Below are positions 1 through 64,000 of a stretch of DNA of 64,000 nucleotides, one piece after another; the stretch's first letter is position 1, and the number at the start of each line of letters is the position of its first letter. The notes beneath the pieces were generated by a model. The model saw nothing but the letters and a program-made list of their open reading frames with translations. It ran no database searches and was not told the DNA's origin. Location: positions 1-64,000 of the forward strand of contig CBEUCH010000013.1 in NCBI GenBank assembly GCA_965541585.1. The letters are read 5' to 3'. This DNA is from an uncultured bacterium. Its GTDB lineage: Bacteria > Zixibacteria > MSB-5A5 > UBA10806. A program made the position numbers and the translations under genes.

Positions 1-211
1 GGGCGCTCGTCAGAAAAATGTTTTTGTCCACAATCGTCGGGCTTTCCCAGTACTCCCCCCGCGCCACCAGCACCGTATCGCCGTTCTGGGCGGCGTCTAT
101 GCCCTCCTGTATGGTGGGGTAGTCTCCGGGGATGTTTATGATGACAGCAGAGGCAACAGGGGCAATCGTCATGACAGCGAATATCAGTATAAACCTTGTT
201 ACATTCTTCAT
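1..211 (-). CDS. 5' part of a secreted beta-helix-type protein, paralog of 222..1652 (runs off window start)
   Basis: Manual translation from ATG 211: MKNVTRFILIFAVMTIAPVASAVIINIPGDYPTIQEGIDAAQNGDTVLVARGEYWESPTI... Signal peptide plus the same N-terminal cap as the upstream paralog. Confidence 0.85.
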   Translation of the reverse strand, partial: MKNVTRFILIFAVMTIAPVASAVIINIPGDYPTIQEGIDAAQNGDTVLVARGEYWESPTIVDKNIFLTSA

Positions 212-221
212 ACCAAAAGCC

Positions 222-1652
222 CTACTTAATCATGATCATCGCCTTGGATTCTCGGTATTCATTTACATATAATTCATAGAAGTAGATCCCCGTTGCCACG
301 TGTTGCCCGCTCTTATCCCCGCCGTCCCAGATATATCTGTATTCTCCCGCCTGCTGCACCTCTTTGTTGACGATTGACTTGACAAAATGACCGGTTATAG
401 AAAATATCATCAGACTGACAGAGCTGCTTTCAGACAAAGTGTATGATATAATGGTTTGCGCGTTGAACGGATTGGGATAATTCTGATGGAGTTGAAACTG
501 ATAAGGCCCGGACGGCTCCCCCAGATCTTCAATACCAACCGCTTGATCGAAATAGTAGGCGCCGATATCGGCCCTGCTGCCATCTGGATCTAAAGGGAAA
601 TCCGGGTCACCTGCATCTATACAAGGGGAATTTGGCAACAGGTGGTAATCCCCGGAGAACCTGTCCACAAAAAGAGGATCTTCCTGAATATCGTGGGGCC
701 CCGGCTCCATCTCGATGTAATCTCCGCCTCCGTTGCCGAAAACGAGGTTATAATCCCAGACTCCTTCAACTGAATCCGGAATGGTACCGTGGACCCCGCC
801 ACCGTATGGATTAAATGCAATGATATTATTCTTGTAGAACACGTCCTCGTCGGCCGGCCCCACGCCAAAAATAATGCCTCCACCAAGGCCATGATATGGA
901 CCTCTGCGAGCTGAATTTCCCACTATAGTGTTATTGTAGACATGAGTATGTGAAGCGGGGTACTTTAGTATCCCTCCACCTCTCGGGTCGCATAAGTCTC
1001 TGTAAGTCTCGTTATCAATGATTAAGTTGTATCTTATAGTTCCCTCCGAAGTCATGCGTATCGCGCCAGCATCACCCCGCTCGCAGATAGAGAATCCAGC
1101 GCTGTTATTCGAAATAATATTTTGCTCGATAACGTTACCGATTGAAGCTGAGATGGCACCGGCCATATCAAGAGCGAAATTATTTCTTATGATATTAGCT
1201 CTTATGATAGCTGCGCTGGAAGGCCCGCATCTGATACCCGCTCCCACTATGGTTGCATTATCCTCAATGATATTGCCCACTATAATCGGCGCAGCATATC
1301 GCGTTCTTATAAGAGAGTAGACATTTTCCCATGGATCGTCTATATCCATTCTAATCCTGAATCCTCGTAATACACAAGTGGAATCAATGGAGTCCCCCTC
1401 GATCAAAAGGTGTCCCAATATTGTGGTGGCCTCAGGCCCTTCGGAGCTTCCCAGAAGGATATTCTTATCTTCAATTATCGGGTTTTCAACATACAGCCCC
1501 GGGGCCACCAGCACGGTATCGCCGTTTTGAGCCGCATCTATTCCTTCCTGTATGGTGGGGTAGTCTCCGGGGATGTTTATGATGACAGCAGAGGCAACGG
1601 GAGCCAAGAAAACCAACGCTGCAATCGATATTATCACATATATAGCTTTCAT
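222..1652 (-). CDS. Secreted right-handed beta-helix protein with T9SS-type/FlgD-Ig CTD
   Basis: Start reassigned to MKAIYVII (signal peptide). IPGDYPTIQEGID cap, NxIxxN/GGI repeats, SPCIDAG...DIGAY motif, QNYPNPFN...KAMIMIK tail. Confidence 0.85.
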   Translation of the reverse strand: MKAIYVIISIAALVFLAPVASAVIINIPGDYPTIQEGIDAAQNGDTVLVAPGLYVENPIIEDKNILLGSSEGPEATTILGHLLIEGDSIDSTCVLRGFRIRMDIDDPWENVYSLIRTRYAAPIIVGNIIEDNATIVGAGIRCGPSSAAIIRANIIRNNFALDMAGAISASIGNVIEQNIISNNSAGFSICERGDAGAIRMTSEGTIRYNLIIDNETYRDLCDPRGGGILKYPASHTHVYNNTIVGNSARRGPYHGLGGGIIFGVGPADEDVFYKNNIIAFNPYGGGVHGTIPDSVEGVWDYNLVFGNGGGDYIEMEPGPHDIQEDPLFVDRFSGDYHLLPNSPCIDAGDPDFPLDPDGSRADIGAYYFDQAVGIEDLGEPSGPYQFQLHQNYPNPFNAQTIISYTLSESSSVSLMIFSITGHFVKSIVNKEVQQAGEYRYIWDGGDKSGQHVATGIYFYELYVNEYRESKAMIMIK

Positions 1653-1808
1653 TGTCAACTCAGCGCAAATCGCTTTTACATCAAAGAAGATAATAACAAC
1701 TGTTCTAATTGTCAAGAATATTTTACCATCATAGGCCTTTCATTTTAGACCATCATTTTTTATACCTTACGTCTATATCGTGGCTTATATTTTCCTGAGG
1801 AGATAAAG

Positions 1809-2321
1809 ATGCCTGAGAAGATCAAAATCGAAGTTACGTTAACCAGATCTGAGATCGCGCGATATAATTTTTACCATATCAGGTGGCTTTTGATATTGGA
1901 TTTACTGGGATTGATCGGACTTCTCATAATAACCTATGCCTCCATGTTTCATCCTGAACCGCAAACCAGAGATTTATTCGGCTCGCTTGTCGTCTGGGCG
2001 GTTCTGATCCTGGCCGTCGGGCTGTCCCAGCCATTTATATTGCTTTTGCAGATATTCGTTCTGAAAAACCCGGCCATGATGTCGCAAACCGCCAGAAGAG
2101 TTTATACGTTTTCCGATGACGGTATTCGCATTAGCTCCGGCGACCGGCTGGCCACCACTCCCTGGCCCAAGGTTACTGCGCTGAAAGATATCGGGCGGCT
2201 GATCCTGATCTTCACCGGCGCCAAGCTGGCGTATGTGATCCCTAAAAGGTGCTTTTCCTCTGATGATCAGAGGAAAACGTTCATAGGCTTTTTGCTGGAG
2301 AAGATTAAAAAGACCGAATAA
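1809..2321 (+). CDS. YcxB-like membrane protein
   Basis: Two TM helices followed by YTFSDDGI...W..V...IPKRCF, typical of the YcxB family. Confidence 0.7.
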   Translation: MPEKIKIEVTLTRSEIARYNFYHIRWLLILDLLGLIGLLIITYASMFHPEPQTRDLFGSLVVWAVLILAVGLSQPFILLLQIFVLKNPAMMSQTARRVYTFSDDGIRISSGDRLATTPWPKVTALKDIGRLILIFTGAKLAYVIPKRCFSSDDQRKTFIGFLLEKIKKTE

Positions 2322-2353
2322 AAAAACCCGGCCTTATGAGAGACCGGGCTTTT
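2320..2353. terminator. Bidirectional intrinsic terminator
   Basis: A-run + CCCGG...CCGGG stem + T-run between convergent genes. Confidence 0.7.
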
Positions 2354-2371
2354 AGCATCTTTTAGTCTGCC

Positions 2372-2923
2372 TTATTTCATGAAGGAATAGGTCAAGCCAC
2401 CAAAAATGCCGAGATAGTCAGGATCGACCATCGTATATCTACCCTCGGCAAAGAAGTTGACTACCGGCGAGACCGGGACTTTGAAGCCACCAAAAGCGTG
2501 GCCCCCAAACTTGTTATCGGTTACGGACAGAGAACCGAGTATCGTTTCGCTTTCAACCTTCAACATGTGGAGACCGGCACCGGCGCCAAGGTAAGGATGA
2601 ACGACTTCAGAGATGGCGCTGAACTCATACTTACCGGAGATACCGACACTTATATCGGAGAATGTCCAATCCCAGGTAGTCCCCAGAAAATCTTCTGAGT
2701 AGCTCTTGCTCCAGTAGTTGCCTTCAAGGGCAAAACTGAAATTCGGGATATTGGCAAAGCCAAAGCCGACTTCCGCGCCAAAGCCAACGGTGGCATCGAT
2801 GGGATCCTCGGGTGCAACATAGCCAGCTCGAATCCCTCCATGAGTTACATTAAACCCGCCCGCCGAAGCCACTAACGCGGTAACGGCGACGAAGGCTAAC
2901 GTTGAGATCAAGATCCTTCTCAT
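2372..2923 (-). CDS. Outer-membrane beta-barrel protein (OmpW/OmpA-TM-like)
   Basis: Signal peptide, HPYLGAGAG and FAEGRY motifs, aromatic C-terminal strand; SD AAGGAGG. Confidence 0.8.
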   Translation of the reverse strand: MRRILISTLAFVAVTALVASAGGFNVTHGGIRAGYVAPEDPIDATVGFGAEVGFGFANIPNFSFALEGNYWSKSYSEDFLGTTWDWTFSDISVGISGKYEFSAISEVVHPYLGAGAGLHMLKVESETILGSLSVTDNKFGGHAFGGFKVPVSPVVNFFAEGRYTMVDPDYLGIFGGLTYSFMK

Positions 2924-2959
2924 TGTACTCCCTCCTTTAAATAGATGGTTTCTGGTTAT

Positions 2960-2986
2960 ATATCGGCTGACTATACCAGGGGTTTA
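2960..2986 (-). promoter_or_regulatory. Putative sigma28 (FliA/WhiG)-type promoter
   Basis: Minus strand TAAA-N15-GCCGATAT, about 37 nt upstream of the OMP start codon. Confidence 0.5.
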
Positions 2987-3015
2987 AAAAAAAGATCGCC
3001 CGGGGGAGGCGATCT
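2986..3015 (-). terminator. Intrinsic terminator after 3044..3631
   Basis: AGATCGCC...GGCGATCT stem followed by a T-run on the minus strand. Confidence 0.7.
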
Positions 3016-3043
3016 AAGTTATTTCGGGATTGGGGGTTCCGGG

Positions 3044-3631
3044 TTAAAATCTATATCTGATCCCCAGGTAACTCTGGACTATGTCCCTATCGAACGTCTT
3101 ACTTCTCTTATTGAGAATGATATATCGTCCCTCGATAAAAGTAGAAACGCTCTGGTTTAAGTCGGCCTCGATTCCCAGGCCTCCGGCCATCATTAATAAG
3201 GAATGAAGATGCTGCGATCGAAGCTGCAACCCTTGTATATCGGTGGTTTCCTGCTTTTTCAGCTCCAGGAAATATGCTCCGACGCCTCCTATAATATATG
3301 GAGAGAACCTTGAGGATAGATTGAGCATTCTAAATTTCTCGTATGCTCCGACCCCCAGCCCCGCATAGTGATGTTCCACTTCACCGAGATTATCGCCGGA
3401 AGCGTCGAAATCATACGTAACTCTCCAGGTGTCCAACTCTAACTGAGTTGTGAACCTCGAATCGGGGTTGCCAAAAGAGGCTATGATTCCCAGGCCGAAT
3501 GTATTGGAATAAGTCTCTCCCGGTATGACGGCTGTGCCTTTTAGTCCCAAGCCAAAATGCCAGTAATCGGCTGCAGGCGATGATGTCGCCGTGACAAATA
3601 GAATCGCAATTATGCCGACAAGATTTCTCAT
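3044..3631 (-). CDS. Outer-membrane beta-barrel protein
   Basis: Signal peptide, SPYIIGGVG, FIEGRY, C-terminal GIRYRF. Confidence 0.8.
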   Translation of the reverse strand: MRNLVGIIAILFVTATSSPAADYWHFGLGLKGTAVIPGETYSNTFGLGIIASFGNPDSRFTTQLELDTWRVTYDFDASGDNLGEVEHHYAGLGVGAYEKFRMLNLSSRFSPYIIGGVGAYFLELKKQETTDIQGLQLRSQHLHSLLMMAGGLGIEADLNQSVSTFIEGRYIILNKRSKTFDRDIVQSYLGIRYRF

Positions 3632-3857
3632 TGATACTCTCCTTTTGCAGCAATAGATCCCATCTCAACGGCCCTTAATATAAACTATCCCGGCCGAAAG
3701 GGCAAGACGCTAAGTGCTACTTTTCTTAAAAATTTTCGGGCCCTGCTCGGGTGAGGATATTAGCCGTATGTCTCATAAGATGAGGATCTTAACTGTAAAA
3801 CTGTTCCGCGTATTGCCGTCAACCGATGCTCTCAGGAATTGTGCTTTGAAACTGATT

Positions 3858-4589
3858 CTATTTTCGAGTCAGTTTATCTATTCCGAGCAGCTTCTTGAAA
3901 AAAAGCTTCCAGACGCCGAAAACGGCCTCGAACACGATCTTTTTGTTCATTTTGGAACTGCCGGCTCGCCGTTCGACAAATAGAATTGGAATCTCTTTTA
4001 TCCTGAATCCGCCCCGCCAAACATAGAAGTCCATCTCGATCTGAAAGCCGTATCCGTTGGATTTGATCCGGCTCAAATCGAGCCATTCCAGCACCTCACG
4101 TCGGAAACATTTGAATCCGCTGGTCGGATCTTTGACCGGCATGCCGGTAATCACCCTGACATAAATGGAGGCGTAATACGAGAGCAGAAGCCTCATTATA
4201 GGCCAGTTGACAATAGAGATCCCATTTAGATACCGCGATCCGATAACCAGGTCGCTGTCCTTTATCGCTTCCTTGAATTTCTTGAGATATTCCGGATCGT
4301 GAGAAAAGTCGGCGTCCATCTCCATCATATAACCGATCCGGGGCTGTTTGAGCCCGTAGGTGAAGCCGTCCACGTAGGCGGTTCCCAGACCCATTTTGCC
4401 CGGTCTCTTTAAAAGATGGATCCTCGGATTGTCTTTTTTTAAGCCCTCAACGATTCCTGCGGTGCCGTCAGGAGAATTATCATCTATTATAAGGACCTCG
4501 AAATCGTCCCCCTGCGCCAAAACTGCCGCGATGATCTTTTCGACATTTTCCTTCTCATTAAATGTGGGGATGCAAACCAGTATATTCAT
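3858..4589 (-). CDS. Polyprenol monophosphomannose synthase (GT2, DPM1-like)
   Basis: Start at MNILVCIPTFNE, with ATGA overlap on the upstream gene. DDNSPDGT, GLGTAY, EMDADFSH, GSRY motifs. Confidence 0.9.
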   Translation of the reverse strand: MNILVCIPTFNEKENVEKIIAAVLAQGDDFEVLIIDDNSPDGTAGIVEGLKKDNPRIHLLKRPGKMGLGTAYVDGFTYGLKQPRIGYMMEMDADFSHDPEYLKKFKEAIKDSDLVIGSRYLNGISIVNWPIMRLLLSYYASIYVRVITGMPVKDPTSGFKCFRREVLEWLDLSRIKSNGYGFQIEMDFYVWRGGFRIKEIPILFVERRAGSSKMNKKIVFEAVFGVWKLFFKKLLGIDKLTRK

Positions 4590-5566
4590 CTTTGCCTCGC
4601 CGACAATAAATAGCCTATCCCGCCCAGCGCCAGAAGGCTCCAGTAGCTGATTATACGATCCATAATGGTTAAGGCACCCGCCATATCCGATGATATCCCG
4701 GTGGAGGCCAGAATCTTCAACATCAAAATCTCGACTAAGCCCAACCCGGCGGGCGATATCGGAACCGCCATGAGGATCAACGAGGCCTGCGATATAAACA
4801 GGGCCATCAGAAAACCGGCGTTGACCCCGAATGCCAGGAAGACGAAATATAACCTCAGCGCCTCGCTCAACCAGATCATCAGAGTCATCAGGACGATTAT
4901 TGGCAGGTGCGAGGGCGATCTGAAAAGGCCTGAGAGGAACAGTTCCATCCGGGGCTTCCATCGTTCAGGCGCAAACCGTAAGAGATGTGGAATGCCGCCG
5001 ATCAAAGCGACGAAAAACACCAAAACCAGCAACACCGCCATAAAACCGAAAATCAGATAATCTCCTTCACTCGACCCCTGCACTATAGACCAGAAATAGA
5101 TTCCCGAAAAAGCCACCAGAACCGCAGTAATTACAAGATCGAACACCCGCTCCGAAAACAGAACCCCCAGGGAGAGGGAAATCGAAACGCCCTTATTCTT
5201 TTTCAACAGGTAGGCCCGGTATAGATCGCCGATCCTGGCCGGCAAGAGCGCATTGGCAAACCACGACAAAAAGTAATAATGGGTCAGCGGCCGATAACTT
5301 ATGGTATGCCCTGCCGGTTTGAGAAATATGCCCCAGCGTCCGCCTCGCAACGGTAGCGAGATATAATAGACCGCAAAGGCCATCAGAAAGAAATGCCATC
5401 TGGCGTGGGGTATGGATGAAAGAGCCGTCTTGAGATCGAAGTTCTTCAAAAAAAGATAGATTATTGCCGCTGCAACGGCAAAACCGACTAAAGTTCGCCA
5501 TCTGAACAGATTTTCTCTTAATCCGACAGGCTTGCCGTCGACAGACTGCTGCAATCGGCTCTCCAT
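4586..5566 (-). CDS. Flippase-like protein (lysylphosphatidylglycerol synthase TM / UPF0104 family)
   Basis: RGGRW, NALLPARIGDLYR, ERVFD and PAGLGLVE motifs; multiple TM helices. Confidence 0.85.
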   Translation of the reverse strand: MESRLQQSVDGKPVGLRENLFRWRTLVGFAVAAAIIYLFLKNFDLKTALSSIPHARWHFFLMAFAVYYISLPLRGGRWGIFLKPAGHTISYRPLTHYYFLSWFANALLPARIGDLYRAYLLKKNKGVSISLSLGVLFSERVFDLVITAVLVAFSGIYFWSIVQGSSEGDYLIFGFMAVLLVLVFFVALIGGIPHLLRFAPERWKPRMELFLSGLFRSPSHLPIIVLMTLMIWLSEALRLYFVFLAFGVNAGFLMALFISQASLILMAVPISPAGLGLVEILMLKILASTGISSDMAGALTIMDRIISYWSLLALGGIGYLLSARQR

Positions 5567-5631
5567 CCGGGGCGCAATATATGACCTGGACAACCCGTTG
5601 GCAAATCTTATGATAATTCGATATTATTAGC

Positions 5632-5660
5632 TTGACAACGGTTATGAGTATTGTTATCAT
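5632..5660 (+). promoter_or_regulatory. Sigma70 promoter with overlapping Fur-like box
   Basis: TTGACA-N17-TATCAT. TGAGTAT-T-GTTATCA (5645-5659) resembles the 7-1-7 TGATAAT-N-ATTATCA box. Confidence 0.6.
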
Positions 5661-5711
5661 TTTCGGATCTCGAAGCCTGGTGATTTCTAAAATTGACGAT
5701 GGAGGGTCTCA

Positions 5712-6434
5712 ATGAAAAGCTACAATATACCGGTATTAACGGTTTTTCTGATCGTATTCATGACAGTACCTGATTGTGTAGCCGACTGGCGCTCGTATGT
5801 CTGGACATATGAATATCAGACGGTCGACAGGGGCGATGCCGAACTCGAAAGCTATTTTACTCTCTCCACCCCCGAAATTGACCGCATGAAGGGAATTACC
5901 ACCACCGATTTTCAGCTTGAGCTGGAGGTCGGCATGACGGAGCGTTACGATTTTTCGATCTATCAGATCTTCGAACAGGCTCCGGAAGGCTCCTTGAGAT
6001 ATAAAGGGTATAAGCTCAGATCGAGATATCGTATCGGGGAGAAGGGAAGATATCCTCTGGACCCATTGGTATATGTAGAGTATAAGGGAAAACCCGATTT
6101 TTCCGAGCACGGGATCGAACTCAAGTTGATACTGGCTAAAGATATTGGTGCTACAAACATCTCATTAAACCCGATTCTGGAATTCGAAGGCGATGGCGAT
6201 TGGGAGGTTGAGCCCGAATATGCCGTGGGAATAACACGCAGGATCAGCGATCTCTTAAAGGTCGGACTGGAGGCTAAAGGAGGGGAATCCGGCCATTATA
6301 TAGGACCTGTCATTTCCCACGGTAGAGGCGATTTATGGGTTTCCCTGGGATCAGCCATCAAGCTCGGAGATATTGATGAGGGGAAACCGGAATTCCAGAT
6401 TCGCATGTTGATGGCGGTCGGCTTTTTCGAATGA
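5712..6434 (+). CDS. Putative outer-membrane beta-barrel protein
   Basis: Signal peptide, alternating beta-strand pattern, Phe near the C-terminus; SD GGAGG. Confidence 0.6.
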   Translation: MKSYNIPVLTVFLIVFMTVPDCVADWRSYVWTYEYQTVDRGDAELESYFTLSTPEIDRMKGITTTDFQLELEVGMTERYDFSIYQIFEQAPEGSLRYKGYKLRSRYRIGEKGRYPLDPLVYVEYKGKPDFSEHGIELKLILAKDIGATNISLNPILEFEGDGDWEVEPEYAVGITRRISDLLKVGLEAKGGESGHYIGPVISHGRGDLWVSLGSAIKLGDIDEGKPEFQIRMLMAVGFFE

Positions 6435-6616
6435 CGAGACGCTTGACTCTTTACGGCAGATGCTCAATGGCGTCTGCCGACGGCAGGGGATAGAGGCTGG
6501 ATACGTGGAATAGCTGAAGAGGAGCGGTAAGTTCCTATATATTATCATTCTGCTTGACCCATCCCCCACATCAGATATATTATTTTATTCTTGGGCAATA
6601 GATTAGGTTAAGGTGC

Positions 6617-9600
6617 ATGATAAAGGCAAATCAAGAGGGCTTGTTCCCGGAAGATAACGCTGCCCGACATGGCGTTGGGCGAAAGCACCAAAATCTTTTT
6701 CTGCCAAAGCTTCTTGAAAGAGAAGCTTATAATTTCAGGATAAACGAAGAAGCGCAAGAAAAGGCATATGAGATAATCTTAAGATGGGCTGACTTAGAAC
6801 TATCCGGAAAACTGGAGGAGAAAAAAGAAACAGCTATTGAAGCGGAATTTATAACCGAAATATTTGGAGAAGCGCTTGGATATACACTATTTTCAGAGAA
6901 TAAAAAACATTGGAATCTGGAACATAAGTTTTCAGTAAACGGCGGCGAAGCCGACGCCGCCCTTGGCGATTTCGAGCATAAGCAAAAGCGCCTGCCCATA
7001 GCTCTAATTGAGCTGAAAGGCCCCAAGGCAAATCTCGATAAAGATCGCTTTAACGGTCGCACGGCGATTCAACAATGCTGGGATTATATTTACGCCATCC
7101 CCGAATGCCCCTGGGGGATAGTCTCGAATTATGTCAGTTTTCGCTTATACCACAGGGATAAAACACCCAAATCATATCAGCAGTTTGTACTTCAAGATTT
7201 AATAGATAAGAATAGATTTCGAGAATTCTATTATTTGTTTTCTATCGGCGGCTTACTTCCTGAAACGAAAGCGAAGCGGCCGCGGGCCCAAATCCTTCTG
7301 GAAAGAACCGGCGAACAGCAGCTGAAAGTGGGTGCGGAATTATATGAACACTACCGCGACAATCGCTTGCGATTAATCGATCATTTAACCAAAAAGCCCC
7401 ACAAGAAGCCATTAGAAATTGCTATAAGAATAGCCCAAAAAATAATAGATAGGATTATTTTTGTGGCGTTTTGCGAAGATAGGGGACTATTACCTGCAAA
7501 TTCAATTAGTATGGCTTTCAGCCAATTGCCGCCATTTGCGCAAGTTACAAATCCTAAATGGAAGAACTTTCTGGATTTATTTAAGAGTATAGACAAGGGC
7601 AATAAGAAAAGAGGCATACCTCCCTATAACGGTGGCTTATTCCAAAGAGATGATGATGTAGATGGCCTGGAGCTTGACGATAGCTGGACGAATTTTTTCC
7701 ATAGCGTCGGCAACTACGATTTTCGCCACGAGGTAAATGAAGACGTATTAGGCCATTTATTTGAAAAATCTGTAAACGATATCGAGGAAATTCGAGCAAA
7801 AGGACCTTCAATCCTTCAGCCGGAAGTCATAGCTGCACCCAGAATGGCTAAATCCGCCAAAAGAAAGCGGACAGGCATATTTTATACCCCGGTTGAATTT
7901 ACCGATTTCATAACGAAAAACGTCGTTGAGAGATTGATTAATAATCGGTTTTCGGATATCGCCAAGAATCATGGCATTGACGAAAAAGAACTTATAACGT
8001 CAAGGCCGGACTCAAAAAGATCGAAATTCTGGCGGGCCTGTCTTGATGAATTGCGGCAGATAAAAATCGTTGATCCTGCGTGTGGAAGCGGAGCTTTTTT
8101 AATAAAAGCCTATGATATTCTGGAAACGAAATACCAGGAAGTCATCAGCAATATTCAATTCCATGAACAAAAAGAAGATAAGGATCTTTTTGATAGAATT
8201 CCCGAATTTATTCTCAAGGAAAATCTTTACGGGGTTGATTTATCGCAGGAGGCAGTGGAGATTACGCAGCTTGCCCTCTGGATTCGATCGGCGGAGGAAG
8301 GAAAATCTCTCGCCGATTTATCGGAAAATATTATATGCGGCAATAGCCTTATTCAGGATATTGATGTAGATCCTCTGGCTATGAATTGGGAAGAAAGATT
8401 TAGAGATGCATTCGAGAGGGACAATAGAGGTTTTGATTGCGTTATAGGCAATCCTCCATGGGAGCGAATTAAACTGCAAGAGAGGGAATTCTTCGATACT
8501 GTAGAATCGCAAATAGCTGCTTCAGTCAGCGCCGCCACCCGTCGAAAGCTGATTAAAAAATTAGAGCGGAATAATCCCAAGCTTCATAGCCGTTATCTTG
8601 CTGCCAAAAAATCGGCTGACATAACGTTAGATTATGTAAGGAGTTCAAATGAATATCCATTAACCGGGAAAGGAGATATTAATACATACGCCGTTTTTGC
8701 TGAGCTTGCGAGCAACATTGTATGTTCTGAAGGAATCGTTGGAATATTAGTGCCTTCGGGCATTGCGACGGATCATACTACAAGATCTTTCTTTTCGCAT
8801 ATCATAGATAATAAACTCCTGATAAGTTTATACGATTTTGAAAATAAAGCCCCCGTATTCCCTGATGTACACCGTTCATATAAATTTTGCATTTTTATTT
8901 TTGGAGGACTGAATAACAAACACAAAGAGGCTGAATTCGTCTTTTTCAGTCACGTTATAGAAGAGCTCTTTGATAGAAAAAGAAAAATATCTTTAACCCC
9001 TGAGGATTTCAAACTTCTCAATCCCAATACTCACACGTGTCCTATTTTTCGTTCCGGTCGTGACGCGGAAATCACCAAGAATATCTACCGCCATATACCG
9101 GTTTTGGTCGATAGGAATCGAAAGGAAGCTGGCAACCCATGGGGCATTAGTTTTTTCACCATGTTTCATCAAACAAACGATGCGGAGCTCTTTAAAACAG
9201 CGGGAGAATTAGGAGCTGCAAAGTATAAACGCGAGGGACCCAAATGGGTTAAGGGTAAAAGACAATATTTACCTCTTTATGAAGCAAAAATGATTCAGAT
9301 GTATGATCATCGGGCGGCCAGCGTTGTAGTCAAGGATATTAATTGGATGAGACAGGGCCAAACGAGGGCGACGCTTCCGATAGAATATCAAGATCCGAAT
9401 TTCGTAGTAGACCCGAGATGGTGGGTATCCGAAAGCGATGTTTTAAAAAGCGTAAACCAATCGTCTCGTTGCGCTTTTATTTCTTTCAAAGATGTTACAA
9501 GCGCGACAAATACTAGAACAATGATAGCATCGTTCATACCATTTGTAGCTGTAGTCAATTCAGCTCCTTTGATTACTACCGATAACGAGATTGCACCGCG

Positions 9601-10072
9601 AACCATCTGTTGTTTATTAGCTAATTTTAACAGTTTTGTGTTAGACTACATCGCCAGGCAAAAGGTAGGCGGTGTGCATTTAAATTATTTTATTATTGAA
9701 CAACTACCTATGTTGTCGCTGGATACTTACTCGGATCGGTGTCCTTGGGATCGTCGGAAAACATTAGAAAAATGGATATCCGATCGTGTCTTGAAACTAA
9801 CCTGTAGCAGCAATGATATGATTCCTCTGGCGGAATCGGCTGGTTTCGCTCCGTTGGTTTACAGGTGGAAACCGGATGAGCGTGCCAACCTTATGTCAGA
9901 ATTAGATGCAGCCTACTTTTTGCTATACGGTATTTCTCGTGAAGACCTTGAGTATATTTTATCTACCTTCAGTGGTGTTCAGAAAGAACAGGAAGGTTTT
10001 CTGGAAGCCGGTGGTACTTATGATCTTATTCTCAAATATTACGACCAGTTTAAAGAAAAAATGAACGCATAA
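6617..10072 (+). CDS. Fused restriction endonuclease/N6-adenine methyltransferase (type IIG/IIL, Eco57I-like)
   Basis: N-terminal D...IELK nuclease motif, YNGGLF, FYTP, DPACGSGAF (motif I), GNPPW (motif IV), C-terminal TRD; visibly AT-richer than neighbours. Confidence 0.88.
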   Translation: MIKANQEGLFPEDNAARHGVGRKHQNLFLPKLLEREAYNFRINEEAQEKAYEIILRWADLELSGKLEEKKETAIEAEFITEIFGEALGYTLFSENKKHWNLEHKFSVNGGEADAALGDFEHKQKRLPIALIELKGPKANLDKDRFNGRTAIQQCWDYIYAIPECPWGIVSNYVSFRLYHRDKTPKSYQQFVLQDLIDKNRFREFYYLFSIGGLLPETKAKRPRAQILLERTGEQQLKVGAELYEHYRDNRLRLIDHLTKKPHKKPLEIAIRIAQKIIDRIIFVAFCEDRGLLPANSISMAFSQLPPFAQVTNPKWKNFLDLFKSIDKGNKKRGIPPYNGGLFQRDDDVDGLELDDSWTNFFHSVGNYDFRHEVNEDVLGHLFEKSVNDIEEIRAKGPSILQPEVIAAPRMAKSAKRKRTGIFYTPVEFTDFITKNVVERLINNRFSDIAKNHGIDEKELITSRPDSKRSKFWRACLDELRQIKIVDPACGSGAFLIKAYDILETKYQEVISNIQFHEQKEDKDLFDRIPEFILKENLYGVDLSQEAVEITQLALWIRSAEEGKSLADLSENIICGNSLIQDIDVDPLAMNWEERFRDAFERDNRGFDCVIGNPPWERIKLQEREFFDTVESQIAASVSAATRRKLIKKLERNNPKLHSRYLAAKKSADITLDYVRSSNEYPLTGKGDINTYAVFAELASNIVCSEGIVGILVPSGIATDHTTRSFFSHIIDNKLLISLYDFENKAPVFPDVHRSYKFCIFIFGGLNNKHKEAEFVFFSHVIEELFDRKRKISLTPEDFKLLNPNTHTCPIFRSGRDAEITKNIYRHIPVLVDRNRKEAGNPWGISFFTMFHQTNDAELFKTAGELGAAKYKREGPKWVKGKRQYLPLYEAKMIQMYDHRAASVVVKDINWMRQGQTRATLPIEYQDPNFVVDPRWWVSESDVLKSVNQSSRCAFISFKDVTSATNTRTMIASFIPFVAVVNSAPLITTDNEIAPRTICCLLANFNSFVLDYIARQKVGGVHLNYFIIEQLPMLSLDTYSDRCPWDRRKTLEKWISDRVLKLTCSSNDMIPLAESAGFAPLVYRWKPDERANLMSELDAAYFLLYGISREDLEYILSTFSGVQKEQEGFLEAGGTYDLILKYYDQFKEKMNA

Positions 10073-10084
10073 ATGTAGCTTGCC

Positions 10085-10870
10085 ATGAAACGCTTCACCC
10101 ACTTCCTCCTCGATGTCGAGGGGACAATCGTCCTCGATAAAAGATACACCCCCGTCCCTGGCGCCGTGAGATGGTTCAATTCTGCGGTCAAATCCGGCAT
10201 CAAGGCCAGGATCGTGACCAACAACACCACCGAATTTCCGCACGATCTATATAAGATCCTTCGCCAAAGAGGATTCGTATTCCTGGAGGAGGATCTTTTC
10301 ACCTGTTTAACTGAAGCAGTTGCCAGAATGAATCGAAAGGGAGTCAAAAGCTGCCTGGTTCTGGGCGTGGAGGCGGTGAAAAAGTATCTCAAAAGCCAGG
10401 GAATCAGGCCGTTGAATTCACCGAAGGTCGATTCGGTCCTGGTCGGCCTCGATCCGACACTGACATATAAGAAGATGAACATGGCGGTGGATGCTATAGT
10501 CAATAATGGTGCAAGATTATATACGCTTCATCGCAACCGGCGTTTCGTCAATGAGAACAGAGAGACGGTCATGTCATCCGGGCCTATCGCAGCGGCGCTC
10601 GAAAACGCCTGCCTGGTCAGGGCCGTAGTTTGCGGCAAGCCGGACAGGAGATTCTTCTTAAGCACAATCAAAGGCTGGGATGTGCCGCCGCAAAAAATTC
10701 TGATGGTATCCGATGATCCTTTCGCCGATTTGGTGGGGGCGAAAAAGATCGGCATGAAAACCTGCTGGGTATTGACCGGCTCGCAGAAGGATAAATCGGT
10801 GGTAAAAAAGATCCCTGAGAATCTCAGGCCGGATTATATCTTAAAAAGCGTGGTGGAAATACCATTGTGA
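10085..10870 (+). CDS. HAD-IIA family hydrolase (NagD-like)
   Basis: DVEGT motif I, TNN, GKP, SDDPFADL. Confidence 0.85.
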   Translation: MKRFTHFLLDVEGTIVLDKRYTPVPGAVRWFNSAVKSGIKARIVTNNTTEFPHDLYKILRQRGFVFLEEDLFTCLTEAVARMNRKGVKSCLVLGVEAVKKYLKSQGIRPLNSPKVDSVLVGLDPTLTYKKMNMAVDAIVNNGARLYTLHRNRRFVNENRETVMSSGPIAAALENACLVRAVVCGKPDRRFFLSTIKGWDVPPQKILMVSDDPFADLVGAKKIGMKTCWVLTGSQKDKSVVKKIPENLRPDYILKSVVEIPL

Positions 10871-11484
10871 GTCTTTTTGCCTCCTCGCGGCAAACATCCA
10901 GATCCACATTCGACAGGTGGGCATCGTTTTATGATAACTCCAGAATCATCGGGCATTTCACCAGGAATTGGGACGACCGGATAGCCAGACTAAATCCTTC
11001 AACACCGATATTGGATCTCGGGTGCGCCACGGGCCGTCTGGCAAACGGGCTGGTTCGCAAGGGGTTTCAGGATGTATACGGGTTAGACATCTCTCTGAAC
11101 TGCCTAAAGATTGCCAAAAAGAAAGCTGGCGATTATCAGTTTTACCCGGCAGAGGGATTTCTCGAGAATCTTCCATTCAAAGATGATTCCTTTTCCACCG
11201 CTATATTCTCAGCTGTATTTCACCATCTGGAGAAACCGCGGGAGGCCATAAGCGAGGCGGTCCGGGTTTTGAAACCGTCAAGCAAACTGATCATCATAGA
11301 AGCCAACTTCATAATCGGGATCAGGCAAATTGTCAACCTGGCATTGGATATCTATCCTATCAGCGGCGACAGGCGATTTTATAGTCCTCAGGGGATAGTC
11401 GGGATGGTCGAAGCCTACGGATTTGTTAAAAAAGGTCTATTCGGAGTTCCGCTTTCCTATATATTGGTATTTGAGAGATGTTGA
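10867..11484 (+). CDS. Class I SAM-dependent methyltransferase
   Basis: LDLGCATG, LPFKDDSF, RVLKP. Confidence 0.85.
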   Translation: MSLFASSRQTSRSTFDRWASFYDNSRIIGHFTRNWDDRIARLNPSTPILDLGCATGRLANGLVRKGFQDVYGLDISLNCLKIAKKKAGDYQFYPAEGFLENLPFKDDSFSTAIFSAVFHHLEKPREAISEAVRVLKPSSKLIIIEANFIIGIRQIVNLALDIYPISGDRRFYSPQGIVGMVEAYGFVKKGLFGVPLSYILVFERC

Positions 11485-12569
11485 AATTCGGTATCATTGG
11501 TCTGCCGCAATCGGGCAAGACCACCGTATTCAATGCTCTTTCAGGCGCGCATGCATCAGTTGGCGATTATTCAACATCGAAAGAGGCGAATATAGCGGTT
11601 GTAAAGGTACCCGATGCGCGGGTTGAACGGGTGGCGGAGATTATCCAACCACAGAAGGCGACTCATGCGGAAATAGAATATATCGATATCGCCGGGCTCA
11701 CCAGGGACGCCTCATCCGATCGCAAAAAAGAAGCGGCCTACATTCACTCCATCAGGCAGGCGGATGCGCTCCTGCAGGTGGTGCGCTGTTTCGAAAATCC
11801 CAATGTGCCGCATGCCGACGGTTCGGTCGATCCGGCCCGGGATATAAGCGAGGTCGATTCGGAGCTGATGCTGGCGGATCTCATCAGCGTGGAAAACCGG
11901 CTGACGAAGCTCGAGCGCGATATAAAGGTCGGTAAGAAGGATAAAGAAGAAAGCGAATCCAAGATCCTGCACAAATTTCAAAAGACCCTGGAGGATGAAA
12001 ACCCATTAAGATCAATTGAGCTTTCCGACGAGGAATCCAGACTGGCGGCCGGATTCGGGTTTCTGACAATGAAACCGATGCTCTATATACTAAACCTCGG
12101 TGAAGACCAGTTGCCGGATCGCCGGAATATGGAGGATAAGTTTAAATATCTATCCGGATTGCCGGGCAGTTCCCTGGCCAGTATCTGTGCCTCCCTGCAG
12201 ATGGATATCGGGGAGATGGACCAATCCGAGCGCGGCGAGTTTATGAAGGAGCTGGGATTGAGCCAGGCCGCCTCGGATATCATCATCAATAAATCGTTCG
12301 AGCTTCTGGGGATGATCTCCTTTATAACCGGCAATGAGCATGAGGTCCGTTCCTGGCCTGTCCGGCGGGGAATCTCTGCCCATGACGCCGCCGGCGCGGT
12401 TCACTCTGATATGAAACGGGGATTCATCAAGGCCGAGGTGGTGGCTTTCGACGATCTCGACCGCCTGGGAAGCTGGTCGAAAACCCGCGATGAGGGCAAG
12501 CTCCATCTTCACGGGAAAGACTATATCGTGCAGGATGGTGATGTGATTCTGTTTCGGTTTAATGTGTAG
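11478..12569 (+). CDS. ychF: Redox-regulated ATPase YchF
   Basis: GLPQSGKTT, DIAGL, VVRCF, GFIKAEV, C-terminal YIVQDGDVILFRFNV. Confidence 0.92.
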   Translation: MLKFGIIGLPQSGKTTVFNALSGAHASVGDYSTSKEANIAVVKVPDARVERVAEIIQPQKATHAEIEYIDIAGLTRDASSDRKKEAAYIHSIRQADALLQVVRCFENPNVPHADGSVDPARDISEVDSELMLADLISVENRLTKLERDIKVGKKDKEESESKILHKFQKTLEDENPLRSIELSDEESRLAAGFGFLTMKPMLYILNLGEDQLPDRRNMEDKFKYLSGLPGSSLASICASLQMDIGEMDQSERGEFMKELGLSQAASDIIINKSFELLGMISFITGNEHEVRSWPVRRGISAHDAAGAVHSDMKRGFIKAEVVAFDDLDRLGSWSKTRDEGKLHLHGKDYIVQDGDVILFRFNV

Positions 12570-12605
12570 TGATTAGACTAGTTTTAAAAGGAATAACGAA
12601 ATCCG

Positions 12606-13216
12606 ATGGACATAGATGACATAAAAGCGCTATATTACATAACGGCAATTGACAATATGGATTCAATCTGTGATCGGGGGATATTGCCCTATAACGAGGC
12701 AAAAAAAATTCCCCATGAATCCATAGCTATGTCGGAGATTCAGGACAGAAGGCTGAAAGTGACGGTGCCTCTTACAGACGGAAAGGGAATATCTCTTCAC
12801 GATTTAGTGCCATTGTATTTTGATTCATGGAATCCTATGCTGTGTAGGAAGAAAGCAGAGAATGAGAAGATTTGTATAATAGCTATTGACAAAAGGATAT
12901 TGGAATTGGCGGGTGTAATCATTGCCGATAGGAATGCTTCAAGAGAATATTGTAAATTTGGGAGCTCCCCGGACGGCCTAAAAAATATCGATAGAGATAT
13001 TGTTTTTGCTAGATATTGGACAGATCCGGACGACATCGTACAGTATGATAAGAAAGGGATAAAATGTGCAGAAGCACTTGTACCCAAGAATGTTCCAAAG
13101 AAATATTTTAGAGGTGCAATAGTTGTAAAGATGAATCCGCCATAAAATTAAAGGAAAAAATCGGAGACAGGATTAAGGATTTCACGATATTAGTGGACAG
13201 GAGTAGATTCTTCTAA
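12606..13216 (+). CDS. darT: DarT (DUF4433) ssDNA ADP-ribosyltransferase toxin; frame 0 stops at 13145, -1 frame continues to 13216
   Basis: LYYIT..NM.SI...GIL, HDLVPLYF...NPML, DRNAS, AEALV (catalytic Glu); directly upstream of a macrodomain gene. Confidence 0.8.
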
Positions 13217-13231
13217 TTACAGGTGTCTCAA

Positions 13232-14350
13232 ATGGTAAATCTTATCAAGGGTAATATCTTTAAGTCTAACTGTCAAACTCTCGTCAATACGGTGAATTGC
13301 GTAGGGGTAATGGGGAAAGGTATAGCATTGGGCTTTAAAGAAAGATATCCGGAGATGTTCGCTGATTACCTGATGCGTTGTAACCAAGGGCAAGTAAAAC
13401 TGGGGAAACCCTACCTATTCAAAAGAAAGACCAAACCTTGGGTTATTAATTTCCCAACAAAAGATCACTGGCGCTCAGTTTCCAGACTTGAGGATATAAC
13501 TAAAGGTTTAGAGTTCATTAACAAAAATTACAGAAAGTGGGGGATTGAAACAATTGCCTTTCCGCCTCTCGGCAGCGGATTGGGGCAACTAAATTGGGAC
13601 ATTGTGGGACCAACTCTATACAAATATCTAAAGATGCTGGATATTCCAGTTGAATTATATGTCCCAAAAGAAACAGCTTTTGATCAAATGACCATGGAAT
13701 TTTTGGATAAAACGCCAGGATCATCTCTTATATACGATTATGATACCAAGAATAATAAGATCGAACCGGGGATGATTGCTATAGTCGAAATCTTGTCCAA
13801 TCTTGAAAAAGAACCTTATCGCTGGCCATTAGGAAGAACGTCGTTTCAAAAGATAGCATATTTCGCTACAGAATATGGGCTCGAAACAGGTTTGCAGTTT
13901 TCCAAGAGCAGTTTTGGACCGTTCGCCCCCGATTTCAAAGCAGAACTGACAAAACTCGTTAATAACGGATTAGTTAAAGAAGACAAATTGGGAAGAATGT
14001 TCGCAATTAGAGTGGGGCCGACTTATACAAACGCACGAAGTCAATATGAAGGCTATTTGAGAAAATACAATGACATAATAGAACGACTAACGGATTTATT
14101 TCTAAGAATGCGAAATACAAAGCAAGCTGAGGCAGCAGCAACGATTCATTATGCTGCATCGCATCTGGTTGAACCTGTAGATAAGAAGCCCACGGAAAGG
14201 GATGTTTTTGACGCAGTCATCAATTGGAAAAAGCGCAGACGTCCTAAACTGGATCAGAAAGAAATTGCTGTGACTATTCGGAATTTAGCTTCTTTAGGTT
14301 GGCTTGATGTTCGCCCAAGCGCTCAGTTGGATGTCCCTTCCCAGTTTTAG
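13232..14350 (+). CDS. darG: DarG macrodomain antitoxin
   Basis: NTVNCVGVMGKGIA, NFPTKDHW, PPLGSGLGQL, followed by a DarG-like C-terminal domain (FQKIAYF...GPF). Confidence 0.88.
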   Translation: MVNLIKGNIFKSNCQTLVNTVNCVGVMGKGIALGFKERYPEMFADYLMRCNQGQVKLGKPYLFKRKTKPWVINFPTKDHWRSVSRLEDITKGLEFINKNYRKWGIETIAFPPLGSGLGQLNWDIVGPTLYKYLKMLDIPVELYVPKETAFDQMTMEFLDKTPGSSLIYDYDTKNNKIEPGMIAIVEILSNLEKEPYRWPLGRTSFQKIAYFATEYGLETGLQFSKSSFGPFAPDFKAELTKLVNNGLVKEDKLGRMFAIRVGPTYTNARSQYEGYLRKYNDIIERLTDLFLRMRNTKQAEAAATIHYAASHLVEPVDKKPTERDVFDAVINWKKRRRPKLDQKEIAVTIRNLASLGWLDVRPSAQLDVPSQF

Positions 14351-14395
14351 TTATGGTTGTTTACACCAGTGGTACGTTATTTGAGGGGATATGCA

Positions 14396-14704
14396 ATGTT
14401 TGAACTAGGCAAAATACAGTTCCGCAATTTCTCGATGGAGATAAAGACGCGGCCGATTCCGAATAGCTTTTTGATCCTCTTTTCCGGCAGCACCGATATC
14501 GATTCGAAAGGCTGGGAGACACCGTCGGGCGATAGAAAGAGGCTCGAGAACGATTTTAAATTTATGTGGAACCCGTTGGATGCACCTTCGAGTAAGAAAG
14601 GTGAGTACGTGGTGAAGTTTTCCTCGGAGGAACGATTAAAGAAATTTGCCGAATGGCTCGATAAACAGATCAGGCAGTATGGAGGAGTCAGGGACGATAA
14701 ATAG
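14396..14704 (+). CDS. Hypothetical protein
   Basis: ORF with SD GAGGGG before ATG 14396; no recognised motif. Confidence 0.55.
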   Translation: MFELGKIQFRNFSMEIKTRPIPNSFLILFSGSTDIDSKGWETPSGDRKRLENDFKFMWNPLDAPSSKKGEYVVKFSSEERLKKFAEWLDKQIRQYGGVRDDK

Positions 14705-14762
14705 TCCGGATACGATCTGTTCTGGAGTTTGATGATAGTGATAAATTATCGCGGGAGGCGGT

Positions 14763-17279
14763 TTGGCTAACGGCGCTGTGAAGCAGGATCAACAGAACGA
14801 AGTAAGCATAGATAAGAAGCTGATCGAAAAGACAGAGCTTTCGATACTTCCTTTGAAATCGGCGGTGGTTTTCCCGTCGCTGGTTGTGCCGCTGATGATA
14901 ACCGAGGCCAGGTATGCCAAGCTGATCGATGACGCCCTGATGGAGGGCAACCCCATCGTGCTCGTATCTCAGAAGGATCCCGAGGAGGAGCTTCCTCCTC
15001 CCGATCATCTATATAAGGTAGGCACCGCCGGATCGATATTGAAAATGCTCAGGTTCCCCGACGGCTCGGTGAGATTTCTGGTGCAGGGGATGGCGCGGGT
15101 TAAGATCGAGGCCTTTACCGCAACCGAGCCCTATTTCAAAGGCCGGGTCAAATTTATAGACGAGACCTCCACCAGGAACGTGGAGGAAGAAGCGCTGGTC
15201 CGGAATATCAACGAGCAGTTAAAAAAAGTGGTTCAGCTGGCGCCGTATCTCCCGGATGATCTTCAGGTGACCGCCATGAACACCGAGGAGCCATCCAGGC
15301 TGGCCGACCTGGTAGCCTCCAATCTCAATATCTCCAACGATCAAAAACAGGAGATCCTGGAGTTGTTCGATGTCGGCGAGCGTCTGAAAAAACTGACCAT
15401 CCTGATCACCAAGGAGATCGAGGTTCTGGAGATGTCCAAGAAGATCCAGTCGGAGGCGGCCAGCGAGATGGGCAAGTCCCAGCGGGAATACATCTTGAGA
15501 GAGCAATTGAAGGCCATCAAACGGGAGCTTGGTGAGACGGACGATCACACCATGGAACTTGAGGAGTTCAAGAAGAAAATCGAGGTCGCCAGGATGCCGG
15601 ACGAGGCCAGGGAAACCTCCGAAAAGGAATTGGACAGGCTTTCAAAAATGAATCCCTCGGCAGCAGAATACACTGTCAGCAGAACATACCTCGACTGGCT
15701 GGTAACGCTGCCCTGGTCGATTTTCACCCGGGATATTCTCAATATAAGGAAAGCTCAGAAGATTCTCGATGAGGATCATTACGATCTTGAAAAGGTCAAG
15801 GAACGCATCCTCGAATATCTGGCGGTGCGCAAGCTCAAATCCGACCTGAAAGGTCCCATCCTTTGTTTCGTCGGTCCGCCGGGAGTAGGCAAAACTTCAT
15901 TGGGACGATCGATAGCCCGCGCCATGGGCCGGGAATTTCATAGAATCTCTTTAGGCGGCGTGCGAGATGAGGCCGAAATCAGGGGACATCGCCGGACCTA
16001 TATCGGTGCCCTGCCGGGCCGTGTCATACAGGGTCTCCGGAAGGCCGGTTCCAACAATCCGATATTCATGTTGGATGAGATAGATAAGATCGGGCAGGAT
16101 TTCAGAGGCGATCCGGCTTCCGCCTTGCTTGAGGTTTTAGATCCGGAACAAAACAATACGTTTTCAGATCATTACCTCGATGTCGTATTCGATCTTTCGA
16201 AAGTGATGTTTATCACCACCGCCAACGTGGTCGAAACGATCCCGCCGGTATTGCTCGACAGGATGGAGGTCATCCAACTCACCGGGTATACTGATATGGA
16301 AAAGCTGGCCATCGCAAGGAAATACCTCATCCCGAGAAACCTCACCGATCACGGCCTTAATCACTCCCAACTCAGCATTGCCGATTCCGCCATCAAGAAG
16401 TTGATTTCCGATTATACCCGTGAATCGGGCCTTCGCAACCTGCATCGGGAAATCGGCGCCGTCTGCCGTAAGGTGGCAAGGAAAATAGCTTCCGGCGAGA
16501 CGGGTAAGATGAAAATCGATCACGGTAAGGTTCGTGAGTTTCTGGGGCCGGAGAGATTTTTCCGGGAGGAGACCGAGCAGAGATCGCGAGTCGGTGTGGT
16601 GCCGGCGCTGGCCTGGACGTCGGCTGGTGGCGAGATCCTGTTCGTGGAGGCCACCAGGATGCCCGGCAAGAAACAATTGACCCTGACTGGCCAGCTTGGC
16701 GATATCATGAAGGAATCGGTCAAGGCGGCGCTATCATATCTCCGGTCTCACAGCGACGATCTGGGCATTCCGGCTGAGGAATTCGAAAATCACGATTACC
16801 ACGTGCACGTGCCTGCCGGGGCCACACCCAAAGACGGGCCGTCGGCGGGGATTACAATGTGTACGGCATTGGCCTCGGCTATTCTCAATAAGCCGACCGC
16901 ATCCTGCATGGCCATGACAGGGGAGATCACTCTCCGCGGCGACGTTCTGCCGATCGGCGGCATCAAGCAAAAAGCGCTGGCAGCTTATCGGGCCGGGATT
17001 AAAAAGGTCTTGATTCCCAAAAAGAACCAGGGCGACCTCGAGGAAGTGCCGAAGGAGATAAAATCCAGGGTTAAATTCGTGCTGGTGGAGCGCGTCAGCG
17101 ATGTGCTCTGGCATGCCCTGGGGATCAAGATGAAATCCGAGCAACCGGCGCCAAAAAAACCGGCCCCAAGATGCGCCAGCCCGCCGAAAAAGGCGTCAAA
17201 GAAAAAGAAAGTTGCAAAGAAAAAGACCGCAAAGAAGAAAGCGGCAAAGAAGAAGGCCAAACGAGCCAGAAGGCGATAG
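14763..17279 (+). CDS. lon: ATP-dependent protease La with Lys/Ala-rich C-terminal tail
   Basis: [23 protein letters not shown] catalytic Ser, LON N-domain. Confidence 0.97.
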
Positions 17280-17286
17280 AATTATA

Positions 17287-17306
17287 AAGCCCGGGCAACC
17301 GGGCTT
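17287..17306. terminator. Bidirectional terminator hairpin
   Basis: AAGCCCGG-GCAA-CCGGGCTT between convergent genes. Confidence 0.7.
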
Positions 17307-18651
17307 ATTTTATAAGCAGCATCTTTCTGGTCTCTGAATTATCCCCCGCCTGAATGCGGTAGAAGTAAATTCCGGACGATCTAACAGTGGCATCCCAGAC
17401 TACATGATGAATACCGGGCGACTTCTTGCTGTTGACGATTGTCCCAACTCTGCGGCCTAAGATGTCGTAGATGTCAATTTTTACATCTGACGCTTGAGAT
17501 AATGAGTATCTTATCACTGTTGAAGCGTTAAAGGGATTCGGATAACTGTTCAATACCTCAAAATCTCTGTTAACAGGTACAGGATAATCGTGAATGCCGG
17601 TAGACAAATCCTTTATTCCGTAATAAAAGCCTCTATTGTCGGTTCTACTATAATGTAAATGCAGCGATGATTGAGAATCCGCACCAAGATCGTGAGGCAT
17701 GAATGGGCCCACGGCCAAGGTATCATACAACCAGGAATCCTGTACCCTATAAGCATGAATCATAGCCCTGTTTTCAGGAGGGTATCCTCCTATATAGAGA
17801 ATCAAGTGTGGTATATTGTCGGTACCATAGGCGAAAGGCAAGGCTCCCGTACCACCATAGGAAGTATCAAAAAACGTGGTATCCCACGAAGAGCCATTGA
17901 ATTCCAGAAAACCTTGTTTAATGCCTCCCCCCGGTGGGTGATAATTATAAGTAATCGCTGGCCGCTGATTGCCATCCAGGTCCATATTAACAGTTCCCTG
18001 GATGTTGTTATCATTCAAGACGATGTGAAACCAATCGGGATTATCATGAGCATACCCAACGGCAACTGGTATATTTCCAGCCATAGCGAGATGAATATTG
18101 TCAAAAAGATCAATTCTCATTGAAAGGTGTGCCAGATAAGGGAAAAAGGTCAGCACCTGCTCTACCTGCCAGGCGGAATCCTCTCTCATAATGTGAAAGA
18201 TTTGTCCAGTAACGTATGCACCTGCGATGATATGAGGAATACCGCTATTATCTATGCGGACTCTAGAGGTGAGATAAGGTGCGATGCCAACATAAATTGT
18301 ATCTATGTAGGTGGTGTCTTGATTCGTGAACATATAGTAGACAACATTCTCACCACCCTGGGTTAGATGAAAACTCCCTTCTGGATCTATATCCAAGCCC
18401 TGCGGGATGAAATAGATGCCGTAATCAACTAAATCCCACCCCGAATCAATCTTATAAAATTGCATTAGATGTCCAGTATCTAAACTAAAGAAGAAAATAT
18501 GTGGGAGATTCTGTTGATCCAGAATCATACGGCGATGGTGAGAAGGGCCCATCGTGCTGTCAATACACTCAAGTTGCCAGTCTTGAGGATAAGCCAATGG
18601 TGTCAATAATAACAGGAAGATCAAAGACAATAATTTTTTACTCTTTTGCAT
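17305..18651 (-). CDS. Secreted beta-propeller-like protein with T9SS-type CTD
   Basis: Signal peptide, repeated D..g.PHI motifs, SYPNPFN...RKMLLIK. Confidence 0.75.
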   Translation of the reverse strand: MQKSKKLLSLIFLLLLTPLAYPQDWQLECIDSTMGPSHHRRMILDQQNLPHIFFFSLDTGHLMQFYKIDSGWDLVDYGIYFIPQGLDIDPEGSFHLTQGGENVVYYMFTNQDTTYIDTIYVGIAPYLTSRVRIDNSGIPHIIAGAYVTGQIFHIMREDSAWQVEQVLTFFPYLAHLSMRIDLFDNIHLAMAGNIPVAVGYAHDNPDWFHIVLNDNNIQGTVNMDLDGNQRPAITYNYHPPGGGIKQGFLEFNGSSWDTTFFDTSYGGTGALPFAYGTDNIPHLILYIGGYPPENRAMIHAYRVQDSWLYDTLAVGPFMPHDLGADSQSSLHLHYSRTDNRGFYYGIKDLSTGIHDYPVPVNRDFEVLNSYPNPFNASTVIRYSLSQASDVKIDIYDILGRRVGTIVNSKKSPGIHHVVWDATVRSSGIYFYRIQAGDNSETRKMLLIK

Positions 18652-18660
18652 ATTTCAAAC

Positions 18661-20931
18661 CTATTTCAACAGCATCATCTTTCTTGTTTCCGAATGGTCC
18701 CCTGCCTGAATCCTGAAAAAGAAAATGCCTGATGATTTATCAATAGCATCCCAGACGGCCTGATGATAACCCGCCGGCTGTCTTTCATTCACTAACGTCT
18801 CGATTTTGCGGCCGAGGATGTCATAAATATCAATAGCGACTTCCGAGGGTTCTGGCAGACTGTAGCGGATAACGGTCATGGCATTGAACGGGTTGGGGTA
18901 GTTTTGAGATATAGAGAATTCCTCCGGCGATGGAATATCAGGAAAATCGATTCCTACCGTCACCGAATCACCGCCGCCATAGGCGCCCATGTCGCTCAGA
19001 GTTGTGCCCAATCCCCATGAGCATTCCAGCAGGCTGTCTATAATGGCCGGACTGCCAGCGTCTATGCATGGGGAGTCATGACTATATCCGCAATCTGAGG
19101 ATTTCAAACGAAAATCATAATTCCCGGAATTGCGAAATTTAGGATTAGCAACGATATTTCCGGTTCCAGGCCAGCCATTCTGAATATCACAATAAGTGAA
19201 ATTTGGGTTGGCAGGTCCATCGACATAAATCTGATATGGGACATTATTCCATAAAATTGTGTTTATTACCTCGGGATGAGAAACTCCCCAGCAGGCGATT
19301 CCTCCTCCCAAAGGTGCTCTATTGCGATAAAAGATATTATTGATTATCAGAGAATTAGAAAAATAACATGCAATTCCACCGCCATAAAGCTCGCATAAAT
19401 TATAAACAATAACATTTTGGGAAATTGTGGCATCCGAAAATGAACAGTAAATAGCGCCCCCCTTATAAGTGGCGGAATTATTCCGGATGATATTTTTGAT
19501 AATATGAGGATTCGCATGGAAACAATCGATTGCCCCACCGCCCCGTGCAGCAATATTATTTTCTATAATGTTATTTTCAATAACAGGGCTGGATTGAAAG
19601 ATCTGGAAAGCTGCGCCATTATCTGAAAAGCCATTTTGAATTGTAAACCCTGTAATTACAGTTGAATTGTCCTCTTGATTTATTATAGAAATAACTGAAC
19701 CAACCGTGCCTCCGTCTATTATGGTTGACGATAAATAAGCTACATCACCAGTGGTCAAAAACAACGAGCCGAGCACAATATTATGGCCGTTGAAATTGAT
19801 ATTCTCGACATATGTTCCCGGCTGGACCAGAACAGTGTCGCCGTGGATGGAGGCATCGATGCCCTGCTGGATTGTTGGGAAGTCATCGGGGATATCAATG
19901 ATATGGTCGTAATAGTCCATAGATATACCGCCGCCGTAGGCTCCTATGTCGCTCCATCTTGCTCCGAGTCCCCATGAACAACCCATTAGACTATCTGCAA
20001 TGGTGGGATTTCCCGCATCTATGCATGGAGAATTTTCGGGATCCTCGCATTCGATGGACATCAAGTGATAGTCGCCATTCTCCATGTTCCGGAATAACGG
20101 ATCTACATCGATATTGCCATTGCCTTCTACGCCGCCCTGGATATCGCAATAGGTGATTACAGGATTTCCGCTTGCTATATATATTTCGTTGCCGCTAACA
20201 CCCGCGCTGTCTGCCCAGCATATTGTGTTACTAATAATAGGGTCGGACGAGATGATAAAAAGGGCTCCGCCTGTGACGGTCGCATAATTATTCGTAAATA
20301 TAGTATTAATTAAGGAGGGATTAGAATACATCGAACAATAGGCACCAGCCCCGATCTGAGCGGAATTTGTTCTTATTGTATTATTGGATATAACCGGATC
20401 TGAGTAATAATCGATTAAAATCCCTCCGCCAATAAGGGCTGCGGAATTGAAGCTTATCACGTTGTTGCTTATTTTGGGAACGGCATTACTACAATAAATC
20501 CCTCCGCCGAATTCAGCCACAGAGTTTAGCGTAATTTTGTTATAAGAAATGATAGGAGATGAAATGCGACAATATATTCCACCGCCCCAATTTGCATGTC
20601 CATTGTAAACCGTAAATCCCGTAATAATTGTTGTGCTATCTTCATGACTTTCAAAAGTCACCACCGACCCCGACGAATCCCCATCGATAATCGTCTCCGA
20701 TATATACGTTGTATCCCCTGTAGTCAAGAACAGCGACCCAAGAACTATATTATGCCCGTTGAAATTGATGTTCTCCACATACGTTCCTGGTTGCACGAGT
20801 ACAGTATCGCCGTCGGTGGAGGCATCTATGCCCTCCTGGATGGTGGGGTAATCATCAGGGATGTTTATAACCGTGGCAAAGGCGGGCAGGCAGATTATTG
20901 CGGAAAATAATATTGTATAACGAATTATCAT
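18661..20931 (-). CDS. Secreted protein with two tandem beta-helix units and T9SS-type CTD
   Basis: Two copies of IPDD(Y/F)PTIQxGID...SPCIDAG...D(I/M)GAYGG; QNYPNPFN tail. Confidence 0.85.
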   Translation of the reverse strand: MIIRYTILFSAIICLPAFATVINIPDDYPTIQEGIDASTDGDTVLVQPGTYVENINFNGHNIVLGSLFLTTGDTTYISETIIDGDSSGSVVTFESHEDSTTIITGFTVYNGHANWGGGIYCRISSPIISYNKITLNSVAEFGGGIYCSNAVPKISNNVISFNSAALIGGGILIDYYSDPVISNNTIRTNSAQIGAGAYCSMYSNPSLINTIFTNNYATVTGGALFIISSDPIISNTICWADSAGVSGNEIYIASGNPVITYCDIQGGVEGNGNIDVDPLFRNMENGDYHLMSIECEDPENSPCIDAGNPTIADSLMGCSWGLGARWSDIGAYGGGISMDYYDHIIDIPDDFPTIQQGIDASIHGDTVLVQPGTYVENINFNGHNIVLGSLFLTTGDVAYLSSTIIDGGTVGSVISIINQEDNSTVITGFTIQNGFSDNGAAFQIFQSSPVIENNIIENNIAARGGGAIDCFHANPHIIKNIIRNNSATYKGGAIYCSFSDATISQNVIVYNLCELYGGGIACYFSNSLIINNIFYRNRAPLGGGIACWGVSHPEVINTILWNNVPYQIYVDGPANPNFTYCDIQNGWPGTGNIVANPKFRNSGNYDFRLKSSDCGYSHDSPCIDAGSPAIIDSLLECSWGLGTTLSDMGAYGGGDSVTVGIDFPDIPSPEEFSISQNYPNPFNAMTVIRYSLPEPSEVAIDIYDILGRKIETLVNERQPAGYHQAVWDAIDKSSGIFFFRIQAGDHSETRKMMLLK

Positions 20932-22766
20932 TTTAACAATAACATCTTTCTGGTTTCCGAATAGTCCCCCGCCTGAATTCTGTAGAAATACATGCCGGAC
21001 GATCTATCGTTGGCATTCCAGATGGCCTGATGATAACCCGCCTGCTGTGCCCCCCGAACCAGCGTTTCCACCCTGCGGCCGAGGATGTCATAAATCTCAA
21101 TAGCGACATCCGAAGGTTCGGGCAGATTGTAACTGATAACGGTCATGGCATTGAAGGGATTGGGGTAGTTTTGGTGAATGGAATACTCGATTGGTAACAG
21201 CTGCTCGCCTGTTATGCCTGTTGGTTCGCATCCCACTCCAAAAGCCCCGATGTCTTCGCCGTATTCTCCGGCACCCGCACAACAGGAGTTTTCCGCCAGA
21301 TAATAATTACGGTCCCCGGGATTACAGAATAGAGGATCGCAATCGATATTCCCCTCGCCTTCCCAGCCGCCCTGGATGTTGGAGTAAGTTATAATTGATT
21401 CGCTTCCAGAATGTTCGTCGGGAATGTCTCCCCAAAGGATACAATTGACAAGTATCGGAGTCGAGCTCCCGTTCCAGATAGCGCCGCCATAATCGGCCGA
21501 ATTATTTGAGAAAGTGCAGTTTATGAGTATAGCTTGTGAATATGTATAATTCGATATTCCCCCGCCGGCGCCGGTAGCAGTGTTATTTGTGATAAGGCAG
21601 TTGGCGATAAGCGGCGTGGACATGTCGTTGGAAATTCCTCCACCGTAATTCCCGGCGTTGTTTGCTGAGATTATGCAGCCGAAAAGAACAGGAATCCCTC
21701 CGAAATTATCCACTCCGCCGCCGCCGTTATGGGCGGTATTTTCGGTTATGATATTGTCTATGATTATCGCATCTGAGTTATCGCAATGAATTCCGCCGCC
21801 GTTTTCGGCCGTATTCTCACGTATAATGTTATCTCGGAGTTCGACGATTGAACTCCGGACGGCAATACCACCGCCGGCGCTGCCGGTATTATTATAGATT
21901 TCATTTTGACGAGCCGTAATATCGGAGACTTGAGCGAAAATCCCGCCGCCCTGACCGAGAGCAATATTACCGTTAATAATATTACTTTCGATTAAGGGAT
22001 TGGAGGTATAGCAGCAGATCCCTCCGCCTTCGCTATTAGCCGTATTCAGGCTAATGGTATTACCGATGATTGCAGGATTAGAGGAAGTAAAACATGCAAT
22101 ACCACCTCCATAGTCGTTTTCCGCGTGATTTTCGACCAGGATGTTATTCTCTATGCGGGGGCTGGAATTGCTGCAACAAATTCCCCCGCCGGCGTTCCCG
22201 GCGGTATTACTATCAATTGTATTATTATGAATAAAAGGATCCGAATCCTGGCAATAGATCGCCCCCCCTGTTAAGTTAGCCGTGTTTTGAGATATTGTGT
22301 TTTTTGTTATGTCGGGAGACGAGTTATCAAAGCAGGCGATTCCACCGCCGTTTGAATTGGAGTGGTTTCCAATTATAATATTATTACTTATCGTTGGCGA
22401 AGAGTTATTGCAATAGATTCCACCCCGGCCGTTTGTTAACGTAAAGCCGCTTATTATTGCGGTACTATTTTCACCATCCGTAAAGCGCACCACCGAACCG
22501 GATCCATCACCATCAATTATCGTCGCAGAAATATAGGTCGTATCCCCAGTCGTCAAGAACAGCGATCCGAGCACAATATTATGCCCGTTGAAATTGATAT
22601 TCTCCACATATGTCCCCGGCTGCACCAGTACGGTATCGCCGTCCGTGCTGGCGTCGATCCCCTGCTGTATCATTGGGTAGTCATCGGGGATGTTGATAAT
22701 GGTGGCAGAAGCGGGCAGGCGGATAATTGCCGTAATCAATACCGTATAAAATATGATCTTTTTCAT
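20928..22766 (-). CDS. Secreted beta-helix (Pmp-like GG-I repeat) protein with T9SS-type CTD
   Basis: Start MKKIIF after SD AGGAG; many NxA..GGGI repeats; CTD. Confidence 0.85.
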   Translation of the reverse strand: MKKIIFYTVLITAIIRLPASATIINIPDDYPMIQQGIDASTDGDTVLVQPGTYVENINFNGHNIVLGSLFLTTGDTTYISATIIDGDGSGSVVRFTDGENSTAIISGFTLTNGRGGIYCNNSSPTISNNIIIGNHSNSNGGGIACFDNSSPDITKNTISQNTANLTGGAIYCQDSDPFIHNNTIDSNTAGNAGGGICCSNSSPRIENNILVENHAENDYGGGIACFTSSNPAIIGNTISLNTANSEGGGICCYTSNPLIESNIINGNIALGQGGGIFAQVSDITARQNEIYNNTGSAGGGIAVRSSIVELRDNIIRENTAENGGGIHCDNSDAIIIDNIITENTAHNGGGGVDNFGGIPVLFGCIISANNAGNYGGGISNDMSTPLIANCLITNNTATGAGGGISNYTYSQAILINCTFSNNSADYGGAIWNGSSTPILVNCILWGDIPDEHSGSESIITYSNIQGGWEGEGNIDCDPLFCNPGDRNYYLAENSCCAGAGEYGEDIGAFGVGCEPTGITGEQLLPIEYSIHQNYPNPFNAMTVISYNLPEPSDVAIEIYDILGRRVETLVRGAQQAGYHQAIWNANDRSSGMYFYRIQAGDYSETRKMLLLK

Positions 22767-22996
22767 GACGCTCTCCTTTGGTTTAGGCATCATAGTTATT
22801 TTATCCTTATAGAATATAGTGATTCATCCACGTTTGTAAAGGGGAAACCGAGAGATTGTATGCGTCAGGATGGAGAATTCGTGACATTCTTACAGATCCC
22901 TACGGGCCGTTTGGCCGTAGGGCCTGACGCCGACCTCAAAATTCCCTTTCATATTATATCTGCATTTATTATCTATGAGCAAATGAAGGAGGCGAC

Positions 22997-23896
22997 TTGC
23001 TCACCGGCGTTCACTTTCTTTTGACATACCAGTGTACTTTCGAATGCGATCATTGTTTTCTCTATTGCTCCCCCGATGCCGCCGGCGTCTTTACAATCGG
23101 CGAAGTTGAATCGGCGTTGCAGCAGATGAAAGAGATGGGTTCGATGAAGACCGCTTATTTCGAGGGCGGCGAGCCGTTTCTTTATTATCCTTTAATGGTA
23201 GAGTCCTTGAGGCAAGCCAAGAAGCTCGGATTTTCAGCCGGGGTGGTCACCAACGGGTACTGGGCGGTCTCGGAGGAGGATGCGGAGTTGTGGTTAAAAC
23301 CGCTGGCGGAAATCGGGATCGATGATCTTTCCGTATCGGATGATCCGATTCATTATCCCGACGGAGAAGACAATAATGCCAAACGGGCCGTTAAGATCGC
23401 CAAAAAACTGAATATACCCTGCGGCTCGATTTGTATCGAAGAACCGAAGGTAATTCATGATGACAAAAAGTGGCGCGGGGAACCGGTGGTGGGCGGCGAT
23501 GTGCTCTTCAAGGGGCGATCGGTCGATAAAATGATGGATAATCTCCCGCGACGGACCTATTCTGTTTTCGACGAGTGCCCGCATGAGGATTTCGAAAAAC
23601 CGGGAAGAATCCATCTCGATCCCTTCGGCAACGTCCAGATTTGCCAGGGAATATCCATAGGCAATATATGGCGGAAACCGTTAAAAGAAATTATGGCGGA
23701 TTACGATCCCAAAGGTCATCCGGTAATCGGCCCGATTCTGAAAGGCGGCCCCGCCGAACTGGCCCGGAAATTCAATTTCGATATTACACCCGGTTTCGTC
23801 GATCATTGCCATCTATGTTTCGAGATCCGCAGGGGACTTTTGGACAGCTTCCCGGATTGCCTTGCCCCGAAACAGGTTTATGGGGTGGAGAATTAG
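22997..23896 (+). CDS. Radical SAM protein with SPASM/twitch-like Cys tail
   Basis: CTFECDHC (CxxxCxxC), GGEPF, TNG, C-terminal C...C...HCHLC; SD AAGGAGG before TTG. Confidence 0.85.
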   Translation: MLTGVHFLLTYQCTFECDHCFLYCSPDAAGVFTIGEVESALQQMKEMGSMKTAYFEGGEPFLYYPLMVESLRQAKKLGFSAGVVTNGYWAVSEEDAELWLKPLAEIGIDDLSVSDDPIHYPDGEDNNAKRAVKIAKKLNIPCGSICIEEPKVIHDDKKWRGEPVVGGDVLFKGRSVDKMMDNLPRRTYSVFDECPHEDFEKPGRIHLDPFGNVQICQGISIGNIWRKPLKEIMADYDPKGHPVIGPILKGGPAELARKFNFDITPGFVDHCHLCFEIRRGLLDSFPDCLAPKQVYGVEN

Positions 23897-23947
23897 CGTT
23901 CTGTCAGATCGTGCCAGTAAAGGTGTGAACTGACGGATTACTTTCAT

Positions 23948-23986
23948 AAAAAAGAAAAGGGCCGGATGCATATGGCATTCGGCCCT
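23948..23986 (-). terminator. Intrinsic terminator for the rhodanese gene
   Basis: AGGGCCG.ATGC...GCAT.CGGCCCT stem with a T-run on the minus strand. Confidence 0.7.
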
Positions 23987-24009
23987 GCAATATAAACTAA
24001 TAGTGAGAA

Positions 24010-25023
24010 TTAACCGCCGGTCTCGATTGGGTAGTCGTGAGAATCAGATCCGTCGTTGAAAGAACTTGCCGCTCTGGCCGATTCATCCTGGGTCCAGCTC
24101 ATAATCCCCCACTTCAGGTTAACCGCATCGTAGCCCATCATGTTCAGAGCGGTCGTTGCCACCTCACCTGTGTGACCGGTATAGCAATAAACCAGAATCT
24201 GCCGGCCGGTCGGCAGCATTTCCAGGTTATCGGCATCGGCTATCTCCCGCCAGGGGATATTAATCGCTCCCGGAATGTGCCCGATGGCGTAGTGATCGGC
24301 GCTTCTAACACTTAATATGATCGGATCGTTGGTGTCGTCGCCATCATTGAGGTTAGCGTGGAGATCTACGGCTGTCATCACCGGTGGCTTGGTATCGCCG
24401 GCGTATGCGTCGGCAGCAGTCCTTACTATTTCAGCGGCATCTTTCGATGTAGTATTGTCAAGGATCGGGAGATCGTTGGTGGCCGGCAGAGTATTAATTG
24501 CCGTTTCAACGTCATAATTATGGGCATCGTTTTCTTCACTGAACGGCTGGCTGGCCCGAACGTCCGCATCGCGAGTCCAGCTCATTATCCCGAACTTCAT
24601 GTTGACGGCGTCATACCCCATCGCCTGCAGGCAGGTCGTGGCGACACCGCCCGTGTGACCGGTATAACAATAGACTACAATCTGCTGGTCGGTCGGGAGA
24701 GTTGCCAGATTGGCGGATTCGGCGATCTCCCTCCAGGGTATATTTTCCGCCTTGGGGATATGACCGATGGCATGATGTGTGGCCGAACGAACGCTTAGAA
24801 TATAAGGATCATTGGTATCGTCGCCATCGTTCAGGTTAGCATATAAGGCCTCTGCGGTCATGACAGGTGCGGCCGTGCCGCCGGCATAAGAGTCAACCGC
24901 TGCCCTGACCACCTCGAATTCATCAACGGGTGGCGGCTTTTCCGTCGCTTCGTCCTCGCCGCATCCCGTGATCATCACAAGCATCAATAATAGCGTTGCA
25001 AGGACTGCAGCAGTTCTTACCAT
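24010..25023 (-). CDS. Tandem rhodanese-domain lipoprotein (sulfurtransferase-like)
   Basis: Lipobox ITGC; two repeats each with GHIP.A.NIP and CYTGHT. Confidence 0.85.
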   Translation of the reverse strand: MVRTAAVLATLLLMLVMITGCGEDEATEKPPPVDEFEVVRAAVDSYAGGTAAPVMTAEALYANLNDGDDTNDPYILSVRSATHHAIGHIPKAENIPWREIAESANLATLPTDQQIVVYCYTGHTGGVATTCLQAMGYDAVNMKFGIMSWTRDADVRASQPFSEENDAHNYDVETAINTLPATNDLPILDNTTSKDAAEIVRTAADAYAGDTKPPVMTAVDLHANLNDGDDTNDPIILSVRSADHYAIGHIPGAINIPWREIADADNLEMLPTGRQILVYCYTGHTGEVATTALNMMGYDAVNLKWGIMSWTQDESARAASSFNDGSDSHDYPIETGG

Positions 25024-25223
25024 TTATCCTCCTTTTGAAAGGTTTACATTATTGCCATCCCGATGGCGGACCATCGGGCACTATCAAATCTGCATTTGCA
25101 GCCGCCTCGGTGGGAGTCAGGATATCAAGATCGGCCTGACGCAAGAAGTAACCGGATATGTCGTCAGGCCATACGGCTCGTAGAGAGACTTGACCGCACA
25201 AGTTAATTATCTGCAGGGCTTGT

Positions 25224-27416
25224 CTATTTCAGTAACACACATTTCTGCGTCTGAGAATATTCACCCGCCTCTATTCGATAGAAGTACACCCCCGATGGCA
25301 CATCTTCAGCCTCCCACACAACCGTATGCGAGCCGGCCGGCTGTTTTCCCGGCACCAACGTCTCTATTCTTCGGCCGAGGATATCATATATCTCGATTGT
25401 CACCGCCGCCTCTTTCGGCAAAGCGTATCTTATAGTTGTGGAGGCGTTGAAGGGGTTGGGATAGTTCTGGGAGAGGGAAAAGGCACTGGGGTAGATAGCC
25501 GAGACCTCTTCAATTCCTGTTTCAGTCAGTTTTAATATCTGGAAATGGCTGTGGGCCGCATCATATATATAATCGCCTTGTAGAAATACTTCGCCGCTGA
25601 GCCAATCTCCCGAAGGGGAATAGACTGAGATTACTGCGGGCGCTGCGGGATTACTAATATCTATTAGTTGAAGCCTGTTGTTACCCGATAGGTAGGCGTA
25701 ACCATCCCTGACAGAAACATGATACGCACTCAGAGAATCACAACTGCCAACGAGATACGGATTCTCTGGATCGGATACATCTATAATCTCTAATCCGTGT
25801 GGAGAAGACGCCACGTAAGCGTATGGTGGTTCTACAAATAGATGGTAACTGCGATCTAGATACTGATGGCTTCCCAAGTGCCTGATAGAGTAAGGATCGG
25901 AAACGTCGAATATCTCCATACTGTATCTACATGAAATGTAAGCGTAATTTCCTACTACATGAATGTATCTTGGCCAGTAAAGATTATGGATCGAATTTAC
26001 TTCGAAAGGCTCAGAGGAGTCGCTTATATCGAGTATTGAGACATACAAGTGAGCTGGCGCAGTAGATTGATACGCAATGATATAGGCAAAAGTACTATCA
26101 GCGAAAATATAATTCATTTCATCCATGTTATTATACATCCCGATTTGAACCGGATCGGCGGGATTGGTTAGATCGAATATCTTCAGTCCGATGTAGTCAT
26201 TAACAATGTATGCATAGTGGCCGTCTATGAATATGTCTATATCCTCTCTTACAGTGTCATACCGATTACCTATCTGCGGATTTTGTGGATCGGAAATATC
26301 AATGACCTGCAAACCGGAAACGCCGTTGGCGATATAGGCGTAATCATCGTAAAGTTGAACGTCATAAACCCGGCCAGGCGGATAATAATATCCTATAATG
26401 TCTGGATCGTAAGGATCGGAGAAATCTATTACATCAAGTCTGGCCGCATAAGGATTAGAGCTAAAGCGGGATAAAGAAAATGACGTATCTCCTGCAACAC
26501 ATAAATCCATAAAATTATGACTTGAATATAATATACCCATCGATACAGGATTGACAGGATCACTCAAATCCAATATGCAAATCCTTCTTGAATCGCCATA
26601 AAGATAGGCTATTTGGTCATCAATAATAATTCTATCGGTATAATATTCAGGGATGTAGACTCCTTCCAGATCAAAACCTTCGGAAATGTTGTAAATATGT
26701 ATGCCGTCAACTGTTATTATATAGGCGTAATTGCCAGAAGAAGACACGCCCCTGAGTGGGTTACCAGGGGGGAAATCAAGGCTGCTAACTCTATGGGGAT
26801 GTGCAGGATTTGTTAGCTCGTATATATCGCAAATGATATACCAGAAATCGAATTCATGAGATAAGATAAACAGGAGCCCGTTTTTGGCGTATATGTCTGT
26901 TACTTTTAGCTGAGCGACCAGTGAATCGACTAAGACTGGATTGGACGGGTCAGAAACATCTATTACCTCCGTTATAGAGTGCGGGAAATATGGATCGGGT
27001 ACCTCGCTTGGAATAAATGCAATATTATCGTATATCTCTATATCACCCAACGATCCATGGTGGGAGTCATAGTTGCCAAGAAGATCTGGATTAAGCGGCT
27101 CAGACAAATCGTATATTCTTAGATCCGGAACATTGTAACCACCCGCAGATTTCATTACAAAAGCATTTGTTCCATCGACAACTATTTTGCCAATATATGG
27201 AATATCGCAATTCTTTACTAAGACCGGATTAGCGGAATCTGCGATACTGAATATTTGCAGGCCATAGAGTCCGCCGCAATAGACGTAGTCTCCAACGGTT
27301 ACGACAGAATAAAATTTGTCGTGAAATAGAGTCGAGCTAACATGCTCAAAATCCTGCCCCCAAAGCGGAGCAAGAGGCAAAAACAATATGACCAATAATA
27401 TAATCAGGCATTTCAT
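25224..27416 (-). CDS. LVIVD-repeat beta-propeller protein with T9SS-type CTD
   Basis: Repeated YAYI...GL.IIDISDP.NP; QNYPNPFN tail. Confidence 0.88.
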   Translation of the reverse strand: MKCLIILLVILFLPLAPLWGQDFEHVSSTLFHDKFYSVVTVGDYVYCGGLYGLQIFSIADSANPVLVKNCDIPYIGKIVVDGTNAFVMKSAGGYNVPDLRIYDLSEPLNPDLLGNYDSHHGSLGDIEIYDNIAFIPSEVPDPYFPHSITEVIDVSDPSNPVLVDSLVAQLKVTDIYAKNGLLFILSHEFDFWYIICDIYELTNPAHPHRVSSLDFPPGNPLRGVSSSGNYAYIITVDGIHIYNISEGFDLEGVYIPEYYTDRIIIDDQIAYLYGDSRRICILDLSDPVNPVSMGILYSSHNFMDLCVAGDTSFSLSRFSSNPYAARLDVIDFSDPYDPDIIGYYYPPGRVYDVQLYDDYAYIANGVSGLQVIDISDPQNPQIGNRYDTVREDIDIFIDGHYAYIVNDYIGLKIFDLTNPADPVQIGMYNNMDEMNYIFADSTFAYIIAYQSTAPAHLYVSILDISDSSEPFEVNSIHNLYWPRYIHVVGNYAYISCRYSMEIFDVSDPYSIRHLGSHQYLDRSYHLFVEPPYAYVASSPHGLEIIDVSDPENPYLVGSCDSLSAYHVSVRDGYAYLSGNNRLQLIDISNPAAPAVISVYSPSGDWLSGEVFLQGDYIYDAAHSHFQILKLTETGIEEVSAIYPSAFSLSQNYPNPFNASTTIRYALPKEAAVTIEIYDILGRRIETLVPGKQPAGSHTVVWEAEDVPSGVYFYRIEAGEYSQTQKCVLLK

Positions 27417-27535
27417 GACACCCTCCGGTTGTCCGGATTTTCGTAACCCTTACATATATATTGTAAGCGGCTCAAAACGAATGTCAAGTGAATTATGGAC
27501 TTGAAAGACTCGAATATTTGAAGAATAATAGCACA

Positions 27536-27607
27536 GTAGGTCGGGTTCCGGAACGAGGTGGAGAAACCCGACAATAATCTGGATTCCCGATCGGTGTCGG
27601 GAATGAC
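27536..27607. repeat. Two adjacent REP-like palindromes
   Basis: GTAGGTCGGGTT...AACCCGACA followed by GGATTCCCGA-TCGGTG-TCGGGAATGAC. Confidence 0.55.
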
Positions 27608-27652
27608 AATTGAAATATAGATCAGGGTATTTGCTTGCCGCCCGAAAGATCC

Positions 27653-28198
27653 TTATATGGCGCCCTCATGCTCCAGGAGCCACTTCTTGCGCCAGAGGCC
27701 GCCGCCGAAGCCGGTCAGATCGCCTGATTTACCGATCACTCGATGGCAGGGCACGACTATCGATATCGGGTTTGAACCGATGGCCATGCCGGCCGCCCGC
27801 GCTCCTTTAGGTCTGCCGACACGCTCGGCAATCTTGCCATAATTGACAGTCTTCCCGTGAGGAATTCTGGTCAACTGCCCCCAGATGCTCCTCTGGAAAT
27901 CGGTCCCGTTATGCCCGATCGGTAGATTGAACTTTTTCAGCCTGCCGTTGAAATACATCTTCAACTGCTTACGGGTCCTATCGAGGACCGGAGATTTTCC
28001 ACCGGATATTTCGGCTCCGGATTGTTTTGCAATCGGTTTCAAAATCGCAGTCGGCCTTCTCCTTCCGAGAAATTCGAGGCGGCATAGTCTGTTTTCATAT
28101 TCGGCGGCAATCATCTTCCCCAGGGGGGTGGGAAATGTCGTATAGTGAATGGCCCCGCCCCTGCTTGCTTTAGATTTCATCTCATCCTCCTTTGTCAT
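27653..28198 (-). CDS. ogt: Methylated-DNA--protein-cysteine S-methyltransferase
   Basis: GTDFQ..W, ARAAG, NPI...PCHRV, GGGL..K. Confidence 0.93.
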   Translation of the reverse strand: MTKEDEMKSKASRGGAIHYTTFPTPLGKMIAAEYENRLCRLEFLGRRRPTAILKPIAKQSGAEISGGKSPVLDRTRKQLKMYFNGRLKKFNLPIGHNGTDFQRSIWGQLTRIPHGKTVNYGKIAERVGRPKGARAAGMAIGSNPISIVVPCHRVIGKSGDLTGFGGGLWRKKWLLEHEGAI

Positions 28199-28322
28199 TT
28201 CTCCCCAAGATATGAATATCCGCCCGGTTGTCCACCGAAAATCAATATGCTAATTAAGACAAAAAACATTTGACCTTTGACGGAACTTACCGATAATTAT
28301 AGAGTATGCAAAGGATTGCGAG

Positions 28323-29561
28323 ATGAGATTGAGGTTTGCAGTAATACTTCTGATTCTGCCGTTGTTGTTCGGCTGCGACGGTGACAATGTTACCGAGCCG
28401 CCCGAGCCGACTCCAATAAGGATTACCAGCCCCTCGAATAACGCCACGCTGGAGGACCCTGTCACGGTGGTGGCTACGGCCGGTTCGGGGTATTCGTTCA
28501 CACGAGTGGACTTCTATATCGATGGTGATTCCATATGGTCGGATAATTCGGCTCCCTATCAATACTACTGGAATATTTTCGTCTACCCCAGCGGTTCGCA
28601 GCATGAGATTCATGCAATCGGTCATGCGGCTGATACGAGTTATACCTCTGCCATCATTACTGTGAATGTGGTTATTACTCGCGGCTTTTCGTTTCTGTCG
28701 GCATATGTACCGAATTCCCTCGTGGCCTATGGCGTGACGACCTATCCAAATGTCATGTTTGTATCCACCGGCGATCCTGGCTTAGAAGTGATAAACATAT
28801 CCAGCAAATCGTCGCCCCGGTACTTATCGAGATACGACAGCTTCGGGCTGGCCATGAAAGCCGATATTTCATTCCCATTTGTTTACATAGCCGATAGAGA
28901 CGAAGGGGCTTTAAGAGTGGATTTTTCTGATGTCGGTTTGCTTGTCCTTACGGGTATTTATAACACTCCCGGTCTGGCAAATGACGTTGCCGTCTCGGAA
29001 AACTATCTTTATGTGGCCGACCAGGACGGTATCGCTATCGCCGATATCTCTAATCCCGATACCTTAATCTTCATAAATCGACAGGAACTTCCGACCGCCG
29101 TTAATTATGTCGTCGTGCGGGGCGATACCGCATTCGTGACCAATGTCGAAGGCTTCTATGTAATCGATTTCACAAACCCCTATTTTCCCGACATTCTGGG
29201 GGGAGCCCCGTACATTACTCAGGGTCAGGCACAGGCGGTGGCAGTGAAGGATACTTTCGCATTCATAGCGGATGGCATTGAAGGTGTAATCGCGCTGTCC
29301 ATAGACGACCCCTCCAACCCGAGGTTCCTGGCCCGCTATGCAGTCGAGCAGGCGGTATCGACCGTCGACGTCGGCGATTCCACGCTGTTTATAGGTGCGT
29401 TCTCCGGTGGAGTTTACGCCCTGGATTATTCTCAGCCGGATACACTGCGATTGATTGACCAGTTCGAAAGCAACAATCTTGTCTGGCAGGTCCATTCCAG
29501 CCCCCCTTATCTCTATGCGGCCACCAGTGGGGGCGTAAGCATACTCAGATTCGTCCGATAG
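28323..29561 (+). CDS. Lipoprotein with Ig-like domain and LVIVD repeats
   Basis: LFGC lipobox; ITSP....VDFYIDG...APY Ig motif; LVIVD blades. Confidence 0.85.
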   Translation: MRLRFAVILLILPLLFGCDGDNVTEPPEPTPIRITSPSNNATLEDPVTVVATAGSGYSFTRVDFYIDGDSIWSDNSAPYQYYWNIFVYPSGSQHEIHAIGHAADTSYTSAIITVNVVITRGFSFLSAYVPNSLVAYGVTTYPNVMFVSTGDPGLEVINISSKSSPRYLSRYDSFGLAMKADISFPFVYIADRDEGALRVDFSDVGLLVLTGIYNTPGLANDVAVSENYLYVADQDGIAIADISNPDTLIFINRQELPTAVNYVVVRGDTAFVTNVEGFYVIDFTNPYFPDILGGAPYITQGQAQAVAVKDTFAFIADGIEGVIALSIDDPSNPRFLARYAVEQAVSTVDVGDSTLFIGAFSGGVYALDYSQPDTLRLIDQFESNNLVWQVHSSPPYLYAATSGGVSILRFVR

Positions 29562-29917
29562 ACGTTCAGCCTGATCCAGACTTATTCTCCCCTTTGAACA
29601 TCAAACTATGTGACGTCATCTTTATCATGAATTCGGCTTGTTATCGCCAATCCGAACAACCGAAAAAAACGAAAAGAGCTAATATTTGCTTGCGTTTGGG
29701 TCGATTTTTTATGATATTATGATGATTGCAATATGCTTCGTGTACCTTTGGGGAAGTATTATGCCGTATTCAGGCCGGTTCCCGAATTGATTTTTTTTTA
29801 AAATTACAAATGAAATCCTTGATGTGCAGGGCTGTAATTCCCTGATGCCGCATGTTGTTATGGTGGTTTCCCGGTCTCTTGATTTTTCTGCCCGGATCTC
29901 ATCAGAGGCGGATCCCG

Positions 29918-31513
29918 ATGCAGAAAAGGCTGCAACAGGTTTGTAGGAATAGAGTGCAGAGAAAACTAAGAATAAATAAAACGGGGCTGCTTGCGGTGGC
30001 GATGGCGGCGGTCCTGGTGATAGCGCGGGAGTCACCGGCACAGGATCCCGGTCTACCGGATTCCATGATAATAGGTAATCTGGACGGTTCGGTTACTCGT
30101 GTCGGATTAGATGCGCAGGTCATACTACCGGTATGGATTAAAACAGACGATTCGGTAACGTTTATCCATATTCCACTGGCATCGGATGACGATTATATTC
30201 AAACTCGAAGCGGGGGGCAGTTATTTCCTCCCTTAAGCCTCTGGGACGAGGTGGAATTCTTAGATCCCAATGTGGATTCGCCTGAACCCGGTATGACGAG
30301 TCAGAGCATTCTCGGCTATGCCTATCTGACCGATCCCCGGGATCCCCAGAACTTCTTGATGACGGACTACGAATGGTGGCATATCGCCGATTACGTCATG
30401 GTCACAACAAATAATCCAGGGGTCATTGGCGATACCACGGGGCTTATTGAGGGTTTTAACGCAAGTTTCGGCGGGCTTATATGGACGCTTCAGGATGGAG
30501 TCACGCAGGTCGATCCGGCGGCCGTCTACGCGCGTTTGTATTTCTCGGAGAACGGCTACCCGGAATTCACAGAACCATCGGAAGGCGCTGAGTTTGACAT
30601 CAACCAGGAGTTTCCCGTCGTATTCAATGTCATCGCCACCGACGAGGATAATGATCATATAGAAATTTCTATCGACTTTAATGAAGATGGATTTTCATTC
30701 GATCCGGTTGAAGTTATCCCCGGATACTCCGAATATCGATTCAGCTGGATACCGGGGCTGGAGGACGAGGGCCCCTTTCCGGTCACCTTTATTGCCGACG
30801 ATAGACGTGGAGGCGTTGTAGAACTCCATATTACCATGTATGTCTCGCCGTCCGTGCTTGAGGTTTATGAGGTCTCCGCCTTACCCGGATCGGAGGTCAC
30901 CGTGCCTCTATTTCTTTCAAATAATGGATTCACGTCCCATGTTAGTGGTTTTGAAATCCTCTTTCGGTACGAAGAGGATTTTACGCCCTTGCGATCCATA
31001 TCCAGAAGCGAACGGATACAGGGCTGGGAGTATTTCAACTTTACGCTGGGGGATTCTTCAACCGCACGGATAGTCGGGATCTCCGATCTCACCGGAGGGG
31101 GACAATCCCTGATCCCCGGTGTCGGTCCCATCGCTTTTCTTCATTTCGAGGTCGATCCTGATGAGAATAATATCGGCCACTATGCTACTATCGATCTCAT
31201 AAGGAACGACGATAACGATAACACTCTCTCGGACACGTCCGGATATCATCTGGTTCACCCGGTTCTCGATGACGGCTGGATACATATCATAGATCAAGAG
31301 GATGTAATAATCGGCGATATCAATTTAAACGGTATACCCTGGGACGTCTCGGATGCTGTTCTTTTCGTCAATCATTTCATCAATCCGGATCTCTTTCCTT
31401 TCACGTGGATACAAATGTTGGCCTCCGATACCAACGGCGACGGCCTTCCCTCTACCTTGGCGGATCTCATTTATCTTCTCAACATCTTGAACGGCAATAT
31501 TCCTCCGCCTTAG
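29918..31513 (+). CDS. Secreted Ig/cohesin/dockerin protein lacking CTD (start uncertain)
   Basis: Signal ...ESPAQD, Ig unit, cohesin-like PGSEVTVPL...DNTLSD, dockerin-like GDINLNG...SDTNGDG...DL. Confidence 0.75.
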   Translation: MQKRLQQVCRNRVQRKLRINKTGLLAVAMAAVLVIARESPAQDPGLPDSMIIGNLDGSVTRVGLDAQVILPVWIKTDDSVTFIHIPLASDDDYIQTRSGGQLFPPLSLWDEVEFLDPNVDSPEPGMTSQSILGYAYLTDPRDPQNFLMTDYEWWHIADYVMVTTNNPGVIGDTTGLIEGFNASFGGLIWTLQDGVTQVDPAAVYARLYFSENGYPEFTEPSEGAEFDINQEFPVVFNVIATDEDNDHIEISIDFNEDGFSFDPVEVIPGYSEYRFSWIPGLEDEGPFPVTFIADDRRGGVVELHITMYVSPSVLEVYEVSALPGSEVTVPLFLSNNGFTSHVSGFEILFRYEEDFTPLRSISRSERIQGWEYFNFTLGDSSTARIVGISDLTGGGQSLIPGVGPIAFLHFEVDPDENNIGHYATIDLIRNDDNDNTLSDTSGYHLVHPVLDDGWIHIIDQEDVIIGDINLNGIPWDVSDAVLFVNHFINPDLFPFTWIQMLASDTNGDGLPSTLADLIYLLNILNGNIPPP

Positions 31514-31794
31514 TTCGCCACGGGAATGATTCAGGGGCGATTGTTTAGCCTTCGCTCGTCACGATTTGATATAGGGATCATTGTAAGGAGTCCGGCAGCA
31601 GCCGGATGAATTCTTAAAGCTGCTTTTCTCAGCCACAACCCCTGAGATTCCGTCAATGCGCAAATGCGACGTTTCATCATGCAACCGGCCGGTAGCCCAT
31701 CGTGAAACATGTGGTGCATGCTGAATAAAATCCTTATCGGCAACGAGCGCCGACCCGAATCTAACTATGAGTTTCCTTGTAATCGGGGTGGTCT

Positions 31795-32928
31795 ATGGAT
31801 TTTCGGGCAAAATGGATGATATTTATTCTCGCCGTCATGGCGGCCTGTTCAGATCGGCCAACAGAGGAGCCGGCATATAATGTAGCCCTGACTCTGATTC
31901 CTCCGGCTGATCCGTTATATGATCTGGTGGATTCGGCGAGCCTGAGCATCGATGCGGTCGAAATGCAGTCGCCATTTACAGCCGTATATCCGATAGACCC
32001 TGCTATCGAGGATCCCCGGATCATAGGGCTGAATCTCGAAAGCGGAGTCGCCAGGATTTTCAGGATGCGGCTTTTGAATAACGACGGCAGAGTTCTCTTC
32101 TCATCCCTGGCCCTGGGAGACATATCGGAGGACCGATTATTGAGCCTCGATCTAGTCTTCGGACAATCGGGCTTTGGCACGGGATCGATAGTAAAAATAT
32201 TCAGAGATCGGTTGCCATGGGATAGCAGGGCCCTGGACTCTACGCTCTACGAACAGGGACTGACGCTCGGCCACGGAGGCGGCCAGTTCTATATTTATTA
32301 TTCGGATATGATGGCGGATGTTGAGTTGCAGCCGGGAATTGATCTGGTCATCATATCAAACGACCAGCCGCAGATATTTTACGATAGCTATGCCGTAAAT
32401 CAAGATCGGTTTGAAAACTTCGTCCGAGAAGGCGGCACCCTTCTGTGGTGTGCATGTGATCTGGGATGGAATTATGGCTCCATAACTGAAGCTGGTTTGA
32501 CCCTTCCCGGCTTTATCACGACGCGGTATTCGCTCGATCAGGTCAACATCGTAACGAATTCCGAATATCAGCTTCTCTCCGGCCTTAGCGATACTCTTCA
32601 CGGTAATTATGCAAGCCAGGAATATTTTGAAAATATCCCGTATGGCGCTATCGCGTATTTGACGGATACCGACGGCCGCCAGACGTTAATTGGCTACGGA
32701 TTGGGTAATGGGTGGGTGATCGTCTCTGGCCAACCGCTGGAGTATAATTATGATCGGAGAGATCAGTATAATATCGGTGATTTGCTGCCCCGCATAGTCA
32801 GCTTTTTGTTAGGGATTACGCCGGGTGGTTCTTTTTCCCTTATCCCTGGGTCCGGGGCGTTTGAGCGCCAATGCCGGGGTTCCGCAAGTAGCCCCGCATT
32901 CGCGCTGGAGGGGACGACCCGCCAGTGA
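31795..32928 (+). CDS. Hypothetical lipoprotein (C-terminal glutamine-amidotransferase-like fold possible)
   Basis: MAAC lipobox; FV.EGG.LL and G.GWVIV motifs. Confidence 0.6.
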   Translation: MDFRAKWMIFILAVMAACSDRPTEEPAYNVALTLIPPADPLYDLVDSASLSIDAVEMQSPFTAVYPIDPAIEDPRIIGLNLESGVARIFRMRLLNNDGRVLFSSLALGDISEDRLLSLDLVFGQSGFGTGSIVKIFRDRLPWDSRALDSTLYEQGLTLGHGGGQFYIYYSDMMADVELQPGIDLVIISNDQPQIFYDSYAVNQDRFENFVREGGTLLWCACDLGWNYGSITEAGLTLPGFITTRYSLDQVNIVTNSEYQLLSGLSDTLHGNYASQEYFENIPYGAIAYLTDTDGRQTLIGYGLGNGWVIVSGQPLEYNYDRRDQYNIGDLLPRIVSFLLGITPGGSFSLIPGSGAFERQCRGSASSPAFALEGTTRQ

Positions 32929-33137
32929 TCATATACCGTTGGTCCGCACGGTGCGGATAGAGTATCCCGCCGAATGGATCGATTCAGCCCCGGTTATCGA
33001 TAACGGGGCTGATTTTTTGATTTACAGTTACCTCCGGGTCTGCCATTATTGGGCTTTTTCGTCAAAAAGAACCGACGGAAGGGAAACCCCTGTCTCTCAA
33101 GGATAGTATAAGTCTTAGAGAGACATCGGAGGTAGTT

Positions 33138-33350
33138 ATGAGGCTTAAATCCAGAAGAGCGCCAAAATTGAAATTTGAAACATCGCCCGATAGACTATTG
33201 CTGGCGGTGGTATATCCGGGATTGTATTGCCCGCGCTGCGGATCAAAGGAGATTGGACTGAAAAAGTTGGTGGGTGAAAATGCCATCTGGGGTTGCCGCG
33301 ATTGTTCGGCGGATTTCAGATTGGAGTTTCCGAAGATCAATAGATTTTAG
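33138..33350 (+). CDS. Small zinc-ribbon protein
   Basis: SD GGAGGT; CPRCGS...WGCRDC; followed by a terminator. Confidence 0.6.
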   Translation: MRLKSRRAPKLKFETSPDRLLLAVVYPGLYCPRCGSKEIGLKKLVGENAIWGCRDCSADFRLEFPKINRF

Positions 33351-33371
33351 CAGGCCTGAATTCATTATATT

Positions 33372-33404
33372 ATTAAAGCCCCGATGCAGAGTCGGGGCTT
33401 TAAT
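33372..33404. terminator. Bidirectional terminator
   Basis: ATTAAAGCCCCGA-loop-TCGGGGCTTTAAT. Confidence 0.75.
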
Positions 33405-33427
33405 TATTTTCGGGCAGATAAAAACCT

Positions 33428-34678
33428 CTACTGTGCGGTGGTTTTCTCTCCTCTGATTTCACTTTTTGAAAATAAGGCCAGCGTCAATCCGCCCAGTCCC
33501 ATCATTAAAACCACCATCGTCAGAAGATATCCTATAACGGGAATAAATGATAAAGCCACCAATATCACCATTCCTATTGTAAAACAAAGGTAGCCCGGTT
33601 TGCCGCCGCCGATGCCCAACAGCTCGCAGATCTTCCGGCCGATGAAAAGGGAGGCGTAAATTCCTCCTGCGAAACAGCCGGCGCCGAACAGGAGAATCAG
33701 CACCGCCCCCAGAGGGGCGCCGATTATAGTCAGCAATAGCACTACTGCGACGATAGGCGCCAGAAACAGAATTACAAACCCGATTCCCAGGCTGGGAAAC
33801 AGCCTGGTGGTTAGACTCTGTTCGGTGGACAGCGCCATACCTTTGGAAAGAAGAATCAGGATATTCCCGGAGATCGCCAGCATGATCCACAGGATCACCA
33901 TGGACATCATAGCGGGGAACGGAATGGCCGAGACAATGAAGATCAAGAGAGAGATGATTGTCATGAAAAGGAAATATCCTCGATGTGATATTAACCAGGT
34001 GGATGCCTTCCCAAACGTAACCCAGCCGCTTACCTCGCTCTCCTTGCGTTCTGTCCGGGTCCACCTGACCTCCCCTGTAATCCGAGCAGAGGATGAAATA
34101 TCGGCCTTATCCGGAGTTTCATAAATCAGGTCGCCTTCGATAACCGCATCGGGGCCGATAACGAGTTCTCGCCCTTCGAAACGAAAATACCCGCCCACCG
34201 AACCGGTAAAGGTTATCTGACCTGCGGTGACTTCCAGGTCTCCTTTTACATCACCCTGGAAAATTACGTTATCCGCAAACAGTTGAGCATCCTTGCCGAT
34301 TTCAACGTCTGGCCCGATCGTTATCTCCTGCCCAAATGCAAGAACATTCCTGCCTATGGGAGCATTACATGAAATATATCTTGCGAAACTCCGGAAACTA
34401 CCGCCGACCGGGCCGAGGCTTTGAATAGACTGGCAGAAGCTATTGAGGTTCCCATCAACGATCGAGGATTGAACCATTTCGTTGCAGGCGGCAAATAGAT
34501 CGCCGCGAATCTCGCTATCGAATTTAATCTTATTCCCGGTCATGAAAACGTCGTCATCGTAAACAGAATCTGCTTTGAAGCCCTTTTCATCGGGATTCAA
34601 AAACTGTGTGGCGAGGAGGCTCCCGGGATTGGCCATCAGGATCGAGACCAGCGCCATATTTAGGAATGTTTTTTTCAT
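33428..34678 (-). CDS. Polymer-forming (bactofilin-like beta-helix) domain membrane protein
   Basis: Signal peptide, I.GDL/V.GN repeats, then about 6 TM helices (IPVIG). Confidence 0.75.
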   Translation of the reverse strand: MKKTFLNMALVSILMANPGSLLATQFLNPDEKGFKADSVYDDDVFMTGNKIKFDSEIRGDLFAACNEMVQSSIVDGNLNSFCQSIQSLGPVGGSFRSFARYISCNAPIGRNVLAFGQEITIGPDVEIGKDAQLFADNVIFQGDVKGDLEVTAGQITFTGSVGGYFRFEGRELVIGPDAVIEGDLIYETPDKADISSSARITGEVRWTRTERKESEVSGWVTFGKASTWLISHRGYFLFMTIISLLIFIVSAIPFPAMMSMVILWIMLAISGNILILLSKGMALSTEQSLTTRLFPSLGIGFVILFLAPIVAVVLLLTIIGAPLGAVLILLFGAGCFAGGIYASLFIGRKICELLGIGGGKPGYLCFTIGMVILVALSFIPVIGYLLTMVVLMMGLGGLTLALFSKSEIRGEKTTAQ

Positions 34679-34787
34679 ACCTTTACCGCTTTGATTACGG
34701 TCTTTCAAGAAAGTTTGTTACCAGATTTTTGGAGAGCCTGTCAAGAGAATTCTTGCTCACCATCGAATCACCTGCTATTATTACGCG

Positions 34788-35360
34788 ATGACTTACTCGA
34801 ATCGGAATAAGCCTCGACCGCTGGTTGATAGATATCCGTACAGCATAATAATTCCCCGCTGGTTTTTTGCGGTGGCCGAGATGGGGTTGGCGTCCTATTT
34901 TGTTTTTTCACTCAATTTTGAGCTGGGGCTGATCTTCCTTACCTATGGAGTCGTCTGCGCCTTCCTTCTGCTTCCATTGATCAGATGCGTCCGGTGCTAT
35001 TACTACGGCAAACGATGCAATTTCGGGTGGGGTATTCTGGTATCCAGACTGCTGCCGAAAGTCGAGGGTGAGAACTACGCCTCCAGCTACGGATATTCGA
35101 TTCTCTTCTGGCCCTTAAGAATTATACCATTCGGGCTTGGCCTGAGAGATATAATATTCGGCGTTTTCCATGGTTTACAATTTCTACCGCAAGGGGTGTT
35201 CGGCATCTATTTCCTCGTGATTTTTCTTCATCGGTGGTTTTACAGGAAATTGGCCTGCAGTAGATGCCATCAGCGACCAGGATGTCCGGTTTACGATGCG
35301 AAGGCGGTCATGGGGGACACCCTGAAAGTCAATACTGTTAGTGACACTGAAGAAATTTAG
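34788..35360 (+). CDS. Cys-rich membrane protein of unknown function
   Basis: About 4 TM helices; CVRCYYYGKRC and CSRCHQRPGCP. Confidence 0.65.
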   Translation: MTYSNRNKPRPLVDRYPYSIIIPRWFFAVAEMGLASYFVFSLNFELGLIFLTYGVVCAFLLLPLIRCVRCYYYGKRCNFGWGILVSRLLPKVEGENYASSYGYSILFWPLRIIPFGLGLRDIIFGVFHGLQFLPQGVFGIYFLVIFLHRWFYRKLACSRCHQRPGCPVYDAKAVMGDTLKVNTVSDTEEI

Positions 35361-35390
35361 GCGGCTTCAGAGGAGCGGCCTGGAGATTAT

Positions 35391-37115
35391 ATGAACTCTC
35401 TCTTTCTTGGCGGCCTGGCTATAATTTTACTCTATCTCGGATATAGATTCTACGGAGCCTTTATTGAAAAAAGGCTCATCGGTCCCGAAGATAGTTTTCC
35501 CACTCCCGCTGTTACAGAAAACGATGGTGTTGACTACTCGCCCGCCAGGACCCCGATGCTTTTCGGGCACCATTTCTCCTCCATTGCCGGGGCGGGACCG
35601 ATCATAGGTCCTCTTATCGGGGTTACCTTTTTTGGCTGGTTGGTTTCTGCTCTCTGGATAGTCATAGGATCGATATTCATGGGAGCAGTGCATGATTATA
35701 CCTCCATGATGCTTTCGGTGCGCAACAAGGGTAAATCGATCGCGGAGATTGCCGGGATTTCTCTGGGGAATAGGGCCAAAATGGTCTTCTCGGTTTTTCT
35801 CTGGATAGCCTTAGTTCTGGTCGTGGCAGCTTTCGGCGATGCAACCGCTCAAACCCTGGTCAAAAAACCGGAGATCGTCATACCGACTTTTGGCTTGATC
35901 TTTATAGCCATCTTTTTTGGCCGCCTTGTCTACCGGATGGGCGTCTCGCTGATCCTCGGTACCATAATATCTCTCGGGCTTCTGGCGGCCCTGGTTTATC
36001 TTGGTGAGTTAGCCCCTATCTCTGTTCCGGGTATGGTTTTTGGAATGTCCGATGTCCGGTTCTGGTTCTGGATTTTAATGGTCTATGCTTTGATCGCCTC
36101 CGTCATTCCGGTATGGGTCCTTCTCCAGCCACGGGATTATATCTCCAGCTGGCTGCTTTATCTAGGCCTCGGACTGGGATTTCTCGGTTTGACAATCGCC
36201 CACCCGGATTTAAAGGCGCCCGCTATTGTGGCTTTTGATAGCCCGACGCAGGGGCCGCTATGGCCGATGCTGTTCGTTCTTATTGCATGCGGTGCCGTCA
36301 GCGGATTTCACTCCCTCGTGGCCAGCGGAACCACGGCCAAGCAACTTGCGCGTGAAGGACTCGGGCGAAAAATAGGTTACGGTTCAATGATCTTAGAAGC
36401 GGTTCTGGCAATTATGGTAGTCATGATTGCCGCCGCGGCCCTGAACTGGGATCCATCCGCCCGGAAGTCGGCTTTCGGTCTGCAATACCTGATGACTTCG
36501 GCCACTGCCGGTGGGGGAGGCGGTCCCATAGTCGCCTTCGCTACAGGTTTTGGCAAGGTGGTTAATATCTTGCCGGGGATCTCGCTTGCTGCAGGAATCT
36601 ATTTCGGGATGCTGATGCTGAACGCCTTCGTGATGACAACGCTCGATACAGCTACCAGGTTGGGGAGGTTTATTTTGACCGAAGCCGGCGGAGAAAAGTT
36701 TAAACTCCTGAATAACAGATGGCTGGCCACCATAATGACCGTTGCAGCGGCCGGGTTATTGGCATCGACAGGCGGTGTTAAGACTATCTGGCCGGTTTTT
36801 GGTGCCGCCAATCAACTCGTTGCAGCACTGGCGCTGGTAGTAGTATCATCATATCTGATCGGTGTAAAAAAGCCGAGGCTCTACACGGTTTTACCGGCAA
36901 TTTTCATGTTGGTAACCACAATCGGCGCTTTGATATTTAACATGACCGGCTTCTTCGCTATGGGCACCGCACGGGGCTATCTTCTTGGATGCGTTTCGGT
37001 TATACTCACCGCGTTAGCCCTTTATATTGCCTTTGAGGCCAGGGACGTTTTTCTGTTTCTGAAGCGAAAGAGAGAACCTATAGTGGCTCCACATCCGGCT
37101 TGGAGCCGAGAATAG
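35391..37115 (+). CDS. cstA: Carbon starvation protein A family transporter
   Basis: GHHFSSIAGAGPI, GAVHD, LLQPRDY, ACGAVSGFH, TTLDTATR, WPVFGAANQL. Confidence 0.93.
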   Translation: MNSLFLGGLAIILLYLGYRFYGAFIEKRLIGPEDSFPTPAVTENDGVDYSPARTPMLFGHHFSSIAGAGPIIGPLIGVTFFGWLVSALWIVIGSIFMGAVHDYTSMMLSVRNKGKSIAEIAGISLGNRAKMVFSVFLWIALVLVVAAFGDATAQTLVKKPEIVIPTFGLIFIAIFFGRLVYRMGVSLILGTIISLGLLAALVYLGELAPISVPGMVFGMSDVRFWFWILMVYALIASVIPVWVLLQPRDYISSWLLYLGLGLGFLGLTIAHPDLKAPAIVAFDSPTQGPLWPMLFVLIACGAVSGFHSLVASGTTAKQLAREGLGRKIGYGSMILEAVLAIMVVMIAAAALNWDPSARKSAFGLQYLMTSATAGGGGGPIVAFATGFGKVVNILPGISLAAGIYFGMLMLNAFVMTTLDTATRLGRFILTEAGGEKFKLLNNRWLATIMTVAAAGLLASTGGVKTIWPVFGAANQLVAALALVVVSSYLIGVKKPRLYTVLPAIFMLVTTIGALIFNMTGFFAMGTARGYLLGCVSVILTALALYIAFEARDVFLFLKRKREPIVAPHPAWSRE

Positions 37116-37330
37116 GCTTTTTGAAATCGTCATAGATTGAACGCTCAGGCCCAGGTTTCCGTGGAACAGCGGCTTTTTTCTTCAAGTCTTTCCTGCAATG
37201 TTCGAAGATATCTACAGATGTTCCTATATAGGATAATAGCGCCGGAATCGGTTCCGGCAGACGGTGATCCCTTATCTATGCCGGTAAATTACCGATAATG
37301 ATAAGAGTAGCACTGAGATAAGAATGGCGG

Positions 37331-39055
37331 TTGGTTACTATGCTGGATAAAAGGATGGTGGGCGAAAACCCACAGGAGTCGACAAGAAAGATAAATATAG
37401 CCTCAGAACTCAAAAAATTCTCGGCTCCAAAAACCGAGTTCAAGATCAACGGCGGGGATGATTTTGCGCTGGGAAGAAATGACCTGCGGGCGTTGTACGA
37501 GGTTTCCCGGGCCGTGAACTCCACTCTCATATTGGATGAAATATTAAGCATCGTGATGCAGAAGTCGATAGAGCTACTCCAGGCGCAGAGAGGTTTTTTG
37601 ATGCTTCTGGATTCGGACGGGAATCTGCAGTTCAAAACGGCCTATAAGATCAACAAAAAAGATCTGGATGAAAGCGATCTTCAGATTCCATCCTCGATCG
37701 CACGGACGGTGCTTGAAACAGGGCAGTCGCTTTACACCTCCGACGCTTTGAAAGATGATCGTTTTTCGCATAAAAAATCCGTTCTGGAGATGAATATACG
37801 TTCGGCTATCTGCGTGCCTTTAAGGATCAAAGATCAAACCATAGGCGTCGTATATCTTGATAATTCAGCCAGAGCCAACATATTCTTAAAATCGGATTTG
37901 CATCTATTCGAGCTCTTTGCGGATCAAGCTTCCTTAGCCATACATAATGCCCAGCTTTATACAGAGCTTTTCGATCTCCAGCGATTTCAGGAAGCGACTC
38001 TTGATAAAACACCTGTGGGAATAATGGTCCTGGCCGAGAATGGGGAAGTTATCTCATATAATAATGCCTCCTTCGCCCTGTTGTATAAGGCCTCTCTCGT
38101 GCCGGACGATGGCAGCTATGATCTTCTGGGCAAAAACTTCCTGGAGATCTTACCATCCGCGGAACGGAAATTCTGGAAGGAGAACATAGCCAGATCGGCG
38201 GAGGTTACCGAGGAGATTCCTTCGCACAGGCAAAAGATCGGTTCGGATGATACCGTTTTCAGATATCGATTTTCGCCATTTCATCATGTGAGCGACGATC
38301 TGAACGGCAGGATTATAGTTATCGAGGACATCACGGAAAAAGTGATTCTGGAGCAATCCCTGCTATTATCTGAGAAGATGGCTGCCAAGGGGGAGATGGC
38401 GGCCACTATTGGGCATGAGCTAAACAATTATCTGACAACCATATCGACCAACGCCCAGCTTCTGCCGCGCATCTTAGAGAAAGGACAAATGGATAAGGTC
38501 CCGGCGAAGGTTGACAGCATCCTGGCCGGCATTGACAAAATGAAGCGTTTCACATCGGGCCTGATGGATTTCTCAGCCCTCGAGACCAGGAAGGCCTCGC
38601 ATGACATATCGGTTGTCTTAGATGACGTGATCTTTTTTGTGAAGCCGCTGAAGAAATTCAAAGCAATTGATGTCGCTCTTGATATAGCTCTTGATATTCC
38701 GAAGGTGATGATTGATATAGGGCAGATTCATCAGGTTATCTTTAACCTCTTGATGAATGGGGCCGATGCCATAGCGGACAGCGGAGTTACCGATGGGGCC
38801 ATTAGGATCACCGCCCGGTGCGAGGCAGAGTTTGCCACCGTGGTTATCTCCGATAACGGGCCGGGTATCCCGGATGATATTCTGTCAAACCTGTTTGAAC
38901 CTCATATAACATCAAAGACGTCCGGGCACGGATTGGGGCTTTCTATCAGCCTGAGAATTATTGAGAGCCACGGCGGCCAGCTTACGGCATCGAATAATCC
39001 AGATGGCGGTGCATCGTTTAAAATAAAGCTTCCATTGGGTAAGGTTGATGAATGA
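37331..39055 (+). CDS. Cytoplasmic GAF-PAS sensor histidine kinase
   Basis: GAF (RSAICVPL, GVVYLDN), PAS-like segment, HELNN H-box, DNGPGI, GHGLGL; no TM helix. Confidence 0.9.
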   Translation: MVTMLDKRMVGENPQESTRKINIASELKKFSAPKTEFKINGGDDFALGRNDLRALYEVSRAVNSTLILDEILSIVMQKSIELLQAQRGFLMLLDSDGNLQFKTAYKINKKDLDESDLQIPSSIARTVLETGQSLYTSDALKDDRFSHKKSVLEMNIRSAICVPLRIKDQTIGVVYLDNSARANIFLKSDLHLFELFADQASLAIHNAQLYTELFDLQRFQEATLDKTPVGIMVLAENGEVISYNNASFALLYKASLVPDDGSYDLLGKNFLEILPSAERKFWKENIARSAEVTEEIPSHRQKIGSDDTVFRYRFSPFHHVSDDLNGRIIVIEDITEKVILEQSLLLSEKMAAKGEMAATIGHELNNYLTTISTNAQLLPRILEKGQMDKVPAKVDSILAGIDKMKRFTSGLMDFSALETRKASHDISVVLDDVIFFVKPLKKFKAIDVALDIALDIPKVMIDIGQIHQVIFNLLMNGADAIADSGVTDGAIRITARCEAEFATVVISDNGPGIPDDILSNLFEPHITSKTSGHGLGLSISLRIIESHGGQLTASNNPDGGASFKIKLPLGKVDE

Positions 39056-42000
39056 TCGCCTTATAGCCGGGCGATATAGAATCGAAGAGCTTTTGGGCGA
39101 AGGCGGTTTAGCTCGTGTCTATCGTGCGACTGACATTCTCACCGGCAAGGCGGCAGCCCTCAAAGAAGCCCATCCCGATGATTCGTCAGCACGCGAAGCC
39201 ATAATACATGAATACAGCTTCGCGTCATCGCACCAGCACCCGACATTGGTTTTTCCCTATTCGTTGATCGACTGTTCCGACGGAACTCTGATTGTCATGC
39301 CCCTGGTTGAAGGAACCGATCTAAAATCATGGTCGAATTCAACCTCCCTCAGCCCGGATCCGGATCAGGGAAAATCTCGAATGGATGGAGTCATAGCATC
39401 GATACTCGAGTGCGCGGCATTTATACACTTTTCAGGTTATTTATATAATGATTTCAAGCCTGCAAATTTCATGATCACCGGCGACATAGTTTCGAATGCG
39501 GCTGATAATATAAGACCGGTTCTTCTGGATTATAACCTGCTGACTCCCAGAGGCGGAAACCAGTCGAGGCGCGGCACTCTCGAATATATCTCTCCGGAGG
39601 TATTGAAAGGCGACCCTCCCGGAGTACAATCCGACCTGTACTCAATTGGAGCCATGATTTATGAGTTTTTTTCAGACGCTCCGCCCCTTTCCTCAACCGG
39701 TGACTCCGAGCTAATCAGGCTCGTTACAGAAAAGGGCAGTATCGACTTCTCTCGCATCCCGCAGCGCTTCAAAGAGGGGATGGAAGCCCTTTTATCTCGT
39801 GATCCGGGCCGACGCCCGCAGGATGCGAAGGAGGCAGCGGGGATTCTGGGCCTCGATGAGCAGTTTCAGACTCTCTTCCACGTCCGGATTGGATACTATC
39901 TGTCAGCCGGAACGCCGCCCTTTGCCGCCGAATTGGAGAGTTGTTTTAAGGACTATCTTCGCAGCATGTCCGAAAAGATCTTCCTGATCCGCGGTTTAAG
40001 CTATGGCACGAGCGCATCGAATTATCTGGCATCGAGGTTTGCGATTGATGGATTTGAAATCTATCGTATCCACGCCGGGTATGACGATGATGCGTCCGCC
40101 GCGATTCTCCATGATCTCCTCCAGAGAATAGACACCGGCTTTCAGAAAAGAACTCTACTTCTGGTTGACAGACTTGAGGATTTAAATGATCAGAATGTAA
40201 GAAAGCTCAAGGTCATCGCCGGTTCTCGCGGCGATGTCCCCGTGGTCGCCGGAGCCGGGCGCTGGCATGATTTTGGCCTGCCGTATGTTTTGTTCGATCC
40301 CTTACGCAATCAAACCAGGCATAGCGCCACTACCGAGGCATTGAAAGCTTTCTTAAAGCAATCGGAATTAAATTTCGAATACGATCGCCTGAGCGAAGCT
40401 ACCGGGGGCGATCCGGAACTCATTTATTATCATCTAATTAGCGCTGCCAATGATGGCAGATTCGATCCGCTCTCCGGCAAGCAGGAATATGATCTTCGCG
40501 TAATCGATAAAGCCATACCGGGAGTGGTCGAAGCCACCGGGCGGATGTGCGATTCGTTGAGTGTAAGCGGGCAAACCGTAATGACTAAGCTCTCTGTGTG
40601 GGGCGACAGGATTCCGATGCTTCTCATGACAGGATTTGATGAAAGCGAGCAAAAAACCATAAACAGCCTGATGGAATCGGGTCATCTGGTTCGGGAGAAG
40701 GATTCTGTGGCTTTTCCCTCCGGTGATTCGAGAGATTTAATCTACTCTCGAACCTCCCCTGGTGAAAAAGAAACCCTTCACCGCTATTGGGCTGAGGCGA
40801 CTGAAAAACGGTTAAAGGACACAGACGAATACCTGGAGGCGGTAGCGTACCACTGGGGTCGCTCCGATGATATAAAAAGGGGATTCGAGGCAAATCGTCT
40901 GGCCGCCGCAGAGTATCTGAGAAAAGGAGAATTATCACGCGCCAAGGATATCGCCAAAACTCTCCTTTCCCTCTCGGAGAGAGGAGGTGGATCGAAATCC
41001 GCCGCCCTGGAGATCTATGCCGATATCGCTAAAGCCGAGGGAGATTATCAGGACGCTCGTGAAAAATATTTAAGAATTCTCTGGAATCTGCGGCTTGAGA
41101 GAGACAAGTGTCTGGAAGCCAAAACCTTAAAAGACCTGGGAGATCTTTATCGCTCGCTGAGGATATCCCGGAAGGCTCTGCTTTATACCAGAAAGGCATT
41201 GAGCTCATATACAGGGCTGTCGGACGAGCAAGGGATGGCCGATTGTCTAAACAACATGGGCCTGACCTACTGGGTAAATGAAGATTACAAGCAAGCCCTC
41301 GATTCTTTCAATTCCGCGCTTTCGGCAAACAAAAGGATGGGGAATTATCGCGAGCTTGCGAAAATCCAATCCAATATTGGTATTATCAAAGACATAACAG
41401 GAAAAACCGGGGATGTGACCAGCCATTTCTTAGATGCTCTGGACTGCGCCAGGCAGGCCGAAGATCCCAGACTTCAGGCCCTGGTTTCCAATAATCTCGG
41501 TTTCTTTTTGATCCGGCAGGGCGATTTCGAGACTGCACAAAGGCATCTCTTCGACGCCCTTGAGATATCGGAACGTATCGGTTTTACCGAGGAGATAATC
41601 AATTCCCTGACGAATCTAGGCCTTTGCCATCTTCGGCTTGGCGATCTGTTTAAGTCGGTGGAAAGCAACCAGAAGGCGCAGGAGTGGGCCAACTCATTTG
41701 GCAACAAACGGTTGGCGGCTGAAGCTGAGCTTCATCTCACTGAGGCCTGTATCCTGATGGGTAATTTTTCACTCGCCGAATCTGTCTTATCGTCAATCGA
41801 ATCCGATAAAGTATATTTGGAAGATAAAACGCTGAAATCTCAGGTCGATTTGCTCCGCTCCAGATGGCAGGTGAATTCGGGATATTATGAGAAAGCCCTA
41901 AGAACTGCGGGGGCCGTTTCCTCCGAAGCCGGAATTGCGGGCAATACGCGCTTGAGACTCGAGGCGGGATTGGTCGTCGCTGAAGCGCAGATGACCTCTC

Positions 42001-42524
42001 AGCCAAAAAGGGCGCTTTCGAATCTGGCGGTTCTGGCCGAAGAAGCACATAAATTGGGGCATGGCGATCTGGCAGAAGCAGCCGGATTGCTACTGGCAGG
42101 CATATATCTGCTATTAAAAGACTATTTCAACGCCGAGGGGTGGATTGAAAAATCCCTCTCTGGCAGGAAGCCGCCTAAGAGAGCTTATATCGAGGCCTCG
42201 ATTCTCTCCTCCGAAATCTCATATCTTAAAAACAGATATGACGATGCAATCGATAAACTAATTGAAATAGAGAGTACTGCGGCGGCCTCGGGATTCATCC
42301 CCTTGGCCCTCAAATCATCTGTTATCCTGGGGGAGATATTCACCTCCTGTCTGAAGCTATCAAGAGCAAAAAGGGCTTTTGGAAGAGCAGTGGAATACAG
42401 AGAGAAAATGTTATCTGCCTTCCCCGTAAACACTTCCACCGCACCTCTGCTTAAGCTCCCCTCCATGGTACGTCTTGAGGCAGGGCTGGCCGAGATAGAT
42501 GAAAAGGCATTTTTGAGGATTTGA
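39048..42524 (+). CDS. Ser/Thr protein kinase - degenerate NTPase - TPR protein
   Basis: LGEGGLARVY, ALK, NDFKPAN, DYN, GTLEYISPE, SDLYSIG. C-terminal TPRs (LNNMG, QSNIG, SNNLG, LTNLG). Overlaps the HK stop codon. Confidence 0.88.
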   Translation: MNDRLIAGRYRIEELLGEGGLARVYRATDILTGKAAALKEAHPDDSSAREAIIHEYSFASSHQHPTLVFPYSLIDCSDGTLIVMPLVEGTDLKSWSNSTSLSPDPDQGKSRMDGVIASILECAAFIHFSGYLYNDFKPANFMITGDIVSNAADNIRPVLLDYNLLTPRGGNQSRRGTLEYISPEVLKGDPPGVQSDLYSIGAMIYEFFSDAPPLSSTGDSELIRLVTEKGSIDFSRIPQRFKEGMEALLSRDPGRRPQDAKEAAGILGLDEQFQTLFHVRIGYYLSAGTPPFAAELESCFKDYLRSMSEKIFLIRGLSYGTSASNYLASRFAIDGFEIYRIHAGYDDDASAAILHDLLQRIDTGFQKRTLLLVDRLEDLNDQNVRKLKVIAGSRGDVPVVAGAGRWHDFGLPYVLFDPLRNQTRHSATTEALKAFLKQSELNFEYDRLSEATGGDPELIYYHLISAANDGRFDPLSGKQEYDLRVIDKAIPGVVEATGRMCDSLSVSGQTVMTKLSVWGDRIPMLLMTGFDESEQKTINSLMESGHLVREKDSVAFPSGDSRDLIYSRTSPGEKETLHRYWAEATEKRLKDTDEYLEAVAYHWGRSDDIKRGFEANRLAAAEYLRKGELSRAKDIAKTLLSLSERGGGSKSAALEIYADIAKAEGDYQDAREKYLRILWNLRLERDKCLEAKTLKDLGDLYRSLRISRKALLYTRKALSSYTGLSDEQGMADCLNNMGLTYWVNEDYKQALDSFNSALSANKRMGNYRELAKIQSNIGIIKDITGKTGDVTSHFLDALDCARQAEDPRLQALVSNNLGFFLIRQGDFETAQRHLFDALEISERIGFTEEIINSLTNLGLCHLRLGDLFKSVESNQKAQEWANSFGNKRLAAEAELHLTEACILMGNFSLAESVLSSIESDKVYLEDKTLKSQVDLLRSRWQVNSGYYEKALRTAGAVSSEAGIAGNTRLRLEAGLVVAEAQMTSQPKRALSNLAVLAEEAHKLGHGDLAEAAGLLLAGIYLLLKDYFNAEGWIEKSLSGRKPPKRAYIEASILSSEISYLKNRYDDAIDKLIEIESTAAASGFIPLALKSSVILGEIFTSCLKLSRAKRAFGRAVEYREKMLSAFPVNTSTAPLLKLPSMVRLEAGLAEIDEKAFLRI

Positions 42525-42533
42525 GGATCGCCC

Positions 42534-42561
42534 AAAAAAAAGGGCCGCATTTGAGCGGCCC
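42534..42561 (-). terminator. Intrinsic terminator for the small peptide gene
   Basis: GGGCCGC-6nt-GCGGCCC followed by T8 on the minus strand. Confidence 0.8.
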
Positions 42562-42583
42562 GAGTTTTCCGGTAGAGTGGGTA

Positions 42584-42661
42584 TTAGGATCCTGCTCCAG
42601 TATAACCGCCTGGGGCGATCCTTTCCTCTAGTTCCTCAACCTCAAGGATGAAATCTACCAT
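42584..42661 (-). CDS. 25-aa peptide MVDFILEVEELEERIAPGGYTGAGS (putative signalling/RiPP-like precursor)
   Basis: Manual translation. SD GAAGGGGGTGA just upstream, downstream terminator, upstream promoter. Confidence 0.8.
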   Translation of the reverse strand: MVDFILEVEELEERIAPGGYTGAGS

Positions 42662-42762
42662 CGCTTCACCCCCTTCCGGAGTTGTTGCTGCATTGAGGAT
42701 TTCACAAGGTCCTCGAGGAGGATTCTTTGGACATCCCCTCCTCGGACCACCATCTGTTAAAA

Positions 42763-42791
42763 AATGAAACGATTATCGATAACCGTGTCAA
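42763..42791 (-). promoter_or_regulatory. Putative promoter of the peptide gene with palindromic operator
   Basis: TTGACA (42791-42786), then 17 nt, then a weak -10 TTCATT. ACGATTATCGATAACCGT (42769-42786) is a near-perfect palindrome. Confidence 0.55.
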
Positions 42792-43383
42792 GGGAAAAAT
42801 GCAATTTTTTTCAGATAATGTGAAATCCTGTATACATGGCCAACATATGAAATTTGTTGGTATTTATAGTGTTATCGCGTAATATCCTGCAAGATCCCAG
42901 GGCAGAGATTTTGATCGCTTCGCGCGAATTAGCTTAGTCTGACCCCAGGAACCCGGGCAAATCCAGGAGGCCGCGATTGTGGGCCAGGTCCTTTGGGGGT
43001 ATTTACAACTGATGGCATCCGGGAAAGGAGCGATGCCATTCCCGTGAAAACGAAGATCCACTTTCGCATGGAAAGATTCCGCTTTGAGTGCCCTCTGGTT
43101 TCACGAGACAATCCAAAAAGTCGGGCAATGATTCAACTGGCTATGTGATTCCGGAAATGGTGAGGTAAGCTGATAAGGGCTTGCCTTCAGGCGTTGTAGG
43201 AATTATTTGGGCATCTGGCCGGGTCGATCGTTGGCTGGTTGTCCCGGGAGTTGGAATTACCTCATTTCGATGGGTGAAAGGCCTGATCTTCGCCACTCCA
43301 TGCACTCAAGGCAAACTCCCGGGAGAGACTCTAAGCACGTTTTGACAATCTCCAGTAGTTATAATGTTTTTTTAAAAAAGGAC

Positions 43384-43411
43384 TTGACAGGTTTGCGAGT
43401 GTAGGTATATT
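43384..43411 (+). promoter_or_regulatory. Sigma70-like promoter of the cohesin/dockerin cluster
   Basis: T7A5 tract, then TTGACA-N16-TATATT. Confidence 0.5.
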
Positions 43412-43737
43412 TACCAGTGTCTGATGTAGCCCCGATTTTACTTCGGTGCAATGTGTTCTTCGCTTTACTGTTCAAATGAGGCTTCGATTCTGTGAAGAAG
43501 CGAGCTTAAATGAATGAGACCGCACTTATTGGAGAAGCTATCGACTGACAGTGCTATCGGTTGGGTCATGCCGCGAATCTGTATGGCATGATATCGTTGC
43601 TCTCTTGAAAAACTGAAAATCGTTCATTTGGCTCTAAAAGCCGGTGATGCGGAACGCAAAATCGATTGCTTCCCAACTCAATCGACGCTCAGCCGGCAGA
43701 ATTAGCTTGACAGAAAAGCGAAAAAAGGAAGCCGGGT

Positions 43738-44484
43738 ATGTTAAAAGTCTTAGTTATCGCTGTTGTGTCTACATTAGTGATGTTTTTCGGAATTTCCGCC
43801 GCTCAGAGTGATCCGGTCAGCATCACCATCGGTGAATCTTGCGATTCAATCCCCAGGCTGAGTATCCCTATTTACATGAACAATCCGGATTCCGTGGGAT
43901 CATTTACGATAAGGATAATCCTTAGTGACTTTAATCTGCCTGATCCGATGTGGCTGGTTTTCGATCCTGACGATCCCGATGCCGCCGATACGATAGGCAG
44001 CCGGATCAACTACTGGCCTTTCTTCACCTTCTATATGGATGAGCCGGATACGATTGTAGTGAACGCTGCCCGAATCGGCTATCCTGAAGAGGCTCAATCC
44101 CTGCCAGCGGGCAATGGTTTGATATTCACTATTCATCCTATCATAACGGAAATATCTAATACCTGCCAGCGTCTGCGGTTTGGCGATGGTTGCTTCGTTT
44201 ACGACGAGAGTCAATATAATTATTATAATCTGAACTATATCAGGGGAGATGCCTGTTCCGGTTGCGATCCGTCCTGGCTACATGGCGACGTGGATCGCTC
44301 CGGGAGCATAGATTTGTCCGACGTAATCGGCATGATCAGCGCCTATAGAGGCGGCTCCTTTTGTGACTCGTGTGCCTGCACGGGGGACGCTGACGGCAGC
44401 GGCATCCCGTTTGAGTTGGCCGACGTGGTGGCCATCATAGGCCATTACAGGACCGGGGAACCCGTGATGCTACCATGTGAATGA
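43738..44484 (+). CDS. Secreted cohesin-like + dockerin protein (no CTD)
   Basis: Signal peptide, IPIYMNNPDSV...GNGLIF, then GDVDRSGSIDLSDV...GDADGSG...LADV. Confidence 0.75.
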   Translation: MLKVLVIAVVSTLVMFFGISAAQSDPVSITIGESCDSIPRLSIPIYMNNPDSVGSFTIRIILSDFNLPDPMWLVFDPDDPDAADTIGSRINYWPFFTFYMDEPDTIVVNAARIGYPEEAQSLPAGNGLIFTIHPIITEISNTCQRLRFGDGCFVYDESQYNYYNLNYIRGDACSGCDPSWLHGDVDRSGSIDLSDVIGMISAYRGGSFCDSCACTGDADGSGIPFELADVVAIIGHYRTGEPVMLPCE

Positions 44485-44675
44485 AAAGGGATTAAATAGA
44501 AAAAGTTTGTTCTTCAGATAAACCTGGTTTCCTTGTGAAGGAGGTGAGTGCCAAGAGAGAAAAAAACGTTTGTAAAGAGGGGAGAATTCGGTTTGTCCTG
44601 GAAATGGATTTCCAGGCTTACGCAAACAAGGTGTTAACAAGAAAAACGCCTGTGCATGATTTTAAGGAGTAAAAC

Positions 44676-46943
44676 ATGAAAAAATTGTTGCTCTTGGCTT
44701 TAGTTACAATTTTCACTTTCAGCCTAGCATCTGCTCAGACCAATAAGGCCGTATTCGGGCCGCTGGTCGGTGATGGCGCTGGTCAGATTATTGCCGTCAA
44801 CGGTCAGTCCATCGATCTCGAGGTGTGGGTTCGCACCGATCCGGGCAACCCTGCCGTGATCGTCGGCACGGCTCATGGCCTGATGACCGAGGATCAGTAT
44901 ATCGCGGAACGTAACGACGGCACCGCGGAGCCTGAATGGGCCATGCCCAATTGGGAGCAGTTCTTCATTGATCCCCCGAATCCCCCGTCCCCCCCAGGAC
45001 ATCCTCTTGGCTATTATACGGATGCCGATGGGGGCGATTTCCCGTATGACCCAGGCTTTAAGGGCGAGGTGCAAGGCGCCCTTTACACGGTGTTTAATCC
45101 GCCGGTTGGCGATCCCCTCGACACTCAGGGTGAATGGGTGAAATATATGACCTGGCATGTGGTCATGAACGTCGACATCGAAGTCGAGCAGGAGGTCTGT
45201 CCGTTCAGCGCGGCCTGGTATCCTCACAGTGGTGAGGGGACCAAATGGGCATTTGAAGGTGGCGGCGGCGTTACTCCGGAGCAGGATTATTCCTGCGTCT
45301 GGATCAGTGCCAACACCGACCCGGTGCTTACGGTTTGCCCGCAAGGCGGGTGCGCTGATGGCGGCATGGAGCTCTGTTTCGATATCGCCGGTGAGGACCT
45401 CGACGAGCTTGATGATCTGCAGATCACGTTGATCTCGGGCCCCGGCGAATATACCGCTGATGTTTCAGGTCCCGGTGGCGCAGCTTCCGGAACCTGGTGC
45501 TGGGATGATCCTCAAGCCGGTGAATACGTGGTTGTTCTCGAGTTGAACGACAATGCCGGCGCCGCCGTTCTCTGCGAATTCCCGCTTTCGGTCGGCGATA
45601 TCACTTTTGAGATTGACTGCGTAGCCAGTTTCCCCGGCGGCGTGGTTATCGTTCCGGTTCGCCTGCACACCTGTGCCTTCGAGACCGGTGGTATCGAGTT
45701 TCTGGGTCGCTGGGATCCGACAGCTCTCGAGCTTTTGGACGTTCAGCCGCAATCCAGGATCGATTTCGGTGAGGAATACTTCTACTGGAATGATACCGAT
45801 CCCTGCGAAGAGTGCCCTCCAGGCGGCGCCGTCAGGGTGACATGGATCTCCGATATCAACAACGGAGTTCCGCATGCTCCGGCCCCGCCGGGCAGCGCTT
45901 CGGTATTCAACCTAATCTTCCAGGTCGATCCCGCCCTGCCATGGGGTATGGAAATCCCAGTCGAGTTCCATAATCTGCATTATTCCGACAACACCATCTC
46001 TGATCAGTCGGGTTACATCTGGTGGACTCCTGAGCAGATCGATGGCTGCGTTGTGGTTGAAGACGCCGAATCGTTCAAAGGCGATCCCAACATGAACGGT
46101 ACCCCCTACGAAATCGGTGATGCAGTGATCGTAGCTCTTCGTCTGATCCATTGCAGCAGTGGCATTGACTGCCCTATCTGGTCGGAAGGCCCAGGCGGGC
46201 CAGGCGACGATGCCCTGCAGGAAGCTGCGGCTGACCTGAATAACAACGGGTTCGCCGATATTGCTGACCTGCTTAGGTTCATCAATATTATCAACGATAT
46301 CATTCCTCCCCCGAAAGTGGAGCCGAGCTCTACTGTAGCTCAGGTCAGCATGCCTGATGTTATCGGTGATAATATGGAAGTAACGCTTAAGGCCGGTGTC
46401 GATGTTGGCGGCGTTCTGCTGAGCATCGAGCACCCGGGTGTTGAACTCGACACTCCTGTTGCCAACAACGGCATGGAGCTTCTCTATCATGACGCCGATG
46501 GTGTTATGAATGTGGTAGTCTTCTCCAAGACCGCCGAAGTTCTGGCAGCCGGCAACTCGTCGTTGTTCACCATTCCGGTGCTGTCGAACGATGGCGGCTC
46601 CATGAGCTTTGCCGAGGTTTCCTCTTCCGACTCTTATGGTCGTCTGATGGAGACTGTGGCTTCTCTGGAGGCTCCTCTGCCGACTACCTTTGCCGTCGAG
46701 CAAAACTACCCGAATCCGTTCAACGCCAAGACCCAGATCGGCATAGCTCTGCCTGAGGCCAGTGATGTTGTTGTAGATATCTACAGCATCACCGGTCAGA
46801 TGGTGGAGTCGGTCTCCGGTTATTTCGAGGCTGGAAACCATTCCATCACATGGGATGCTTCCGACGTCTCTTCCGGCGTTTACTTCTACAAAATAACGGC
46901 GGGTGACTTTAGCCAAACGATGAAGATGACCTTGCTGAAGTAA
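44676..46943 (+). CDS. Secreted Ig/cohesin/dockerin protein with T9SS-type CTD
   Basis: PGGVVIVPV...DNTISD cohesin-like unit, GDPNMNG...ADLNNNGFADIADL dockerin, QNYPNPFN...KMTLLK. Confidence 0.85.
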   Translation: MKKLLLLALVTIFTFSLASAQTNKAVFGPLVGDGAGQIIAVNGQSIDLEVWVRTDPGNPAVIVGTAHGLMTEDQYIAERNDGTAEPEWAMPNWEQFFIDPPNPPSPPGHPLGYYTDADGGDFPYDPGFKGEVQGALYTVFNPPVGDPLDTQGEWVKYMTWHVVMNVDIEVEQEVCPFSAAWYPHSGEGTKWAFEGGGGVTPEQDYSCVWISANTDPVLTVCPQGGCADGGMELCFDIAGEDLDELDDLQITLISGPGEYTADVSGPGGAASGTWCWDDPQAGEYVVVLELNDNAGAAVLCEFPLSVGDITFEIDCVASFPGGVVIVPVRLHTCAFETGGIEFLGRWDPTALELLDVQPQSRIDFGEEYFYWNDTDPCEECPPGGAVRVTWISDINNGVPHAPAPPGSASVFNLIFQVDPALPWGMEIPVEFHNLHYSDNTISDQSGYIWWTPEQIDGCVVVEDAESFKGDPNMNGTPYEIGDAVIVALRLIHCSSGIDCPIWSEGPGGPGDDALQEAAADLNNNGFADIADLLRFINIINDIIPPPKVEPSSTVAQVSMPDVIGDNMEVTLKAGVDVGGVLLSIEHPGVELDTPVANNGMELLYHDADGVMNVVVFSKTAEVLAAGNSSLFTIPVLSNDGGSMSFAEVSSSDSYGRLMETVASLEAPLPTTFAVEQNYPNPFNAKTQIGIALPEASDVVVDIYSITGQMVESVSGYFEAGNHSITWDASDVSSGVYFYKITAGDFSQTMKMTLLK

Positions 46944-46970
46944 GAAGTTCGGCAAGTCGCTTCGAGCTAA

Positions 46971-47003
46971 CAGGATAAGAGAGGGTCTCCCTCTCTTATC
47001 CTG
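46971..47003. terminator. Perfect 15-bp stem-loop (terminator or 3' stabiliser)
   Basis: CAGGATAAGAGAGGG-TCT-CCCTCTCTTATCCTG; no U-tract on the + strand. Confidence 0.6.
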
Positions 47004-47315
47004 AATAAAATGAACATCTTACGAGAGGGAGGGGGTGATTTGAAATAGGCGTGTGCAAATAATTTGTTTTTTGTTGCAGGAGTGGTAATTTGTTTTGGGT
47101 TTTTCTTGTATTTTCGATGTTTTTTACTGGTTCGATTATTTTATCCCACAAAAGAAGAAATATCTATGAACTTGAAGAGAAGCTATTTAGCGTGTGGAAT
47201 AATGTTAACCTGATGATGGTGAAAAAGTTATGACATCAGAGGCACGTATTTTGCTAAGTTATACTATAAAAGGAAGCGAGATTTACGCTTAAACCGATTA
47301 TCTCGGGGGATTAAC

Positions 47316-48158
47316 GTGAGATCTTTTGTCTTGATTGCAGTTCTGAGTTTATTTCTGGGAGCGACAAATGCATTTCCCCAGTCTCCGGACAGTCTGATCG
47401 TAACGAATGCTGTGGCGCCTCCCGGGGATACCGCAATCGTCTCGGTCATGTTGCATAATACTCAGTTTTCGGTCGGCGGTTTTGCGATGAGATTCGTCTT
47501 GCTCGATTCTGTGAATGCCTCGTTTCAACGGGTCGAGCGTGGGGCCGACACGCAGGATTTCGATCATTTCAATATCCAGCAGTCTGATGGGACATGCAAG
47601 GTCGTGGGGATCGTTGATATGCCAGGCGGCAATAATGCTCCGCCTCTACCAATCGGAATTAATGAACTTGCTAAGGTGTTTATATTTATCGAGGATACCG
47701 CCCCGTGGGGCATGACGGATTCGATACTGTTTATGGATGACACGCTTCCCCCGGAACGTGATAATTCCATTTCTGACAGCACCGGTTATATAAACGAAGT
47801 ACCGACGTTGATCGGCGGAGAGATTCTTGTTGACGTCGCCATCGGCGTCAGTGAGATTCCCACCGGCATTCCAGATAAGATGGAGTTATATCAAAACTAC
47901 CCCAACCCTTTCAATTCTGAGACAATGATTCGGTTCGGACTGTCGGCGGAAATAGATGAGGTTTCTCTTTCTGTCTATGACATTGTTGGCCGGAGGGTAG
48001 GCAGGTATTACTGGGGCGGCCTTCCGCCGGGTCAGCACGAGGTAATATGGAGCGGCTATGACGATAATGACAGACCTCTTGCGTCCGGCGTGTATTTTTA
48101 CAGGCTGGAGGCCGGGTCGTTGCCGGCTATTGTGAAGAGGATGACCCTGCTGAAATAG
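47316..48158 (+). CDS. Secreted cohesin-like domain + T9SS-type CTD protein
   Basis: PGDTAIVSV...VGGF...DNSISDSTG, QNYPNPFN...RMTLLK. Confidence 0.82.
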   Translation: MRSFVLIAVLSLFLGATNAFPQSPDSLIVTNAVAPPGDTAIVSVMLHNTQFSVGGFAMRFVLLDSVNASFQRVERGADTQDFDHFNIQQSDGTCKVVGIVDMPGGNNAPPLPIGINELAKVFIFIEDTAPWGMTDSILFMDDTLPPERDNSISDSTGYINEVPTLIGGEILVDVAIGVSEIPTGIPDKMELYQNYPNPFNSETMIRFGLSAEIDEVSLSVYDIVGRRVGRYYWGGLPPGQHEVIWSGYDDNDRPLASGVYFYRLEAGSLPAIVKRMTLLK

Positions 48159-48260
48159 GCAGATGGTATGAATTGTCTTATGCTTTTGGTACCCAATACT
48201 GGAAATGGAGACCGTCAATCCGGACGGTCGTATGACCGTAATGGTCATGGAGAAAATGAT

Positions 48261-49091
48261 TTGAGCAAAACGCTATCCTTTGTATTTATTTTTGTGATGT
48301 TGATTTGCTCCGGTTCTGTATGGGGGCAGACATTCTCCGATGACGATACATTGAGTATTCCATCGGGAATCGGTGAGCCGGGTGATGTGATTCTGGTGCC
48401 GATAGATCTGGTAAATACGTTTATGGTTGGAGGCTTTGCCGTCAGGATCTCTTACGATAGCAGCGCTTTTGAACCCACTACAGTAGACACCACAGAGCGG
48501 TCGGCCAGCCTTGAATTACACGGCGCAGATTTTCAAGTCCCCGGGATCATCCGATATTGGGCAACCTCCATGCGGCCTCTTGAGAACGGGATGCCGGCAG
48601 GATCGGGCCCCGTAGCGGTGCTATCCCTGGCGATCAAGTATACTGCGCAGGACGGCTATTATGACCTTGCTTATACCGATGAAGATTCAACGTCGTATGA
48701 TAACCAATTATCTGATTCCCTTGGACTTACACTGGTCATCCCGATTCAGGTCGGAGGCCGGATCGTAGTCGGAGATCCAACCGGAATTGAGGATGACAAA
48801 CCGCTTCCGGAATCTTTTGCGTTGTCGCAAAATTTTCCCAATCCGTTCAATCAGCAGACGCGAATCTCCTTCAATCTGGCGAGTTCAGGCGAAGTCGGAC
48901 TTGAGATATTCGATATTCTCGGAAGAAAAATAGCGACTTTATTCTCAGGTCGGGCTGATGAAGGAGAAACCGAAGTTAGCTGGGACGGGCGGTCTGCGTG
49001 GGGAGGGGATGTGTCTTCGGGCGTTTATTATTATCGATTGCGGAACGCGGGGGGGGAATCGATAGTCAGGAAAATGACCTTGTTAAAGTAG
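48261..49091 (+). CDS. Secreted cohesin-like domain + T9SS-type CTD protein
   Basis: Start reassigned to TTG after GGAG. PGDVILVPI...GSGPVA...DNQLSDS, then CTD. Confidence 0.82.
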   Translation: MSKTLSFVFIFVMLICSGSVWGQTFSDDDTLSIPSGIGEPGDVILVPIDLVNTFMVGGFAVRISYDSSAFEPTTVDTTERSASLELHGADFQVPGIIRYWATSMRPLENGMPAGSGPVAVLSLAIKYTAQDGYYDLAYTDEDSTSYDNQLSDSLGLTLVIPIQVGGRIVVGDPTGIEDDKPLPESFALSQNFPNPFNQQTRISFNLASSGEVGLEIFDILGRKIATLFSGRADEGETEVSWDGRSAWGGDVSSGVYYYRLRNAGGESIVRKMTLLK

Positions 49092-49104
49092 TGGGGCCGA
49101 TGAT

Positions 49105-51234
49105 ATGAAAAAGCTAATCTTGCCTCTTGTCATAGCGATCTTTCTGGCAGCATCATGGTCTGATGCAGAGGCGCAGGAATATTCTGATGCCGATACCATG
49201 GCCATAATTGATGGCTATGGCAATCCCGGGGATACGGTCGGCGTCATAATGCACATGGCTAACCATACTATCGACGTTGGGGGGTATCTTCACAGAATCG
49301 TTTACGACGAGACGCTCCTGGAGCCCCTGATGGTCACCGACACCATAATGAGTAGCGAATGTCTGGATAGGGGCTGTCAACTCGGAGCATCAGCCGATGC
49401 TCTTGAGCCGGGCGTCGTCAGGATTCTGGCGTATAGCCAATTTGGCGACTATATTCCAATGGGCAGCGGTCCTGTATTGCAGCTTAATTTTATAGTCAAA
49501 CCGACAGCGCCGCCCGGGACCATTACTATTCTGCAATTCCAGGATCTAATCCCGCCGCAGGATAATAACTGGTCTGATTCACTGGGGGAGCGTCTCCTGG
49601 TGCCTCAGCTGTTACCCGGCAATTTCTCCATTCTGGGGGGAGGCTTAAACTCGCCGCCGGTCATCAACTTCGTCGGCGATCAGGAGGTGGCCGAGGGGCA
49701 GTTGCTGGAGTTTTCCGTGACCGCTCATGATCCGGACTCAGATCCGATTACATTGACCGCCCAGAACCTCCCCGATAATGGTTCGTTCCCCGTAGTCCAG
49801 GGTGATTCGCTGGTTACCGGTACCTTTTCTTTTCGCCCTGATTTCGACCAGGGGCCCGATACGTTTGTTGTAACTTTCAGAGCAACAGACAATTCCAACA
49901 ATGTCACCGAACGTCCGGTTCAGATTGTCGTTCTCGATCAGCCGGATGATTTCTTATCCATCAGCACCGACCAGGGAGGTATTCCGGGGGCGACGGCGAG
50001 GCCGGTGGATATCATCCTGTTCAATTCCATTCCGGTATTTGGCGCCCAGTTCGAGATTCTGTATGATCCTTTTCAGATCCAGATCCCGGAGGTCTATTCG
50101 ACGGAGAGAGCCTATGATATGTGGTTCTCTTACAACGAACCGGATCCCGGGAGAATTATAATCCTGATATTCTCGGTTGGCCTGGATTCGATCTCATCGG
50201 GAGGCGGGCCTCTGGCACAGCTTATCGTCGACGCCGATCCCTTTGCAACCTTCGGCCCGACAGAACTGATCCTTCAAGAGGCCATTGAGGTTATCGACTC
50301 TACTGGAACATCGAAGCCACTCATTACGGAAGATGGATTTTTCACGATCGACCAATTCGGCGATTCCAATCTCGATGGTATTGTCAATGTTGGAGACTGC
50401 ATAACCATAGTAGCGTATCTGATCGGGCGGGGCACCTTGAGCGAAAGGCAGCATGATGCCGCCGACATAGACAGCACCGGCCGAGTGGATATAGGCGATC
50501 TTCAGCAATTGATTAACATCATATTGGAAATAGGTATTCCACCTCTGTCTTATCCGCAGGATTTGCCTGTAATCGTAGAATTGTTGAAGGAAGATATTGG
50601 CCGCCAAGGAGATAAGCTAACCGTTCCGCTCTGGGCCGATATTACAGGCGAGGCCTCGGCCGTGCAGTTCGAACTGACTTTCGATACCGATAAGCTCGGC
50701 GAAATAGAGATCGTCAAGGGCGATATGGTCTCTGATATGACGCTTGATTATACGGTCGCCGGCGGCAGCATTAAAGGACTAGTATACCATCTGGGTGGTA
50801 ACAACTTCGGACCCGCCACAGGACGGCTTGTAGAATTTAAGTTCGACGCCCTGACCGGCGATTTCGATCCGAGCAGCGATATAAACCTTGCCGATTTCCA
50901 GGTAGTCAACCCGGCCGCCGACTTTATGCCGGTGGAAATTAAAGGACGATTGCCGGAAATTTTCAGGCTCGCTCAAAATTACCCGAATCCATTCAATGCG
51001 GGCACGAACATCAGCTTCAGTTTACCGTTATCCGGATATGTAGAGCTTTCGGTTTACGATCTCCTGGGACGAAGAGTAACAATTCTTCTTGATAGCTTCC
51101 TGCCGGCCGGAAATCATCTTGTGACCTGGAACGGTCGTTCCGGTAATGGAGAATCGATGGCCACGGGCATTTACTTCTATCGCCTGGCGGCCGAGGGATT
51201 TGACGAAACAAAAAAGATGTTGTTGGTGAAGTAG
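49105..51234 (+). CDS. Secreted cohesin-Ig-cohesin-dockerin-cohesin protein with T9SS-type CTD
   Basis: PGDTV.., NSPPVI..AEG..DPDSD Ig unit, GDSNLDGIVNVGD...ADIDSTGRVDIGDL, CTD. Confidence 0.85.
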   Translation: MKKLILPLVIAIFLAASWSDAEAQEYSDADTMAIIDGYGNPGDTVGVIMHMANHTIDVGGYLHRIVYDETLLEPLMVTDTIMSSECLDRGCQLGASADALEPGVVRILAYSQFGDYIPMGSGPVLQLNFIVKPTAPPGTITILQFQDLIPPQDNNWSDSLGERLLVPQLLPGNFSILGGGLNSPPVINFVGDQEVAEGQLLEFSVTAHDPDSDPITLTAQNLPDNGSFPVVQGDSLVTGTFSFRPDFDQGPDTFVVTFRATDNSNNVTERPVQIVVLDQPDDFLSISTDQGGIPGATARPVDIILFNSIPVFGAQFEILYDPFQIQIPEVYSTERAYDMWFSYNEPDPGRIIILIFSVGLDSISSGGGPLAQLIVDADPFATFGPTELILQEAIEVIDSTGTSKPLITEDGFFTIDQFGDSNLDGIVNVGDCITIVAYLIGRGTLSERQHDAADIDSTGRVDIGDLQQLINIILEIGIPPLSYPQDLPVIVELLKEDIGRQGDKLTVPLWADITGEASAVQFELTFDTDKLGEIEIVKGDMVSDMTLDYTVAGGSIKGLVYHLGGNNFGPATGRLVEFKFDALTGDFDPSSDINLADFQVVNPAADFMPVEIKGRLPEIFRLAQNYPNPFNAGTNISFSLPLSGYVELSVYDLLGRRVTILLDSFLPAGNHLVTWNGRSGNGESMATGIYFYRLAAEGFDETKKMLLVK

Positions 51235-51462
51235 CGTCAACGGCACTTCCGGGTTGAGGTCTTGCTCTAAATGGGCATAGATGACCCGAAGTGACGGCAT
51301 GAAAGAGGCCGAGATGATTGCTGAATTAAAATATATTCTATCTGATTTTATTCAGATTTCAGAGGGTCAGAGTCTATCATCGTACACCCTCTCCCCGGAT
51401 ATGGATAGAAGATCCTTTTCATTAAATAGCCTACATGGTTTTACTGGCGTCGGGGCTTGCAA

Positions 51463-54400
51463 ATGATACCTAAACAGCCGCGAAAAGCCATTGGATACCT
51501 TCCGCTCGCGTTGTTTGCTCTAATTTTCCTTTTCCCACTCTCCGCCAGAGCGCAACTGGCGGAATCGCTTTATGTGGACTCGTCCTCCAGCTCCAGACCG
51601 ATTAGTTCGGAGATCAACAGTCATGGTGCGACCGATGGTGCTGAAGCAAGCATTTCAGGGAATTTGGCCGCTCCTCAAGACACTTGGACGTTTGATTTTG
51701 ATGACACGATTAACCCCGGCCAAGTGATCATAAATGCCCAGATTTTCATTACTCACCGACAGTCTGGATATATTGACGACAGCCTGGTGATCGAATATTT
51801 TGATGGAAACAATTTTATTCAATTTGAGTCGTTCGCCAATGTGCCTACTTCTCTAACCACAATTGGGCCCTTCAACGCAGATTCTATCACCTCCACTGAT
51901 CAGCTCAATGGATTTCAGGTTCAGATGCGGGGTATTCAGAAAGCTCGCGGGCATGACGTGATAACATATTACGTCGATGCCGTAGAGCTTCGATTGACTT
52001 ACCAAGCTAACGAACCACCTGTTGTTGACCCTATCCCTCCTCAAATAATAGCTGAGGGCGCCCATCTTGATGTGAGGTTGACTGCAAGCGATCCGGATAT
52101 CGGCGATATATTAACCTTAACTGCGGAAAATCTTCCCCCAAATGCCAGCTTCAGTGATTCATCCGGCGGCGTCGGTGGTCTAATATTTGACCCCGATTTT
52201 ACCCAAGCAGGATTTTATCAGGTAAGCATTATAGCTACGGATCAGGGGGGGCTTGCCGATACGGGAACGGTTGATATAACTGTCACGAATGTCGATCTAC
52301 CTCCGGTTTTAGATCCTATATCACCACAGATAATGGCGGAAGGCGCTCACCTCGATTTGACGATAACGGCGTCTGATCCTGACGGGGATGTCATCGGTCT
52401 GGTGGCGGAGTTATTGCCACCCAATTCGGCTTTCTTCGATTCCACCGGTGGGATAGGCGGCTTCACCTTCGATCCTGATTATACTCAATCCGGTCCTCAT
52501 CAGGTGCGGTTTATAGCGAGTTCTAATTCACTTGCAGACACTCAGCTTGTTGATATCACTGTCACCGATGTCGACCGTCCGCCGGTTTTAGATCCTATAT
52601 CGCCACAGATAATGGCGGAGGGCGACCATCTCGATTTGCGTGTTACGGCGTCTGATCCAGACGGGGATGTCATCAGTCTGCTGGCGGAACTGTTACCTCC
52701 TAATTCCGCTTTCTTCGATTCGACCGGAGGGGTGGGCGGTTTCACGTTTGATCCTGATTATACTCAATCCGGTCCTCATCAGATAAGATTTATAGCAAGT
52801 TCTAATTCACTAGCAGACACTCATCTTGTAGATATCACTGTCACGAATGTTGACCGTCCGCCGGTTTTAGATCCGATATCGCCGCAGATTATGGCGGAGG
52901 GCGATCATCTCGATTTGCGTGTAACGGCTTCAGATCCCGATGGCGATCTGATCGGTCTGGTGGCGGAGTTATTACCACCCAATTCGGCTTTCTTCGACTC
53001 GACCGGTGGGGTGGGCGGATTCACCTTCGATCCCGACTATACGCAGTCGGGTCCTCACCAGGTGCGGTTTATAGCGAGTTCTAATTCACTTGCAGACACT
53101 CAGCTTGTTGATATAACTGTCACGGATGTCGACCGTCCACCGGTTTTAGATCCTATCTCTCCTCAAACTATGGCGGAGGGCGATCATCTCGATTTGCGTG
53201 TAACGGCCTCTGATCCTGACGGCGATCCAATCAGTCTGGTGGCGGAATTATTGCCACCTAATTCTGCTTTCTTCGACTCGACCGGTGGGGTGGGTGGCTT
53301 CACGTTCGATCCCGACTATACGCAATCCGGTCCTCACCAGGTGAGGTTTATAGCCAACTCGAACTCGTTGGCTGATACCCAGCTTGTTGATATAACCGTC
53401 ACGAATGTCGACCTGCCGCCGGTATTGGATCCTATCTCTCCTCAAACCATGGCAGAAGGCGATCATCTCGATTTGACGATAACGGCGTCTGATCCTGACG
53501 GGGATGTCATCGGTCTGGTGGGGGAGCTTTTACCTCCCAATTCGGCTTTCTTCGATTCGACCGGTGGGGTGGGCGGATTCACGTTTGATCCTGATTATAC
53601 TCAATCCGGTCCTCATCAAGTAAGGTTTATAGCCAACTCGAACTCGTTGGCTGACACCCAGCTTGTGGATATAACCGTCACCAATGTCGATCTGCCGCCT
53701 GCTCTGGATCCGATCTCACCCCAGACAGTATTTGAAGGTGCGCATCTTGATTTACGGGTGACGGCCTCGGATGCCGATGGGGATGTCATCAGTCTGGTGG
53801 CGGAATTATTGCCTGCCAATTCGGCTTTTTTCGATTCCACCGGAGGAATCGGGGGATTTACATTTGATCCGGATTATGACCAGGCGGGGCCATATCAGGT
53901 TCGATTCATAGCTTCTTCCACCGCTCTTGCAGATACGCAGTTAGTGGACATAACGGTCATAAATGTCGGCCTGCCTCCTGTGATTGACCCTGTTTCAGCT
54001 CAATCTGTGGATGAGGCGGGACATCTCGACGTAAGGGTAACCGCCTCAGATCCTGATCTGGGAGATGTGATTACATTGACCGCAGAGCAGCTGCCGGCCA
54101 ACGCCAGTTTTGCTGACTCTTCGGGTGGTGTAGGGGGTTTGGTTTTTGACCCTGACTTTACACAGGCTGGTTTTTATCAGGTCAGAATAATAGCCACCGA
54201 TACGGGGGCGCTGGCCGATACGGAAATGGTTGACATTACGGTCAATCAGATTAATGCGCCGCCGGTACTGGAACCTATCGGCCCACGGTTTGTCGATGAG
54301 GGTTCCCATCTTGAATTTGTATTAATCTCCTCCGATGTGGATGGAGACAGTATAATATTGACTGCTGAAAATCTTCCTGCCAACTCAGCATTCGCCGATA

Positions 54401-57400
54401 GCGGCAACGGACACGGGCTATTCCAATTCGATCCGGATTTCAATCAGAGCGCAATCTACCCCGTTAGATTTATCGCCTCCGACGGTATCCTTGCAGATTC
54501 TGAGATTGTAGATATAACGGTTAACGATGTTGACCGGTCGCCGATTTTAGATCCTATATCGCCGCAGATTATGGCTGAGGGTGGTCATCTCGATTTGAGG
54601 GTAACGGCCTCCGATCCGGATGGCGATCCGATCGGTCTTATAGCGGAGTTGTTGCCTCCCAATTCGGCTTTCTTTGATTCGACCGGAGGCGTGGGCGGTT
54701 TTACCTTCGATCCTGATTACACCCAATCGGGACCTCACCAGGTGAGATTTATAGCAAACTCAAATGCTTTAGCAGATACTCAACTTGTAGATATCACTGT
54801 CACGAATGTCGATCTGCCGCCGGTTTTAGATCCGATATCGCCGCAGACTATGGGTGAGGGTGGTCATCTCGATTTGAGGGTAACGGCCTCCGATCCTGAC
54901 GGTGATCCGATCGGTCTTATAGCGGAGTTATTGCCAGCCAATTCAGCATTCTTTGATTCGACGGGAGGAGTGGGTGGTTTCACATTCGATCCTGATTACA
55001 CTCAATCAGGACCTCACCAGGTGAGATTCATAGCAAACTCGAACTCTTTGGCGGACACTCAGCTTGTAGATATAACTGTCACGAATGTCGATCTGCCGCC
55101 GGTTTTGGATCCGATATCGCCGCAGATAATGGCCGAGGGCGGTCATCTCGATTTGAGGGTAACGGCCTCCGATCCGGATGGCGATCCGATCGGTCTTATA
55201 GCGGAATTATTGCCTCCCAATTCGGCATTCTTCGATTCGACCGGAGGAGTGGGAGGTCTCATTTTCGACCCGGATTACACTCAATCAGGACCTCATCAGG
55301 TGCGGTTTATCGCGAATTCAAACTCATTGGCGGACACTCAGCTTGTTGATATAACTGTCACCAATGTAGATCTGCCGCCGGTTTTAGATCCGATATCGCC
55401 GCAGATTATGGCGGAGGGTGATCATCTCGATTTGAGGATTACAACTTCAGATCCTGATGGCGATCCCATCGGTCTTATAGCGGAGTTATTGCCTCCGAAT
55501 TCGGCCTTCTTCGATTCCACCGGAGGAGTGGGAGGATTCACATTCGATCCGGATTACACTCAATCAGGGCCTCACCAGGTGAGATTTATTGCGAATTCAA
55601 ACTCATTGGCGGACACTCAGCTTGTAGATATAACCGTCACGAATGTAGATCTGCCGCCGGTTTTAGATCCGATATCGCCGCAGATTATGGCCGAGGGCGA
55701 TCATCTCGATTTGAGGGTAACGGCCTCTGATCCCGACGGTGACCCCATCGGTCTTATAGCGGAGTTATTGCCTCCCAATTCGGCCTTCTTTGATTCCACC
55801 GGAGGAGTGGGAGGCTTCACATTCGATCCGGATTACACCCAATCAGGACCTCACCAGGTAAGATTTATTGCAAACTCGAATGCTTTAGCAGACACTCAAC
55901 TTGTAGATATCACTGTCACGAATGTCGACCTGCCGCCTGTTTTAGATCCGATATCTCCGCAGATTATGGCCGAGGGCGGCCATCTCGATTTGAGGGTAAC
56001 GGCCTCCGATCCGGATGGAGATCCCATTGGTCTTATAGCGGAGTTATTGCCAGCCAATTCGGCCTTCTTCGATTCCACGGGAGGAGTGGGTGGTTTCACA
56101 TTCGATCCTGATTACAGCCAATCAGGACCTCACCAGGTGAGATTTATTGCAAATTCAAACTCTTTGGCGGACACTCAGCTTGTAGATATAACCGTCACGA
56201 ATGTAGATCTGCCGCCGGTTTTAGATCCGATATCGCCGCAGATTATGGCTGAGGGCGATCATCTTGATTTGAGGATTACGGCTTCAGATCCCGATGGCGA
56301 TCCAGTCGGTCTTATAGCAGAGTTATTGCCTCCCAATTCGGCTTTCTTTGATTCCACCGGAGGCGTGGGAGGTTTCACATTCGATCCGGATTACACCCAA
56401 TCAGGACCTCACCAGGTGCGGTTTATTGCAAATTCAAACTCATTGGCGGACACTCAACTTGTAGATATCACTGTCACGAATGTCGATCTGCCGCCGGTTT
56501 TAGATCCTATATCGCCGCAGATTTTGGCTGAGGGGGATCATCTTGATTTGAGGATTACGGCTTCAGATCCTGACGGCGATCCAATAGGTATTATAGCGGA
56601 GTTATTGCCAGCCAATTCGGCATTCTTTGATTCCACCGGAGGAGTGGGAGGATTTACCTTCGATCCGGATTACACCCAATCAGGACCTCACCAGGTGCGG
56701 TTTATTGCAAATTCAAATACTCTAGCGGATACTCAGCTTGTAGATATCACTGTCACGAATGTAGATCTGCCGCCTGTGTTAGATCCTATATCCCCGCAGA
56801 TTATAGCCGAGGGCGGCCATCTCGATTTGAGGGTAACAGCTTCTGATCCCGACGGTGATCCCGTCGGTCTTATGGCGGAGCTATTGCCTGCCAATTCGGC
56901 CTTCTTTGATTCGACAGGAGGAGTGGGCGGATTGACATTCGATCCGGATTACACCCAATCAGGACCTCACCAGGTGCGGTTTATTGCGAATTCAAATACT
57001 CTAGCGGATACTCAGCTTGTAGATATCACTGTCACGAATGTAGATCTGCCGCCTGTGTTAGATCCGATATCGCCGCAGATTATGGCTGAGGGCGATCATC
57101 TTGATTTGAGGATAACGGCCTCCGATCCCGATGGCGATCCGATCGGTCTGATAGCGGAGTTATTGCCGGCCAATTCGGCCTTCTTCGATTCCACCGGAGG
57201 CGTGGGAGGATTCACATTCGATCCGGATTATACCCAATCAGGACCTCACCAGGTGAGATTCATAGCAAACTCGAACTCATTAGCAGACACTCAACTTGTA
57301 GATATCACCGTTACCGATGTTGATTTACCGCCGGTCTTTGATCCTATTCCTTCGCAATCGGTTGACGAAAACAGCCATCTGGATATCAGGGTTACAGCAT

Positions 57401-60400
57401 CGGATTTCGACGGTGACCCGATCATATTAACCGCAGAGGGGCTGCCTGCCAATGCCAGTTTTGCTGATTCTTCCAATGGTGTGGGTGGCTTTACGTTCGA
57501 CCCGGATTTCTTCCAATCCGGCGACTATACGGTTACTTTTATTGCTAATTCAAACGCCCTGGCGGATACGGAATTTGTAGATATAACAGTAAATAATGTA
57601 AACCGCGCCCCGTTATTGAATCCGATTGGCAATCGCTCAGTCATCGAGGGTGGAAATATCAGCTTCGAGATTACAGCCTCTGACCCGGATTTGGTGACGC
57701 CTTCCCTTACAGCCCAGGATTTACCAATAAATGCCAGTTTTGTGGATTCTCTCGATGGTACAGGCCAATTTACTTTTAATCCCGGCTACACGCAGGCCGG
57801 ATTATATGATGTGCTCTTTATCGCCAGCGATGGAGACCTGGCCGATTCTGAAATGGTGCAGATAACTGTATTCGATGCCGGTAACCAGCCGCCCGAAATA
57901 GACTACATAGGCCCGCAGCTGGTTTACGAAGGATATCATCTTGAACTTCTGGTCACGGCCAGCGACCCGGATAGCACAATACCCGCTTTGCAGGGATTGA
58001 ATTTGCCCGCCAATTCAGCTTTTGCGGATTCAGGCAACGGGAATGCATCGTTTACGTTCGATCCCGATTATACCCAGTCGGGAGTTTATAATGTTTTATT
58101 CAGAGCTTACGATGGTGGTCTTTATGATTCGCTCTGGGTGGGGATCACCGTACTGGATTCCAATCGCACTCCGATCTTGGATCCCATCGGCTCTCAAACT
58201 GTTACAGAAGGCAATAGGCTTCAGTTTGTGATTACATCCTCCGATCCTGACGGAACAACACCGCAGCTATCAACCGGTGCGCTACCGTTCAATGCTGTTT
58301 TTGAGGATTCGCTCAACGGAAATGGTCTGTTTACATTCGATCCTGATTTCACTCAATCGGGTATCGATACCATTCTATTTGTTGCTGCCGACGGTCTTCT
58401 GGCCGATTCGGAGTTCGTTGAGATAACAATACTGGAATTCGGCAATAATCCCCCTGTATTAGATCCCATTGGCCCTCAGTCTGTGGACGAGGGGAGTCAA
58501 TTACAGGTGATCATCTCGGCGTCGGATCTCGACGGCACTATTCCCTCTCTGGCGGCAGAAGGTCTACCGGCGAACGCTGCCTTCACCGATAGCCTGAACG
58601 GCCGCGGTTTATTTGAATTCTCACCATCATATTTCCAATCGGGCCCTTATCAGGTCAGATTTATAGCATCCGACGGGGTGGCGTCTGATACAGAGCTTGT
58701 AGATATTACAGTTAATGATATTGATCGTCTGCCGGTCTTAGATCCGATTTCGCCACAGATTTTGGCTGAAGGCGATCATCTTGATTTGCGTGTAACGGCC
58801 TCGGATCCCGATGGCGATCCAATCAATCTTTTGGCAGAGTTGTTACCTGCGAATTCGGCTTTCTTCGATTCGACCGGAGGAGTTGGAGGTTTTACCTTCG
58901 ATCCGGATTACACCCAATCAGGACCTCACCAGGTGAGATTTATTGCAAATTCAAATGCTCTTGCTGATACTCAACTTGTAGATATAACTGTCACGAATGT
59001 AGATCTGCCACCGGTTTTAGATCCCATTTCAGCACAGATAGTTGCCGAGGGTGATCATCTTGATTTGCGCATTACAGCATCAGATCCTGACGGTGATCCG
59101 ATCGGTCTGGTGGCGGAGTTATTGCCTCCCAATTCGGCCTTCTTCGATTCCACCGGAGGCGTGGGAGGTTTCACCTTCGATCCGGATTACACTCAATCCG
59201 GCCCTCACCAGGTGCGATTCATAGCATCATCCACTACTTTTGCGGATACCCAACTGGTTGACATAACCGTTACAGATGTCGATCTGCCGCCGGTTTTAGA
59301 TCCCATTTCAGCACAGGTGATTGCCGAGGGTAATCATCTTGATTTGCGCATTACAGCATCAGATCCCGACGGTGATCCAATCGGCCTGGTGGCAGAGTTA
59401 TTGCCTCCCAATTCAGCCTTCTTCGATTCGACAGGAGGAGTGGGAGGTTTTACCTTCGATCCGGATTACACCCAATCAGGACCTCACCAGGTGAGATTTA
59501 TTGCAAATTCAAATGCTCTTGCTGATACTCAACTTGTAGATATCACTGTCACGAATGTCGATCTGCCACCGGTTCTGGATCCTATCTCGCCGCAGACTAT
59601 GGCTGAAGGCGATCATCTTGATTTGAGGATAACGGCCTCTGATCCCGATGGTGATCCCATCGGCCTTATAGCGGAGTTGTTGCCTCCCAATTCGGTCTTC
59701 TTCGATTCCACTGGAGGAGTAGGAGGATTCACATTCGATCCGGATTACACCCAATCAGGACCTCATCAGGTGAGATTTATTGCAAATTCAAACTCATTGG
59801 CGGACACTCAACTTGTAGATATAACTGTCACGAATGTAGATCTGCCGCCTGTGTTAGATCCGATCTCACCTCAGACCATGGCTGAAGGAGACCATCTCGA
59901 TTTGAGGATTACAGCTTCCGATCCGGATGGTGATCCCATCGGTATTATAGCGGAGTTATTACCTCCCAATTCGGCCTTCTTCGATTCGACAGGAGGCGTG
60001 GGAGGTTTTACCTTCGATCCGGATTATACTCAATCCGGCCCTCACCAAGTGAGATTCATAGCGAATTCCAATTCTCTGGCAGATACCCAGGTCGTTGATA
60101 TAACCGTTACTGAGGTAGACCGTCCACCTGTTTTAGATCCGATATCGCCACAAACTATGGCCGAGGGCGATCATCTTGATTTGAGGATAACAGCCTCAGA
60201 TCCCGACGGCGATCTCATCGGTCTGGTGGCGGAATTGTTGCCGGTTAATTCAGCCTTCTTCGATTCGACCGGAGGAGTAGGAGGTTTAACCTTCGATCCC
60301 GATTACACGCAATCCGGCCCTCACCAGGTGAGATTCATAGCCAGTTCGAATTCGTTAGCAGACACTCAGCTTGTTGATATAACTGTCACGAATGTCGATC

Positions 60401-63400
60401 TGCCGCCGGTGTTAGATCCGATATCGCCGCAGACTGTAGCCGAGGGCGGCCATCTTGATTTGAGGATAACGGCCTCTGATCCCGACGGCGATCCGATCGG
60501 TCTGGTAGCAGAGTTGTTGCCGGTCAATTCGGCCTTCTTCGATTCCACGGGAGGAGTAGGAGGATTCACATTCGATCCCGATTACACCCAATCAGGACCT
60601 CATCAGGTGAGATTTATAGCAACTTCAAATTCATTAGCCGACACTCAGCTTGTTGATATTACAGTTACTGAATTAGACCGTTCACCTGTGTTAGATCCGA
60701 TATCGCCGCAGACCATGGCTGAAGGCGATCATCTCGATCTGCGGATAACGGCCTCCGATCCCGATGGCGATCCTGTTGGTCTGGTAGCGGAGTTGTTGCC
60801 GGCCAATTCGGCATTCTTTGACTCCACTGGAGGAGTCGGCGGTTTCACCTTCGATCCCGATTACACTCAATCCGGCCCTTATCAAGTGAGATTTATAGCA
60901 AATTCAAATTCTCTGGCCGACACTCAGCTGGTTGATATAACCGTTACTGAATTAGACCGTCCACCTGTTATAGATCCGATATCGCCGCAGACTATGGCCG
61001 AAGGAGATCACCTCGATTTAAGGATAACAGCGGCTGATCCGGACGGCGATGCCATATCTCTTGTGGCCGAGCTATTGCCGGTCAATTCGGCTTTCTTCGA
61101 TTCCACCGGAGGAGTAGGAGGATTCACCTTCGATCCGGATTACACCCAATCCGGCCCTTATCAAATAAGATTCATAGCAAATTCAAATTCATTAGCAGAC
61201 ACCCAGCTTGTTGATATAACCGTTACGAATGTCGATCTGCCGTCGGTGTTAGATCCGATATCGCCGCAGACTATGGCTGAGGGCGATCATCTCGATTTGA
61301 GGATAACGGCCTCTGATCCGGATGGCGATCCGATCGGTCTGGTGGCGGAGTTATTGCCTGCCAATTCGGCCTTTTTTGATTCGACCGGAGGAGTAGGAGG
61401 TTTCACCTTCGATCCCGATTACACTCAATCCGGCCCTCACCAGGTGAGATTTATTGCAAATTCAAACTCGTTAGCAGACACTCAGCTTGTAGATATCACA
61501 GTTACTGAGCTAGACCGTCAGCCGGTGTTAGATCCGATCTCGCCGCAGACTATGGCCGAAGGCGATCATCTCGATTTGAGGATAACGGCTTCTGATCCGG
61601 ATGGCGATCCGGTAGGCCTGGTAGCGGAGTTGTTGCCTCCCAATTCGGCTTTCTTTGATTCGACGGGAGGAGTCGGTGGATTTACGTTCGATCCCGATTA
61701 TACTCAATCCGGCCCTTATCAGGTGAGATTTATCGCGAATTCGAATTCTCTGGCAGACACCCAGCTTGTAGATATAACCGTTACGAATGTCGATCTGCCG
61801 CCGCTATTAGATCCCATATCGCCGCAGACTGTGTCGGAGGGCGGCCATCTCGATCTGAGGATAACGGCCTCAGATCCGGATGGCGATCCAGTTGGTCTGG
61901 TGGCGGAGTTGTTACCTCCCAATTCAGCGTTTTTCGATTCGACGGGAGGCGTTGGTGGATTCACATTCGATCCGGATTATACTCAATCCGGTCCTTATCA
62001 GGTGAGATTCATCGCGAATTCAAACTCTCTATCTGATACCCAACTGGTGGATATCACGGTGCTTGAGGCGGGGGATCAGCCGCCGATATGGGATCCCATA
62101 TCGCCGCAGACGGTTGCGGAGGGGGATCATCTGGATCTTCAGGTGACGGCCACCGATCCTGAGGGCGATATCATTTCACTGACGGCGGAGTTGTTGCCTG
62201 CAAATTCGGCGTTTGTCGATTCGACCGGAGGAGTTGGAGGATTCACGTTTGATCCCGACTACTTCCAGGCCGATTTATATCAGGTCAGGTTCATTGCGAC
62301 TGCAAACGCCCAATCGGATACGGCGCTTGTAGACATCACGGTCACCGACACACCTCGTCCGCCTATCTGGGATCCGATTGGTGACCGGGCCTTATTTGAG
62401 GGTGAGAGCATCAGCTTTATTGTCACGGCCACTGATCCCGATTTGACTATACCGTTGCTTAGCGTCGACAGCCTGCCTGCCAATGCTGTCTTTACCGACA
62501 GTCTCAATGGTAACGGACTGTTCAGTTTCTCGCCGGATTACACGCAGGCGGGTCAGCATATTTTGACCTTTATCGCCTCCGACGGAGTTTTATCCGATTC
62601 GGAGGTGGTTAACATATTCGTTTTCGAGGCCGGCAACCAGCCGCCGGAGATAGATTCGGTGGCTCCGCAGTCGGTGGTTGAAGCACAGCATCTCGAGTTT
62701 GTGGTGACCTCCTCCGATCCGGAGGGTACAATACCGGCCTTGCAGGCCTTTGATCTGCCTGCCAATGCGGCCTTTGCCGATTCGGGCAACGGTCACGGTC
62801 TGTTTACTTTCGATCCGGACTATACGCAGTCCGGTGTCCACAATGTCTTATTCCAGGCCTTTGACGGTGAGTTGTACGATTCGCTCTATGTGGAGATCAC
62901 GGTAGTGGACTTCCCGTTCGCGCCTGTGTTGGATCCCATCGGGGCTCAGATAGTAACTGAGGGTGACACGCTGCAGGTTGTAATAACCTCATCGGATCCT
63001 GACGGCACCGATCCGCAGCTTCTGACCGGTCCACTTCCGGTCAATGCTACATTTGAGGATTCATTAAACGGTCATGGTCTGTTTGTATTCACTCCTGACT
63101 TTACGCAAGCCGGGATTGATACGGTGTTGTTCATTGCTACCGATGGCGCTTTGTCGGATTCGGAGTATGTGCAGATAACGGTGGTGGAGTTTGGCAACAA
63201 TCCACCGGTGTTGGATCCTATCAGTTCGCAGACTGTCGATGAGGGATCGCTGTTGCAAGTTTTAGTCTCGGCTTCCGATCCGGACAGCACCATACCGTTG
63301 CTTTCAACAATTATCCTTCCCGTGAACGCGACCTTTACAGACAGTCTCAACGGTACGGGGTTGTTGGAGTTTACCCCGGACTACTTCCAGTCGGGCGTAT

Positions 63401-64000
63401 ACTTTGTGACTTTCATCGCCTCCGACGGCGCTCTGGCCGATTCGCAGAACGTGATGATCACGGTCAACAATATTAACCGTGCACCTGTTTTAGATACCAT
63501 ACCGACGCCGCAGGTTGTAGCCGAGGGATCTTTGCTGCAGCTAACGGTTACCTCGAGCGATCCGGACACCACTATTCCGGTACTGACGGCCGAGAATCTG
63601 CCGCCTAACGCCACCTTTGCCGATTCCGGTGACGGCAGCGGCGATTTCCAGTTCAATCCGGATTATACGCAGTCAGGTTCGTATCAGGTGTTGTTTATAT
63701 CCTCGGATGGAGACCTGGCCGATTCGCAGTATGTTGATATAGATGTTATCGAGACCGACCGTCCGCCGGTCTTAGATCCGATCCTGCCGCAGACAGTAGC
63801 AGAAGGCGATCATCTCGATCTGCGGATAACGGCCTCCGATCCGGATGGCGATCTCGTCGGTCTGGTGGCGGAGTTATTGCCGGCCAATTCGGCTTTCTTC
63901 GATTCCACGGGAGGCGTCGGTGGGTTTGTCTTCGATCCCGATTACACTCAATCCGGCCCTTACCAGGTGAGATTTATCGCTAATTCTAATTCTCTGGCGG
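51463..64000 (+). CDS. Giant secreted protein with tandem ~93-aa Ig/cadherin-like repeats (partial, >4,170 aa)
   Basis: ATG 51463 MIPKQPRKAIGYLPLALFALIFLFPLSARAQ signal peptide. Frame appears open to the window end (no stop-terminated ORF in this frame in the track); repeats read in-frame throughout. Confidence 0.9.
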   Translation, partial: MIPKQPRKAIGYLPLALFALIFLFPLSARAQLAESLYVDSSSSSRPISSEINSHGATDGAEASISGNLAAPQDTWTFDFDDTINPGQVIINAQIFITHRQSGYIDDSLVIEYFDGNNFIQFESFANVPTSLTTIGPFNADSITSTDQLNGFQVQMRGIQKARGHDVITYYVDAVELRLTYQANEPPVVDPIPPQIIAEGAHLDVRLTASDPDIGDILTLTAENLPPNASFSDSSGGVGGLIFDPDFTQAGFYQVSIIATDQGGLADTGTVDITVTNVDLPPVLDPISPQIMAEGAHLDLTITASDPDGDVIGLVAELLPPNSAFFDSTGGIGGFTFDPDYTQSGPHQVRFIASSNSLADTQLVDITVTDVDRPPVLDPISPQIMAEGDHLDLRVTASDPDGDVISLLAELLPPNSAFFDSTGGVGGFTFDPDYTQSGPHQIRFIASSNSLADTHLVDITVTNVDRPPVLDPISPQIMAEGDHLDLRVTASDPDGDLIGLVAELLPPNSAFFDSTGGVGGFTFDPDYTQSGPHQVRFIASSNSLADTQLVDITVTDVDRPPVLDPISPQTMAEGDHLDLRVTASDPDGDPISLVAELLPPNSAFFDSTGGVGGFTFDPDYTQSGPHQVRFIANSNSLADTQLVDITVTNVDLPPVLDPISPQTMAEGDHLDLTITASDPDGDVIGLVGELLPPNSAFFDSTGGVGGFTFDPDYTQSGPHQVRFIANSNSLADTQLVDITVTNVDLPPALDPISPQTVFEGAHLDLRVTASDADGDVISLVAELLPANSAFFDSTGGIGGFTFDPDYDQAGPYQVRFIASSTALADTQLVDITVINVGLPPVIDPVSAQSVDEAGHLDVRVTASDPDLGDVITLTAEQLPANASFADSSGGVGGLVFDPDFTQAGFYQVRIIATDTGALADTEMVDITVNQINAPPVLEPIGPRFVDEGSHLEFVLISSDVDGDSIILTAENLPANSAFADSGNGHGLFQFDPDFNQSAIYPVRFIASDGILADSEIVDITVNDVDRSPILDPISPQIMAEGGHLDLRVTASDPDGDPIGLIAELLPPNSAFFDSTGGVGGFTFDPDYTQSGPHQVRFIANSNALADTQLVDITVTNVDLPPVLDPISPQTMGEGGHLDLRVTASDPDGDPIGLIAELLPANSAFFDSTGGVGGFTFDPDYTQSGPHQVRFIANSNSLADTQLVDITVTNVDLPPVLDPISPQIMAEGGHLDLRVTASDPDGDPIGLIAELLPPNSAFFDSTGGVGGLIFDPDYTQSGPHQVRFIANSNSLADTQLVDITVTNVDLPPVLDPISPQIMAEGDHLDLRITTSDPDGDPIGLIAELLPPNSAFFDSTGGVGGFTFDPDYTQSGPHQVRFIANSNSLADTQLVDITVTNVDLPPVLDPISPQIMAEGDHLDLRVTASDPDGDPIGLIAELLPPNSAFFDSTGGVGGFTFDPDYTQSGPHQVRFIANSNALADTQLVDITVTNVDLPPVLDPISPQIMAEGGHLDLRVTASDPDGDPIGLIAELLPANSAFFDSTGGVGGFTFDPDYSQSGPHQVRFIANSNSLADTQLVDITVTNVDLPPVLDPISPQIMAEGDHLDLRITASDPDGDPVGLIAELLPPNSAFFDSTGGVGGFTFDPDYTQSGPHQVRFIANSNSLADTQLVDITVTNVDLPPVLDPISPQILAEGDHLDLRITASDPDGDPIGIIAELLPANSAFFDSTGGVGGFTFDPDYTQSGPHQVRFIANSNTLADTQLVDITVTNVDLPPVLDPISPQIIAEGGHLDLRVTASDPDGDPVGLMAELLPANSAFFDSTGGVGGLTFDPDYTQSGPHQVRFIANSNTLADTQLVDITVTNVDLPPVLDPISPQIMAEGDHLDLRITASDPDGDPIGLIAELLPANSAFFDSTGGVGGFTFDPDYTQSGPHQVRFIANSNSLADTQLVDITVTDVDLPPVFDPIPSQSVDENSHLDIRVTASDFDGDPIILTAEGLPANASFADSSNGVGGFTFDPDFFQSGDYTVTFIANSNALADTEFVDITVNNVNRAPLLNPIGNRSVIEGGNISFEITASDPDLVTPSLTAQDLPINASFVDSLDGTGQFTFNPGYTQAGLYDVLFIASDGDLADSEMVQITVFDAGNQPPEIDYIGPQLVYEGYHLELLVTASDPDSTIPALQGLNLPANSAFADSGNGNASFTFDPDYTQSGVYNVLFRAYDGGLYDSLWVGITVLDSNRTPILDPIGSQTVTEGNRLQFVITSSDPDGTTPQLSTGALPFNAVFEDSLNGNGLFTFDPDFTQSGIDTILFVAADGLLADSEFVEITILEFGNNPPVLDPIGPQSVDEGSQLQVIISASDLDGTIPSLAAEGLPANAAFTDSLNGRGLFEFSPSYFQSGPYQVRFIASDGVASDTELVDITVNDIDRLPVLDPISPQILAEGDHLDLRVTASDPDGDPINLLAELLPANSAFFDSTGGVGGFTFDPDYTQSGPHQVRFIANSNALADTQLVDITVTNVDLPPVLDPISAQIVAEGDHLDLRITASDPDGDPIGLVAELLPPNSAFFDSTGGVGGFTFDPDYTQSGPHQVRFIASSTTFADTQLVDITVTDVDLPPVLDPISAQVIAEGNHLDLRITASDPDGDPIGLVAELLPPNSAFFDSTGGVGGFTFDPDYTQSGPHQVRFIANSNALADTQLVDITVTNVDLPPVLDPISPQTMAEGDHLDLRITASDPDGDPIGLIAELLPPNSVFFDSTGGVGGFTFDPDYTQSGPHQVRFIANSNSLADTQLVDITVTNVDLPPVLDPISPQTMAEGDHLDLRITASDPDGDPIGIIAELLPPNSAFFDSTGGVGGFTFDPDYTQSGPHQVRFIANSNSLADTQVVDITVTEVDRPPVLDPISPQTMAEGDHLDLRITASDPDGDLIGLVAELLPVNSAFFDSTGGVGGLTFDPDYTQSGPHQVRFIASSNSLADTQLVDITVTNVDLPPVLDPISPQTVAEGGHLDLRITASDPDGDPIGLVAELLPVNSAFFDSTGGVGGFTFDPDYTQSGPHQVRFIATSNSLADTQLVDITVTELDRSPVLDPISPQTMAEGDHLDLRITASDPDGDPVGLVAELLPANSAFFDSTGGVGGFTFDPDYTQSGPYQVRFIANSNSLADTQLVDITVTELDRPPVIDPISPQTMAEGDHLDLRITAADPDGDAISLVAELLPVNSAFFDSTGGVGGFTFDPDYTQSGPYQIRFIANSNSLADTQLVDITVTNVDLPSVLDPISPQTMAEGDHLDLRITASDPDGDPIGLVAELLPANSAFFDSTGGVGGFTFDPDYTQSGPHQVRFIANSNSLADTQLVDITVTELDRQPVLDPISPQTMAEGDHLDLRITASDPDGDPVGLVAELLPPNSAFFDSTGGVGGFTFDPDYTQSGPYQVRFIANSNSLADTQLVDITVTNVDLPPLLDPISPQTVSEGGHLDLRITASDPDGDPVGLVAELLPPNSAFFDSTGGVGGFTFDPDYTQSGPYQVRFIANSNSLSDTQLVDITVLEAGDQPPIWDPISPQTVAEGDHLDLQVTATDPEGDIISLTAELLPANSAFVDSTGGVGGFTFDPDYFQADLYQVRFIATANAQSDTALVDITVTDTPRPPIWDPIGDRALFEGESISFIVTATDPDLTIPLLSVDSLPANAVFTDSLNGNGLFSFSPDYTQAGQHILTFIASDGVLSDSEVVNIFVFEAGNQPPEIDSVAPQSVVEAQHLEFVVTSSDPEGTIPALQAFDLPANAAFADSGNGHGLFTFDPDYTQSGVHNVLFQAFDGELYDSLYVEITVVDFPFAPVLDPIGAQIVTEGDTLQVVITSSDPDGTDPQLLTGPLPVNATFEDSLNGHGLFVFTPDFTQAGIDTVLFIATDGALSDSEYVQITVVEFGNNPPVLDPISSQTVDEGSLLQVLVSASDPDSTIPLLSTIILPVNATFTDSLNGTGLLEFTPDYFQSGVYFVTFIASDGALADSQNVMITVNNINRAPVLDTIPTPQVVAEGSLLQLTVTSSDPDTTIPVLTAENLPPNATFADSGDGSGDFQFNPDYTQSGSYQVLFISSDGDLADSQYVDIDVIETDRPPVLDPILPQTVAEGDHLDLRITASDPDGDLVGLVAELLPANSAFFDSTGGVGGFVFDPDYTQSGPYQVRFIANSNSLA
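52009..64000 (+). repeat. About 43 tandem 279-285 bp coding repeats
   Basis: Period 279 bp (e.g. 52294, 52573, 52852...). Consensus DLPPVLDPISPQIMAEGDHLDLRVTASDPDGDPIGLIAELLPPNSAFFDSTGGVGGFTFDPDYTQSGPHQVRFIANSNSLADTQLVDITVTNV. Confidence 0.95.

Follow-up and report, generated by a model that had tools for sequence, protein, structure and literature searches.

The window, that is, the whole 64,000-nucleotide stretch of DNA analysed here, raises the question whether a minus-strand reading frame of only 25 residues is a gene and, if so, whether its product acts as a signal for the Ser/Thr kinase-TPR protein encoded tail-to-tail with it. The preliminary description of the locus had proposed both, together with processing of the peptide after Ala-Pro and relay of the signal to a histidine kinase (HK). 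The reading frame was found at 42661–42584 exactly as claimed, and we are practically certain that it is a real gene, the expression of which is predicted. Its features and those of its neighbours are collected in Table 1.

Table 1. Features of the peptide locus and of the adjoining kinase genes (positions in the window)
Feature	Position	Strand	Basis
GAF-PAS-HisKA-HATPase histidine kinase	37331..39055	+	domain search
GAF domain of the histidine kinase, predicted input from the Ser/Thr kinase	~37532–37942	+	decay after kinase loss
Ser/Thr kinase with degenerate STAND-like middle and TPR superhelix, 1159 aa	39045..42524	+	domain search, model
TPR repeats 726–870, predicted peptide groove	41220..41654	+	Asn ladder N736/737/777/816/817/857
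Codon 773, predicted specificity residue	41361..41363	+	Lys here; Ser with terminal-Gln cores
Intrinsic terminator, hairpin 42542–42561 and T8	42534..42561	−	terminator scan, fold statistics
Precursor peptide gene, 25 aa	42584..42661	−	MVDFILEVEELEERIAPGGYTGAGS; conservation in relatives
Core octapeptide GGYTGAGS, predicted signal	42587..42610	−	core length, covariation with TPR residue 773
Leader, residues 1–17, predicted RRE ligand with predicted cut after Pro17	42611..42661	−	
Shine-Dalgarno sequence GAAGGGGGTGA	42666..42676	−	sequence
5′ stem-loop, able to form, statistically unremarkable	42708..42748	−	fold compared to shuffles
Weak −10 candidate TTCATT, 3/6 match, spacing 17 nt	42763..42768	−	sequence
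−35 box TTGACA of the peptide gene	42786..42791	−	sequence; kept in near relatives

The peptide gene carries the signals of a small transcription unit. The strong Shine-Dalgarno sequence described before is present at 42676–42666, and an SD-plus-ATG score of at least 7 of 9 is reached by 95 of 102 peptide homologues. As proposed, the unit is closed by a hairpin (42561–42542) followed by T8; at a fold z of −4.0 none of 200 shuffles was as good, and a stable downstream hairpin (fold z < −2) occurs in 81 of 104 peptide loci. This terminator folds on both strands and is also weakly usable from the plus strand. The promoter claim stood with respect to the −35 box, which is kept in 16/16 peptide loci of the two nearest families (f1 and f2); TTGAC[AT] is found at most 200 nt upstream in 60 of 103 peptide loci compared to 12% of shuffles. 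The −10 box is weak, and since it matches three of six positions only, the promoter scan called no minus-strand promoter for the peptide gene. Just 5′ of the −35 box a TGCATTT box (window 42792–42805, minus strand) is seen in nine of 16 near relatives. Taken with the weakness of the −10 box, it suggests a possible activator site or feedback control of the peptide gene. The TTGC box cannot be read as a sigma-54 element, as the −24 GG is missing, and a palindrome in the promoter spacer was dropped as an element because it is not conserved in relatives. The upstream stem-loop of the preliminary description can form but is not significant against shuffles, with z of −1.85 for the hand-picked stretch 42748–42708, −0.58 for the whole 5′ region and values between +0.9 and −2.3 in 16 relatives. 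No Rfam match was obtained within 42000–44000, and hence no known riboswitch or sRNA lies there.

In the 3.5-Mb genome the peptide motif occurs in a single copy. Queried with the peptide only, 29 of 41 relatives gave matches, and the peptides of two further relatives, located beside kinases, were recovered by pattern. A profile of 31 sequences detects the peptide in 232 of 285 Zixibacteria genomes, including one chance match inside a long frame (G083). The search for related small ORFs suggested earlier thereby revealed a conserved peptide beside the kinase-TPR gene in most loci. The peptide genes of two congeners show three and one synonymous codon differences and no amino-acid changes, and at the fixed leader residues all synonymous codons are in use. 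When 1.84 billion representatives were searched with a profile, 106 small proteins were returned. For the window's own peptide neither Pfam nor NCBIfam gave a match; its best feature score in the protein atlas, 0.81, is a lead only.

Comparison of 102 distinct peptides, with homologues about 19–35 aa long, yielded the leader consensus L-x-[IV]-E-x-L-E-x-[KR]-[IV]-A-P. Two Glu, the Leu and the Pro were preset by the pattern used for collecting, which missed two diverged leaders. The core following Ala-Pro comprises eight residues in 60 of the 102 peptides, with Gly at +2 in 71, Ser at +4 in 70, Gly at +6 in 73, Gly at +7 in 83 and Gln at +8 in 54. This comparative evidence backs the predicted division into leader and core after AP. 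Of the pattern that was to be checked, conserved leaders with varying tails, the conserved leader was found; the tail does not vary freely: Gly, Ser and Gln dominate throughout the phylum, and cores are nearly uniform over much of it. Such low variation counts against a kin-specific signal. The 106 small proteins include multi-cassette precursors (P0131, P0144, P0160, P0204, P0207, P0211, P0216 and P0221), in which the same leader recurs and each core is followed by an NHNETL motif; a literature search for such precursors found no paper.

How could the core be released and exported? The preliminary description had noted that the window contains no maturase, and indeed none is linked to the peptide here; the candidate for processing and export is now an unlinked fusion protein. 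Immediately upstream of the peptide gene, many families carry a same-strand gene of ~770 codons (46 of 97 loci, six loci being too short to tell), whose product combines an M50 protease with a HlyD-type membrane-fusion domain. Three strands followed by three helices (β3-α3), the layout of an RRE, are predicted by the model at its N-terminus, and a MacA/EmrA-like domain at its C-terminus. The fusion of the window's genome is encoded apart from the peptide on another contig (G000:C16:74956-77235) and keeps the motifs HELSH (HExxH) and NPLLKLDG (NPxLKLDG). On the daptide intramembrane peptidase model NF041824 the fusion scores 195–233 bits, with a cut-off of 300. The missing processing route is probably this RRE/site-2-protease/membrane-fusion protein.

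The distribution of peptide and protease points in the same direction. The fusion was detected in 239 of the 285 genomes of the phylum: 226 hold both peptide and protease, 40 neither, 13 the protease only and six the peptide only; of the 13, two turned out to carry a diverged peptide. Under independence 8.6 genomes with neither would be expected, a figure to be read with the kinship, and thus the non-independence, of the genomes in mind. In G063, G095 and G147 the peptide travels with the protease, away from the kinase, and in G004 and G107 peptide and Asn ladder are kept while the protease is undetectable. From these sequence patterns we hold with high confidence that the peptide is a substrate of the protease fusion.

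The same pairing extends beyond the phylum. From 80 fusion loci 15 were left out as Zixibacteria-type (13 so labelled, two labelled Ignavibacteria). Among the remaining 65, a small ORF encoding the same leader was detected at 23, in most cases immediately upstream; one of these 23 loci looks Zixibacteria-type despite its label. Fusion and leader (L303–L378) occur in Verrucomicrobiota, Gemmatimonadota, Acidobacteriota, Planctomycetota, Rokubacteria and others. The cores there are longer, more varied, rich in Gly, Asn and Pro and often present in two to three copies; a kinase match was found at nine of the 65 loci and a match to the window's TPR at three. In a Terriglobia locus (L323) peptide and protease come after a kinase-TPR frame no shorter than 1689 codons.

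The genome of the window encodes five TolC-family proteins and one Opp-type binding protein, and no ATPase was found linked to the exporter fusion. The PqqD Pfam model gave zero matches genome-wide; it missed the protease's own RRE too and is therefore silent on other RREs. A published account of M50-HlyD-RRE fusions was not found, and the supplements of the daptide preprint may list MFP-fused RRE peptidases. As regards the start of the fusion gene in this genome (L079:12939-12960; G000:C16, ~74940), no in-frame ATG, GTG or TTG follows the Shine-Dalgarno sequence. A conserved Ile codon (ATC, ATT or ATA) stands at this place in most f1 and some f2 loci (L079, L206–L211, L089, L213, L215), suggesting a non-canonical start with low translation.

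The second partner is the kinase-TPR protein, the residues of which are numbered from the TTG at 39045 (an ATG follows at 39048). The tail-to-tail arrangement was confirmed, with stops ~60 nt apart in the window. It is found in 86 of 97 loci, with the peptide absent from this place in eight and three undecidable, and the median gap amounts to 63 nt (97 loci). In a domain search the TPR_12 domain reached 82.8 bits. Lys40, Glu56, Asp136, Lys138, Asn141 and Asp162 are invariant in 72/72 collected orthologues (970–1307 aa, filtered at ≥900 aa), which predicts an active non-RD Ser/Thr kinase. At the Walker A position the window's kinase reads GLSYGTSA; GxxGxGKS/T occurs only in families f8, f12, f14 and f19. 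The structural model (pLDDT 91) matches the STAND-TPR protein PDB 6mfv (Foldseek E 1.5e-11) and the peptide-bound TPR domain of LGN, PDB 4wng (Z 25.8, rmsd 4.0, 316 aligned). The ladder Asn are also part of the generic TPR consensus. For the TPR region of G039 with its precursor, complex prediction gave a score of 0.02 compared to a mark of 0.32, a value that weighs on neither side. As a phylum-wide query the window's kinase matched 57 of 285 genomes; being insensitive outside this order, it was excluded from the counts. In G204 (L130; C1:1193870-1196026) the kinase-TPR gene is in two pieces ~480 kb apart, of which the C-terminal one is still beside the peptide; a rearrangement or a mis-assembly is suggested.

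Evidence for contact between core and TPR groove was obtained from residue 773. It precedes N777 by four residues within one helix and hence lies on the same face. Ser is found at 773 in 34/34 kinases whose cores read GGQ at positions +6 to +8, compared to 3 of 28 others, in a column that was chosen from the data before the held-out test. Six nested switches away from Gln each formed a tip of its own among the Ser/Gln kinases when a quick tree was computed with the tested columns left out; residue 773 had changed in all six, compared to at most two of six for 50 other equally conserved columns. The held-out set comprised 86 loci, 79 with a kinase match and 73 scorable. By the preset rule “Gln at +8”, Ser773 was found with 37/37 Gln cores and 23/36 others. 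Nineteen of these 23 are register-shifted S-x-x-x-Q cores, shorter or longer; after register correction, a post hoc hand count made once the held-out rows were visible, Ser773 accompanies 56/56 Gln cores and 4/17 others. Two of the four true exceptions are the nested switches G116 and G190, where 773 is unchanged; it has changed in the further new switches g58 and G177. The six-residue core of g58 is accompanied by N736K and N737D. Cores from the order of the window have Ser or Leu as their last residue, and residue 773 is Lys in 16/17, which would suit the free C-terminal carboxylate of the core. It is very likely from this covariation that the core contacts the TPR. The earlier proposal that the TPR protein senses the peptide gains comparative support both from the covariation and from the decay of the TPR described below.

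Since adjacency alone could be neutral, natural experiments were sought. Four genomes of genus g4 (90–96% complete) have kept the HK and the kinase and lack the peptide as well as the unlinked protease. Their kinases retain the catalytic residues, while repeats 726–870 contain a deletion of 10–14 aa and show 25–29% identity to the window's kinase, compared to 48–87% in seven peptide-bearing family members. Only 0–2 of the six ladder Asn remain in g4; all six are present in 54 of 62 peptide bearers and none of these has fewer than four. As a counter-example, G086 and G087 cleanly lack peptide and protease and keep all six. The converse loss is found in genus g54, where a kinase orthologue is absent in 4/4 searched genomes (two of them single-contig) and the protease is kept. 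The peptide gene occurs here in tandem, with four copies in G109 (L189:12542-13656) and seven in G111 (L188:12609-14348), and the cores are of a new type, S-R-[YWF]-G. Because the protease is kept and the peptide multiplied after kinase loss, the presumed export product has a value of its own; the arrays are possibly a repurposed or diversifying peptide family. In g4, g9 and g99 the protease is lost too although it is unlinked in their relatives; where the genes adjoin, joint loss can be one deletion.

The histidine kinase gene overlaps the ATG of the kinase by 8 nt with its stop, so that the translational coupling noted earlier finds its counterpart in this gene overlap. Of the genomes with neither peptide nor protease, 31 were queried with a family-f9 kinase, a query too distant for five f2/f4 genomes. 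The kinase was found in 5/21 f9 genomes, three of the five ending at contig edges, and in 0/5 f16 genomes, while the HK mostly persists. Among 16 HKs from kinase-less loci, which span six lineages in a quick HK tree, six have no GAF domain. A further seven keep 0.46–0.75 of 72 conserved GAF sites and the remaining three still 0.85–0.86 (G206–208, kinase lost); in 56 bearers the median is 0.95 and the minimum 0.79. The catalytic part keeps 0.74–0.93, so there is some general drift too. In f9 and f16 the HK of the kinase-less loci stands opposite a chloride-channel gene, and losses there can thus be single deletions. The GAF decay after kinase loss makes it likely that the kinase works on the HK, in support of the relay put forward in the preliminary description; conserved Ser/Thr-rich segments of the GAF domain (59–65 and 120–122) are candidate phosphosites. 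Together, three natural experiments, namely the covariation of residue 773, the TPR decay in g4 and the GAF decay after kinase loss, suggest a chain from the peptide via the TPR kinase to the HK.

Other genes lie close by. A CstA-family transporter gene (35391–37115, plus strand) is located just upstream of the HK. It is present in the peptide-less g4 and absent from other family members, and is therefore probably unrelated; as an importer it was rejected since its position is not conserved. In many families the HK is preceded by an Omp85-family gene and a gene of 210–230 aa (L051–L058, L081, L121–L122 and others), with an NtrC-like regulator and a further HK often before them. The Omp85 gene was likewise rejected as an importer, since it is not a constant neighbour and its orthologue is on contig C4 here. 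On the other side lies a run of secreted proteins (43738–51234, plus strand), in which visual inspection of the translations indicated cohesin/dockerin-like repeats and T9SS-type tails. It has its own promoter-like site (43384–43411), and in this order the first gene of the run stands as a conserved neighbour next to the peptide.

From these data a circuit can be proposed in which the cytoplasmic kinase-TPR protein senses an exported octapeptide (GGYTGAGS in this genome) and relays the signal to the HK; on the sequence evidence we consider it rather probable. The 25-aa precursor would be made from its own small transcription unit. Its acidic leader would bind the N-terminal RRE of the membrane-bound RRE-M50-MFP fusion encoded elsewhere, and, by analogy to the daptide system and in view of the co-occurrence, the fusion would cut after Ala-Pro. 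The membrane-fusion domain and a TolC might then pass the octapeptide outward. After re-entry into a cell, the core would occupy the Asn-lined TPR groove with its C-terminal end presumably near 736/737 and 773. Binding would switch the Ser/Thr kinase, which, as the co-decay implies, may act on the GAF domain of the co-translated HK, and the HK would signal onward to a response regulator. That the signal passes between cells appears somewhat more plausible than that it does not. No co-occurring importer was found for the uptake step, with one Opp-type binding protein in the genome.

All covariation and co-decay evidence would fit equally well with an internal export checkpoint, in which precursor or core binds the TPR in the producing cell and the protease-exporter serves as a sink. 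The kinase would then report envelope or TolC function in the manner of FlgM or ExsE, which are known examples of export reporters. The lack of a co-occurring importer, the near uniformity of the cores and the retention of peptide and receptor without protease in G004 and G107 speak for such a checkpoint. Against it speak genus g54, where the peptide is multiplied and diversified and the protease kept after kinase loss, and the longer, varied cores of other phyla, mostly without a kinase-TPR nearby (TPR match 3/65). Moreover, the intact receptors of G086 and G087 would be useless to an internal reporter once the peptide gene is gone. We regard the checkpoint as unlikely.

The covariation would also fit docking of a substrate. 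The TPR would then hold the core while the kinase phosphorylates Ser+4, and the fusion would release and export a minimal phospho-RiPP. The frequent Ser at +4 (70/102 cores), the invariant catalytic residues (72/72 kinases) and the RiPP-type leader and RRE agree with this. On the other hand, two of the 102 cores lack Ser and Thr altogether, and in the window's order the residue at +4 varies between Thr, Ile, Ser and Ala and is in much of the order neither Ser nor Thr, so that the phosphorylation suggested earlier is unlikely. In addition, the g4 kinase stays catalytically intact after peptide loss, it is the GAF domain of the HK that decays when the kinase is lost, and the kinase is predicted to bind the core side while the RRE belongs to the protease; a phosphopeptide product is accordingly quite improbable. 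Peptide and kinase could finally be old neighbours without functional relation, a secreted peptide (e.g. antimicrobial or surface-active) next to a kinase/HK pair, held together only by the short intergenic gap (median 63 nt) and the shared terminator that folds on both strands. Some genomes keep one of the two modules and lack its neighbour, and leader and protease occur without kinase-TPR in other phyla. Residue-level covariation in separate lineages, TPR-specific decay in g4 and the change of the core consensus where the kinase is lost leave very little room for this explanation.

There is about an even chance that the proposed circuit represents a peptide quorum-sensing class native to diderms, with an unmodified octapeptide that a RiPP-style leader directs to a single-chain exporter with no linked ATPase, and with a cytoplasmic Ser/Thr kinase receptor that reads the peptide through a one-residue specificity switch and acts on a GAF domain to feed two-component signalling. 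TPR-receptor peptide signalling has been described for Gram-positives, and a phylum-wide diderm version would widen the known range of bacterial communication. It would provide a ligand for one of the many orphan kinase-STAND-TPR proteins, and leader and exporter would constitute a general, so far unrecognised route of peptide secretion in Verrucomicrobiota, Gemmatimonadota, Acidobacteriota, Planctomycetota and other phyla. The leader can also serve to find unannotated peptides in several phyla without cultured members. With a synthetic 8-mer, a soluble receptor domain, one predicted specificity residue and a single-gene protease-exporter, the system is testable without culturing Zixibacteria.

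In the literature covered, which included few subscription journals, no description of the motif or of TPR kinases or RiPPs from Zixibacteria was found. The signal of LEPR-XLL giant proteins was considered as a source of the leader motif. This origin was dropped; the accessible part of the corresponding source (10.64898/2026.03.19.712371) is silent on M50 fusions. An acidic leader weakly related to that of the peptide occurs in the ammosamide/lymphostin (pearlin) family NF033737, where 3/31 members match with a best E of 0.0019; one homologue reaches 14.9 bits on this model at a cut-off of 30 and the window's peptide gives no match. A PEARL-type ligase was not recognised in the peptide loci, and a PF04738-like ligase had no match in the genome of the window, nor did control genomes give any. 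Among STAND NTPases an intact Walker A P-loop is typical, which the window's kinase does not have. Similarity to the STAND-TPR protein 6mfv and to the TPRs of LGN/Pins in complex with extended peptides (4wng, 4a1s) concerns the fold, as helical-repeat matches show fold and not function.

The closest parallel for leader and protease is the daptide system. The accessible text of its description reports RREs fused to site-2 proteases and a leader ELExMEAP with Pro at −1 that is removed by MpaP (bioRxiv 10.1101/2023.03.08.531785). The leader of MpaA/DapA shares the frame E-L-E-x-x-x-A-P with ELEERIAP here, and the RRE is N-terminal to M50 in the peptidase MpaP/DapP as in our fusion. In contrast to daptides, the fusion remains below the 300-bit cut-off of NF041824, lies on another contig and carries a membrane-fusion domain; the host is a diderm, and kinase-TPR and HK are linked to the peptide. 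The core is a Gly-rich octapeptide, and 0/102 cores end in the Thr that daptides invariably bear at the C-terminus. The window's peptide does not match NF041808, and no DapB/C/D/M tailoring enzymes were recognised among the locus-map neighbours, many ORFs of which are unlabelled.

For sensing, the RRNPP systems (Rap-Phr, PlcR-PapR, Rgg-SHP, AimR-AimP; for general background see the accessible part of PMC10617681) offer the nearest comparison. Five criteria are given for them in the part of PMC10075063 available to us, including a propeptide of 10–100 aa and a TPR receptor of 250–500 aa; secretion is described there as proceeding via SEC (or PptAB) with a basic, then hydrophobic signal sequence. 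The mature peptide is moreover to be taken up again and bound by the receptor, a step to which the covariation of core and TPR relates here. Similar to these systems, a small propeptide gene, here of 25 aa, adjoins a cytoplasmic TPR protein (86/97 loci), the mature peptide is predicted to be short and C-terminal, and receptor and peptide covary. In contrast, a basic N-region or a hydrophobic stretch was not seen by eye in the 102 homologues. The leader is instead acidic and of RRE type, with a candidate protease-exporter at its side, and the receptor has 1159 aa including a Ser/Thr kinase. The output is predicted to run via a GAF histidine kinase, and the host is not Gram-positive. Measured against the available part of that source, the predicted system works like an RRNPP pair, yet is no member of the group, as it departs in two of the five criteria, the SEC-type signal and the length of the receptor.
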